From Pristiophorus japonicus (lineage: Eukaryota): 64,000 nt of DNA. The notes beneath the pieces are model-generated. The model saw nothing but the letters and a program-made list of their open reading frames with translations. It made no database searches and had not been told where the DNA came from. A program made the translations under genes and the position numbers. Location: positions 37,758,001-37,822,000 of the forward strand of contig NC_091985.1 in assembly GCF_044704955.1 (NCBI RefSeq), written 5' to 3'. Of this stretch, positions 1 through 64,000 are shown piece by piece (the first letter of the stretch is position 1; every line of letters begins with the position of its first letter).

Positions 1-64
1 GGAAAGCATCAGATTCTTTCACGAGCAGTCTCTCCATTAGGGGTAACAACTTGGACAGCACGAT
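1..64 (-). CDS. HEATR1: HEATR1 exon 23 (partial): IVLSKLLPLMERLLVKESDAF
   Basis: Acceptor ttttcag at 65-71, phase 0; resembles human MVLSQLLPMAEQLLEK. Confidence 0.88.
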   Translation of the reverse strand, partial: MVLSKLLPLMERLLVKESDAF

Positions 65-118
65 CTGAAAAGTAATTGAATACAATTAAAATAGCATGCG
101 ACAAAACCTTGACACATT

Positions 119-1492
119 GGAATAGAAACATAGAAAGTAGGCGCAGGAGTAGGCCATTCGGCCCTTCGATCCTGCACCACCATTCAATATGATCATGGCT
201 GATCATGCAACTTCAGTACTCCATTCCTGCTTTCTCTTCATACCCCTTCATCCCTTTAGCCGTAGTGGCCACATCTAACTCCCTTTTGAATATCTCTAAC
301 GAACTGGCCTCAACAACTTTCTGTGGTTGAGAATTCCACAGGTTCACAATTCTCTGAGTGAAGAAGTTTCTCTTCACCTCGGTCCTAAATGGCTTACCCC
401 TTATCCTTAGACTGTGACCCCTGGTTCTGGACTTCCCCACATCGGGAACATTCTTCTTGCATCTAACCTGTCCAGTCCCATCAGAATTTTATATGCTTCT
501 ATGAGATCCCCTCTCATTCTTCTAAATTCCAGTGAATATAAGCCGAGTCGATCCAGTCTTTCTTCATATGTCAATCCTGCCATCCCGGGAATCAGTCTGG
601 TGAATCTTCGCTGTACTCCCTCAATAGCAAGAATGTCCTTCCTCAGATTAGGAGACTAAAACTGTACACAATATTCAAGGTGTGACCTCACCAAGGCCCT
701 GTACAACTGTAGTAAGATCTCCCTGCTCCTATACTGAAATCCTCTCGCTATGAAGGCCAACATGCCATTTGCCTTCTTCACTGCCTACTGTACCTGCATG
801 CCAACTTTCAATGACTGATGTACCATGACACCCAGGTCTCGTTGCACCTCCCCTTTTCCTAATCTGTCACCATTCAGATAATATTCTGCCTTCCTGTTTT
901 TGCCACCAAAGTGGATAACCTCACATTTATCTACATTATATTGCATCTGCCATGCATTTGCCCACTCACCTAACCTGTCCAAGTCACTCTGCAGCCTCTT
1001 AGCATCCTCCTCACAGCTCACACTGCCACCCAGCTTAGTGTCATCTACAAACTTTGAGATATTACATTCAATTCCTTCGTCTAAATCATTGATGTATATT
1101 GTAAATAGCTCGGGTCCCCCTCTAGTCACTGCCTGCCACTCTGAAAAGGACCCGTTTATTCTGACTCTCTGCTTCCTGTCTGCCAACCAGTTCTCTATCC
1201 ATGTCAACACATTACCCCCAATACCATGTGCTTTAATTTTGTACACTAATTTCTTGTGGGGGACCTTGTCAAAAGCCTTTTGAAAGTCCAAATACACCAC
1301 ATCCACTGGTTCTCCCTTCTCCACTCCACTAGTTACATCCTCAAAAAATTCTAGAAGATTTGTCAAGCATGATTTCCCTTTCATAAACCATGTTGACTTG
1401 GGCCGATCCTGTCACTGCTTTCCAAATGCGCTGCTATTACAGTTTTAATAATTGATTCCAACATTTTCTCCACTACTGATGTCAGGCTAACC
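119..1492 (-). mobile_element. CR1 LINE, 5'-truncated (RT region plus 3' UTR)
   Basis: ORF 785-1384 with [12 protein letters not shown] and KFVDDTKL motifs; (tttctatg)-type tail at ~121-136. Confidence 0.95.
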
Positions 1493-2389
1493 TGGAATGA
1501 GACTGGTATCCATTGTTGAACAATGTGCCAAATGAAGAGGTGCCTTCATATCACTGGGAGAGATTGTTTTTTTTGTTTTAAAATAATTGCTTGAAAACAC
1601 ATTTAAACTGCCAAATCTCGGTTGAGTGAAACGACACGATTCAAAATCATCATTCTGGTATGTAGTGTTTGGAAAACTGCAAGTCAAACTACAGGCGATG
1701 ACAACATGTACCTGAACCAACCAAGCTGGAGAATGCCAATGCCAGCCACCAAAATGCCACTCACCTGGCTTGTTTTTTTAAATTATTCTTTGCCCATCGT
1801 ACCCTATCCCCAAAGACAGGCGTCATGTTGAGGCAAATTATTTCATAATCATTGGGCAGTCATACAGCATTATGGGAAAGTCACTCAATTGTGACGACAT
1901 CAGTGTTCAACCAACATTCAGACGAACGTACATTCCAGTGGGGGTAAAGTTCACTAGACAGTGATCAGAAGTGATGACTCTCGCTAAATTCCACGCACCC
2001 CACCACCCCCCCACCCCACTCCACCACCACCCATCCATTCAAAGCTAACTGTCGTTCCTGATCGTTGCCCTAGGTAATTTGGCACAGACCGACATTAAAT
2101 CAGAGACTTTCATGGTTTGTATGGGTCAGGGCCTCAATTCAATGATTCTGGGTGGGACTAAACTGCATCATTTCAAAGTGGCAAACAACAATAATACCAA
2201 GACTTTCAATTAAGGCAGACTGCTTCTTTAATAGCAATAAATAAGAAGATTTTTTTAAATTAAACTATTTTGCAATCATTTACATACCACTGAATCTATT
2301 TTCATATATTATGCAGACTAGTTATCATTCTTTTCACTGTAAAAACTCAAGCTTATTCCAATTTACCAAAAAGAAAGTCAAAGTTTATT

Positions 2390-3357
2390 CAACAACAACA
2401 ACTTGTATTTAACATAGTAAGTGTCCCAAGGTACTTCACAAAACAAAATTTGACACCGAACTTGGTCAAACAGGTAAGTTTTAAGGAGTGTATTAAATGA
2501 GGAGAAGCAAGGTAGAAAGGTGGAGAAGTTTAGGGAGGAAAGTCCAGAGCTTCGGGCCAAGACAGCTGAAGGCACAGCCGTCAATGGTAGAACAATGAAA
2601 ACATGGGTTGCGCAAGAGGCTAGAATTGGAGGAGCACAGAGTTCCCAAAGGGTTGTAGGGCTGGTGGAGGTTAGAGATAGGGAGGGGCAAGGCCATGGAG
2701 GGATTTGAAAACAAGCATGAGAATTTTAAAATTGAGGCGCTGCTGGACTGGAAGCCAATGTAGGTCAGCGAGCATAGGGGTTACGGGTGAATGGGACTTG
2801 TGGGGGCTGGCCAAGAGAGCATTAGAATAGTCGAGTCTAGAGACAATAAAGGCCTGGATGAGGGCTTCAACAGCAGATGCATTGAGGCAGGGATGGAGAT
2901 GGGCGATGTTATGGAGGTGGAAGTCGGCAGTCTTGGAGCGGATATGGGATTGGCAGCTCATCTCAGGGTCAAATAGGACGACATGGGCTGTCCATTTAAA
3001 ACTGAGACGAGGAGGAATTTCTTCTCTGAGGTTTGTAAATCTCTGTCCCAGAGAGCTGTGGAGGCTGGGTCATTGAATATATTTAAGGCGGAGATACAGA
3101 TTTTTGAACGATAAGGGAATAAAGGGTTATGAGGAGCGGGTAGGGAAGTGGAACAGGGTCCATGATCAGATCAGCCATGACCTTATTAAATGGCAGAGCA
3201 GGCTCGAGGGATCAAACGGCCTAATCCTGCTCCTATTTCTTGTGTTCCAAATGGTTTGGTTCAGTCTCAGACACCGGCCAGGAAGAGGGACAGAGTTGGT
3301 GTGCACAGAATGGGAGTTTGTGGTTGGGACAGAAGACAGTGGTTTCGGTCTTCCCAA
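2390..3357 (-). mobile_element. Degenerate L2-type LINE 3' part, interrupted by a CR1 fragment
   Basis: ORF with HLHNIA...AFIVSRLDYSNALL and LHWLPVQQRLNFKIL; (gtt)n tail at 2391-2402. Confidence 0.8.
2980..3247 (+). mobile_element. CR1 3' fragment nested in the L2
   Basis: Matches the CR1 3' ends at 23070-23346 and 33220-33500. Confidence 0.85.
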
Positions 3358-4660
3358 TAGAAACATTTACAGCTCGAAGGAGGCCATTTCGGCCCATCGT
3401 GTCCGCGCCGGCCAACAAAGAGCCGCACGGCCCTTCGTCAGCAGCCACAAACCCATGAACAATAACGGAAAGGCAAGGAGCACCCAGCCCAACCCGTCCA
3501 CCCCACACCACTGCAACACCCCTTATACTAAAAACATCTACACTCCACCCCGACTAGAGCCATGTGATCTCCTGGGAGAGACAAAAAACAGATAAAAACC
3601 CAGGCCAATTTCGGGAGAAAAAAATCTGGGAAAATTCCTCTCAGACCCATCCAGGCGATCAAAACTAGTCCAGGAAATCACTCTGGCTGTATTCTCTTCC
3701 CTGCAGTACTTACCATTATATTTGCGCCGACCAACAAAAGATCATCTCGTCTAATCCCAATTACCAGCTCTCGTAGGTCCGTAACCCTGCAGGTTATGGC
3801 AGTTTAAGTGCCCATCCAACCATCTCTAAAAAAGTGGTGAGGGTTTCTGCATCCACCACTTTTCCAGCCAGCAAGTTCCAGATCCCCACAACCCTCTGTG
3901 TCAAGAAGCCCCCTCCTCAAATCCCCTCTAAACCTTCGATCAACCACCTTAAAACTACGCCCCCTCGTAATAGACCCCTCCACCAATGGAAATAGACCCT
4001 TACTATCCACTATGTCCAGGCCCCTCAATATTTTGTACACCTCGATGAGGTCTCCTCTCAACCTTCTCTGTTCCAATGAGAACAAACCGAGCCTATCCAA
4101 TCTGTCCTCATAACTAAGATTCTCCATTCCAGGCAGCATCCGAGTAAATCGCCTCTGCACCCTCTCTAGTGCAATCACGTCTTTCCTATAAGACGGCGAC
4201 CAGAACTGCACGCAGTACTCCAGCTGTGGCCTAACAATTTAAGCATAATCACCCTGCTCTTATATTCTATGCCTTGGCCAATAAAGGCAAGCATTCCTTA
4301 TGCCTTCTTAACCACCTTATCCACCGGGCCTGCTACTTTCAGAGATCCAAGGTCCCTTTGTTCATCGCATAATGTGTAGACCCTTTTCTTTATAGGCCTC
4401 CCAAAGTGTATCACCTCACACTTCTCTGAATTAAATTCTATTTGCCACTGCTCTGCCCACCTGACCAGTAGATTGATATCCTCCTGCAGCCCATGACTTT
4501 CCTCTTCATTATCAACCACACAGCCAATTTTAGTGTCGTCTGCAAACTTCTTAATCATACTTCCTATATTCAAATCTAAATCGTTGATATATACCACAAA
4601 AAGCAAGTGACCCAGTACTGAACCCTGCGGAATCCCACTGGAAATAACCTTCCAGTCATA
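3357..4660 (-). mobile_element. CR1 LINE (different subfamily, long 3' UTR), 5'-truncated
   Basis: ORFs with GIPQGSVLG, KFADDTK, QFWSP..ERVQRRFTRM. Confidence 0.9.
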
Positions 4661-4985
4661 TTCATTCATCATTCTGCCATATGGACAACTGCACCAATGA
4701 CATTACCTTAATTGCTATGAATAAAAAGTATTCAGAGTTCAATTACCCTGGTTTAATTGGACAATCATTCAACCAACCGAGTGCTAGATGCAACAGATCT
4801 TCACAGCCAATGAGTAAAGTCATTAAGAGATGTTAAGATGGATGACTTATGAGACAGTTTTCATAATTTTTTAAGTTTCTCTTTATATTAATTATTTAAT
4901 TGTATCTCTTAGCACTAATCGTCATCAATCGACTTGAAATTGCAATTTGACTGGGTAAAACGATATTCTAAATTAAAAATCTCAC

Positions 4986-5153
4986 CTCTCCATTCACTTC
5001 CTCAAATGCCTTCAGCAGGTTACGTGCTACATATGATGGCCGCCCGGCATCTCCAATGCATTGTAGAAAGTTCTCCAGAGCTTGTGTCAGCTTTTTGTGC
5101 TGTGGTCTTGGTTTACTGGATGTTAAAAGCTCTTCAAATAAGCTACCCAGAGC
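4986..5153 (-). CDS. HEATR1: HEATR1 exon 22 (168 nt): ALGSLFEELL...PSYVARNLLKAFEEVNGE
   Basis: ccag acceptor, GTGAGA donor, phase 0-0; homologous to ...PSYIAKDLMKVLQGVNGE. Confidence 0.93.
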
Positions 5154-5459
5154 CTGGACAAATGAAACAATTGAGCAATAATGGAGTAAAGGAATAAAGG
5201 TATCTTGGTATGCAGCTACACAGGAAATTGAAAGTGGCAAAAAACATTGATAAAGCCATAAAATAGTAAACAGAATCATTGGTTTTTGTATCTGCTGCTT
5301 CCTGGCTAAAATTGAGGATACCTGAGGGGTAATGGTAAATGGTGATGGAGACTGGGGGTTGAAGAGAAAGGGAAAGAGAAAAGTCCACTTTTGCTTAAAT
5401 TTCATCTGAGCCTACTGAAGATAGTCTTTTTAGGAATATGTTTGACTCATGGGATTAGA

Positions 5460-5644
5460 GGGGTCATCTTTCAGCTTCATGCTCCCAACAGGGAGTCTCA
5501 TCTGCCAAGAGTGCACGTTGGATATTTGGGCATGTGTTGCGCTTAATTCTGCAGCCATTAAAGGTGGAAAATTGTGCACAGTACATGACCGAATTTCAAA
5601 TCTGTGCTACCTGACATAAGCACAAAAACCAGAAAAATGGCCCT
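5460..5644. mobile_element. Possible old MITE
   Basis: Imperfect terminal inverted repeats ggggtcatctttc / gaaaaatggccct; no clean TSD. Confidence 0.4.
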
Positions 5645-5849
5645 TAGGGTATATTTTCTTGAGACTCAGAGTAAGAATTGCAAAAGAAAGTAAAGAAGGT
5701 GGCAAAAGCATATCTGGTATTGGAGTTCAGCAACCAAGTAGCTGAGTCTACCAGATGAGGGGAGGTATCTCACTGTTACACTTAAATTTACAGCCATTAA
5801 GGGAGGCAAATCATGTACAGTATACGACTGGATAATAGGCAGGTACTCC

Positions 5850-6670
5850 AATAGGTAAGATGTGACTAGCCGTGTCCCACAGGAATCTGTGTTGGGGACT
5901 CAACTATTCACTGTATTTATTAACGACTTAGATGATGGGATACAGACCACATACTCAAATTTGATGACGACACAAAGAGAGGCGGCATTGTAAGCAGTGC
6001 AGATGGAAGCATAAAATTACATCGTAATAGATAGAGGAAAGAAGTTACGCTACAGCTGTACAAAGCCCTAGTTGGACCACAGCTGGACTACTGTGAGCAG
6101 TTCTGAGCACCACACCTTAGGCAGGATATAATGGAGAGAGTGCAGTGTAGATTTACTAGAATGATACTCAGACGCCAAGGGTTAAATTATGAGGACAGAT
6201 TACACAAACTAGGGTTGTATTCCCTGGAATTTCCAAGGTTATGGGGTGACTTGATCAAAGTTTTCAAGATATTAAGAGGAACTAATAGGGTAGAGAAAAA
6301 TAATTTCCATTGATTGGGAAGTCAAGGACATAGCCTAAAAATTAAAGCCAGACCTTTCAGGAGTGAAGTCAGGAAACACTTCTCTACACGCAAACGGTAG
6401 TAGAAGTTTGGAACTCTCTTCCGCAACTGGCAGTTAAATCGAAGATTAATAGATTTTGTCAACCATAGGTATTAAGGGGATATGGGGCAAATGCAGGCAG
6501 TTGGAGTTAGGTCACAGATCAGCCCCATCCCATCATCATAGGCCGTTCCTTGAAACGAGGATGACTTGCTTCCACACCAAAAAAGGGCGAGTTCCTATGA
6601 TCTCACTGAATGGCGGAACAGGCTCAAGTGGCTAAACGGCCGACTCCTGTTCTCATGGGTCATGTTCTGC
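5850..6670 (+). mobile_element. Degenerate CR1 (RT C-terminus and tail) containing an inverted RTE-type tail at ~6530-6597
   Basis: ERVQCRFTRM...LGLYSLE; tail interrupted by catcatcataggc...gaggatgacttgcttccac. Confidence 0.8.
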
Positions 6671-6822
6671 ATGGGTCACCCTTTAGGTCAGTGCATCACA
6701 CCAAATTAAAACTAAATGAGGAAACAGTGATATTATGAAAACTACTGCATCCAAATGAAATTACCCCCCAAAATTGCACAAAATTAACAGAAAAATAGAA
6801 CAGTCCTGGTCTCCTTTCTTAC

Positions 6823-6995
6823 CTGACTTAAATGGGTGGGATCTGCAATAATCTCTTCTGCCAAATGGACAAGCTTATCAATGACCACATGAAAGACAGA
6901 CTCTTGTACTTCTGTTAACGTCTGCAGACAGGCAATAGCTCCCCGGCGCACCTCTCTCACAGGATTGCCCAAACTGATGACTAAGGAGACCACCA
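6823..6995 (-). CDS. HEATR1: HEATR1 exon 21 (173 nt): VVSLVISLGNPVREVRRGAIACLQ...THLSQ
   Basis: ttcag acceptor, GTAAGA donor; homologous to LGSPVKEVRRAAIQCLQ. Confidence 0.94.
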
Positions 6996-7100
6996 CTGAA
7001 AGCGAATCACAATTTATTAACAAAGTGCCATCACAGTTTTAAAATTAAATAATATATTTAACCAATTTAGTGGAGTAAACACGTGTTAGATAGACCATAC

Positions 7101-7293
7101 CTGGCAACGATGGAGATGCAATCTGACTTATCTTCCCTGTAGACTGCGATGCGAGTAGTGCGTGTCCGAAGTAAAGGGCTCGAGTCTGCAGTACAGCACT
7201 TATTGTACGGTTCAACTGGTTGTTAAGATTACAATTGTAGCTCCACAAAAGTGACAAGAATTTGAAGAGACGACTGGAATCATGCAAGTGGGT
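7101..7293 (-). CDS. HEATR1: HEATR1 exon 20 (193 nt): THLHDSSRLFKFLSLLWSY...LQTRALY...SPSLP
   Basis: ttcag acceptor, GTATGG donor; 105-nt intron to exon 21. Confidence 0.94.
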
Positions 7294-8189
7294 CTGAAAT
7301 ATTAATATTCATCAATTAGCAAATGAAAAGGATAGTTACAAAACCATATTTTATCAGTACAATACATACATTTACTTTAAATTAGCTTTTTTATGCTACT
7401 GGTGATGAGTTTTATGATCTACCAAAAAAACCTCAAACACGGACAGTGTCTTTATGCTGGAAGTGGTTATGTGCATTGGAATTCAATTATTCACCCTGCG
7501 TTTGGATTGAAAAAACAAGTTATCTTTTAACTTGCTGGCACTTGACCAAAGCTTTTTCCATGTTAGGATTTCAGGCGGTCAGTAAATTTGTGTATTTTAT
7601 TATTCATAACATATAGTACATGAAAAATAAAGTACACAAATTTATCACATGGGAAATTTTAAAACGTTTTGTCTTCCGATGCAAATGGCAATTTATTCAA
7701 TATCTTCAGTTGTTCTTCTAACATAATTAGTTAGATGAGGATCATTGAGAATACAGTGGCTCTACACACGAGTAAATGCACAGTAGGTAACTCCATTCAG
7801 TGCAAGACACTTCGCACAAATCAAATTGAATGTTCAGTTCAGAGAAATACAGAATCCAAAGTTCCCACCTGAACTGGCTCTTAACTCCAATTTTTTTGAT
7901 TAGTAAAATGAAAATGAGAGTATGTAGTTAGTGGAGTTAGAACGAGAGAAATTGTAGAAAAAGGAAACCAGAAGTAAGCAGCTGTATAAACTTTTATTAT
8001 GAGAGCCATCCCAAAATGCTTTATCTCAATGTTTGAATTGGAACTACAAGAGTAATGTCATCAGATCAATCCTGTAGAAAATATTGCATTAATAATTGCT
8101 TTTACCCACCAGTTTTTGTGTTCTCTTGCAGTGTTCCCCATCTCCATCTCAGTAGTTAAACTGATACCACGGATTAAATAGCCACTCAC

Positions 8190-8338
8190 CTTAATCAGAA
8201 GCTGCACGAGTTTCCTAAAGTTCCATGCAAGGCTTCCTTCACCAGCACCGCAAACAATAAGGTCAAACACATCAATGAGAAGATGAAGATAATCACAGCT
8301 TTGTCCATCCAAACATTCAGGGTTCCACCAAGTCTGAT
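8190..8338 (-). CDS. HEATR1: HEATR1 exon 19 (149 nt): QTWWNPECLDGQSCDYLHLLID...FRKLVQLLIK
   Basis: WWNPE and DYLHLLI motifs conserved; GTGAGT donor. Confidence 0.94.
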
Positions 8339-8479
8339 CTGAAAGGTTGTACAGTAATAATAAAACACAAACTGGGTCTAGTAGCCGAGTGATTATCTCA
8401 ACCTTTCAGAACATGTGAAATGTAATTCAATTAAATCTGCCAATGTGTGGTGCAGCACCAGAAAAATGACCACGAGGCA

Positions 8480-8830
8480 AGATGAGAGTAACTAGCTTGA
8501 CATCAAAGCAACATTGGACCAAGTTTGGCACCAAGGAGCCCCAGCAAAACTGATGTCAATGGGAAACCCTCCAGTGGCTGGAGTCATACATGACACAAAG
8601 GAAGATGGCAGGGGTTATCAGAGGCCAATAATAATTACAGGCAGAGTCTTTGGCCCAACCATCTTCAGGTACTTCAACAATGACTTTCCTTCGATCATAA
8701 GGTAAGCAGTTGGTTGTCACTGACCATTCTATAATGTACAGCTCCATTTGTGACTTCTCTCATAACAAAGCAGCCCATGCCAGCCTATAGCAAAACCTGG
8801 GCAATGTGCTGACAAGTGACAGGTCTCGAT
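8480..8830 (+). mobile_element. Old LINE reverse-transcriptase fragment
   Basis: LDIKAT.DQVWHQG and G.V.GPTIF-like motifs, frameshifted. Confidence 0.6.
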
Positions 8831-9363
8831 ACTGATTCTGGGATCTAGCTGCGTGGAAATGGCTAGAACAGCACTCCAGATAAGGTACAACAGTCATCCT
8901 CTATAGAATTTGCTCAAATATGCTCAAACAAGTCACAGTCAAAGTATTTCATGGCAAGTGCCCTTATAAGCTAATGTCAACACAGATTGCTAACCAGTGA
9001 ACATGTGCAATTCTATTAAGCAGAGGACATACCCACCTTTCTTGCATTTACAAACAAAATGCTCGCATAAACAGCCCTTTAAAAAAAGTTAGTCGCAGTA
9101 CATTCTGTCAGATGGAGTTAACAATGTTTAAACATCAGCCATGCTCAAGAACAATTGACTAAAGAAAAAATTATCTGCATTTTATCTCCAAGAAAACAAA
9201 TATTGAGTACTTGATTTTGGTTACATTACTTCCAATTGATGCCTTTTATTCTCTTGCATTTAAAAAAAATATATTAATAGCAGCAGCAAATCATCTCTGT
9301 TCCAAAGTGTGAATATACGTGGGTCACACTAATGCTCAAATTATCAATAGACAATATCCTCAC

Positions 9364-9547
9364 CTTTCAACAGTGACTCGGGAGGTTTGAAAGCAACAAT
9401 AAAGTTCTTTAGCAACAAAATGAGAATAAATCCAGTTTCTGTACTTCCAGCATTGCCAATCCTCACATTCTCCACATATTCAGTAAGTAGCTCTGCTGGT
9501 ACCACATTCCCTTCAACAGACCAAAGATGCCACCTTTGAGAAAACAT
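9364..9547 (-). CDS. HEATR1: HEATR1 exon 18 (184 nt): MFSQRWHLWSVEGNVVPAELL...LKNFIVAFKPPESLLK
   Basis: tgcag acceptor, GTGAGG donor, phase 0-1. Confidence 0.9.
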
Positions 9548-10049
9548 CTGCAATGTTGAATGGGGAGAGTGATTAGATTCATACCTAAACATTCAGCAAA
9601 CTAATTTTTCATGAAGTGTGGGAATATTTTTATGTGGGGTGTGTTTTGGGGCTAAGGGAAGGGGTGGGGGGGGGGGTCAAATCTTCAATTTTTCCTTTGG
9701 AATTTCATGGTTCCATCTTGAGGGAACAATGAATACCGATCTTTCAATTTTAAAAGCAGTGTGCTCAGTTCTTGGTCTATATTCCATTGAAAGAGCACAA
9801 GTCTTGTTCGTTATTGTCCTCGTCTGACTCTATTGCTCCATTTACACAAGCAGGATTTGATAGCACAACAGATTCTCCTCCCCATTTCCATTTCATTTTT
9901 ATCATAATTTTGTATTATTATATTGTTACAACAGAAATAAACACAAGATGTGGTTTATGTTCACAATTGCTTAACACTTAGGAATGCTCACAGTAGATGC
10001 CAAGCCAATGTATATGTTGTAGAGTAAATAGAGAATAAAGTCGGGTTAA

Positions 10050-10410
10050 CTGATACTGAAAGAGTGTTGCACTGTCGGAGGTGCTGCCTTTCGGATGAGA
10101 TGTTAAACTGAGGCCACGTTTGCTCTTCAGGCGGGCGCAAAAGATCCTATGGCACTATTTTGAAGAGGAGCAAGGGAGTTATCCCCAGTGCCCAGGCCAA
10201 TATTTATCCCTCAATCACCATAGCAAAAAAAGGATTTTCGGGTCACTATCATAGTGCTGTTTGTGGGAGTTTGCCGTGTGCAAGTTGGCTGCCGTATTTC
10301 TCACATCACAACAGTGACGACATCCCAAAAGTACTTCATTGGCTGCAAAACACTTTGAGACGTCTGGTGGTCATGAAAGGCACTATATAAATCCATGTCT
10401 TTCTTTCTTT
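10050..10410 (+). mobile_element. Deu-domain SINE (SacSINE1-like), 5'-truncated
   Basis: Same body as 40913-41360 (gatgagatgttaaac...gtacttcattggctg...tatataaat..gtctttcttt). Confidence 0.8.
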
Positions 10411-10554
10411 GAATGGGTCAGATCAAATTTGCTAGCAAGACTGGTAGGCAATTAGCTTTTGGTCTAAAAATCTATTTGAATCATTTAGTTTAAATTTGTG
10501 ATGAAGTGTACAAAGTGTAAATATATTTACTTAATAAAAGTGTAATGTGTGTGC

Positions 10555-12615
10555 AAGGCAGCATTACAGACGGCTTTCGGCCGAGGTCAAACAAAAAACT
10601 CAGGACCTAAAAAACGATGGTGGATGGAAAAAGCACAGGAGATACAGCAACTGGCCGACAGCCATAATGTGCGAGGATTCTTCACCCAGTCAAGGTCACC
10701 TGCAGCCCAAATACCGAAGGCCCCACCCCACTGCTGGCCAAGAATGGGGAATCACTCATCAAGGACACCGAGGCAGTCAGGGCCCGCTGGAAGGAGCACT
10801 TCGAAGATCTTCTCAACCGAGACTCTGCGTTTGACTCGAGTGTCCTCGACTCCATCCCGCACCATGCTACCCGCCACCGCCTCAGTGAAACCCTAGCCCT
10901 GTACAAGGCAGAAAAAGCCGTAAGACAGCTGAAGAACAAGGCTATGGGAGCGGATGAAATCCCCGCTGAGGCACTGAAGTATGGCGGAGAGGCACTGTTG
11001 GCGCGAATGCATGACCTCATCTCTCATCTAGAGGAAGTAGAGCATGCCAGGAGATCTCAAGAGATGCAGTGATCGTGATCATCTTTAAAAAAAAAGGGGA
11101 CAAGTCCGACTGCGGCAACTAGAGGAATCTCCCTGTCATCAGCCACTGGGAAAGTCGTTGCTCGAGTCCTCAACTGCCTTCTGTGGCTGAGGAGCTCCTC
11201 CCGGAGTCACAGTGCGGATTTCGTCCCCTATGGGGTACAACGGACATGATTTTTACAGCGCAACAGCTGCAAGAAAAATGCAGGGAACAGCACCAACCCT
11301 TATACATGGCCTTCTTTGACCTGACAAAGGCCTTTGACACTGTCAACCGCGAGGGTCTATCCTCCTCCGTTTCAGCTGCCCCCACATGTTCATCACCATC
11401 CTCCGCCTGCTCGACGACGACATGCAGGCCGTGATCCTTACCACAAATCCATTACAGACCCAATCCACATCCGGACCGGGGTCAAACAGGGCTTCATCAT
11501 CGCGCCAACCCTCTTCTCAATCTTCCTCGCTGCCATGCTCCACCTCACACTCAACAATCTCCTCGCTGGAGTGGAACTAAACTACAGAACCAGTGGGAAG
11601 CTGTTCAACCTTCGTCGTCTCCAGGCCAGATCCAAGACCACCCCAACCTCGGTCGTCGAGCTACAGTACACGGACGACACCGAGAGGCTGAACTCCAAGT
11701 CATAGTCAACATGTTCAGAGGCGTACGAAAGCTTCGGCCTTACACTAAACATCCGTAAGACAAAGGTCCTCCACCAACCTGTCCCCCAGTCATCAAGATC
11801 CACGGCGCTGCCCAGGACCATGTGGACCATTTCCCATACCTTGGGAGCCTATCAACTAAGGCAGACATTGACGACGAGATTCAACTCCGCCTCCAGTGCA
11901 GCCTTCGGCTGCCTGTGGAAAAGAGTGTTCAAAGACCAGGCCCTCAAAACTGCCACCAAGCTCATGGTCTACAGGGCTGCAGTAATACCTGCCCTCCTGT
12001 ATGGCTCAGAGACATGGACCATGTCCAACAAACACCTCAAGTTGCTGGAGAAATACCACTAATGATGTCTCCGCAAGATCCTGCAAATCCCCTGGGAGGA
12101 CAGACGCACCAACATTAGTGTCCTCAACCAGGCCAACATTCCCAGCATTGGAGCACTGACCACACTCGATCAGCTCCGCTGGGCAGGCCACAGTTTTCCA
12201 TGCCTGACACGAGACTCCCAAAGCAAGCGCTCCACTTGGTACTCCTTCATGGCAAACGAGTCAAAGGTGGGCAGAGGAAATGTTTCAAGGACACCCTCAA
12301 AGTCTCCTTGATAAAGTGCAGCATCCCTGCCGACACCTGGGAGTCCCTGGCCAAAGAGCGCCCTAAGTGGAGGAAGTGCATCTGGAAGGGCGCTGAGCAC
12401 CTTGAGTCTGATCACAGAGAGCATGCAGAAACCAGGCGGAGGCAACGGAAAGAGCATGCGGCAAACCAGTCCCACCCACCCTTTCCCTCAACGACTGTCT
12501 GTCCCACCTGCGACAGGGACTGTGGTTCTCGTATTGGACTGTTCAGTCACCTAAGAACTCATTTTTAGAGTGGAAGCAAGTCTTCCTCGGTTCCGAGGGA
12601 CTGCCTATGATGATG
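10555..12615 (+). mobile_element. RTE-clade LINE, 5'-truncated and frameshifted
   Basis: LPESQCGFRP..TTDMIF..QLQEKCREQ, DLTKAFD, LLYGSETW; C-terminal C2H2 CPTC..H..H; (tga)n tail; 11-bp TSD aa(t/c)gtgtgtgc at 10544-10554 and 12616-12626. Confidence 0.93.
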
Positions 12616-13879
12616 AACGTGTGTGCCCGCTACAATATTTAACAGCTGAATGGGATGAATACAGAAGTATAGAGAACAATTCTGTAAATGTGGATATATT
12701 AAAACTTAAAAAAGACATTATGCCGGTTGGGAAAATATCATGTCATAAATGGAGTACACTTAGGATTCCCCATTTGTTGAATCACTGAGCTCTGATGATA
12801 TGAGGAAAAAACAAGTATCAGAAGAAGTTACCCTGGACGAGCCTCGTCCACCACTGTTGGTTTCAAAGCTCATCCCGTGAAGGCATGGGTGCCTGCTAAG
12901 TTGATTGGAGATGATTCATGAAAGGGCAGGACAAGTCTCAAGGACAATAGGTGAAAAAACAATGATTTAAAAACATATCACTTAAATTACTTAGTTCGCG
13001 ACAGTGGTTCCCTTAACGAATGGATGTCCAAACTATTTGGTTATCAACACCTGGATACCAAGGAAATTGCAAAGCAAAAAAACACAGGAAACAACCTACC
13101 AGACAAGGATTGGAAAAGGTGTCTTTTTAAAAAAAAAGGTACAAAGAAAGGGGTTAACTTCCAAAGTATGGGCACCTGCTAAAAGACAGTAACGCAAGTT
13201 ATCGACACTTAAATCAGTTTAATCGTACCTTTACTGCACGCACGAGAGAAAATAAAGGAATAATTTGAAGGCAGAAAGGTAGAATTATAAAAGTACCTTT
13301 TAAAATTCTTGCGGGTGGTCAGAATGGAAAGGCTTGTAACTGAGCGATAAAAACCAGATGTCCCAGCTTTGATTTCTGGCCATGCTGAGTTAACAGATAT
13401 CAGCCAAGGTGGCAATGGTCGTGCTACAAGCTGGCAAGGGGAAAATCCAAACATATTTCCCACTCCTTAATCCCTATCTAGTGGCCCATGTTAGAAAGTG
13501 CATGTGTATGGGTGTCGGACAAGGACAAGAACCAGCTTATGATGTCTTCCATGGTGGAATATGCTGCTGATATAGGAACAAGAGGAGGTCAATTTCCTTG
13601 TCGAATATTCTCTGTCACTCAGCAGTGTCAAAGCTCACTCATGAGGAATGGGAACTTGGATGAATACCAGAGGGTGTATGTCCACTATACTGGAACGGGA
13701 ATTTATTTGGGGGTTCTCACAATTAGCCTCCATAACGAATGGCAGCAATCCCAGATAAACTGCATGAATGGGGTTTCCACCACCAAATTTATGGCGGCCG
13801 ATTGGGAAAACCACAGAGGAAATTCCTGGTGAAAATCTTCAGGAGGAGAAAGAGAGAAACTAGCAAAAAAATAAATAAT

Positions 13880-14584
13880 GGCTCTGAAATTGCAGTGTCT
13901 GTGAAGAAATGCCCCCGCATGCTCCGGATTTCCGCATGCGCAAAATCCGGAACTTGCAGCATGTCAACGTACACGCTGACAGGACACCTGCAGGGGGTCC
14001 GAAAAAGCAAACGCTGGCGCAGAGTTGGGCCATTTGTTCAGCAATTGCCCATATAAGTCTTATGATAGAATCAAGCAGGTGTGGGGCCGGCTTGCATCAG
14101 CGTAAAGGGCCATCTAAGCCTTAAATTAACCATTTTTATATTCTAAATTATGCACATACACTTGATTAAATTAGTTTATGCAAATATCAGCCCAGATTAC
14201 AGTCTTAATAATGTTTAAAATGATCAAAAATGAACGTGTTTTTTTTATTGAGGTTGGTGCAATGAAGGAACTTATGAATAAAATTGCAATTTTGTACATT
14301 GTATAATTAGATTCGGGAATTCCACTGTATATCATTAGGCGATTCCCTTCGTAAATGACTGAAATGGAATGCTCCTTTGTCATTGGAGTACAGGGCCCAC
14401 ATGATTCCAGGTACACTTTCAAACCGCCCGAGTCCCTGCGATCTGTGGACCATTACGTTGCCCTTTGCCTTGAGAGCCGTGACCTCAACTCTACGCAGCC
14501 TGGGCGCCAGGAGGTACTTTTGTAATTGTTTCGCGGGTCGGAGGCGTACTCCTGAGTTACGTCTCCAACCGCAGTCTCTAGGCC
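13880..14584. mobile_element. Probable non-autonomous DNA transposon (Harbinger-type MITE)
   Basis: Flanked by AAT on both sides; weak TIR ggctctgaaattgcag / ccgcagtctctaggcc; CpG-rich ends, AT-rich core. Confidence 0.5.
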
Positions 14585-14692
14585 AATGCTTCTTGGGTTG
14601 TAAAATTCTAGGAATAAACTAAAAATACTGCCGTCCTTTGATTTTGATTCTGAAAAGTTGCTACAGTCCTCAAAAGAGTTAAAGATTCTTAC

Positions 14693-14887
14693 CACATCTG
14701 AACTTTTTGCAACTAGTTTCTTCAGTTTTTTCTCCAGAATATCGTACACTTGCAAAGCAATGTTCAAACCATCTACTTCAGACAGTTTCTCCAAGGCCTG
14801 AACTAAAGCAAAACTTAGTATATTGGAGATCAGCTTCTGTTCCAGGTTTGAGCGCTCTTTTCCAATGACTTGCACGAGATTTCCCAT
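14693..14887 (-). CDS. HEATR1: HEATR1 exon 17 (195 nt): MGNLVQVIGKERSNLEQK...LEKKLKKLVAKSSDV
   Basis: tgcag acceptor, GTAAGA donor, phase 0-0; diverged but positionally homologous (NLKQK, LQKKIKKL). Confidence 0.87.
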
Positions 14888-15051
14888 CTGCAAACAAAGC
14901 AATGAATACAGTCACACTTCTTAGCAACACTGACAGTATTTTATGCTGCTCACTGTGAGGGCCCCCTTTATGTTCCCACCCACTGCCGTAAAACTTAATT
15001 TCAATATCATGAAATTGTATCATAACTGAATCAATCACCTTTGCCCCTTCC

Positions 15052-15395
15052 TTGGGTGCGGGGGGAATGTTCCCGGTGTTGGGTGGATCCGGAGGCGGAG
15101 GGTGGCATGCTCTTGGGATGGGGATGGGCTGTTTGGGGCTGGGATTGGGAAGAGACTTCTTCACTCGGGGAGTTGTTGGCCTGTGGGGTTCCCTGCCGCG
15201 GAGAGTTGTTGATGCCAGTTCATTGGATGTGTTCGAGAGGGAGTTGGATGTGGTCCTTGCGGCTGGGGGGGGGGGGCGGTCAGGGGGGTGTGGAGGGGGA
15301 GGTGCTGGGGTGGGTGATCAGCCATGATCTTGTTGAATGGCGGTGCAGGCTCGAAGGGCAGAATGGCCTACTCCTGCACCTATTTTCTATGTTTC
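15052..15395 (+). mobile_element. CR1 3' fragment with dense A>G substitutions
   Basis: Aligns by eye to CR1 at 57529-57874 with many A's read as G; terminal ~70 nt almost unchanged. Confidence 0.9.
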
Positions 15396-16269
15396 CTCTA
15401 AGCAGTTGTTTATGCATCATTGTTATACTTAAAAAAACATTCTAAAAGTGAAGTTCGACCAGTTACAAATATGCTAAAGTTGGCAATAAAACAGGAGAAA
15501 TTGTTTAGTTCAGTGATCCCAAAAGCTGATACCCAGTCTTTGTGTTTTGTAAAGGAAACCGGCGCTCATTTTAAGTGAACATTTTTAAGCAGTAATCAGT
15601 CTCACAAATATTCTCTCTTCCTCGCTGCCCAATCATAGAATACCCCGGATTACAGTTTAACCATAAATTTCGATTTGAACATAATTTAATTACTACTTCA
15701 CTTATAATTTCTCCTTTGCAGTAGTTGTAAGGCTCATCCATTCCTGGAGTCTGAATCTTTCACAAGCATTTCCAATCTCTGCTGTTAGTATTTATATTTA
15801 TTTAATAATTCCATTCAGTGTATTTAATCCTTCAGGTTCCATTGAACATAATTTTTCCAAGTTGTGTCACTTAATACATTTAATTTTTACGATATTTATT
15901 TAATTTCCATCTCTAGAGTTAACTTTTTCCCTCCCAAGGCTCAGCCACTGAATATGCTGAAGCCTGCTCATTAATATTTATTTACTTTATTTTCCATTAA
16001 GTGCAGCTGTCGCACTCGCCCACTCCCGTCCTCCCCGCTTGTTCCTTTCAGCCCTGGCCTACCTCCCTGTCCAAGACCTCCTGCTTGCTCACTGGAGGCC
16101 TGTAAGAAATCAGGAATGGCCTGGGAGGATGGGGACATATCTTGGGATTAGGATGTTTACCTTAACTCAACAAGATGTCACATGCCCCATCTGTCCTGCC
16201 AGGGAGAGACCAAGTTGTTGGTATGACTACTGCTATAGCCCTGAATTTGGCTGCAGATCTCCGCTGGAG

Positions 16270-16560
16270 ATTAAAGGACAAAGGAGACTGAGAGACAAGT
16301 GGAAAGAGGAAGTGTGTCAGAGGCATACAGAGTGGCAGATTTAGAGAAAAAGAGATGAGCGAGAAGACAAGATATACAGAGAAAGAGTGAGAACAAGAGA
16401 TAGATGGAGAAAGTGTGCGCGAGAGACAGTGAGAAACCATGCAAGAGGCAATGAGAAAGAGCAAGAGACAGAAAATAAAAGCAAAGAGAGAAAAAAGTGG
16501 AAGAAAAAGCCAAAAAATGAGAAAAGGCAGTGGATCAGTTACAGAGAGGATGGACTTAAA
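16270..16560. repeat. GA-rich low-complexity tract
   Basis: Purine-rich (gaga/aaag) stretch without a fixed unit. Confidence 0.7.
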
Positions 16561-16945
16561 AAAATGTGTCCATGAGCAATGCGTAAGAGCTAACTGGTGT
16601 AATAGTAATTGTTTCAAACAAGAGTTCCACAATAGCAGATAGGCCATACAGACAAGGAAGATTCCAGGTTTGATCCCTGGTCCCTGCTGACTTGGCGAAA
16701 ATCAAACAGTCTGCCAATACTCTCCATCAAAGCACTCATAAGCAATGGCCACTTGGCACCAAGGAAACATGGGAGAGTACAAGACTGGAAAAGACACTGT
16801 ACTTCATCTGGCTAATCCTGAAAATGGTTCACTCGCTCAAATATTTCTGCCAATTTGCTCTTAAATTCTCCAGGAGGGCGAGGTGGGGGTGATTTAGAAT
16901 TAGTTTCAACAATAATGTTTAATTTTCTTAAAATGTTTCACTTAC

Positions 16946-17067
16946 TGTTTGAGCCCTAACAGGAGGCTCCATCAAACACAAGTTATTCACCAGAAGCTGG
17001 ATCAATTTCTGATTTGCTTCACCCACAACTTCTTCTGATTTACAGCTGCTAATAACTGTTTCGAGTG
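16946..17067 (-). CDS. HEATR1: HEATR1 exon 16 (122 nt): LETVISSCKSEEVVGEANQKLIQLLVNNL...
   Basis: cacag acceptor, GTAAGT donor; ANQK motif. Confidence 0.92.
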
Positions 17068-17264
17068 CTGTGAAGAAAACAAGATCTGTAAAGCTAGCTT
17101 CAAGCAGAGAACATGGTACTTGTAATAACATAAGTGGGAACAATTTGCTCTTAATTGAACAACAGCGCAAAAAGAATTTTGCAAATCAGTAATTCCGCTT
17201 GTGTATAATCAGTATATGCAGCGTGCTCTACGAGTGCTATTTAAATGCATATACACCATACAAT

Positions 17265-18046
17265 GGGCCAGAGTTGCCTTTCAAATCATCCATTTACCAC
17301 CCATAAACACACGTTTCCTCTCAAATCGCCTATTTACCGCCCAGATATCGCCCAGCTGTAAATTCCAGTGTCATTACTGCCGGGCGATGTTCGATAATGT
17401 CTGTCCCTATATTACCACCCAAAATGGAGGTTTCAGCATTTAAGATCTGTTTACCACCGGACCTTAATACTGAAAAAGCAGGCCTTACTGGATCTTAAGT
17501 GGGCGGAATGGACACAGATCTGACAGGTTTGTTTGATATTACACAGATCTTTATAGTTCTCCATAGTTTAATGTATTTTTTAAATGGATTGTAGTATTTT
17601 CTAGTGTAAGGCAATAATATAAATGGTCTAAGCCTTAGTTACTCCTTTAGTCTTTCTCAGCCCCAGGTCTCTCCTCCCCCGCTCCCCCCCCCACCCCCCA
17701 GTCTTCCTCCCCCCCACAGCAATCTCACTCTCTCCTCCCCCCCACCCCACACAGGATCGCAGGCCGACAGTCTCTTGCCTCTCCCGGGGGGGGGGGGGGG
17801 GGGGAAGTGTGACAGCCGCGCGCGCATGCGCACAACTTAGGAGCCGAAAATTCCCGAGTCGATAGTCCTCCTCCGCCACACACCGCCCGCTGCACTTCGC
17901 TCCCGCACTGCTTCGCCGCTGCCGGCATGGAGCATCCGAAAACTGCGGGAGCACGCACCAGCTGCATTCCGGCGGTTGAAAAAGACGCAACCGCCGGAAC
18001 ACCGCTAAGGATCGGGTGGGGGCGATTTAAAAGGAAAATCCAGCCC
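17265..18046. mobile_element. Non-autonomous DNA transposon (Harbinger-type MITE)
   Basis: TIR gggccagagttgcctttcaaatc vs reverse complement of right end gggctggattttccttttaaatc (18/23 by eye); CpG-rich subtermini. Confidence 0.65.
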
Positions 18047-18344
18047 ACAGATCTTTAAAATCATGAGCAATCATTGAAATCTAGGTCGGATAATAAAGGA
18101 GTTCGATTGTTGCACTCCTGAGTCCTGTTATTGCACAAGTCGATATAGGGCAGTGTGCGTCAACTTTCATAAAAAGCAGGCATTCAAGTGGCTTAAGGAA
18201 GCAACTGACAGTACTGTACACAAGAAGATACCCAAAGTTGTCTCAAATTTGTAACAGTGCACATAAAACAAATGCAATTCAATCTGACATATATTTAATA
18301 AAATTATCTTTCTACTAGTACTTTAGCTCCTCACTCCTGTACCA

Positions 18345-20700
18345 CTCCCCCAAGTGAATATGTGGAGCTAAGAAACATCAAAGTGCAGAACACATTGGTA
18401 GGAGTTGTTTTTAGGCTCCCAAACAGTAGTTGTAATGTAGGGCAGAGCATAAATCAGGAAATTAGTGGTACATGTAACAAGGGTAATACAGTAATTATGG
18501 GGGATTTTAATCTACATATAAATTGGGCAAACCAACTTTGTAATAATAGTGTGAAGGACAAATTCATGGAATGTATACAAGATAGTTTTCTAGACCAGTA
18601 TGTTAAGGAACCAGTAAGTGAACAGGATATTTTAGATCGAGTATGTGCAATGAAAAAGGGTTAATTAATAACCTTGTAGTAAAGGAGCCTTTAGGGAAGA
18701 GTGACCATATTATGATAGAATCTGAAAGTGATTTATTAAATCCTAAATCTAAACAAAGCAAACTACGTAGATATGAGGGGCGGGTTGGCTAACTACATTA
18801 AAAGGTGCGACGATAGACAATCAATGGCTAACATTTAAAATATTAATACATAATTTACAACAAATATACATTCCTTTAAGGCACAAAAACCCCACAGGAA
18901 AAGTGGTCAAATTGTGGCTAACAAGAGAAGTTAAAAATAGTATTAGATCAAAGGGAGAGGATTATAATGTTGCCAAAAAGAGTAGTAAGTCTAAGGATTG
19001 GGAGGATGTTAGAATTCAGCAAAGGAGGACCAAGAAATTGATGAAGAAAGGGAAAATAGAATGAGCGTAAACTAGCGAGTGACATATAAACAGACTGGAA
19101 AAGCTTCGAGAGGTATGTAAAAAGGAAAAGATTCTGGAAAGTAAATGTGGGTCCCTTACATGCTAAGACAGGAGAAATTATAATGGGGAAAAAAGACTTG
19201 GATTTATGTAACACCTTTCACGACCACCGGACATCTCAGTGCTTTACAGCCAATGAAGTACTTTTGGAATGTAGTCACCGTTGTAATGTAGGAAACACGG
19301 TAGCAAGCAAGCTCCCAAGGAATAAGGAAATGGCACAGAAATTAAACAAATACTGTGCGCCTGTCTTCATGGAAGAAGACGCAAAAAACTTCCTGGAAAT
19401 AGCGGAAAACCAAGGGTCCAGCGAGAATGAGGGACTGAAAGATATCAGTATTAATAAAAAAATGAATGGGACTGAAATACTGATAAATCCCCTGGACCTG
19501 ATGGCCAACATTCTAGGGTTTTGAAAGAGCTGGCAAAAGAGATAGTGGATGCATTGGTTGTCATCTTCCAAAATTCGATAGATTCTAGAACAGTTCCTGT
19601 GGATTGGAAGGTAGCAAATGCAACCTCACTATTTAAGAAAGGAGTGAGAGAGAAACGGGGAAGTGCAGACCAGTTAGCCTGACATCAGTATTAGGAAAAA
19701 TGCTAGAATCTATTAAATACGTGGAAACTTAGAAAATAATAATAGGGCAGAGTCAATACGGATTTATGAAAGAAATCATGTTTGATGCATCTGTTGGAGT
19801 TTTTTTGAGGTTGTAACCAGCAGAATAGACCAGTGGATGTGGTGTATTTGGATTTTCAGAAGGCATTCAATAAAGTGCCACACAAGAGGTTATTAAACAA
19901 AATTAGGGCTCATGGGATTGGGGGTAATATACCAGCATGGATTGAGCATTGGTTAATGAACAGAAAACAGAGAGTAGGAATAAACGAGTCACTTTCGGGT
20001 TGACAGGTTGTAACTAGTGGAATACCGCAAGAATTGGTGCTTGGGCTCCAGCTATTCCCAATCTATATCAATGATTTGAATGAGGGGACCAAATGTAATA
20101 TATCCAAGTCTGCTAATGATACAAATTTAGGTGGGAATGTAAGTTGTGAGGAGGATGCAAAGAGGCTTCAAGGGGATATAGACAGGCTAAGTGAGTGGGC
20201 AAGAGCATGGCAAATGGAATATTATATGGAGGAATATGAAGTTATCCACTTTGGTAGGAAAAATAGAAAAGCAAAGTATTTTTTAAATGGTGAAAGGTTG
20301 GGAAATGTTGGTCTTCAGAGGGACCTGGGTGTCCTTGTACACGAATCACTGAAAGTTAACATGCAGGTACAGCAAGCAATTAGAAAAGCAAATGGTATGT
20401 TAGCCTTTATTACAAGAGGATTTGAGTATAAGAGTAAAGGCATCTTATTGCAATTATATAGAGCCCTGGTGAGACCACACCTGGAGTGTTGTGTACAGTT
20501 TTGGTCTCCTTACCCAAGGAAGGATATATTCGCCATTGAGGGACTGCAACGAAGGTTCACCAGACTGATTCCTGGGATGGGGGAGGGGCGGGGGGGGGAT
20601 GAGGAGAGATTGAGTAGACTAGGCCATTATTTTCTAGAGTTTAGAAGAATGAGAAGTGATCTCATTGAAACATACAAAATTCTTACAGGGCTTGACAGAC
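18345..20700 (+). mobile_element. Degenerate CR1 ORF2 (APE endonuclease through RT)
   Basis: IMGDFNLHINW, FLDQYVKEP, LALVRPHLE.CVQFWSP-type motifs; many stops; SINE fragment inserted at ~19190-19320. Confidence 0.9.
19190..19320 (-). mobile_element. Deu-SINE 3' fragment nested in CR1
   Basis: aaagacttg...ctttacagccaatgaagtac, the reverse complement of the SINE tail. Confidence 0.8.
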
Positions 20701-20957
20701 TAAATATTGGTTTTATTGCCCCATGGAGACCCTCAATTAGGGCCTCCCTCTATGCAATGCCCGATAGGTGATACCACTAACAGGTTGGTTGTCAGCAATA
20801 TCATCGGAATGGCCTTGTGGAGGACTCTGCTGACAATATAATAAAATATCAAAGAAATATGACATTTGTCATTTTCTTCCAAAGAAAAATAGGGAATATT
20901 TTGAACAAAGTTATGCCAAAAAATGTTAACATTGAAAATAACGGAGTATTGTCAAAT

Positions 20958-21162
20958 CATAGAAACATAGAAAATAGGTGCAGGAGTAGGCCATTCGGCC
21001 CTTCAAGCCTGCACCGCCATTCAATGAGTTCATGGCTGAACATGCAACTTCAGTACCCCATTCCTGCTTTCTCACCATACCCCTTGATCCCCCTAGTAGT
21101 AAGGACTACATCTAACTCCTTTTTGAATATATTTAGTGAATTGGCCTCAACAACTTTCTGTG
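20958..21162 (-). mobile_element. Short CR1 3' end
   Basis: catagaaacatagaaa tail; near-identical (inverted) to 30130-30330. Confidence 0.9.
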
Positions 21163-21639
21163 GATTAAAAATCATTGGTGGTTTGCAGGGTGATTGATCA
21201 GCAACACTCATTGTGTATGTCAGAGTATGAACAGTGTTCGAGTACGTGCGCGGATCTCTGCCTTCCAAAGCTCATGTGAGCAGGCAGGGAACATATAACT
21301 TCCCTTTGTACTAATGTGTAACAAAGCCATTGCTGCTTCAATGCAGTGCAGGGGAATGAATATTTTAGTCTTAGTTGTTCCCCCACCCATTTCTTCCCCT
21401 TTACCGTACTTTTTTTCTCATACACTGCCTTGTTTATTTTCTTCCCTTCAGCTCATTTTCCCATTACTTTTAATTTTATTTTAAAAAATTATATTGCAAG
21501 TCCTTCTCACATTTTATTTTATGTTCCCTGTTCCCTTACTAAAGAATGCTAAGGAGCTAACTCAGAATCCACAGCATTGATGAAAGCCCCAATTAAATCT
21601 AATCAGTCCCTATAGTTTTAATTGGGATCTTTCACTGAT

Positions 21640-22111
21640 GCAGTGGGCCACCCCGACCTGTGTGAGAACACCATCGCAGGTCGGGACTATAAATAGAGCT
21701 GGAGCGCCAGGCCCTGGAACATCATGGGCTGCCCCGACCTGTGTGAGAACACCACCACAGGTCAGAGTTGTAAATACAGCTGGAGGCCAAGCCCTGGAAC
21801 ATCATGGCGGAGATGCGGCGAATGAGGGTACAGGACCCAGAAGAGCAGAGGGCCCACAGACCGTCCACACTGCAATGTGCGCGCGCACTAGGTCCGTGCA
21901 GCAGAGCAGGTCTCCAGTCATCCTGGTTAATCCTTGCTGCTGCATAAAGGCCGAGCTGATGTGTAAGGGTCACCACATGTTAAAAAAAATTCACACACAG
22001 GCATCTTCCACCCGCTCAACTGGAGTTCAGCACTGGAACATCGGGTCCTTCATTGAAACATCTGTGAACTCTCGTGGAAGCAAGTCATCCTCGTTTGAGG
22101 GACCGCCTATG
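21640..22111 (+). mobile_element. Short non-autonomous element with an RTE 3' tail (SINE or bipartite RTE derivative)
   Basis: Ends gtggaagcaagtcatcctcg..gagggaccgcctatga, like the RTE tail at 12570-12615; body shared with 23826-24103. Confidence 0.75.
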
Positions 22112-22509
22112 ACTATTTTGTCTCCATGGTGCTCAAACGAAGGAATACACAATGGAGCCTGGATTAATTGGCATAGTGCAGACGGGAAATCATGATTTCC
22201 TGCACAAGACTCTTGCCAACTGCAGTGTAGGAGAGTTGGTAAGCCCATGAATGAGGCCGGATCCTGTCAAGAGCTGTCAACAGCCATATAACAAAATACA
22301 CCTGACAATGATCAATATTCAGCCTCACCAATTTTTTTCCTCAGCATTTCAAAAGTCATATAAAAAAAAAAAAGAGTGCCTCAAGTGCATTAACGTTCTG
22401 TCCATTAAATAATGGGACGGAGTCCTACAACAGTGACTACATTCCAAAAGTACTTCATTGGCTGTAAAGCACTTTGAGAATTCCGGTGGTCGTGAAAGGA
22501 GCTATATTC

Positions 22510-23346
22510 CCAAAAATTTGGCAGATGGAGTATAATGTTGGAAAGTGCGAGGTTATGCATTTTGGCAGAAAAAAAAATCAAAGAATAAGTTATTATTTAA
22601 ATGGAGAAAAATTGCAAAATGCTGCAGTACAGCGGGACCTGGGGATCTTGGTGCATGAAACACAAAAGGATAGTACGCAGGTACAGCAAGAGATCAGGAA
22701 GGCCAATGGAATCTTGGTCTTTATTGCAAAGGGGAGTATAAAAACAGGGAAGTCTTGCTACAGTTATACAGGGTATTGGTGAGGCCACACCTGGAATACT
22801 GCGTGCAGTTTTGGTTTCCATATTTAAGAAAGGATATACTTGCTTTGGAGGTAGTTCAGAGAAGGTTCACTGGGTTGATTCCGGGGATGAGGGGGTTGAC
22901 TTATGAGGAAAGGTTGAGTAGGTTGGGCCTCTACTCATTGGAACTCATTGGAGAGCTGATCTTATCGAAACATACAAGATTATATGAGGTGGCTTGACAA
23001 GGTGGATGCAGAGAGGATGTTTCCATTGATAGGGGAGACTAGAACTAAGAGGCATAATAGAATAAGGGGCCGCCCATTTAAAACTGAGATGAGGAGGAAT
23101 TTCTTCTCTCAGAGGGTTGTAAATCTGTGAAATTCGCTGCCTCAGAGAGCTGTGGAAGCTGGGTCATTGAATAAATTTAAGACGAGATAAACAGTTTCTT
23201 AACTGATAAAGGAATAAGGGGTTATGGGGAACAGGCAGGGAAGTGGACCTGAGTCCATGATTGGATCAGCCACGATCGTTTTAAATGGCGGAGCAGGCTC
23301 GAGGGGCCATATGGCCTACTCCTGCTCCTATTTCTTCTGTTCTTAT
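22510..23346 (+). mobile_element. CR1 3' portion, preceded by a Deu-SINE tail at ~22428-22505
   Basis: [29 protein letters not shown]; ttcttat tail. Confidence 0.9.
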
Positions 23347-23495
23347 AAATGTAAGACTTCCTTTTCCCAATCTTACCCCAGCGCAGAGCAAAATATATTT
23401 TAAAGATATCATATTTTCAAAATGTACACCAAATTGAAGACACAGTTATTAACTGCTTGAGGCATGCAATAGTACCCCAAGCAAAGACCTTTTAC

Positions 23496-23707
23496 CTGCT
23501 GGCCAGCCATGGAGCAATGGAATCATGGAGCAGAGACCTGAATTAGCAATAAAGATTGTCATTTTCTGCTCAGCTGATGCTTTGGCTTGGTTGATCAGGA
23601 CCATGAAGGGCAATAGTTCCATCCATAAATGATTAGTCAGTGCTTCATTCCCATTACACAATCCTCCTCTGATTAAAAATGTAATTGCTTCTTCAAGAAC
23701 AACATGC
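23496..23707 (-). CDS. HEATR1: HEATR1 exon 15 (212 nt): HVVLEEAITFLIRGG...LLPFMVL...SGLCSMIPLLHGWPA
   Basis: cctag acceptor, GTAAAA donor; LLPFMV and PLLxGW conserved. Confidence 0.93.
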
Positions 23708-23795
23708 CTAGGAACACAACAGAAAATGTGACATGCTGCAAATATTTAAGAAACCCAAACGCACACAAATGTGAGACACACAGTAAAAGACATAT

Positions 23796-23816
23796 TATAT
23801 ATATATATATATATAT
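23796..23816. repeat. (TA)n microsatellite, ~10 units
   Basis: Direct reading. Confidence 0.9.
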
Positions 23817-23825
23817 CTTTTTCTT

Positions 23826-24103
23826 AGGTGGTGTCTCGTATCGAGGATGACTTGCTTCCACATCAAAAAGAGATGAGTTCACAAGTGTTTCGATGAAGGA
23901 CCTGATATTCCCGGTCCCGAACTACATGTTAAAGGGTGGAAAATGTCTGTGCGTGAAATTTTTTAACGTGTGGTGGCCGTTGTACACCAGCCACCACACG
24001 GGCTTGACAGAGCTCGGTCTTGGTCCAGTGGCAAGAGTTAACCAAGACGACTGGAAACCAGCTCTGCTGCACAGACCGAGCGCGCACATATCGCAGTGTG
24101 GGC
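23826..24103 (-). mobile_element. Second copy of the short RTE-tailed element
   Basis: gaggatgacttgcttccac tail (reverse strand); body homologous to 21865-22111. Confidence 0.75.
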
Positions 24104-24815
24104 TGCACACAGTAATATGTTTCCTTGGTACCAGATGTTTTTTTATAGCAAACAACAATTGTTGATGCAATGCTTTCTTCTTCCAGTGAGTGGTGCTATT
24201 GTACAACATACAATTCTTTGTGAAATTATGATTCTGTTCATCCACTGCACCAAATACTATGGCACTACTCCACGGTATTTGGTGCCCAGTTGAAGGCTTG
24301 CGACTGCTTCTGCCCCCCAAATTTAACAATTTCCAGTTTGTAGCTCTGACATAAGTTTATTATGCTCACTCTATACAATCACAAAACATCGCATTCACAA
24401 ATACAGATTAGAAAAGCCTTAGTTTGATCACTGGCTATGTCAGCTAGTGCAGCAGTAGACGTGGTGCAGGAGAATGGGCTATGGCTAGTGTTTCAGTTCC
24501 TGACATATTGTGACATGCTGAAAAATATGCGCCAGTGATGAGGACGGGATCAGGCATGGCTTGGATATCCTCAGGCAAAACTGACGTATTAGAATGACCA
24601 CTTGGACGATGTTCTTAATGGTAGCCAGTACCTGTTGAAATGTACTCATTTAGAAGACATCCTTCTGAAGATATTGGTTGTGGTGATGGGCGGTGGGGGG
24701 GGGGGGAAAGAGAGGGATGGAATGCCTACCGAAATCTGTCAGAACTCTGCTTTTTAATATTTTAATTATCTACGTTAATTATACAGTGCAGTCCCGTCCT
24801 TAAAATTACACCCAC

Positions 24816-24904
24816 CAATGCCCATTCTCAGAAAGGTCCACTCGTTGAAACAGCGACAAAAGACAAAAAACAGTCTCTTCTTGACCAAGGTGTCCAGAGT
24901 AAGC
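24816..24904 (-). CDS. HEATR1: HEATR1 exon 14 (89 nt): AYSGHLGQEETVFCLLSLFQRVDLSENGH
   Basis: Pyrimidine tract plus gtag acceptor, GTGGGT donor; matches LLNLFQRAELSKNGEW. Confidence 0.9.
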
Positions 24905-25805
24905 CTACAAAAGGAAGAGAATGAAGTCAAAAATTTAGCAGTAATATTTATCACTCTATTAAGCAAAAGCTTAGCTCTACCATAAGATACATTGGACAGC
25001 AACTCACTATAGCTGCCAGTGTGAATCAATGCTCATCAACTTTCAACCACACCAGGTCTCCCATGGGATTGTTTGTGGATGGCCTGTCATCTGGAGCATG
25101 GTTGTGATGTTGAGCTGCTACGATCAAACTGTGTCTCTCTTTAAGGCCACTGCTCATGGACTCCTCCCCGAGGGAAGTAGTCTTAAAAAGGCAAATTGTA
25201 GCTGCTTGTAAATTTTAGACTACGGGGTCAAAAGATTATTTTGCATCTCTAACAAAGTGCAACACTTTGAACTGTGCCACCTGCTGTATGGCAGATGTGC
25301 ACTAGATGCAAGATATTAGTTAATCTGTTGGTTGTAAAGTGCTTTGAGGAATGCCGATGTTGTGAAACAAGTTCTTTATGGAGACAGACAGACAAAAAAG
25401 TGAAATACAACTGACTTGTTTGTTATTCTCATTCAAGTTTGAGATAAAATGAAATCTTCTGCAGGTTAAATTCATATTAAGTGAGAAGTAATCCAAAAAC
25501 AAGAGCAAGCACCCTCAAAGTATAACGTCTGCCAACAATAAAATAGCAATTCGTTCAAAACTAAATGAGGCATTAGCTCCCACTAATGCAAAGCTGTAGT
25601 TCACCGCAAGCTCCCTGCAATTATAATACCCAACAGCAGTAAAATGACATCATGACAACTCCCCAGACAAGATTACAAACCCCGCATGTGACTTCCAAGA
25701 GGAAACCTATAGATGCCCCTTGTGCTCTACTCATTTCTGTGATTTAAAATAATAGGCGACATTGGCATCATCTTTTTTTTAAAAAAGAAAGCAAACTCAA
25801 CTCAC

Positions 25806-25901
25806 CTCCAGAGCTTGCAGAGCAACCACAACTACCTCTAGTCTGTCATCTTTCAACCGTTCCAAAATAGCTTCCTTCAGGAAAAGATCATCACATCCCT
25901 C
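25806..25901 (-). CDS. HEATR1: HEATR1 exon 13 (96 nt): EGCDDLFLKEAILERLKDDRLEVVVVALQALE
   Basis: aag acceptor, GTGAGT donor; matches FIKEAVLARLGDD. Confidence 0.93.
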
Positions 25902-26734
25902 CTTTGAAACAAAAGAAGTTTATAAATAAACTGCAATTCATGCGTAGTTTTGTGACCAAATGGCCAATAACTTCCAATTCTCCCATTAGTAATACAATGC
26001 CCACAGGATTCTGCTTCACTACCTTAAAGCATCCCAACAGCCTTGTACCACGACCCTAAAATGCTACACCCAATTATAAAATCCACCATTAGGTTGCAAA
26101 CAAAATTTTTAAACAAATCCGCATTCGAGTTTCATCTCTTGGGTGAGTCACAAAAGCGCAGCGTGGAAGTGCTGCAAGATTTTAAGAGATTAATTTCAAT
26201 TATTAAAGCTGTATTATTTAAGATTTAAAAAAAAAAGAAATCGAACTATTCAATTGAAACAGTTTAGTCACATTTAAACATATATTCTTTTGCCTGGGGA
26301 ATTCTATGGTAATGATCTGTGACTACAAGTCGCAGTTATTTTCAAGGCCTCACTTCACTCTTGAGTCTTGTGGCTCAACTCGCTCTTCAGGGCTGCTGAA
26401 ACTGAAGAGAGCTGAGACATTTCATGGGCCACTGCAACAGATCTGTACTCGGCCATAAATAATAACCAGTCATTAACAACTTGCTAACTTTACTAACAAG
26501 TAACTTACAGTCACTTCAGATAGTTACAATTTCTGAGTAACATCTTGTATATTTAATTGCATTGTAAATCCACCAACATTAAAATAATTTCAAGGTCTCA
26601 TGGCATTCATTTGAACTACTGGAGTTAGTTTGCAAAGCTTTTATGCTTTAGAAAATCTTACAGGTTTAAGATGAATTACCCAATTTAAAAAAAAAACTCT
26701 ATTCAAATAAATTGATTATTAAACTTTACACTAC

Positions 26735-26842
26735 CTGCGAGGTTTTAATGATTTCCTTCAACTGCTCGACGGCAAATACTCGGATCATAGGCTGTGGGTG
26801 ATTCAGACCCAGCAACAGTGATGTGTCAGAATCTGCCAACAA
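26735..26842 (-). CDS. HEATR1: HEATR1 exon 12 (108 nt): LLADSDTSLLLGLNHPQPMIRVFAVEQLKEIIKTSQ
   Basis: tttag acceptor, GTAGTG donor; LADSDTSL and LNHP conserved. Confidence 0.94.
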
Positions 26843-27424
26843 CTAAAATAAAAATTAAATGTTGTTAGGAATTAATAAATGGTCCATTTACATTTTTTTC
26901 ATTCTTCTCATGAAAGCCTTGACTGTTTTCTGGGACATGGTTCCACAGGTTCCATGCTCAAATGACTTTATTCACGCGACAGTTTATAAACTAAGTGTCG
27001 GTCGGCTATTCAACCATAGTAGAGCATCACACTGTAACCGATTCTGTCCTCACAGGCTTGATGGGCCGTATGGCCCGCTCCTGCTCCTAATTCTTATGTT
27101 CTCACCCAATGTTTACACACATGCTCTTCCAGCAAGTGATTTGAATGCAATCTGGAGGAATAATCCTTGTCAACATCCCCTTCCCTAATCCAGGGACGGT
27201 GATGCCAATTAGAGTTACTCAGCCACTGTACCTGTGGCTGAGATCAGCGAATTAAACACAGGCCACAATCAAGCCTGGGTCCTTCCTCTTCTCCATCGCC
27301 CAGCTAGTCACTTAACGAACTGAGGTATTTTAGTATACCATCCTCAAGTTATCAAGACAAGAAATGCCATGACCAGGAAAACTGAACAAGTTCTATTTAT
27401 ATTTTTCACTGAAAGAAGAAACAG

Positions 27425-27765
27425 CCAATTAAGTACTTTTGAAGTGTAGTCACTGTTGAAATGTAGGGAAATGTGGCAGCCAATTTGTGCACAGCAAGGT
27501 CCCACAAGCAACAATGAGATAAATGTTTAAGAGTTAAAGGTTGGCTAGGACACTGGGAGAACTCCCCTCCTCTTTGTTGAATAGTGCTTGGGATCTTTTA
27601 TCTCCACCTGAAAGAACAGGCAAAGTCTGTCATCTGAAAGACACTATCTCTGACAGTGCAGTACATAGCATCAGCCTATATTGTTAAAATCTCTGGGAGT
27701 GTAGCATTCACTCACAACCTTCTGCCTCAGAGATGAGAGTGCTACCAATGAGCCAAGGCTGACAC
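27425..27765 (-). mobile_element. Degenerate Deu-domain SINE
   Basis: Reverse complement of the SINE body with tRNA-like head (gctaccaatgagccaaggctgacac). Confidence 0.7.
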
Positions 27766-28478
27766 TCAAGGATGAAGATCCAGAGTGCAGGACACCAATT
27801 AGGCTGAAAAGAATGCATTGTAAATCAAAAAGTAGTGGTGAGGTGATGCAAAACTTGGGATGGTAGGAGGGAGGTGATATTAAGGGAGATAATGAGTTCC
27901 ATAATGTTGAAGTCCTGGGAAGGAATGAGTGAGAGTAATGAGTATTGATACAAGAGTGAGGATATAAACAGGAAGAAGAACATGCAAGCTGGTGCATTTG
28001 GAGCTTGCATGCCACCCAGTTGCAACATCAAGCAATCCCAGGTCAGGTGCAAAGTGAGCTGCAAGAAGAATACATTTCCTTCTACTTTGTTCCAACAATG
28101 TACAACTACTCCAAACTAACTGCACACTCCAATTGCAATAGTTGAATCTTTCAATTCCCACACCAAATTGCCTTGGAAGATGTTTCTAAGTATGATCAAT
28201 TTAGTGAAAATTTGCACTTGGGTGCTGAGAGATCGCCCAAAGTGCACTCTGTGTGAATGACAGACAGCAATAGGGAGAGCGAGAGAAATAGATGGCTAAG
28301 AAATATTTCCATCGGTCTGACATGGATTGGAACCCATGTACAAGAGACAAAATAGCTGTTTAAATCCAGTTTTATCTTTAAATTGTGCTACAGACAGTTC
28401 AACAATGGCATTTACTGCAAAATTGTTTTTTTCTTTAAAAATCCTTTCTGAACCCCTGGGTATTAAAGTCCATTTTAC

Positions 28479-28596
28479 CTGATGTTTGGCACTGTTCAAA
28501 GACAGAGAAATAAACTGGTGAAAGACATCTTGCTCTTTCTGGCTTGTAATCTTTTTCTGATATCCTTCCAATGCTAAATCAAAAGCATTAGGATAC
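28479..28596 (-). CDS. HEATR1: HEATR1 exon 11 (118 nt): YPNAFDLALEGYQKK...FHQFISLSLNSAKHQ
   Basis: aag acceptor, GTAAAA donor; FHQFxSLS conserved. Confidence 0.93.
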
Positions 28597-29136
28597 CTTC
28601 AGAGAATTAGAAAGGAACATCTTTAATAAGGAGCAACAAAAGAAAGGCAACTGTATACATTGGGAAAATGGAACTTTCACAAAGAACTCTAAAAGATTAC
28701 ATTTGTTTTTAGGTGAATACATTTAATATCTCTCACAAATGCAGTGGCCTTAAAACTCAAAAAAAGTTTTAATGTTTGAGGATATAAACCCTTTGCTTTT
28801 TCCAACTTATTTTTTCATCCCATTTACTTGATCAAATGTAGTAGGACAAGCAGGCAATCTGCTGCCAGACACCATTGCCACAACAGGATGGCGAAGAGGT
28901 GACCCTCCACCTGATGCAGCCACCGTCCCCAATTTACTTCCCCTCCAAATCGGGTAAAGCATTTGGACTCAACTCAGTGTCTTCCTGAAGCAATACGCCA
29001 GAGCAGAGCATTATGGGCCTGTGCTCCAACCACATTCTGTCACTATGCCACATTCAAAGCAGGAATTCTTGAAAGGTGGGTATATTCATTCACCTCAGTT
29101 CAGCACATGCAGAGTTGGATTGCAAGCTAAGCTTAC

Positions 29137-29244
29137 TTTGTTTCCAGAAGTCTGACCAAGGGCACAATTTTCTGATTTAAAGCAGTGAGACTGTCAGGGT
29201 TGATATTCTTTGTCCAATGGGAAATGTACTCTTCAAGAAGTACA
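29137..29244 (-). CDS. HEATR1: HEATR1 exon 10 (108 nt): VLLEEYISHWTKNINPDSLTALNQKIVPLVRLLETK
   Basis: tccag acceptor, GTAAGC donor; EEYIS and PLxRLLE conserved. Confidence 0.93.
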
Positions 29245-29719
29245 CTGGAATACAGGAAAAAAAACAATTCAGATGTAGCACGACTTGATTCAACAATAAA
29301 GATAAATGAACCGTAGCAGTAAATCTCTGCTGAACTACAGCCAAATATTTATCAAGATAAATCCTACCAAAAGATTGCTCGCTGCAGGTCCCTATAGAAG
29401 ATGATGTGTGATTAACAGCTGCAATAACACGTTATTCAGCAAATTTATCAAATGGCAAACCTGCTCTAAAGATTTTGACACAGGTAATCTATCACTTACG
29501 AACTCAAAACAAGAGTTGGTTTTATTCTGAACTAGCTGATCTGCCATGGCTCTACACAAATTAAAAAAATTACACAACAATCCATGAATCTCCCAATTAG
29601 TTTTCCATATCATTTTAAAACAATTTCATCTATAATATGGCTTGAAATCTTCAATTTACATTTATGCTCAGTATAATTATCCTCCTTTTATGATTTCCTT
29701 TATGATTTTAAAATAAATA

Positions 29720-32220
29720 CCTTTACTTGGGCAAAATTAGGGTACGATGGAGGAAAGTGAGAAAATGGTGAGGAAGTAGGAAATTGTTTAAAGATGAAAT
29801 AGCTCGGGTACAGTCAGGGTACATTCCCACGAGGGAGAAAAGTTGGGCAACTAAAGTCAGAGCTCCCTGGATGAGGAAACAGACAGAGTGTAAGATGGAG
29901 CAGAAAAAGAGCGTGTATGACACTGGAGTTCAGAAGAATGAGAGGGAATCTCATAGAAACGTTTAAAATTCTGACGGGTTTAGACAGGTTAGATGCAGGA
30001 AGAATATTCCCGATGTTGGGGAAGTCCAGAACCAGGGTCACAGTCTAAGGATAAGGGGTAAGCCATTTAGGACCGAGATGAGGAGAAACTTCTTCACCCA
30101 GAGAGTGGTGAACCTGTGGAATTCTCTACCACAGAAAGTTGTTGAGGCCAATTCACTAAATATATTCAAAAAGGAGTTAGATGTAGTCCTGACTACATGG
30201 GGGATCAAGGGGTATGGCGAGAAAGCAGGAATGGGGTACTGAAGTTGCATGTTCAGCCATGAACTCATTGAATGGTGGTGCAGGCTCGAAGGGCCGAATG
30301 GCCTACTCCTGCACCTGTTTTCTATGTTTTTATGTTTCACTCAGCAGTTTCTGGTGTAAATTAGTGTCTTTGAACTTTAATTTATTCCACTATGGACTTT
30401 TGAAATGGCGGTGCAGGCTCGAAGGGCCAAATGGCCTACTCCTGCACCTATTTTCTATGTTTCTATGTCAGGTTGCAAATACATCTGAGAATCAGGCTAT
30501 ATAGAAAGGTCAGAGGAGACATGAAAAAGCAAATAAGAGGGGCAAGGAGAGAGTATTAGAACAGAATGGCAGCCAATTAAAAGGTAATCCAAAAGACTTC
30601 TATAGGTATATAAATAGTAAAAAGGTAGTATGAGGAGGGGTGGGGCTGATTAGGGACCAAAACGGAGACCTATGCATGAAGGCAGAGGGTATGGCTGAGG
30701 TACTAAATGAGTACTTTGCATCTGCCTTCACCAAGGGTGCTGCTATAGACATAGTGAAGGAGGAGGCAGTGGAGACACTTGATAGGATAAAAATTGATAG
30801 AGTTATTAGAAAGGCTGGCTGTACTTAAAGTAGATAAATCACCAGAAGCGGATGGGATGTATCCTCGGATGCTGAGGGCGGAAATCGCAGAGGTACTGGC
30901 CATAAATCCTCCAAAGATACATGGGCGGTGCCAGAGGTCTGGAGAATTGCAAATGTTGCATCATTGTTCAAAAAAGGCTAGGTGTTTATACTTGGTCGTG
31001 GGGAAGCTTTTAGAAACAGTAATCAGGGACAAAATTGTCACTTGGATAAGTGTGGATTAATTAAGGAAAGTCCGCACAGATTCGTTAAAGGCAAATCGTG
31101 TTTAATCAACTTGATCGAGTTTTTTGATGAGGGGTAACAGAGAGGGTTGATGAGGGTAATGCAGTTGATGTAGTGTACATGGATTTCTAAATGGTGTCCG
31201 ATAAAGTGCCACATAATAGGCTTGCCAGCAAAATTGAAGCCCATGGAATAAAAGGGACAGTGACAATGGTGAACTTTTGTTTTTCAGACTGGATCTAGGA
31301 CCACTGCTTTTCTTGATGTATATAAATGACTTGGACGCGGGTGTACAATTTCAAAATTTGTAGATGACACAAAACTTGGAAGTATCGCGAACAGTGAGGA
31401 GAGTGATAGACTTCGGGAAGACATAGGCTGGTAAAATGGGCGAACGCTTGGCAGATGAAGTTTAATGCAGAAAATGCAGTGAAGTGATACATTTTGGTAG
31501 AAAAAATGGGGCGACAATATATAAACGAAATGTTACAATCCTCAAGTGGGTGTACGAACAGTGGGGGTATATGTGCATACATTGTTGAAGGTGGCAGGAC
31601 AGGTTGAAAAAGCAGTTAAAAAGGCTTATGGGATCCTGGGCTGCATAAGTGTGGACATTATGATAAACCTGTATAAAACACTGGTTCGGCCCCAACTGGA
31701 GTATTGTGTCCAATTCTGGGCACCACACTTTAGGAAGGATGTGAAGGCCTTGGAGAAGGTGAAGAAAAGATTTACAAGAATGATTTCAGGAATGAGGGAC
31801 TTCAGTTACGTTGATAGACTGGAGAAGCTGGGGTTGTTCTCCTGGGCGCAGAGAAGATTGAGTGGAGATTTGATAGAGGTGTTCAAAATCATGAGGGGTC
31901 TGGACAGGGTAGAGAGAAGCTGTTCCAATTGGCAGGAGGGTAGAGAATCAGAGGACACAGATTTAAGGTGATTAGTAAAAGAACCAAAGGCGACATAAGA
32001 AAAAAAATTTTTATGCAGCAAGTGGTTAATATCTGAAATCCACTGCCTGAAAGGGTGGTGGAGGCAGACGTAATTTTATCTTTCAAAAGGGAGTTGGATA
32101 AGTATCTGAAGGAAAGAAATTTGCAGGGCTACGGGGAAAGGGCAGGGCAGTGGGACTAGCTGAAAGTCGATGCGGCCTCGACGGGCCTTCTCCCGTGTTG
32201 TAACCATTCTATGATTCTAT
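29720..32220 (+). mobile_element. Older CR1 ORF2 remnant, interrupted at 29921-30468
   Basis: [38 protein letters not shown]; attctatgattctatg tail. Confidence 0.85.
29921..30468 (+). mobile_element. Chimeric insert: copy of 36758-37224 (CR1 end plus unique flank) followed by a second CR1 tail
   Basis: Near-identical to 36758-37224 including non-CR1 flank; extra tail at 30407-30468. Confidence 0.88.
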
Positions 32221-32269
32221 GGTGAAGTGCGAGGTACAAAGTTGGAATGGAAAGTGATACTGGGACATG

Positions 32270-33500
32270 GAGCATGGGATGGATTTATGAAGGGGAAGTC
32301 ATGGTTGACAAATTTGCTGGAATTCTTTGAGGATGTAACGAACAGGGTGGATAAAGGAGAACCAGTGGATGTGGTATATTTGGAGTTCCAGAAGGCATTT
32401 GACAAAGTGCCACATAAAAGGTTACTGCACAAAAGTTCATGGGGTTGGGGGTAATATATTAGCATGGATAGAGGATTGGCTAACTAACAGAAAACAGAGT
32501 CGGGATAAATGGTTCATTCTCGGGTTGGCAATAATAACTAGTGGAGTGCTGAGACTCCAACTATTTACAATCTATATTAACGACTTGGAAGAAGGGACTG
32601 AGTGTAACATAGCCAAGTTTGCTGATGATACAAAGATGGGAGGAAATGCATGGGTGAGGACACAACAAATCTGCAAAAGGACATAAGTGGGCAAAAATTT
32701 AGCAGATGAACTATAATGTTGGAAAGTGTGAGGTCATGCACTTTGGCAGTAAAAAAAAATCAAAGAGCAAGTTATTATTTAAATAGAGAAAGATTGCAAA
32801 GAGCTGCAGTACAGCGGAACCTGTGCATGAAACACAAAAGGATAGTACGCAAGTACAAGAAGTGATGGAATCTTGGCCTTTATTGCAAAGAGGATGGAGT
32901 ATAAAAGCAGGGAAGTCTTGCTACAACTATACAGGGTATTGGTGAGGCCACACCTGGACTACTGCATGCAGTTTTGGTTTCCATACTTGCTTTGGAGGCA
33001 GTTCAGAGAAGGTTCGCTAGGTTGATTCCGGGGATGAGCGGGTTGACTTATGAGGAAAGGTTGAGTAGGTTGGGCCTCTACTCATTGGAATTCAGAAGAA
33101 TGAGAGGTGATCTTATCGAAACGTATAAGGTTATGAGGGGGCTTGACAAGATGGATGCAGAGAGGATGTTTCCACTGATGGGGGAGACTAGAACTAGAGG
33201 GCATGATCTTAGAATAAGGGGCCGCCCATTTAAAACTGAGATGAGGAGAAATTTCTTCTCTCAAAGGGTTGTGAATCTGTGGAATTCACTGCCTCAGAGA
33301 GTTGTGGAAGCTGGGACATTGAATAAATTTAAGACAGAAATAGACAGTGTCTTAAACGAAAAGGAGATAAGGGGTTATGGGGAGCGGGCAGGGAAGTGGA
33401 GCTGAGTCCATGATCAGATCAACCATGATCTTATTGAATGGCGGAGCAGGCTCGAGGGGCCGTATGGCCTACTCCTGCTCCTATTTCTTATGTTCTTATG
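32270..33500 (+). mobile_element. CR1 RT region plus 3' UTR, 5'-truncated
   Basis: GFMKGKSWLTNLLEFFEDVT, KFADDTK; ttcttatgttcttatg tail. Confidence 0.92.
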
Positions 33501-33891
33501 CTTGGACTGTAGGGGACAAGATGGTTTCCAAAGCCAGCAGTGATGTGCAAAGCCATGCATGAACAATCAGCAGGAATAGCAGATAATGTTGGGAATGACA
33601 AGTTTGAAATGCAAGTTTGAGATTTCTTTTCTGAATTGTTAAATGCATGAATTTTGTTATAGCAGCTGTATTCTCAGCCAATATGTGAGAGGAACAAAAC
33701 TGAAGATAAAGTTCTTGGCTAATATGACTGATGAAAAAGAAAATACAACACAAGTAGAAAACAACCAAATAGAAAGAAGTAAAACACTTGATCACTGAGG
33801 AAGAATAAAATTGATCACGGTCTTGATGTAAATGGCAGTCATAAGAAATGCCATTATAAAGATATAGAAGCACACTGCAAATGGTAATTAC

Positions 33892-34006
33892 TTGGCTAGA
33901 GTTTGCTCCAAGTTGCTCTCCAGTGTAACATTCTGAAGTATGGCTTCCAGCAGTTGGACATGGGTTTGGCTACCAGAACTTTCCTCCTGCTCTTCGGCTA
34001 TTTCAG
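33892..34006 (-). CDS. HEATR1: HEATR1 exon 9 (115 nt): EIAEEQEESSGSQTHVQLLEAILQNVTLESNLEQTLA
   Basis: cccag acceptor, GTAATT donor; LEAIL motif; phases fit neighbours. Confidence 0.9.
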
Positions 34007-34932
34007 CTGGGGAGATAAAGGAATAAAAACGAGTCACACAACAGTTTACATCAGTCACTGTTACACAGGAAAACGGAGCTGATAAAACTTTAAGAGGTAA
34101 AATGGATTAAGCACACTGTCCTGCACCAGGAATCTAATTCAGCCCAGATTGTAAGACTATTAAATTAAATTTGAATTTGGCATTCTTTATCCAGTTCTTA
34201 GTCCCTACTCGTGAAAAGCGAAAATCTTCTCAAATTCAGCTGAAATACTTTAATTTAGATTGGCCACAGGATAATTGTGGATAACAGAAATATCACGATG
34301 AAGACAGCACCAGGGGAGTTCTTCACAACATGAAGTTAAGGTGCACTGTTGCAGCAGAGCAGAAAGCTTCATCGCATCTCACCTGAGCACACCTGACCTG
34401 GGAGTAAAAAAAAATGGCATCGCTCAGTTTGATGCGCACAAAAGCCCCTCCCCGCAAAATAGTTTAGAAATAATGCAGGCTGCTCTTGTTGTTTGGTTCA
34501 TGTACCGTCCAGTATGGTACCAAGCCGTACAGACCCAGGTTTGATGCCTGCCTAATTAAAACGATCCTTGCCAGGATAGTGGGCATTGAGAAAACGGAGC
34601 TCAGCCTCCCCTTTTTGTGCTGTGCACAAAATGACCATCATGTTTACCTGAATAATTATCACTGCACTGCACTCATAGAATGTGAAATGTTTTGAGACGT
34701 TTGAGAGTCACGATAAGATGCTATATAAAGTCTTCCATTCTATTAAATCAAGGGTAAACTTGTTAAAATTAGCAGACAGAGCCACCAAAAAGAAGTTCAA
34801 TGGATTTACTAACTGCATTTACTTAAGTGTATTAATAGCATGGGTGCAGGCAGAAAAGGAGAAGAGTGCGCGCGCGTGCATGCATGCATACAAGAGTGGA
34901 TTTATTAAAAAGAAGAAAAATCAGAACACTAC

Positions 34933-35057
34933 CTGCGATAATGGAATGGATCAGATTGGGGAGAAAATACTGGAGCAGAGGAGAAACTTTATACTGAGCG
35001 TCAATCTCTTGGAGAATTGTAACAAGGCCAGGGATATTACAGAGATGAGTAAAGGTT
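34933..35057 (-). CDS. HEATR1: HEATR1 exon 8 (125 nt): TFTHLCNIPGLVTILQEIDAQYKVSPLLQYFLPNLIHSIIA
   Basis: tgcag acceptor, GTAGTG donor; HLCN and VSPLL conserved. Confidence 0.93.
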
Positions 35058-35947
35058 CTGCAAAATAAACAAAACAATTATCAGACAATTATTTCCATCA
35101 CTGCATCTCCTCCTTCCAATCAATTAAAGCAGATAACAGACAAGCATCACTTCAGTGACCAGAGGTAAGAAAAAGCAGTTGCTGGAAATGTGGAATACAA
35201 ACAAAAAATACAAAGCAGATGAGTAACCATCTGAAGGAGAAAGAGAAAGTTGCCCAAATAACCACCAGAAAACTGAATTGTTATACGGAAAAGATGGTAC
35301 GCATTCGGATTTTTTTTTTCAAAAAAAGGATAAATACCAGTTTCTGCAGGATACAATCTTCATTCAAGTAAATAATGTTATGAAACCTTCAGTGACACTT
35401 TAAAATGGAGAATCTGACAATGGGTAACTTTCTATATCGTCTGAACACAACGGTATTCAGAATGCCTTTAATTTATGAAGGTATGTGGAGTTAGTGATTG
35501 AAATAACTTTATTGTGAAACAGCTTGAACAGTATTGACGTTTCTCATGGATTTTTGCAATTTGGACAGCTCTAACACATGCATTATTTTTACTCACAGGA
35601 TACTTCAGGGCAATAGTTTTCAAATATATCTATTACCATAAATCACTGCCCATAAACTACCTTATTTGCATCCTATTTCAGAATACTGAAAAGAGATTGC
35701 GACGGCAAGCATGGTGGTCAGAACCATCGAGTATAAAACGTTTTCCAAGATTGGAATTCTAACCACAGAAATATTCCAATGCCACATCAAACTAACATAA
35801 TTCTTGCTCCATTAGCGTCAGTCACCTTGATCACAGTTCACGTGTGAAACTTTCAATTCAAATATATATATTGTTTTCAATTCGCCTGTGTAACAATGAT
35901 TTAGCTGGTGTCATCAGCCAGTTAGGATTTGACAGAAAGGCCCATTC

Positions 35948-37156
35948 CGGTAGAGTGGACAAGGGAGAACCAGTTGATGTGGTGTATTTGGACTTTCAGA
36001 AGGCTTTCGACAAGATCCCACACAAGAGATTAATGTGCAAAGTTAAAGCACATGGGATTGGGGGTAATGTTCTGACATGGATTGAGAACTGGTTGGCAGA
36101 CAGGAAGCAAAGAGTAGGAGTAAATGGGTACTTTTCAGAATGGCAGGCAGTGACTAGTGGGGTACCGCAAGGTTCTGTGCTGGGGCCCCAGCTGTTTACA
36201 TTGTACATTAATGATTTAGACGAGGGGATTAAATGTAGTATCTCCAAATTTGCAGATGACACTAAGTTGGGTGAGCTGCAAGGAGGATGCTATGAGGCTG
36301 CAGAGTGACTTGGATAGGTTAGGTGAGTGGGCAAATGCATGGCAGATGAAGTATAATGTGGATAAATGTGAGGTCATCCACTTTGGTGGTAAAAACAGAG
36401 AGTCAAACTATTATCTGAATGGTGACAGATTAGGAAAAGGTGAGGTGCAACGAGACCTGGGTGTCATGGTACATCGGTCATTGAAGGTTGGCATGCAGGT
36501 ACAGCAGGCGGTTAAGAAAGCAAATGGCATGTTGGCCTTCATAGCAAGGGGATTTGAGTACAGGGGCAGGGAGGTGTTGCTACAATTGTACAGGGCCTTG
36601 GTGAGGCCACACCTGGAGTATTGTGTACAGTTTTGGTCTCCTAACTTGAGGAAGGACATTCTTGCTATTGAGGGAGTGCAGCAAAGGTTCACCAGACTGA
36701 TTCCCGGGATGGCGGGACTGACCTATCAAGAAAGACTGGATCAACTGGGCTTGTATTCACTGGAGTTCAGAAGAATGAGAGGGGATCTCATAGAAACATT
36801 TAAAATTCTGACGGGTTTAGACAGGTTAGATGCAGGAAGAATGTTCCCAATGTTGGGGAAGTCCAAAACCAGGGGTCACAGTCTAAGGATACGGGGTAAG
36901 CCATTTAGGACCGAGATGAGGAGAAACTTCTTCACCCAGAGAGTGGTGAACCTGTGGAATTCTCTACCACAGAAAATTGTTGAGGCCAATTCACTAAATA
37001 TATTCAAAAAGGAGTTAGATGTAGTCCTGACTACATGTGGGATCAAGGGGTATGGCGAGAAAGCAGGAATGGGGTACTGAAGTTGCATGTTCAGCCATGA
37101 ACTCATTGAATGGTGGTGCAGGCTCGAAGGGCCTGTTTTCTATGTTTTTATGTTTC
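35948..37156 (+). mobile_element. Relatively young CR1, 5'-truncated
   Basis: ORFs 35844-36308 and 36250-37080 carry RT motifs with one frameshift; short deletion in the 3' tail. Confidence 0.95.
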
Positions 37157-37939
37157 ACTCAGCAGTTTCTGGTGTAAATTAGTGTCTTTGAACCTTAATT
37201 TATTCCACTGTGGACTTTTGAAATAAAATAGCTTGAACATTCACTTCTTTTCAAATAAATATTCATCTACCTCTGGTTCATTCACAGAAGGTTACACAAG
37301 TAAGATATTACACAGTGAAGAAAATAAAGATAGCAATGGGAACACAGGTATAAGCACAGTCAAAAAAAAAGACATGATGTGGTTTTGCTTTTATCTCTAA
37401 GCAACTTGCTTATGCTTTTCAAAACCAAAGGTGATTAAACAAGCATACCAATATAACATAGCAGTGTGGTGCGGTCTCAAACGACTGTGCCCTGGGCATT
37501 TATGGCAGGTCACAGCATGCAGACCCATGGGGTATATTTCCCTCTGTGTGCTAGCATTAGCAAAGATAAAACAAAATTAGTGAGTATAAAGTAGGAAAGT
37601 CTGCTTTACACTCATGCTGATTTCTTCTGCTAACATTAGCAAATGCTAGAAATACATACCCTATTACGCATTCACTCCACAGTATGCTAATAGATGCATG
37701 TTAGTGTCCCAACAGATAAAACATTCATCTGAAGGGTGTTCCTAAAAAAAGTGCTTGAATGGCAAAACATTGTATCTGAGGGGTCACTTATCTGTTTCCT
37801 GTTTATATTAAGAGAAATTTAAAGACTATGTCTCCATTTAGTATAGATCAGAAGGTAAGAACTTGCTGTGCCAACGAAGAGGAATCACAATGGAATGAAA
37901 GGCACAGGAAGGTGACCATAAAAAGATCGAATCCACTTT

Positions 37940-38269
37940 TTTCTTAATTCATTCCCAGGACGTGGATGTCGCTGGCAAGGACGACATTTATTGTCCATCT
38001 CAAGTTGCCTTTGAGATGGTGATGGTGGGTGGGCCTTCCTCCTGAACCGTTGCAATGTAGCGGTTTTCTACGACCGAGTGGCTTGCTTAGGTCAATAAGA
38101 GTCAAACATATTGATGTGGGACTGGAGTCAGGTATAGGCCAGACCGGGCAGGTTTCCCCAAGGGGCATTAGCACACCATTTTTGTTTTGGCTATTTTTTT
38201 TCTTAAATGGTGGGATTTGAACTCTCATTCTCTGGATTACTAGTCCAGTGACATAACCACTATGCTACC
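37940..38269 (-). mobile_element. tRNA-headed SINE
   Basis: Minus strand starts ggtagcatagtggttatg (A box) ... gagttcaaatccca (B box); LINE-like tail ending gaatgaat. Confidence 0.7.
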
Positions 38270-39304
38270 GCAACCCACCTTTTGTAATGGTTGTGACACG
38301 TTAGTTCGGCTCCACAACGCAGCCTGGTTGCTTTGAGGAAGTTTGCTTTGCATATTTTTTTTGTTTCAGGGTGAAGTGAAGACAACTGGTTAAGAGTTTA
38401 GAAAGTGAGAACTTGATTTAAATGCCCAGCTGTGGAAATAAAATAGTTCCACAGAATATAGCATCTCAAAGACGAAATGATGCGTAGTATAACCCTTATG
38501 AACAAATGTACAGTGAAAATATTAATATTGACATTATTTACACTGGCCAGTCTTCTCTCGTAAAATCCAAACTAGGTTGTATCACTAAAATGTTTTCAAA
38601 TTCCACTGAATTTGAGGATGCTAATCTGCGCCACAAAGCATGCACAGATTCACTATAGTAATTCCTGTTAGCTAGACACTTGGAGGCCCAGAATATTTCC
38701 TTACTTGCATTAATAGATGGGGAACTGACAAAAAAGAATATGCTTTTTATTGTATGTCCAAGTATTGCTTCTGGAATTATCCAGTTCCTGTGCAGTATAT
38801 ATATTCTATGTCCTCCCCATTCAAACAAAATACTAATGCAAATGTAAACCACTAAATACCAGAGAGGCTCAATATCCCCTTAAATATTTATGATTCTGAA
38901 TAACAGTAATAATAATTAATACAGTAGAACTATATCAGTCAGAATCTTGATTGGACAAAGGCTTGTGCAAGACAGGGCCTCACTGTGCAGCTTTTGCTAT
39001 TTGTATTTTGTCTCAGTTTCTTAGTGAATAAAACTGTTCAATATCTGTATTGAACTGGTCTTCATTCCCATGCCTTGGGTATTGATGTAGCATAGATGCA
39101 AGACCACAATTTAGGGGCTCGGTTACCCAACGAATTCCATTATCTGATGAAGGAGGAGGCGTTTGTTATGCGGATAATGGAGATGCCACTGTTCAGCACA
39201 ACAACAACTTGCATTTATATGGCATCTCTAACGTAGTAAAACGTCCCAAGGCACTTCCCATTTACAATGAAGCTACGGAGCACAAAAGGGAATATTGCAC
39301 TTAC

Positions 39305-39516
39305 TTCTTACTAATATTTTTCCTCTTTTGGTGCTGCAGTAAAATAATCAGGCAGCTCAGTCCCTCTCGTCTCAGAGTTGGCATCTTCACAACTGCTTTG
39401 CTGATCTGCTGAGTCAGAGTGTCTATCAGAGATTTTTCCATGACAACTTTCACAGCAAGCTGACAGATTATCATGTAGGTAGCTGCTCTGTAATCTGCCA
39501 ATGAAGACTTCAGTCC
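39305..39516 (-). CDS. HEATR1: HEATR1 exon 7 (212 nt): GLKSSLADYRAATYMIICQLAVKV...GLSCLIILLQ...
   Basis: gtag acceptor, GTAAGT donor; DYRAATYMIICQ matches human as remembered. Confidence 0.96.
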
Positions 39517-39890
39517 CTACAAATTAGAAAAGCATATTACACATCAATATGCCACAATACAGATGACAAGCACAGCATAATCCAAATGGGAGCACTGGGT
39601 GTCATTCAAATTATGAGTGACCAACAGGGAGCATACAATCAGAGATCATTGCAACAAGGGTCTGTTGTTTCATCGACTTGACCCTGATTTGTTAGAAGAC
39701 TTGAAGAATTATACTGGGGTATTAAGGAGCAATGGCCACCCACCCCCAATCTATCCTGCATTTGAGCTTCTGCACGCAAAGGATAGTGCAGACTTAACTA
39801 TCGAATAAACTATGTTCAGGATATTTATTATAAGCTGCAAACCAAAGAGCCCCACATGCTTTAACTTCATATACACACACTATTCATTAC

Positions 39891-40031
39891 CTTCTGGATA
39901 TATGGAAGCAATTTGGCTATTATGGTGTCTGTTATCTTTTCTGCAGCGTTTAATGCTGGCACAATGGTGGATGCATAAAAAGAAAACAGAACCCTCAATT
40001 GTGCTGTGTTGCCAGGATAATCTGCAAATGC
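39891..40031 (-). CDS. HEATR1: HEATR1 exon 6 (141 nt): AFADYPGNTAQLRVLFSFYASTIVPAL...IIAKLLPYIQK
   Basis: tttag acceptor, GTAATG donor. Confidence 0.95.
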
Positions 40032-40636
40032 CTAAAAAAAAGGTGAAATTGATAGTTAGAAGTACATCATATCAGAATTGTTATCTTTTTGATGTCCAAA
40101 TTTTCACCATATTCCTCCTGACGGTTGTGGTATGAGTCTACGAGTGTTTTTAACACTCCCATATTTTGGCAAGTCGCCATTCTTCGTGTGAGCCCAGACT
40201 GTGAATAGCCAGGCTATTCAACCATGCAGGACATATCACGCGAGCCATATCCTGTGCTCGCTGACCTAAATGTACATGCATTTTCCAGCACAGATAGCAA
40301 TCAGGAGTGGCAACTGTGGCTGCTTTTATACCTCCCTGGCCTTGGGACACAGAGACCAGCAGTAGCATCTTCACTACAGGTATCACCAAGTGAGATCAGC
40401 AGTGCAATTCAGGCATTGAACCATGGAGATTCCCAGTCTGCATGATTCAGTACCACACCTTGCAGTGCCTTTAGGGATCCTTTGTACCAGATCTACAATG
40501 GTAGTTTTACAATACGCTTTTAAACAAACTTAAATTTTAAGCATAGTATTTGTGAAAAACTGTTAAAGGAAAATTCAAATTACATTACTGGTGCAGCTAA
40601 AAGTTTTAAATCTGAATTTGTTTCGAATGTACAAAC

Positions 40637-40738
40637 CTTGACAGTCTTGGTTACCAGACTACAGATAAAATCCATAAAGTTCAGATCTTTGTAACAATGT
40701 GTGATTAATGTGCTTCTTGCCAATGGGACACCAGGTTT
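40637..40738 (-). CDS. HEATR1: HEATR1 exon 5 (102 nt): KPGVPLARSTLITHCYKDLNFMDFICSLVTKTVK
   Basis: acag acceptor, GTTTGT donor; TLITHCYKDL conserved. Confidence 0.95.
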
Positions 40739-40912
40739 CTGTACAGACAATGGAAAAATGCAACTTATTTGAATGGTAGTTTTCAATAACTGCAACTACG
40801 TCAACCAAGTCTACAATTACTGATTCAGTACAATTACTGTATCTCCTAGCGGGCCCCTTCTTTTCTCATTTAGATACCACCTTGTATCTCATCTCACACC
40901 ATACCTCTCTAA

Positions 40913-41360
40913 AGCCATGGGTCAGTGGGTAGCATTCGCCCGAGTTAGAAGGTTGTGGATTCAGGACCCGCTCCAGAGACTTAAGTGCAAAAATCTAGGC
41001 TGGCACTCCAGTGTAGTACTGAAGGAATGTTGCACTGTTGGAGGTGCAATGCTTCGGATGAGACGTTAAACCAACATCTGCTCTCTCTAGTGGACGTAAA
41101 AGATCCCATGGCATTATTTCGAAGAAGAGCAGGAGAGTTATCCCCGGTGTCCTAGCCAATATTATCCCTCAATCAACACTAAAACAGAGAATTTGGTCAG
41201 TATCACATTGCTGTTTGTAGGAGCTTGTTGTATGCAAATTGGCTGCTGCGTTTCCGACATTACAACAGTAACCACACTTCAAAAGTACTTCATTGGCTGT
41301 AAAGCAATTTGGGATGTCCTGGTGTTATGAAAGGCGCTATATAAATGCAAGTCTTTCTTT
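40913..41360 (+). mobile_element. Full-length Deu-domain SINE (SacSINE1-like)
   Basis: tRNA-like head with A/B-box remnants, central domain resembling AmnSINE1/DeuSINE as remembered, (cttt)n tail; several copies in the window. Confidence 0.82.
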
Positions 41361-41917
41361 TAAAAGAACAGCTCATGTTCCATCAGGTGCTATATGCCCC
41401 CAAGAATAATCAATTCTTTTTTCCCCCTTCCTGCATTATTTCCAACTAAATCAACTGACTCATAAATGTCACTTACACATCTTTCAGCACCAAGAGTGGC
41501 TGAGATTGAGGCTAAATGGTTACAGTGATCTCAAACCAGTAATTACAGCTAAGAGTTATTAATGGGGATGTAGGATTGAGGGGCTTTTCAGTAATAATTT
41601 CAATGCTGACCATTTATTGGATCATCAATACTAACAACGCACACGGGGAATTAATCACTGTCTCAATATGTCCCCATTAACCCATGCGAGCTACATTGAT
41701 AAAATATCTGACTCGAGGAGTCTGCCCTGAAAGCCGAAAGATGGTCAATTGCCATCAGCCACACTCTTGTAGAATTTACAAACTGGATAGTGGAAACTTT
41801 CAGCCAATTAAAAAGCAATTTTTACAGTCAAGAAAATTACAGACTGGTCCGAATGCATTCAGTGATTTTCACTACAAGTTAAATTCACTTCCAAGTTAAA
41901 TTTTGAACATTATCTAC

Positions 41918-42059
41918 CTGTATGGGCTCCAGCCAGTGCCAGGCATGAGTTGGGTCACTGAGTTTAAGAAGCTGAATGGCTCTCACAAACACTTTTGTCT
42001 CATGATAGGGAAGAATGCAGCCAATCAAACTGTCCTGATTATAGAGATGGATGTGGAAC
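41918..42059 (-). CDS. HEATR1: HEATR1 exon 4 (142 nt): FHIHLYNQDSLIGCILPYHETKVFVRAIQLLKL...WHWLEPIQ
   Basis: ccag acceptor, GTAGAT donor; FHIHLYNQDSLI conserved. Confidence 0.96.
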
Positions 42060-42401
42060 CTGGTGAGACAAGTACATACAAGTTAAAGCCCTGAAGATCA
42101 CATTGCTCTTATTATTCTTAAACAACAATATGGGTTATGATCACAACGTGTATTATTCAGCAAAATGTTTCATCTGCTTTGATAAAACTACTAATTCTTT
42201 GCTTACATTTGTTACTGCAGAATAAAAAATTGTGATTAGCTAGGTTTGATCGGTGAGAGCAAGGTATAGGTTGGTGAGAGGTCACTTTGATTAAGAACAT
42301 GGACACTCAAAGTTTTAAAAGGTTCAAATCTGTTCATCTCAGAAAAAAATCAATTGTTTTCTAAATTATAAATCATTGGTGCATCATGAGAGTCAAGTTA
42401 C

Positions 42402-42618
42402 CTGTGAATAAGCCATTCAAGGCATTTCTGGGCTGGCTTTAACATGAAGTATGGAGACAAACGTGTGAGAAAAACCAATATATTCATATTGAGCTGGGCA
42501 TTCACTTCTTTAGTTTGAACACTACGCTCCAGGCCTTTGGAAGCTTCACTGAAGAGTGTTGACTGAAATTCTTCAAAAGATGGATCAATTCCAATAAGTT
42601 CCTCTAGACCAGTACATC
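42402..42618 (-). CDS. HEATR1: HEATR1 exon 3 (217 nt): CTGLEELIGIDPSFEEF...LERSVQTK...LSPYFMLKPAQKCLEWLIHR
   Basis: atag acceptor, GTAACT donor; strongly conserved UTP10 N-terminal motif. Confidence 0.97.
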
Positions 42619-42876
42619 CTATGTAATTGTAGAAAAGAGTGTTAATAACAGAGCAATGTAAAGGAGGGTGTTATGCCATTAGGACCTCCTATTTTAAAAA
42701 AAGTATTACTAATTTTCGTAAAATCCATCACCCTTTCATGCGGTGTTCTCTCTCCTTTTAAATAAAATTGGTTTAAACAAACAAAGGATGGCAACTACAT
42801 AATTGAAGGAAGTAGACTCGGGGAATTACTAACCCCAATAGTATCAGGGAAATGAATTACTATCACTAGAGATATA

Positions 42877-45689
42877 GGGCCCAAGTTTCCCCAGGAGTTT
42901 GTTGCTCTGTTTTTTTTTGGAGCAACTAGATTTTTTTTTGGAGTAACTTAAAAATCGCGATTCTCCCCATTTAATTTGCTCCAGTGTAAGTGAGTTAGTT
43001 AGGTTTTTTTCCCCAAAAGGGGGCGTTACCAGCCACTTATGCCTGTTTTGGCCATTTAAGCAAGTTTAGCCAGCTAAAAGTTACTCCAAACTAACTTAGG
43101 CCAGTGTATGTGGACACTTGTATCCGCTCAGAAAAACCTTGTGATGAATTAAGAAATCAGCGCAGGTAGCCAGAGATTTGGGGGGGGGGGGGGGGTGTCG
43201 GAAGGAGGGAAGTGAGAGGATTTTGCAAAGCACTAAATACCTTCACAACAACATTAAAGAAGCATAAAAACCATCAATAATAAATTAAAAATAAATCAAT
43301 TATTAAAAAATATAAAGTCCCATCTCGCTGACTGCAGCACGCACCGCAAGCCCTTCGGTCAGGGCTAGGGGCGGGTGGCTCGCAACAAGCAGCAGGAAAG
43401 CCCCTCCAGGGCACGACACACGCAACGACAAGCCCTTCGATCAGGGCGAGGGGTGGAAGGCACGCATGACTAAAGGGGCAAGGGATGTTTATTTTTTGCA
43501 GTTGTTCCTAAATGTTGTGTGGTGCTAATGGAATATGATTCAGTTTTAATGTAATATATATTTTATTGAAAAGTTTACAATGTACTTCACTTTAGTGCAA
43601 TAAAATAATTCTTGTATCAAACATTACTTTAATATGACTCTTTATCATTTAAAAACTCAGATCACTTAAAGTTGTAAAGTTACAAAACTTACTAAACAAT
43701 TTCAATTTAAAACAGTTACAATTGTATCAACAACAACTGCAGCCAAGAAAGGCTGCACCCATCTCTCATCCACATCTCGGTGAATGTGCACTTCCTCATG
43801 GAGATGGTGGCTGGGGGGTGGCCAGCTTGGGTCACTACAGAGGCTGGTGCGGGGATTGCAGTGGGAGTGGCATTTGATTGGCTGTGTGCCTTTATTGCAG
43901 CAGCTACCTCACACAGGCCCTCCCTGATGGTTGGTGCCATCATTTGCATGCCCTCCTTGACGGCCTGTGTTGTCGTTTGCATTGCCTCTGACATTCCCGC
44001 CTTCAGTTCCTTTGTCATTGCTGCTATTTCTCCCGACAGTCCCGTTACCTCATCACCCACCCAACTGATGGTGTCTACGAGTGATCGGGTAAGGCCATTG
44101 GTTTCCACACCCAATGCCATAGCACATCTGTTGCACGCTGCATCTCAGGAGAGCCTGGTCGGATTCTCCTTCCCCTCGCCCTGGGTCTGCCTCGCAACAG
44201 CCCTCCAGTGCGAGGCGCAGGCTGAGATGGTGGGGAACTGGGTGTTCCAAGCTGCATTCCACCACCACCGCTGGGATCCGCAACCTCGGAACCTGTGAAA
44301 CCATGGAATGTCGGACCAGAATTCATGAAGTGTCTGGCAAAGTGAGGTCCTGTATTATGGACTGATCTATATTAAGATCAACAATCTTCCCTCCTCCCTC
44401 CCCACCCCCGGCCTTGGTCTGGATCGTACGCATCTGAATCTTCTTCTGGATCTTCAGGATTAGCATCATGTTCTGCAAAATATAACAGAACAGTCAAATG
44501 GTTAGCAGCACAGGAGGGAGCAGGATGGGTGGCATGAGTAGGCTCACGCGTAGCAGGCCAGGCAGCAGGTTGATTTGAAGGGCCATGATGTATTTTCAGG
44601 GCTTACCCTCTCCCTCACGTGTGGGCCCAGCTTGTGCAGTACTGATTGTTTTTCTCCAGGTACGACTCATCAAAGCAGCGACCCTCCGTTCCAAGGTTGT
44701 CAGTTGGTGCAGATTTGGCATGCCTCCTTCTGTTCAAGTTCTTTCCCTTTTGTTGTGGGCCAATTTCTTCTGCAAAGTTGAAAATGTAACTTTTTAGAGA
44801 GGGTGTCATTCTGTTGGGTGGGACATATACAGATGGTCACATTTACAATTGCAATTCCATTGAAAAATGAAAATATTACTTACACTAACTACTTGACCAA
44901 GGTCCTGCGATTTCATTTTACACTGGCTTCCAGATCTCTTGGTATTCACCACTGCACAGTAATCTTCTGCAACTAAGTTCCAGCATTTCTTCATTTCTTT
45001 GGGTGTGACCTCGGTTGTTGCACCTCTGTTGTGTGACCTCTGTTGCTGGTATCCAGGTCCTGCCATCTGTTCTCAATGACATTAACTCGTATCGCCACTT
45101 TGTCATGCAAGAAATTCTTCGTTCTTGGTGCACACTGTTGCATTGCTGTATTGAATTGACACTCAGTGATTTTTCAAAACACAAAGTCCTTACTTTGCAT
45201 GCACCTATGCAGCACTCCTTCTGGAAGTTTAGCAGCAACACCGAGCATTCACTGATTCCAGCAGCTGATTTCTTCCACAATACTGCTAACAGCACTCCTT
45301 CAGGCACGAAAAATTAATGAGAAGTCTTTCCACTCCTTCAGGCACCCAAAAATCACTGAGCAGGCTTTACCTTTAAAAACGGTTGATTGCCAATGTGACT
45401 GACCCATTGCGCATGCGCGCACGTTCCAATGCGCATGTGCAATGTTGCCAGCACTCACAAACATGCTAGGCACGAGCTCTGCCCCCTGCCGGCTGTGTTG
45501 ATCCAGCACAGCCCTAGCTCCGCCCGCCACAGCTTGTGCTGCGCCACACCAAGGGTCTGCAAGGGTCCAGGAGCGGGGAGAGTAACGAGGTAAGTTTTCG
45601 GTGCGGTTTTTAATTCTACAAAGTCGGCACACCGTTTTAAGTTGCGGGGGGGGGGGGGGGGGCGGGCGGTGTGGGGGGAACTTGGGCCC
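42877..45689. mobile_element. PIF/Harbinger DNA transposon, internal-deletion derivative (2813 bp)
   Basis: 16-bp TIRs gggcccaagtttcccc / gggggaacttgggccc (1 mismatch); 3-bp TSD ATA at 42874-42876 and 45690-45692; Myb/SANT gene inside. Confidence 0.9.
43780..45143 (-). pseudogene. Harbinger Myb/SANT-like DNA-binding protein gene, 3 exons, disrupted
   Basis: Exons ~45143-44884, 44769-44607 and 44472 onward with GT-AG sites; KKCWNLVAED...RSGSQCKMKSQDL and TEGG..LTTLERRV motifs; in-frame TGA in exon 2 and a small duplication near 45003-45045. Confidence 0.78.
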
Positions 45690-46129
45690 ATAGTCATTAA
45701 CCCAGGATGCTTTAGCTTCTGTCACTTTAGCTCTCTTCCACACCACAAGCCTCAGAATCTCTACTTGCCGCTTTTCATCCCAGGAGATCATCAATAACCA
45801 GCATTTAAATAAAACCACAGGAGCAGGAGAATCGACACAAGTAGTTGGGGAAAGAACGACAATCAGTTAGCAGTTTAGTATTTAAAAATGGTATCGATAC
45901 TTGAACTACTTTTTTAAAAAGTTGTATATTTAAAGCTTGGACTACAAGCTAAGCAATTTTAGGGAAGGATTTGAGCTTTAATGCATCAGAAATGGATTAT
46001 CAGCAATCCAAAAGGTTATTCTGAAGGCCCAATCTAGATCACCCTCATACTGTAAACATAATTAATGAAAAGAACTCTTGTTCACGCCATAACATCTGCA
46101 TGCGTGCACACTCACTTAATAAACCTCTT

Positions 46130-47750
46130 CCAAAACCAATCCAACAGAAGAAATAATTGTCAAATTGCTATCAGTGACTGGATGATATAGAGAGAGTATT
46201 AGGAAGAAGGAGAAATTGAGAAAATGTCCGAGCAGTTTGAGTGGAACTGGGAAAAAAGCTGTGCTCCCAAAGAGGAAGGTGATCTGCTGCGGAATTTGGT
46301 TGTGGATATTGAGCAAAGGGTGGATGGGGTATTGCAGACCAGAGGAGTGGTAGTCCATGTGCAAATTAATGACACCGGAAAGAAGCAGTCAGAGCTCTCA
46401 ATTGTAAACTTGTATGTAAAGTGAGAGAGAAAGGCTGTGCCCTCTGGAAAATGACAGAAGGTAAAACTTTTCTCGGCCCCATGCCGGTGTTTGGGACTCA
46501 CACACAATGGCTGGCTTATTGGAAAGTCATAGGGACATTGCCCATGATTTTGTGATAAGCTGCCCACTGCGAGAGAGGCCCTGTCACAAACAGAAATATA
46601 TAAGCCAATGAATGGCTTGCCAGTTGGTACTGACCCAAGGTCTTGGGAGTTTTTGATAACTGAGATATTTTCAGGCCAATTGGATTGGTAGGTCAACATG
46701 GCGGGATTAACTGTCAGTATAGAGATTGGAACTGAGATTCATTAAAACTATATGTGGGAGGGGGGGGCAAAAACTAGGACTTTAAACAAGAGCTTGGATG
46801 GTGGGCAAGGAGAGGGGCAAGAATAACAAGGCAAGAAGGAAACCAAACAAGCACAAAGGGACATAGAAGGTGAAAATGAATTCAATACGTAGCAGTACTG
46901 ATTGTTCCAAAAAGATAGGAGAGACGTCCTAGGAGGAGTAATTTTATATACGTTCAGAAGAATCTGGAAATTAAGGAAGGTTACTTGATACTGCAGACAA
47001 AGAGAGTAAATAAAGTACAGTTATACCTCTCCAGTCCAGCACCCTTGGGACCTGACCAGAGCCGGAACAGAGAATTTTCCAAACCATGGGAGGTCTCGCT
47101 TACCGGTACTGGTGGACAGTGCCTGGCTTGTGTGTCTGTGTGAGTGCGTGCTGGCACACTGCGGTTCCCTCAGCACGCACGCACCGACCGACCGCCGCTC
47201 CAAGCCGATCGCTGAACACATTGATGGCAGCCATTGCAGCCGAAGAAAACTTTAAAAAAAATAAACCCGCCATTCCCTCAGGCCCAACTAATGCCGAACC
47301 ATGGATGTTTCCCCGGACTGGAGAGGTACAACCTGTAGTCTGGTTTCAGCTAACAAGCAGTTGGAGGACAGAATTAATAATTCAGATGCTCCACAGTACC
47401 CTTGGGCAGGATAAGGATGGTAACATACTGTACATGATGAAGCAAGAACAGTATGTAAATACAATAATGTAATAATGGGCAACTTCAATTTAGCCAATAT
47501 AAACTGGGAACTCTTTAATGGAAGTGATGCAACACAATCAGACATTCTGAACGAGGTGCAGGATTGCTTTTTAACCCAACATGTCATGGACCCAAGTAGA
47601 GGTAATTCATATCTAGATCTAGTTCTTCCAAGTGATCTGGACGGCATCCATGATAAGAGAAGTAGTGGAACCTTTAGTGAGCAATGATCACAATATTCTT
47701 AAGATTATCAGGCAATCAGCATCAGTAAGGACCAGAACATTTTTTGAATG
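46130..47750 (+). mobile_element. Old LINE remnant (5' region to APE endonuclease)
   Basis: IMGNFNLANINWE...FLTQHVMDPSRGNSYLDLVL (ORF 47475-47687); 5' boundary uncertain. Confidence 0.6.
47018..47335. mobile_element. Tc1/mariner-pogo (Tigger-like) MITE, 318 bp
   Basis: TIR cagttatacctctccagtcc / ggactggagaggtacaacctg; TA on both sides (47016-47017, 47336-47337). Confidence 0.85.
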
Positions 47751-48072
47751 ACAAAGCGATAAAAGGATAAATTAAAAATAATTAATTGCCGCACGATATC
47801 TCTGTTCAGGAAAAACATTTTAAAATTATGCTGTTGAGTATGCACGTGAATACTCCAAGTAAGCTAAACTCCAAAATGTGATTGAGTGGGACAACTAAAA
47901 TGGGAATAAAATACGATAAACTAGATATCCTAAGATATACAAAGTCTGCAAAAGACTCTGCAGTGGTGTTGTAGAAACCTGGCAGATGCAAGCACCTATC
48001 TGTGGCAGGCAGTAACAACTCACAGGGAAAAGTTGTTGAGGTATGGAAATGCAGAATGGATTCATCACTTAC

Positions 48073-48214
48073 CTATGGCAAAGAAAGTGTCTCTGTCGAT
48101 AGCAGCAGCTTCCTTACAATCAAACAACAACGACGCTGTTTCTCTGCGAGACAGGAGACTTGGATCATTCTGGGGGAGAGCCAAGCGTTTCAACTGATAG
48201 GCTAAAGAGGTCAT
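48073..48214 (-). CDS. HEATR1: HEATR1 exon 2 coding part (142 nt) with start codon: MTSLAYQLKRLALPQ...IDRDTFFAI
   Basis: ATG at 48214 in caaaATGa context; GTAAGT donor at 48071-48072; nearest upstream AG (48219-48220) follows a long pyrimidine tract. Confidence 0.97.
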
Positions 48215-48959
48215 TTTGCTTCCACCAAAAAAAAGAGAAAAAAGTAATGAATGCACAACATTTTCCAGGTCAGGCAACTTAACTTTTAATAAAACACATT
48301 TAAACGCTGGCAAGAACCTTGCTGAATAATGACATTTCAAATAACCCTTTTTTTAATTATAAATTGCACCATGTAGTGTAAAGTGACAGTTCTACTTTGA
48401 AGTACTTTCATCAGATTTAACTAGTTTTCTTGAAAAGATGTTTTGCTGCACAACACTTTTTCAGAAATTTATCATAAGTAGTTAATTGATGGTTCTGCAT
48501 GGGTTTGAAGAATCAGCAGAGACAAGTTATCCAGAACTAAATTGATAAACCATCCAGGGGAAAGCTAAAGTTACAGTATTATATGTTACAGACTCCCCTA
48601 CACTTTATTTTGTTTATTGTGCTCACATTTTTGTAAATATTTACAATTTTTGGTGAAATACAAAAATAAAATACATGCAAACATTTTTAAAGCCTATACA
48701 TTTTAACAAAAGCAAAATAGTGGAAACACACAGCAGGTCTGTCAGTATTTTAAAACAAATACCAGTCACTGTTTCAATGGGGCAGAATTTGCAGTCGGTA
48801 CGACAGCGTACTCTCAGACTATGACAGTATTATCCTCAACGCTGGTGCAGGAGCCTGTTTGCAAAGTGTAAGGGAACACCCGTCATGATAAAAAAGCATC
48901 AAATGAAGATTTTCTATGTAAATATATGTGAAAACACGATCTATTCGTGTTATATTAGT

Positions 48960-49620
48960 CATCATCATAGGCAGTTCCTCGGAATGAGGAAGACTTGCTT
49001 CCACTCTTAGCATGAGGATTTTGGCCTGGACGAGGACGCTAATGTTTGTGCGTCTGTCCTCCCAAGGGATTTGCAGGATCTTGCGGAGACATCGCTGGTG
49101 GTATTTCTCCAGCAACTTGAGGTGTCTACCATACAGGAGGGCGGGTATTACTACAGCCTTGCAGAGCATGAGCTTGGTGGTAGTTTTGAGGGACTGATCT
49201 TCACTCTTTTTCTCAGGCGGCCGAAGGTTGCACTGGCGCACTGGAGGCAGTGTTGGATCTCATCATCAATGCCTGCTCTTGTTGATAGATAGGAGGCTCC
49301 CGAGATAGGGGAAGTGGTCCACGTTGTCCAGGGCCACGCCATGGATCTTGATGTTTGGGGGGCAGTGCTGTGCGGCGAGGACAGGCTGGTGGAGGACCTT
49401 TGTCTTACTAATGTTTAGCGTAAGGCCGATTGCTTTCATACGCCTCGGTAAATACGTCGACTATGTCCTGGAGTTCAGCCCGTGTGTGTGCACAGACGCA
49501 GGCATCGTCTGCAGACTGTAGCTCGACGACAGAGGTTGGAGTGGTCTTGGACCTGGCCTGGAGACGGCGAAGGTTGAACAGCTTCCCACTGGCTCTGTCG
49601 TTTAGCTCCACTCCAGCGGG
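48960..49620 (-). mobile_element. RTE LINE fragment with internal deletions
   Basis: GKLFNLRRLQARSKT matches the RTE at 11590-11650; (tga)n tail; 13-bp TSD gtgtta(t/c)attagt at 48947-48959 and 49621-49633. Confidence 0.92.
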
Positions 49621-49799
49621 GTGTTACATTAGTACACCTATGGCAATCTGCAATGCATTCATTGCAGTCTGATTTGGGTTACTGTAACACCGAGCCTGCC
49701 TGAGGGATTAGCAAATCCCAAAACGTTCAGTTGAATATTATCCAAATGTACATCTCTGCTTGGACAGATAGATGTGGATGAAGGCAGCTATCAGGCCCA

Positions 49800-51200
49800 G
49801 CCTCCCTGACCAGTCCAGAAAAAACCTCCAGCCCTTCTATCTACTACAAAAAAACGCCACAAGTAATTGTGTAGCCAGTGTATTTGCTTTACTTGTTTCC
49901 TTCTCCGCCTCCATCCCTCGTCTGGATGGTCTCTGGGCCCTCTGCTTCTTTCTTGAATTGTGATTCAATTTTCCCCATCCACAATGTTCCCTAAAAGCTG
50001 CCTGTTCCCGGTGTGGCCTGTTTCCATTAATGCGCGGTTCCTTTAAATCTCTACGCATGCGCGTTATTTACAATAGAAAAGCCGGTGAGCGACTTGTGCG
50101 GGATTTTTCCCAGTACTGCGCGGCAGCGTAGCTTAGCATGAATATTGCCCATCCACCATCACTCTTCCACCCGGCTGAAATTGTTCTCCCATATAACAAC
50201 TTAAAAAAAACACTCACTTGCTTCTAGTAAAAGACATTTTTATAGATCCTAAACTTTTTGTAAGACATGTGGAATTTCCCTACCCCCACACAAATCCTAC
50301 TCAGGTCCTCCCTGACCACTTCTGTGATGACCTTGTTGGTAAAGATTCCAGCTTTTGCTCTGATCATGAAAATTAACTATGCTTTCAACTTCCATCCAAC
50401 CCTCATCTTCACTTGGCCCATTTCTGATTATAACCTTTCATTTGTAGACCTCTCCATCACCATCCCCGCCAATGCACTTTCCACGGGCATCAATTACAAA
50501 CCAACAGACTTCCGCAACTCCCTGGGGGTATGTATCTTGCCATCCCACTTCTAGTAAAGACTCTATTCCTTCTTCCCAGTTTCTCAGTTTGACATACATG
50601 TGCTGATAACTGCATTTTGGACACCAGATGTCCTTTTTTGAAACATAAGTAGTTGACAGGACCCTTGACCGTGTTTGCTCTGTTTCTCGGGCCTTATTCT
50701 TTCCCTTTGCCCTTATAACAGGCGACCCTTGTCCTCAACCCACTGGCCTCTATCGTATTCCACTATTTCCATCACCCACCAACCTACCTTTCCCTCTCCA
50801 GTTCTGGAAGGCCCATTCCCTCACAGCTACCCTTGTTCATTCTTCTACCACCCAGTTGTCCAGCTACTCCTCCTTGTTCATTTATGTCCTTTTCCACACC
50901 ATTGTCCAGAGCTCCAAACACTTATTCTATATATTTACTGGAACTGAGTATGCTGCACTCACTCTTACCATGTAGTCTCCTTGACATGGAAACTATATGC
51001 AGATTAGTGAACGCTTTGTCAAATATTTCCATTCTGTTTGCAAGTATAATCTGATGTCCTGGTGAAATGTCACTTCAACTCTCTCCCCAAATGTCTTTTG
51101 CCTCCTGCAAGTTTATTAACCATCGTATTTTTCTCCTTGACACTCTGCAGCATTTTGATCGAAAGTGACTAATTAACTTCAGATCAAAGCTATTTCCATT
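49800..51200 (+). mobile_element. Degenerate Penelope-like retroelement; its terminal repeat may resume at ~52086-52205 after an L2 insertion
   Basis: FHPTLIFTWPISDYNLSFVDLSITI...INYKPTD resembles the PLE RT C-terminal motif (F..T.....FLD......Y.KPT); boundaries approximate. Confidence 0.65.
49982..50147. mobile_element. hAT-superfamily MITE, 166 bp
   Basis: Perfect 8-bp TSD cccatcca (49974-49981, 50148-50155); TIR caatgttc / gaatattg. Confidence 0.85.
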
Positions 51201-51216
51201 TTCTTTACAGGTGTAT

Positions 51217-52085
51217 ACAACTTGCATTTATATAGCGCCTTTAACATGGTAAAAAAAAACATCCAAGGTGCTTCACAGGAAAGTTATCAAAATTTGGCAC
51301 CAAGCCACATAAAGGAGATATTACGACAGGTAACCAAAAGCTTGTTCAAAAAGCATGTTTTAAAGAACATCTTAAAGGAGAAGAGAGGGGTAGCGAAGAG
51401 GAGAGACTTAAGGAGGAAATTCCAGAGTCTAAGCCTGGGCACTGAAGGCACAGAATGATTAAAATTGAAGATGCGCATGAGGCCAGAGTGTTGGAGGAGG
51501 TTACAGACATAGGGAGGGGCGAGGCCATGGAGGGACTTGAAAACAAGGAGGAAAATTTTAAAATCGAGACGTTGCTGGTCTGGGAACCAATGCAGATCAG
51601 CAAGCATAGGGGAAATTTGTGAACGGGACTTGGTGCGAGTTCCGACGCGGGAAGTAGAGTTTTGGATAAGTTCAAGCTTATGTAGAGTAGAAGATGGGAG
51701 GCTGGCCAGGAGAGCATTAGAATAGTGAAGTCTAACAAAGGCATGGAGGAGGGTTTCAGTAGCAGATAAGTTGAGGCGGAGGCAGAGACAGGCAATGTTA
51801 TGGAGGTGGAAGTAGGCAGTCTTGATGATGGAAGTGGATGTGTGGTCGGAAGCACATCTCAGGGAAAGCTTGCGATCAGTCTGGTTCAACCTCAGATAGT
51901 GGCCAGGCAGAGAGATGGAGTCGGTGGCTAGGGTACGGAGTTTGTGGCAAGGTCCGAAGGCAATGGCTTCGATCCTACTAATATTTAAATTGGAGGGAAT
52001 TTCTGCTCATCCTGAACTGGATGTCGGGCAAGCAGCATGAAACATCAGAGACAAGAGCAGTGGGTTGCCAGCATACATGTGGAAC
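51217..52085 (-). mobile_element. L2-type LINE 3' part
   Basis: ORF 51287-51889: AYFHLHNIA...HAFV.RLHYSNALL...LHWFP.QQRLDFKI; same family as 2390-3357. Confidence 0.85.
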
Positions 52086-53023
52086 CTAACGAACTTGCCT
52101 GATGAAGAGTATACACCTGAAATGTTAGTTGTTACAAATACAGACTGATCTATGTATTTCCAGCAATTTTTGTTTATTTCAGATTTCAAGCATTTGCAAT
52201 TTAATTTTTACTCTAAAACATCACCCTTCCACTTAAAATGGTCAACTTTAGCACTCTGTGCCACAAAAGTGGTGACTTTTGGCCCAGTTCAAACTTTCTG
52301 ACTCTGTAGGAACTACAATACCACATTTGCTTCAAATATGCAACCAAGGTGGCATTAAAAGCAATACATGCACCAAATTCTAAATCTGCACCAGCTGACT
52401 GCAGGCCATACCATCTCAGAATGTCAGTAGGTGCCTTGTTATCATCCAGATGCAAAGAGGTCACCAGAATCAGACATGCAATTCCACAGAAAGTTTTACA
52501 TTTGATACATTTTGTCAGATAGCACAGTCCAAAACCAAACAGGTGGAAAGAACTTAGGGATATCATGTGCTCTGACCCATTAACTCTCGTTCAGTTGGAG
52601 AAAGACTCACTCGTTTCAGTTCAAAAGTATCACCTATTTTGGTTCATCTCACTTTGAAATGGCACTCAGCTCCACCTGACCATGTGTTCGACAGTGTTTT
52701 TGATCCTACAAACTTCACAATTAACATTTCCCCAGTGTTGGCAGCCAGAATGTGATGAGACCAATGCCTCTTTTGTCAATAAGCCACTTTCATAAGCACC
52801 TAAGTGCTTTTAAAAAAACCTGACAAAGACCAGTTGAGATGATCCGTTAAATAATAAAACCATGGTAACTGACTGTCTGCAGGTAATTTGTGCCATTCCA
52901 AAATGTGAAACTGCACCAGTTACCTGTTCAGTGCAATAAAACCTGCAAAAATTAAACAGATGCACTTTAAAGTGTGAGTTACTGTTCCTGAGCCGCTCCC
53001 TCTGTGAATTTTATTAAACTTAC

Positions 53024-53290
53024 CTCGGAATTGTTTTTCAACAAAACGTTTCAAGCCTCAATCTCCCCACATGGCAACCCGCACCTCGTCCCTGAACCGG
53101 AAGCGGAACCTCACCGCTCTCAGCTTGCGGCTGCCCGTCGCTCACAGCGCCCCCTGCGGATGGGAGGAGTGTTGCGGTTATCCGCCGCTCACAGCGCTCC
53201 CTGCGGATGGGAGGAGTGTTGCGGTTATCCGCCGCTCACAGCGCCCCTTGCGGCTGGAAGGGACGGTGCGGCTGCCGGAGCCCCAACTGA
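53024..53290 (-). promoter_or_regulatory. HEATR1: Probable HEATR1 non-coding exon 1 (3' end 53024) and CpG-rich promoter
   Basis: Consensus donor GAG|GTAAGT at 53024/53023; locally CpG-rich; ETS-type CCGGAAG at 53097-53103; GCCAT core near 53070; exact TSS not determinable. Confidence 0.75.
53139..53260. repeat. 47-bp tandem repeat, ~2.6 copies, in the promoter
   Basis: Unit cgctcacagcgccccctgcggatgggaggagtgttgcggttatccgc starts at 53139, 53186 and 53233. Confidence 0.95.
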
Positions 53291-53466
53291 CGTTGCAACA
53301 GTGACAATGAAAGTTGCCATTTGCCGTTCCATTTGTTGCCAATATCATTGCTCAGCGCTTTGACAGCACTGAAAACATTTTTTTGTCTCTTTTGTGTAGG
53401 GTTTGATTGAGACAACTGGCTGGTATTTCTGAAAATTAAGAGATGTTGGGGGTTTTATCCACTTTG

Positions 53467-53913
53467 AAAGAAAGACTTGGATTTATATAGCGCCACCTTT
53501 CACGACCACCAGACATCTCAATTGGAATACTTTTGGAAGTGTAGTCACTGTTGTAATGTAGGAAACACGGCAGCCAATTCCGCACAAGCAAGCTCCCACA
53601 AACAGCAATGTGATAATGACCAGATAATCTGTTTCTTTGAGTGAGGGATAAATATTAGCCAGAACACGAGGGATAACTCCGCTGCTCTTCTTCGAAATAG
53701 AGCCATGCAATTTTTTACATCCACTTGGGAGAGCAAACAGGACCTCAGTTTAACAACTTAGCTGAAAGACGGCACCTCCGACAGTGCAGCACTCGCACAA
53801 CACTGCACTGGAATGTCAGCCTAGATTTTTCATGCTCAAGTACCTGGAGTAGGATTTGAACCCACAACCTTCTGACCCAGGTGTGAGAGTGCTACCCACT
53901 AAGCCACAGCTGA
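53467..53913 (-). mobile_element. Full-length Deu-domain SINE just upstream of the promoter
   Basis: A box (tggcttagtggg) and B box (ggttcaaatcc) on the minus strand; 7-bp TSD cactttg at 53460-53466 and 53914-53920. Confidence 0.85.
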
Positions 53914-54051
53914 CACTTTGCCCCCAAAACCTCGCAGAGATTCATTACCGTCATCACTCTTTCATTGTGCTTTTGGGGGCGTTTCATTTCTTACTGAAAA
54001 TGTCCAATCAGCAAGTCCTTTTAAAAAAAATAAACACTGCTGTGTCCTTAT

Positions 54052-54435
54052 AAGAACATAAGAATTAGGAGCAGGAGTAGGCCATACGGCCCCTCGAGCC
54101 TGCTCCGCCATTTAATACGATCATGGCTGATCCGATCATGGACTCAGGTCCACTTCCCCGCCCGCTCCCCATAACCCCTCATTGGTTAAGAGACTGTCTA
54201 GCTCTATCTTCAATTTATTCAATGTCCCGGCTTCCACAGCTCTCTGAGGCAGCGAATTCCACAGATTTACAACCCACAGAGAAAAAATGTCTCCTCGTCT
54301 CAGTTTTAAATGGGCAGCCTCTTATTCTAAGATTATGCCCCCGAGTTCTAGTCTCCCCTATCAGTGGAAACATCCTCTCTGCATCCACCTTGTAAAGCCC
54401 CCTCATATACATTTTGAGAAGATCACCTCTCATTC
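54052..54435 (-). mobile_element. CR1 3' fragment
   Basis: ataagaacataagaa tail; RGDL..RMFPLIGETRTRGH. Confidence 0.9.
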
Positions 54436-55129
54436 ACCTCACAGTGAAGCCAATCCAGCTGACAAGCTCCCAACCCCTGAAAGCCTTTTTCAACAGCCTT
54501 TTGCACAATGCGGTTCCAGGCCCCATGACCAAGGACTCCACACTAGGCCGGGCCTGAACCCCACCGCAAGCCGCTGAGCCGGTTCAAATTCCATACCCAG
54601 AGCTCAGGCTGCGGTTAGGCCCCCCGTCAACATGTCCAAAAGCCGGTGAACAGTCGCGGCCCAAGATTTTCTCCCTCCTTCTATACCCTTCACCTCACAT
54701 GGCCCCCCACCCACCCGGTCCAGCTTCCAGTTTACACGACAGCAGAGGCCACGGTGTCGGTCGCATTTAAAAATAGAAATGCCAGTTGTAGGTTTTAGGC
54801 CTCATTGTAATGTTTTGGGGCGTTTGTTACTCATGGAGTAAACTTTGGAAATATATTAGTTTTGTGCAGGAGTTGCACACGGTCGTTCCTCATGTCATTT
54901 TTATTTTTAATCATCTGGATGGCAGTTTTTAAAGAGTCTCCAAACTGAGAAATCCGCACCATAGCGGGGTTAGGGCCGTAGGGCACGAGGTCCAGAGTCT
55001 CAAGCCAGTCTTGGTAACCGGCCGCAACCACCGGCAGGTTTGGTCAGTCCAGGCAGGCTGAGCTCTCAGTCGAACCTGTGCCATTTGGACATGGCTGGTC
55101 TACCCTATAACCGGCAAAGATTCTTCCCT

Positions 55130-57874
55130 CCCCGTATTCAACATTCAGGAAGGATAGACAGAAAGGAAAAGGAGGTGGGGTGGCGTTGCTGGTTAAAGAG
55201 GAAATTAACGCAATAGTAAGGAAGGACATTAGCTTGGATGATGAGGAGTCGGTATGGGTGGAGCTACGGAATACCAAAGGGCAGAAAACACGAGGGGGAG
55301 TTGTGTACAGACCACCAAACAGTGGTAGTGAGGTTGGGGACAGCATCAAACAAGAAATTAGGGATGCGTGCAATAAAGGTACAGCAGTTATCATCGGTGA
55401 CTTTAATCTACATATTGATTGGGCTAACCAAACTGGCAGCAATGCGGTGGAGGAGGATTTCCTGGAGTGTATTAAGGATGGTTTTCGAGACCAATATGTC
55501 GAATAGCCAACTAGATGACTGGCCATCCTAGACTGGGTGATATGTAATGAGAAAGGACTAATTAGCAATCTTGTTGTGCGAGGCCCCTTGGGGAAGAGTG
55601 ACCATAACATGGTAGAATTCTTTATTAAGATGGAGAGTGACACAGTTAATTCAGAGACTAGGGTCCTGAACTTAAGGAAAGGTAACTTCGATGGTATGAG
55701 ACGTGAGTTGGCTAGAATAGACTGGCAAGTGATACTTAAAGGGTTGACGGTGGATAGGCAATGGCAAACACTTAAAGATCACATGGATGAACTTCAACAA
55801 TTGTACATCCCTGTCTGGAGTAAAAATAAAACGGGCAAGGTGGCTTAACCGTGGCAAACAAGGGAAATTAAGGATAGTGTTAAATCGAAGGAAGAGGCAT
55901 ATAAATTGGCCAGAAAAAGCAGCAAATCTGAGGACTGGGATAATTTTATAATTCAGCAGAGGAGGGCAAAGGGTTTAATTAGGAGGGGGAAATAGAGTAT
56001 GAGAGAAAGCTTGCTGGGAACATAAAAACTGACTGCAAAAGCTTCTATAGATATGTGAAGAGAAAAAGATTAGTGAAGACAAACGTAGGTCCCTTGCAGT
56101 CAGATTCAGGTGAATTTATAATGGGGAACAAATGAATGGTGGACCAGTTAAACAAATACTTTGGTTCTGTCTTCACGAAGGAAGCCACAAATAACCTTCC
56201 GGAAATACTAGGTGACCGAGGGTCCAGTGAGAAGGAGGAACTAAAGGAAATCCTTATTAGGCGGGAAATTGTGTTAGGGAAATTGATGGGAGTGAAGGCC
56301 GATAAATCCCTGGGGCCTAATAGTCTGCATCCCAGAGTACTTCAGGAAGTGGCCCTAGAAGTAGTGGATGCATTGGTGATCATTTTCCAACAGTCTATCG
56401 ACTCTGGATCAGTTCCTATGGACTGGAGGGTAGCTAATGTAACACCACTTTTTAAGAAAGGAGGGAGAGAGAACACAGGTAATTATAGACCGGTTAGCCT
56501 GACATCAGTAGTGGGGAAAATGTTGGAATCAATTATTAAAGATGCAATAGCAGCGCATTTGGAAAGCAGTGACAGGATTGGTCCAAGTCAGCATGGATTT
56601 ATGAAAGGGAAATCATGCTTGACAAATCTTCTAGAATTTTTTGAGGATGTAACTGGTAGAGTGGACAAGGGAGAATCAGTGGATGTGGTGTATTTGGACT
56701 TTCAAAAGGCCTTTGACAAGAGATTGGTGTGCAAAATTAAAGCACATGGTATTGGGGGTAATGTACTGACGTGGATAGAGAATTGGTTGGCAGACAGGAA
56801 GCAGAGAGTCGGGATAAACGGGTCCTTTTCAGAACGACAGGCAGTGGCTCGTGGGGTGCCGCAGGGCTCAGTGCTGGGACTCCAGCTATTTATAATACAC
56901 ATTAATGATTTAGATGAATGAATTGAGTGCAATATCTCCAAGTTTGCAGATGACACTAAGCTGGATCACGGTGTGAGCTGTGAGGAGGATGCTAAGAGGC
57001 TTCAGGGTGACTTGGACAGTTTAGGTGAGTGGGCAAACACATGGCAGATGCAGTATAATGTGGATAAATGTGAGGTTATCCACTTTGGTGGCAAAAACAT
57101 GAAGGCAGAATATTATCTGAATGGCAGCAGATTAGGAAAAGGGGAGGTGCAACGAGCCCTGGGTTTCATGGTACATCATTCATTGAAAGTTGGCATGCAG
57201 GTACAGCAGGCGATGAAGAAGGCAAATGGTATGTTGGCCTTCATAGCAAGAGGATTTGAGTATAGGAGCAGGGTGGTCTTACTGCAGTTGTACAGGGGCC
57301 TTAGTGAGGCCTCACCTGGAATATTGTGTTCAGTTTTGGTCTCCTAATCTGATGAAGGACGTTCTTGCTATTGAGGGAGTGCAGCGAAGGTTCACCAAAC
57401 TGATTCCCAGGAGGGCAGGACTGACATATGAGGAGAAACTGGATCGACTGGGCCTGTATTCACTGGAGTTTAGAAGGATGAGAGGGGATCTCATAGAAAC
57501 TTATAAAATTCTGACGGGACTGGACAGGTTAGACGCAGGAAGAATGTTCCCAATGTTGGGGGAAGTCCAGAACCTGGGGACATTGAGTAAGGATAAGGGG
57601 TAAGCCATTTAGGACTGAGATGAGGAAAAACTTCTTCACTCAGAGTTGTTAACCTATGGAATTCCCTGCTGCAGAGAGTTGTTGATGTTAGTTCATTGGA
57701 TATATTCAAGAGGGAGTTAGATATGGCCCTTACGGCTAAAGGGATCAAGGGGTATGGAGAGAAAGCAGGAAAGGGGTACTGAGGTGAATGATCAGCCATG
57801 ATCTTATTGAATGGTGGTGCAGGCTCGAAGGGCTGAATGGCCTACTCCTGCACCTAATTTCTATGTTTCTATGT
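55130..57874 (+). mobile_element. CR1 ORF2 (APE plus RT) plus 3' UTR, 5'-truncated, several stops/frameshifts
   Basis: GGGVALLVK, IIGDFN, NYRPVSLTS, QHGFMKGKSCLTNL; tttctatgtttctatgt tail. Confidence 0.95.
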
Positions 57875-58104
57875 CACACTTTGGCACATTGAATTGATAC
57901 AATCTATTTCAAGCTTGTTTCATGATCAAAAGTCGGAGAAGAACCCCATTAGTTTTAAGCAGTGGTACCTCAAAGTGTTAGCAAATGAAGAAATGACTGG
58001 GAAAGGATCATATTTTAACAACTAAAACTAAAACCCAAGACCCACTAAATTGTAGCACTGCCTCAGCCCGGCGCACTGCACTGAGGCATTGGATAAGGAA
58101 CACT

Positions 58105-58390
58105 AGAATCATCGAATCATCATAGAAATTTACAGCATGGAAGGATGCCATTTCGGCCCATCATGTCCTCGTCGGCCAACAAAGAGCTATCCAGCCGAAT
58201 CCCACTTTCCAGCATTAGGTCCGTCGCCCTGTAGGGCTTTAAGTGCACATCCAAATACTTTTCAGGCAATGAGTTCCAGACTCCCACCATCCTCTATGTA
58301 AAGAAATTTCCCCTCAAATCCCCTCTAAACCTTCTCCCAAGTAATTTAAATCTATGCCCCCTGGTTGTTAACCCCTCTGTTAGGGAAACT
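58105..58390 (-). mobile_element. CR1 3' fragment of the 3357-4660 subfamily
   Basis: atagaaatttacagc..gaagga.gccatttcggcccatc shared with 3357-3420. Confidence 0.75.
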
Positions 58391-58441
58391 AGGCAGAGAA
58401 CAAAAGGGATATCCATAATATAAGGTGGCGCAAAGAAGATT

Positions 58442-58594
58442 GGATGGAAAATTTAACTTCGGTGGGAGCACAAAACGGGTGGTGAAGGATTGCCACACCA
58501 CTGTACACCCCGCCCAATTTCCCCGCCCATTGACAGCGAGCGGCCAATCCGCTATTGCCCGTTTTCGCCTCTGCCAAGGTTAGAGTTTACCCCC
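58442..58594. mobile_element. Short fold-back MITE (Harbinger-type)
   Basis: ATT on both sides; imperfect ~38-bp inverted arms (aaaacggg / cccgtttt). Confidence 0.55.
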
Positions 58595-59025
58595 ATTGGA
58601 TCTACTATCCCAGCCACAATGACCTGGAATGACTGAGCAGCAGTATTAGCCAGTTTTCTTAACACAGGCATATCAACGAAACAACCAATGAATTATTAAG
58701 CAGAACTAACTCTTTATTCACCACTGATTAGCAACAGCAGGATGATAGGGCAACAAACTTCTATTTTATGGCTTTCCAAGAGTGAAGGATGTCAGTGCAC
58801 ATATATTGCCGTGAGAGGCTCTGTGCACAACCCGGTGCCCTGTATGAACGATGTGGGATTTTATTTTATCAATATGCAGCTGGTATGCCACACCAGTGCA
58901 GGACAATGCAGATCAATTCTTGCTTTGTGGGATGCCTTATTTTTAAGGCAGTCATCTGTGCTACCCTTATTTGAAAGGAAAAGAATAAAAAGAGCACCCC
59001 TGAGAGACCAAGGCTATGACCTGCA

Positions 59026-62000
59026 TAAGAACATAAGAATTAGGAACAGGAGTAGGCCATCTAGCCCCTCGAGCCTGCTCCGCCATTCAACAAGATCATG
59101 GCTGATCTGGCCGTGGACTCAGCTCCACTATAAGATCCCCCCTCATCCTTCTAAACTCCAACGAGTAAAGACCCAGTCTACTCAATCTATCATCATAAGG
59201 TAACCCCCTCATCTCCGGAATCAGCCTCGCGAATCGTCTCTGTACCCCCTCCAAAGCCAGTATATCCTTCCTTAAGTAAGGTGACCAAAACTGCACGCAG
59301 TACTCCAGGTGCGGCCTCACCAATACCCTATACAGTTGCAAAAGGACCTCCCTGCTTTTGTACTCCATCCCTCTCGCAATGAAGGCCAACATTCCATTTG
59401 CCTTCCTGATTACCTGCTGCACCTGCAAACTAACATTTTGGGATTCATGCACAAGGACCCCCAGGTCCCTCTGCACCGCAGCATGTTGTAATTTCTCCCC
59501 ATTCAAATAATATTCCTTTTTACTGTTTTTTTTTCCCAAGATGGATAACCTCACACTTTCCGACATTGTATTCCATCTGCCAAACCTTAGCCCATTCGCT
59601 TAACCTATCTAAATCTCTTTGCAGACTTTCAGTGTCCTCTACACAACCCTCTTTCCCACTAATCTTTGTGTCATCTGCAAATTTTGTTACACTACACTCT
59701 GTCCCCTCTACCAGGTCATCTATGTATATTGTAAACAGTTGTGATCCCAGCACCGATCCCTGTGGCACACCACTAACCACCGATTTCCAACACGAAAAGG
59801 ACCCATTTATCCTGACTCTCTGCTTTCTGTTCGCCAGCCAATTCTCTATCCATGCTAATACATTTTCTCTGACTCCGCGTACCTTTATCTTCTGCAGTAA
59901 CCTTTTGTGTGGCACCTTATCGAATGCCTTTTGAAAATCTAAATACACCACATCCATCGGTACACCTCTATCCACCATGCTCATTATATCCTCAAAGAAT
60001 TCCAGTAAATTAGTTAAACATGATTTCCCCTTCATGAATCCATGCTGCGTCTGCTTGATTGCACTATTCCTATCTCGATGTCCCGCTATTTCTTCCTTAA
60101 TGATAGTTTCAAGCATTTTCCCCAGTACTGATGTTAAACTAACCGGCCTATAGTTACCTGCCTTTTGTCTGCTCCCTTTTTTAAACAGAGGCGTTACATT
60201 AGCTGTTTTCCAATCCGCTGGTACCTCCCCAGAGTCCAGAGACTTTTGGTAGATTATAGCGAATGCATCTATTATAACTTCCGCCATCTCTTTTAATACC
60301 CTGGGATGTATTTCATCAGGACCAGGGGACTTGTCTACCTTGAATCCCATTAGCCTGTCCAGCACTACCCCCCTAGTGATAGTGATTGTCTCAAGGTCCT
60401 CCCTTCCCACATTCCTGTGACCAGCAATATTTGGCATGGTTTTTGTGTCTTCCACTGTGAAGACCGAAGCAAAATAATTGTTTAAGGTCTCAGCCATTTC
60501 CACATTTCCCATTATTAAATCCCCCTTCTCATCTTCTAAGGGACCAACATTTACTTTAGTCACTCTTTTCCGTTTTATATATCAGTAAAAGCTTTTACTA
60601 TCCGTTTTTATGTTTTGCGCAAGTTTACCTTCGTAATCTATCTTTCCTTTCTTTATTGTTTTCTTCGTCATTCTTTGCTGTCGTTAACAATTTTCCCAAT
60701 CTTCTATTTTCCCACTAACCTTGGCCACCTTATACGCATTGGTTTTTAATTTGATACTCTCCTTTATTTCCTTGGTTATCCACGGCTGGTTATCCCTTCT
60801 CTTACCGCCCTTCTTTTTCACTGGAATATATTTTTGTTGAGCACTATGAAAGAGCTCCTTAAAAGTCCTCCACAGTTCCTCAATTGTGCCATCGTTTAGT
60901 CTGTGTTTCCAGTTTACTTTAGCCAACTCTGCCCTCATCCCACTGTAGTCCCCTTTGTTTAAGCATAGTACGCTCGATTGAGACACTACTTCCTCATCCT
61001 CAATCTGTATTACAAATTCAACCATGCTGTGATCACTCATTCCGAGAGGATCTTTTACTAGGAGATCGTTTATTATTCCTGCCTCATTACACAGGACCAG
61101 ATCTAAGATAGCTTGCTCCCTTGTAGGTTCTGCAACATACTGTTCTAAGAAACAATCCCGTATGCATTCTATGAATTCCTCCTCCAGGCTACCCCGTGCG
61201 ATTTGATTTGACCAATCGATATGTAGGTTAAAGTCCCCCATGATTACTGCCGTTCCTTTTTCACATGCCTCCATTCTTCCCTTGATTATTGCCCTCCCCA
61301 CCGTGAAGTTATTATTTGGGGGCCTATAAACTACACCCACCAGTGACTTTTTCCCCTTACTATCTCTAATCTCCACCCACAATGATTCAACATTTTGTTC
61401 ATTCGAGCCAATATCGTCTCTCACAACTGCCCTGATATCATTCTTTATTAAGAGAGCTACCCCACCTCCTTTCCCTTCTTGTCTATCTTTCCGAATCGTC
61501 AGATACCCCTGTATGTTTAATTCCCAGTCTTGGCCACCCTGCAACCATGTTTCTGTAATGGCCACCAAATCATACCCATTTGTAATGATTTGTGCCGTCA
61601 ACTCATTTACTTTATTTCGAATACTGCGTGCGTTTAAGTAGAGTGTTCTAATACTAGCTTTTAAACCATGATTTTTAGTTTTGACCCCTCTTGCAGCCCC
61701 TTTATATTCAGTGGCCCTTTTTGTTTTTTGCTTGGGTTTCTCTGCCCTCCACTTTTACTCATCTCCTTTCTGTCTTTTGCTTTTGTCTCCTTTTTGTTTC
61801 CCTCTGTCTCCCTGTATTGGTTCCCATCCCCCTGCCATATTAGTTTAACTCCTCCCCAACAGCACTAGCAAACACTCACCCTAGGACATTGGTTCCGGTC
61901 CTGCCCAGGTGCAGACCGTCCGGTTTGTACTGGTCCCACCTCCCCCAGAACCGGTTCCAATGCCCCAAGAATTTGAATCCCTCCCTGCTGCACCACTGCT

Positions 62001-63043
62001 CAAGCCACATATTCATCTGAGTTATCCTACGATTCCTACTCTGACTAGCACGTGGCACTGGTAGCAATCCTGAGATTACTACTTTTGAGGTCCTACGTTT
62101 TAATTTAGCTCCTAGCTCCTTAAATTTATCTTGTTGGACCTCATCCTTTTTTTTACCTATATCGTTGGTACCAATGTGCACCACGATAACAGGCTGTTCA
62201 CCCTCCCTTTTCAGAATGTCTTGCACCCGCTCCGAGGCATCCTTGACCCTTGCACCAGGGAGGCCACATACCATCTCGGTTACGGCCGCAGAAACGCCTA
62301 TCTATTCCCCTTACAATCGAATCCCCTATCACTATCGCTCTCCCACTCTTTTTCCTGCCCTCTTGTGCAGCAGAGCCAGCCACGGTGCCATGAACTTGGC
62401 TGCTGCTGCCCTCTCCTGATGAGTCATCCCCCTCAACAGTACTCAAAACAGTGTATCTGTTTTGCAGGGGGATGACTGCAGGGGACCCCTGCACTACTTT
62501 CCTTGCACTGCTCTTCCTGCTGGTCTTCCATTCCCTAGTTGGCTGTGGACCCTTCACCTGCGGTAAGACCAGCTCGCTACATGTGCTCATCACGTCATTC
62601 TCAGCATCGTGGATGCTCCAGAGTGAATCCACCCTCAGCTCCAATTCTGCAACGCGGACCGTCAGGAGCTGGAGGCGGACACACTTCCCGCACACGTAGT
62701 TGTCAGGGACACCGGAAGTGTCCCTGAGTTCCCACATGGTACAGGAGGAGCATATCACGTGACCGAGCTCTCCTGCCATGACTTAACCATTAGATACACT
62801 TAAATTGGCAACAACAATGCTAAAGTTTACTCACTGTTAGAGAAGAGAAAAAAGAAAACTACTCACCAATCACCAGCCAATCACTTACCCCCTTTGCTGT
62901 GACGTCACCTTTCTGTTTCTTTCTACTTCTTTTTTGCCTTCTCCCTGTTGCTGCACAAGCACGCCTCTCCACGCACCTCCTCGATGCTGCTCCCGACTCC
63001 CTGCTGTGCCTTTTACAGGCCTCTCCACGCACCTCCTCGACGC
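59026..63043 (-). mobile_element. Near full-length CR1 LINE: 5' UTR, ORF1 (zinc finger plus SGNH esterase), ORF2 (APE plus RT); inactivated
   Basis: ORF1 CSSC..CGKC, IVIGDS, GTND, DGLHL; ORF2 ITETW, GDFN, SDH, RT FADD; candidate 7-bp TSD acctgca at 59019-59025 and 63044-63050; deletion near 59148. Confidence 0.93.
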
Positions 63044-64000
63044 ACCTGCAGCAATTGCTCGTGATTCCTTTGGTCCAACGATGGGCAGAAGCAGAGGACA
63101 GGTACATTGAGGCTCTTCCTACAACCAGATTGATTTTTAGACATACCACATTGGTATCTCGAAGTGGGGCTTCAGATCCCTCGAATGATCGGAAGACACC
63201 TTGCAGTACAACCCTAGAAGGTCTCAGAAACAATTTATACCTGCTGCATGCTGCACAATGTCACCCTGCAAAGAGACTTTACAATGGAGGCAGGGGAGGA
63301 GGGCAAAAGTGGATACCATAAATTAGCTGCTGAAACCTCAATGCAGTAAGAAAGAATGGTGTCCAGGCACTAATTCAAAATGTCTTATGAGTGCCGAAAT
63401 TGTTGGATTTTTAAAATCTGTAGTTGACAAAAATGTAATTCAAATCAACTGAATTCTATCTAAATATACAGCACAACGCTGAAATTAAGCACAGTGCATT
63501 TATTTAATCCATTGTGTAGTGTGTGAATGTTACTGTGACCATATTTGTCTAAATACACTTCTGTGAAGTGCCTTGGGATGTGGTTCTATGTTGAGGCTGG
63601 TATTTAAATCGAAATTGTTATCGTCATTGTTGCTGATTTGCGATGGTGCTTTGTATTGTGGATCGTTTGAGATATGTAATGTTTAATCTCTTACTTCCCT
63701 AAAGAAATCCATTTGGAAGGGGTACATGTGCTAGCTCGCCACAGGATTTCACTGCCAGCCTGCTGAGTTTCTGGTTAGCCTAATCGTGATCCACCTCGAA
63801 AAACTAAGGGATATATTTGTGAAAATGGTTAGGAGTAGCTCCTTCCATTTTTCCCACTCTAGATACCTTGGAATAACAAGAGGCAGCAAATGCTCCACGG
63901 ACTCAGGGCAAAACGTTGGTCGATATTAACTTTGGCCAAGCGCATCATGACCTTATAGTTGTATCACAGTTGAGGACAGTTGGGCAAGTAGATAGTTACT

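Follow-up and report, generated by a model that had tools for sequence, protein, structure and literature searches.

The window, a stretch of 64,000 nucleotides (C9:37,758,001-37,822,000) from a genome of 5.9 Gb, contains copies of a LINE that we take to be a CR1, a label tested here on the endonuclease and reverse transcriptase domains. The unedited comparator, called the sister copy below, matched Pfam Exo_endo_phos (E 4.5e-6) and then RVT_1 (E 3e-18), that is, an ORF2 with an APE endonuclease and a reverse transcriptase, and traits of CR1-type LINEs (a 3' hairpin, a short microsatellite tail, and variable 5' truncation) were seen. The features considered are the following.

15052..15395, plus strand: the window copy, a 5'-truncated member of a non-autonomous, A>G-hypermutated, CR1-derived family (family positions 511-855), consisting of the 3' CR1 segment only
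15052..15332, plus strand: inherited A>G tract, equivalent to the ORF2 end and 3' UTR of the parent CR1
15333..15395, plus strand: unedited terminal hairpin (predicted; bounded by alignment) and the start of an 8-nt microsatellite tail
55143..57875, plus strand: the sister CR1 copy, unedited and 5'-truncated, with a broken ORF2 and remnants of endonuclease and reverse transcriptase (Pfam and alignments)

Aligned with the sister copy (57529-57870), the window copy shows G at 52 of 95 aligned A's. The other transitions number 6 (T>C), 5 (G>A), and 4 (C>T); the binomial p for A>G versus T>C is 3e-10. Comparison with four more copies within the window gave 28-60 A>G. A first-pass annotation of this DNA had described such an excess within exactly the boundaries over which family homology runs, 15052 to 15395, and its count for a stretch of ~110 nt proved exact (16 A>G among 28 A's, plus 3 T>C and 1 C>T). 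The 5' neighbor bias that it had noticed was also recovered, with edits at 13/14 A's following T, 17/22 following A, 9/14 following C, and 13/28 following G (G versus the rest, p=0.006). The end of the element, said to be almost untouched, has its last A>G at 15332, and the final 70 nt hold 1 A>G among 14 A's.

A probable 65-codon exon with splice-like ends lies at 14694-14888 on the minus strand, ~160 nt from the window copy. No match to it was found in Pfam or Atlas; if it is an exon, the window copy would be intronic and antisense to the host gene. In another CR1 copy of the window (29911-30468), the 3' end is duplicated, with a short G-rich stretch ahead of the duplicate (30271-30468).

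The window copy belongs to a large composite family

A genome search with the window copy returned at least 39 other loci with 92-93% identity over its full length (40 of 2,189 candidates scored). These members have the G pattern in common and differ in their flanks, which are unique, and in their 5' ends; they carry microsatellite tails. Read 5' to 3', long members consist of a 37/38-nt minisatellite array, a hairpin-forming head of 157 nt, ~334 nt of CR1 (the inter-ORF region and the ORF2 start), a deletion, ~375 nt of the CR1 3' end, and the tail. The deletion removes ~2.35 kb of ORF2 and joins ~55155 to ~57510 in the coordinates of the sister copy. The array has 36 units in one member (L063) and reaches ~23 kb in another, on C20.

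A 19-mer spanning the deletion junction had 762 exact matches in the genome and a 25-mer from the 3' end had 1,199, while the reversed controls of both had none. With capture rates of 17/28 and 21/30 copies for the respective k-mers, these counts suggest ~1,250 copies across the junction and ~1,700 overall, a range that we state as ~1,200-1,700. The 59 family copies that were aligned differ by 3.3% from their own majority, and 30 copies sampled by the junction have a median pairwise identity of 93.7%.

The family fits neither of two standard classes. An autonomous LINE has an intact ORF2; here the ~2.35 kb that are missing include the reverse transcriptase, and the remainder reads as glycine-rich text. 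A SINE has a Pol III head derived from tRNA, 5S, or 7SL RNA; no Rfam match was obtained in L063 6600-7800, and a tRNA gene search of four family loci found none, although a head may lie beyond the array. No shared 5' end was seen in the upstream flanks compared.

Three individual cases deserve description. The C20 copy (L064/L127/L133, 61.77-61.80 Mb) sits in a ~650-nt tandem host repeat with ~4 nt duplicated, and its ~23-kb array has either grown since insertion or been copied at full length; as a candidate source of the family this copy was rejected because it interrupts the host repeat. Three copies (L032, L034, and L113; L065 5566-6792) have the same 5' flank, over 1.2 kb in two and at least 400 nt in the third, and different 3' flanks, an arrangement that indicates a secondary source with 5' transduction. 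In L044 (C13:175.977 Mb), the 5' part of a family copy is inverted, as twin priming would give.

The edits appear to have been made in a founder

We compared column majorities of the parent (n=25 and 29 copies) with those of the family, the edited tract being family positions 165-792 of 862. The family differs from the parent by A>G at 144 of 226 A's, against 2 T>C, 5 G>A, and 5 C>T. Within the tract, 144 of 208 A's were changed (69%), and the 5' neighbor again mattered: 30/31 after T, 56/70 after A, 28/43 after C, and 30/64 after G (chi-square p 4e-6). The effect of the 3' neighbor was not significant (p 0.34). Both the strand asymmetry and the 5'-G depletion noticed in the window copy thus hold against a consensus, the check that the first-pass annotation had proposed. 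The changes raised G from 30% to 53% and CpG from 10 to 37, turned the parental reading frame into glycine-rich text, and left 28 nt as the longest run of the founder tract identical to the parent CR1.

The edited sites behave as old, fixed characters. At edited non-CpG sites, A is found in 155 of 6,436 instances (2.4%) across family copies, compared with 191 of 9,366 (2.0%) at parental G's. A single edited site is split, with A in 17 of 51 family copies, and all others are fixed; the 30 copies sampled by the junction alone were all G-rich on both sides of it. The 144 A>G common to all sampled members, ranked T>A>C>G by 5' neighbor, indicate that the founder was edited first and amplified afterwards. 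Of the 57 family edits, the window copy itself carries 55, and at 35 retained A's it shows a single A>G of its own. Among the family copies, retained A's became G at 44 of 3,535 positions versus 28 T>C at 6,517, an excess that could reflect either editing that still goes on at a low level or noise in the alignment of G runs.

Searches for an unedited progenitor of the family gave only edited members: two loci with a junction query tolerating A or G, and all 19 retrieved of 21 matches to head-junction queries. An undeleted version with the family's own edits was sought as well, and the one locus obtained was an independent edited copy. As to the order of deletion and editing, the run of retained A's at the deletion junction is no rarer than four other runs.

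The first-pass annotation had proposed a one-off edited insertion of an active LINE, a claim against which it counted a G pattern common to many dispersed copies. This is what was found, in a subfamily of >1,000 copies, and the claim is abandoned: the G's of the window copy were inherited from an amplified, non-autonomous founder without ~2.35 kb of ORF2. The shared pattern does not refute editing, because neither drift nor gene conversion could produce the strand-specific skew of 144 to 2.

Independent edited copies occur throughout the genome

The search for an undeleted progenitor turned up, instead, an unrelated copy that has 285 A>G within 2 kb. To look for similar insertions outside the family, we used a motif from the reverse transcriptase region, which is absent from the family, with four TA sites forced to G as the edited version. 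Genome-wide, this first motif gave 20 edited-form hits versus 124,744 exact matches of the unedited form, where ~0.02 would be expected at 2% per site. All 20 hits have an A>G excess (23-199 A>G, with T>C 4-28 in most and 1 in one) over differing extents, three of them (L144, L146, and L157) as short or weak tracts. In 29 unedited control copies, the mean A>G was 1.9% and the mean T>C 1.5% (maxima, 8.9% and 8.0%).

The pooled rates in 21 copies, with the motif excluded, were.73,.67,.43, and.30 after T, A, C, and G, respectively; by 3' neighbor they were.57 (G),.53 (A),.42 (C), and.42 (T). These rates were reproduced in the copies found with the third motif, in pair 3, and in the copies from the DNA search described below. 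As 3' neighbors, G and A ranked above C and T in the one-off sets; in the founder the effect fell short of significance. Agreement between edited copies at A sites was only 0.61 in the median and 0.77 at most (162 pairs), so these copies are independent of one another.

A second motif pair, taken further 5' and tightly constrained, gave no edited and no mirror hits, and for the third motif 8 of 8 hits were edited, a figure obtained without a mirror control. A DNA search with one edited copy returned at least 39 other loci, 10 known and 29 new; a locus passed when its A>G came to 20% or more and to no less than four times its T>C. Of the 26 new loci examined, 25 did so, one pair among these 25 being the same locus twice. 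Distinct edited copies thus number at least 55 genome-wide, of which 53 are edited on the sense strand and 2 in an antisense arm. Correction of the 20 first-motif hits by 0.73^4, the probability of an edit at each of the four sites, would give, as a rough estimate, ~70 edited insertions per 125,000 (~1 in 1,800), or about 1 in 1,500-2,000 of those spanning the motif. Editing reached 72% over 470 nt in one single copy (L214) and 73-81% in bins. For the one edited copy tested, no descendant was present among the matches listed, the next best having 86% identity.

Some of these copies have peculiarities of their own. In three independent edited copies (L143, L144, and L145), the 5' truncation falls 886-887 nt from the 3' end, a difference of no more than 1 nt, and the 5' ends of several more lie inside their edited tracts; reverse transcriptase may stall at such places. 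A nested CR1 (L207, C9:95.40 Mb) has 81 A>G in its sense arm and both 45 A>G and 94 T>C in its antisense insert, possibly the result of two editing events on opposite strands. At C13:194.23-194.28 Mb, there are three equal-scoring hits 17-34 kb apart, and the one retrieved (L240) is hyper-edited; this edited copy was probably multiplied by tandem duplication.

Edits follow the arms of predicted RNA duplexes in three source-daughter pairs

The mirror search with the first motif, in which T>C was sought, gave two hits. In both, an antisense CR1 arm runs into a sense 3' end that is unedited, and therefore in these copies, too, the change is A>G on the transcript strand. The junction of each of these daughters was found at exactly one other locus among the matches listed (40 scored). 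The two sources (C8:1.76 Mb and C7:208.39 Mb) are longer, unedited, and differently flanked nests, in which an antisense CR1 has inserted into a sense CR1 that then continues to its 3' end. Relative to their sources, the daughters have 136 A>G at 456 A's and 65 at 153, with 2-3% other changes. The edits extend over the arm predicted to pair with the upstream sense CR1 and follow the transcript strand, not the CR1 coding strand: in the two pairs together, 176 of 329 duplex A:U pairs were edited, compared with 3 of 230 A's in the 3' arm (p 1e-47).

The third pair has its source at C6:19.98 Mb and its daughter, a retrocopy of 6,543 nt, at C22:17.90 Mb. They differ by 360 A>G and 30 other changes, of which 4 are T>C. 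The two arms of an inverted repeat (84% identity) were edited on the same strand, at 145/313 A's in arm A and 134/260 in arm B. Edits were absent from the loop (0/74) and the 3' end (0/140) and nearly absent from a non-CR1 spacer (2/521). The 5' 1.5 kb was edited at 79/527 A's (15%). Its partner is an antisense CR1 just past the 3' end of the source, complementary end to end at 88% and absent from the daughter. The edited molecule was therefore RNA: it was folded and of transcript polarity, and it extended beyond what was copied.

The spared 3' arm, too, has an inverted partner (88-90% identity) in each of the three sources. To account for its sparing, one would have to assume in addition either that a hairpin formed earlier holds this partner within its loop or that copying is limited to free 3' ends. 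The search for a fourth source gave no unique locus, as that junction has matches of at least 92% at 18 other loci. Near the ORF2 end there is a CR1-in-CR1 hotspot with antisense insertions at the same site (for example, C5:124,626,645), including a member of the edited family (L137). Such a hotspot may be a steady source of hairpin transcripts.

The 3' end is mostly spared

According to the first-pass annotation, the edited copy had integrated with its 3' reverse transcriptase recognition tail intact. This was true of most edited copies, 45 of the 50 aligned through the tail having no more than 2 A>G in the last 85 nt, and did not extend to the remaining 5, which have 4-8 there, some of them within the terminal hairpin. 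Most copies thus have an unedited tail, but it is not strictly required. Folded from 15316, the hairpin of the window copy has a predicted energy of -26.6 kcal/mol (z -2.0; 8 of 200 shuffles were as stable). The segment 15333..15395 is likely the site recognized by the CR1 reverse transcriptase. Stringent 3' recognition is described for LINEs of such type in the accessible text of PMC3747384.

DISCUSSION

The reading that best fits the sequences is a recurrent process in which transcript-strand, duplex-confined A>G hypermutation of CR1 RNA is fixed by retrotransposition, with the window family as its amplified case. With regard to the element at hand, we hold it very probable that the window copy is one of ~1,200-1,700 retrotransposed non-autonomous copies and that the 144 transcript-strand A>G of their founder are likely the work of ADAR on a double-stranded CR1 RNA, with the CR1 reverse transcriptase as the likely means of their fixation. 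The ADAR reading of the first-pass annotation therefore survives as to origin, given the strand asymmetry, the 5'-G depletion, and the duplex-following edits of the three pairs; it fails where the edits were supposed to have been made for the window copy.

ADAR is proposed from signature and geometry. A>G was confined to the RNA strand (144 versus 2 T>C in the family, 360 versus 4 in pair 3), with antisense arms following the transcript strand. The 5' neighbors ranked U>A>C>G, T and A changing places by 2 points in two sets and G being the lowest in every pooled set, and in the three source-daughter pairs editing was confined to long double-stranded RNA with about half of the A's converted. 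For ADAR1, the accessible text of PMC11019741 ranks the 5' neighbors U>A>C>G and puts the conversion of long duplexes at 40-50%. APOBEC would leave clustered G>A on the sense strand, whereas the family shows G>A at 5 of 212 G's relative to the parent. For the window family, whose duplex partner and unedited source were not found by the junction and head-junction searches, an ADAR origin rests on the signature that it shares with the source-daughter pairs.

The proposed course of events is as follows. CR1 copies are dense and often nested antisense, and read-through of such nests would yield transcripts with long inverted repeats (84-96% identity in the nests seen). In the paired arms, about half of the A's are changed in the neighbor order of ADAR, and the loops, spacers, and 3' end are spared, a pattern for which this enzyme would be responsible. 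Inosine is read as G by reverse transcriptase. Edited RNAs were then reverse-transcribed from the CR1 3' end and inserted, as their 5' truncation, new flanks, and tails indicate, giving the one-off copies, at least 55 in number. One edited, internally deleted CR1 would have come to lie behind the 157-nt head and the 37/38-nt minisatellite array, and the composite would have been transcribed from a putative upstream promoter and copied in trans by CR1 proteins. The germline timing, the duplex partner of the founder, the promoter, and any benefit of editing are presumed.

Several observations count against this reading: the nonsignificant 3' neighbor effect in the founder, the inverted partners of the spared 3' arms, the empty second motif pair, the three short or weak tracts among the first-motif hits, the reported lack of ADAR1 editing of L1 RNA in HeLa cells (see below), and the editing of the founder (69%), which exceeds the roughly 50% (46-53%) of the pairs. 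This last excess would be explained if ADAR edits had accumulated over successive master copies and not in one founder molecule, since the pairs represent single rounds. This stepwise course would also accommodate the one split site, the small G excess at retained A's, and two members that are nearer to the parent beside the deletion junction. It is made unlikely, while keeping some weight, by single one-off copies that reach the same density (L214 and the bins mentioned above), by the fixation of all edited sites but one, and by the absence of half-edited intermediates among the 30 junction-sampled copies and the 19 head-junction variants.

It is far less probable that the window family is a plain CR1 subfamily, unrelated to the one-off copies, that became G-rich through drift, selection, or GC-biased conversion. 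The subfamily is real, with >1,000 copies, and an unedited progenitor was not found by the junction and head-junction searches. Conversion and drift are strand symmetric, however, and the family has 144 A>G against 2 T>C; moreover, its neighbor order is that of the one-off copies, its frame was wrecked to glycine-rich text, and its changes stop near the tail.

Two further explanations, which we regard as highly improbable and about equally so, place the change in reverse transcription. Error-prone reverse transcription or second-strand synthesis, for instance through nucleotide imbalance with G placed opposite T, has in its favor that every edited copy went through reverse transcription and that the change lies on the plus (second) strand. 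Duplex boundaries would be inaccessible to a polymerase, yet pair 3 shows almost no change in loop and spacer, after which editing resumes in the next arm; editing stops at inversion junctions, and the error would need a partner that is absent from the copied product. Alternatively, in the course of target-primed reverse transcription, an adenosine deaminase could have acted on DNA, either folded cDNA or cDNA in an RNA:DNA hybrid. According to a review, DNA in hybrids can be edited by ADARs, which the authors describe as untested for retroelements (PMC12925331). Deamination of first-strand cDNA would read as T>C on the transcript strand, against 4 T>C and 360 A>G in pair 3; the 5' tract of that pair matches a sequence never copied into the daughter, and the mirror search with hits gave just two, both antisense arms.

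Hardly any credence can be given to the idea that the master was unedited and that each copy arose from a freshly edited transcript. Such a scheme would suit a master lying in a permanent hairpin; it was rejected on the invariance of the edited sites, which are as constant as parental G's (2.4% versus 2.0%), where independently edited copies agree at ~61% of A sites. A sequencing or assembly artefact, hinted at by G-run lengths that differ among copies, has practically no probability. The G pattern, which an artefact would replace by A in the reads, is present in every sampled family copy and in short-read contigs over the G-rich part. Some of these contigs come from the same sample and are not independent; others are from a second sample and from another organism, a single 100-nt contig from the last differing from the G-rich part by 2 letters. 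In one run (X9), coverage of the G-rich part was too slight to indicate absence. No contig spans the whole copy, and two flank contigs reach 30 and 25 letters into the element, below the 31 letters required for bridging. Family matches are tied to element polarity and balanced over contig strands (369/393 for the junction 19-mer and 572/627 for the 3' 25-mer).

RNA editing is normally not inherited. If ADAR acted as proposed, each of these loci seems to preserve in DNA one edited RNA molecule of the germline; three have an unedited source for comparison, and the loci would serve as single-molecule maps of ADAR action and of the folding of inverted-repeat transcripts, including read-through past the element end. 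They would constitute a second deaminase route, beside APOBEC, by which a retroelement sequence is changed in one jump, and one edited product would have founded >1,000 G-rich, CpG-rich insertions. We suggest, tentatively and with more doubt than conviction, that ADAR is a recurrent germline mutagen of LINE-rich genomes able to create mobile elements, and that the rewriting of the founder let it escape CR1-directed silencing and further attack on its double-stranded RNA while keeping the reverse transcriptase handle, hence the >1,000 copies. The mirror-controlled scan can be applied to CR1- or L2-rich genomes (birds, reptiles, and fishes) and to Alu pairs.

Comparison with known systems

The hominoid SVA is a non-autonomous composite of a VNTR and retroelement fragments that is trans-mobilized and 5'-truncated. 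The family resembles it in its composite build, in the proposed trans mobilization, and in having secondary sources with 5' flanks (L032/L034/L113). It differs in the position of the VNTR, which is at the 5' side and extends up to ~23 kb, in its CR1-type tail, and in its hyper-edited core; sequence homology is not expected. Shark and ray SINE/LINE pairs, including HE1/HER1, are described in the accessible text of PMC3747384. The HE1/HER1 SINEs are like the family in their CR1-type LINE 3' end and presumably in borrowing LINE proteins, and the family is distinguished from them in that neither a tRNA or Rfam head nor a fixed 5' end was found at the loci searched.

In full-text literature searches, with subscription literature mostly outside their scope, we found no ADAR-edited LINE copies fixed in a genome, nor a family founded by one; the family may be cataloged without comment in Repbase or Dfam, which lay outside the search. 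The accessible part of PMC5224506 reports no ADAR1 editing of human L1 RNA in HeLa cells. Despite this negative result from cell culture, hyper-edited non-LTR RNA can, on our reading, escape retention or decay and still be copied.

APOBEC-edited LTR elements offer a parallel on the DNA side, as G>A in genomic retroelements is reported in the accessible text of PMC4866542 and PMC2873906. They too show clustered, strand-biased, and motif-biased hypermutation relative to a source. There, however, G>A stems from C-to-U changes on cDNA, whereas here A>G is on the transcript strand and within the arms of RNA duplexes. The screen of 123 genomes in the first of these papers, to judge by its accessible part, covered ERVs only and found other mismatch types very rare (PMC4866542).

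On the RNA side, >35,000 hyper-edited sites in chicken CR1 RNA and 449,965 events in elephant shark brain are given in the accessible part of PMC5625713. The substrate there, double-stranded RNA from neighboring inverted CR1 3' ends, and the 5'-G depletion are the same as here; that editing was seen in RNA reads, whereas ours is in DNA. A further precedent comes from two avian retroviruses, with ~50% A>G in the Rous-associated virus U3 and in an avian leukosis virus inverted repeat (PMC12925331, accessible text). As in the CR1 case, about half of the A's of an inverted repeat became G in an RNA that was later reverse-transcribed. The retroviral examples are single cases; here non-LTR elements are concerned, with at least 55 genomic copies, unedited sources still present, and one product that now numbers >1,000 copies.
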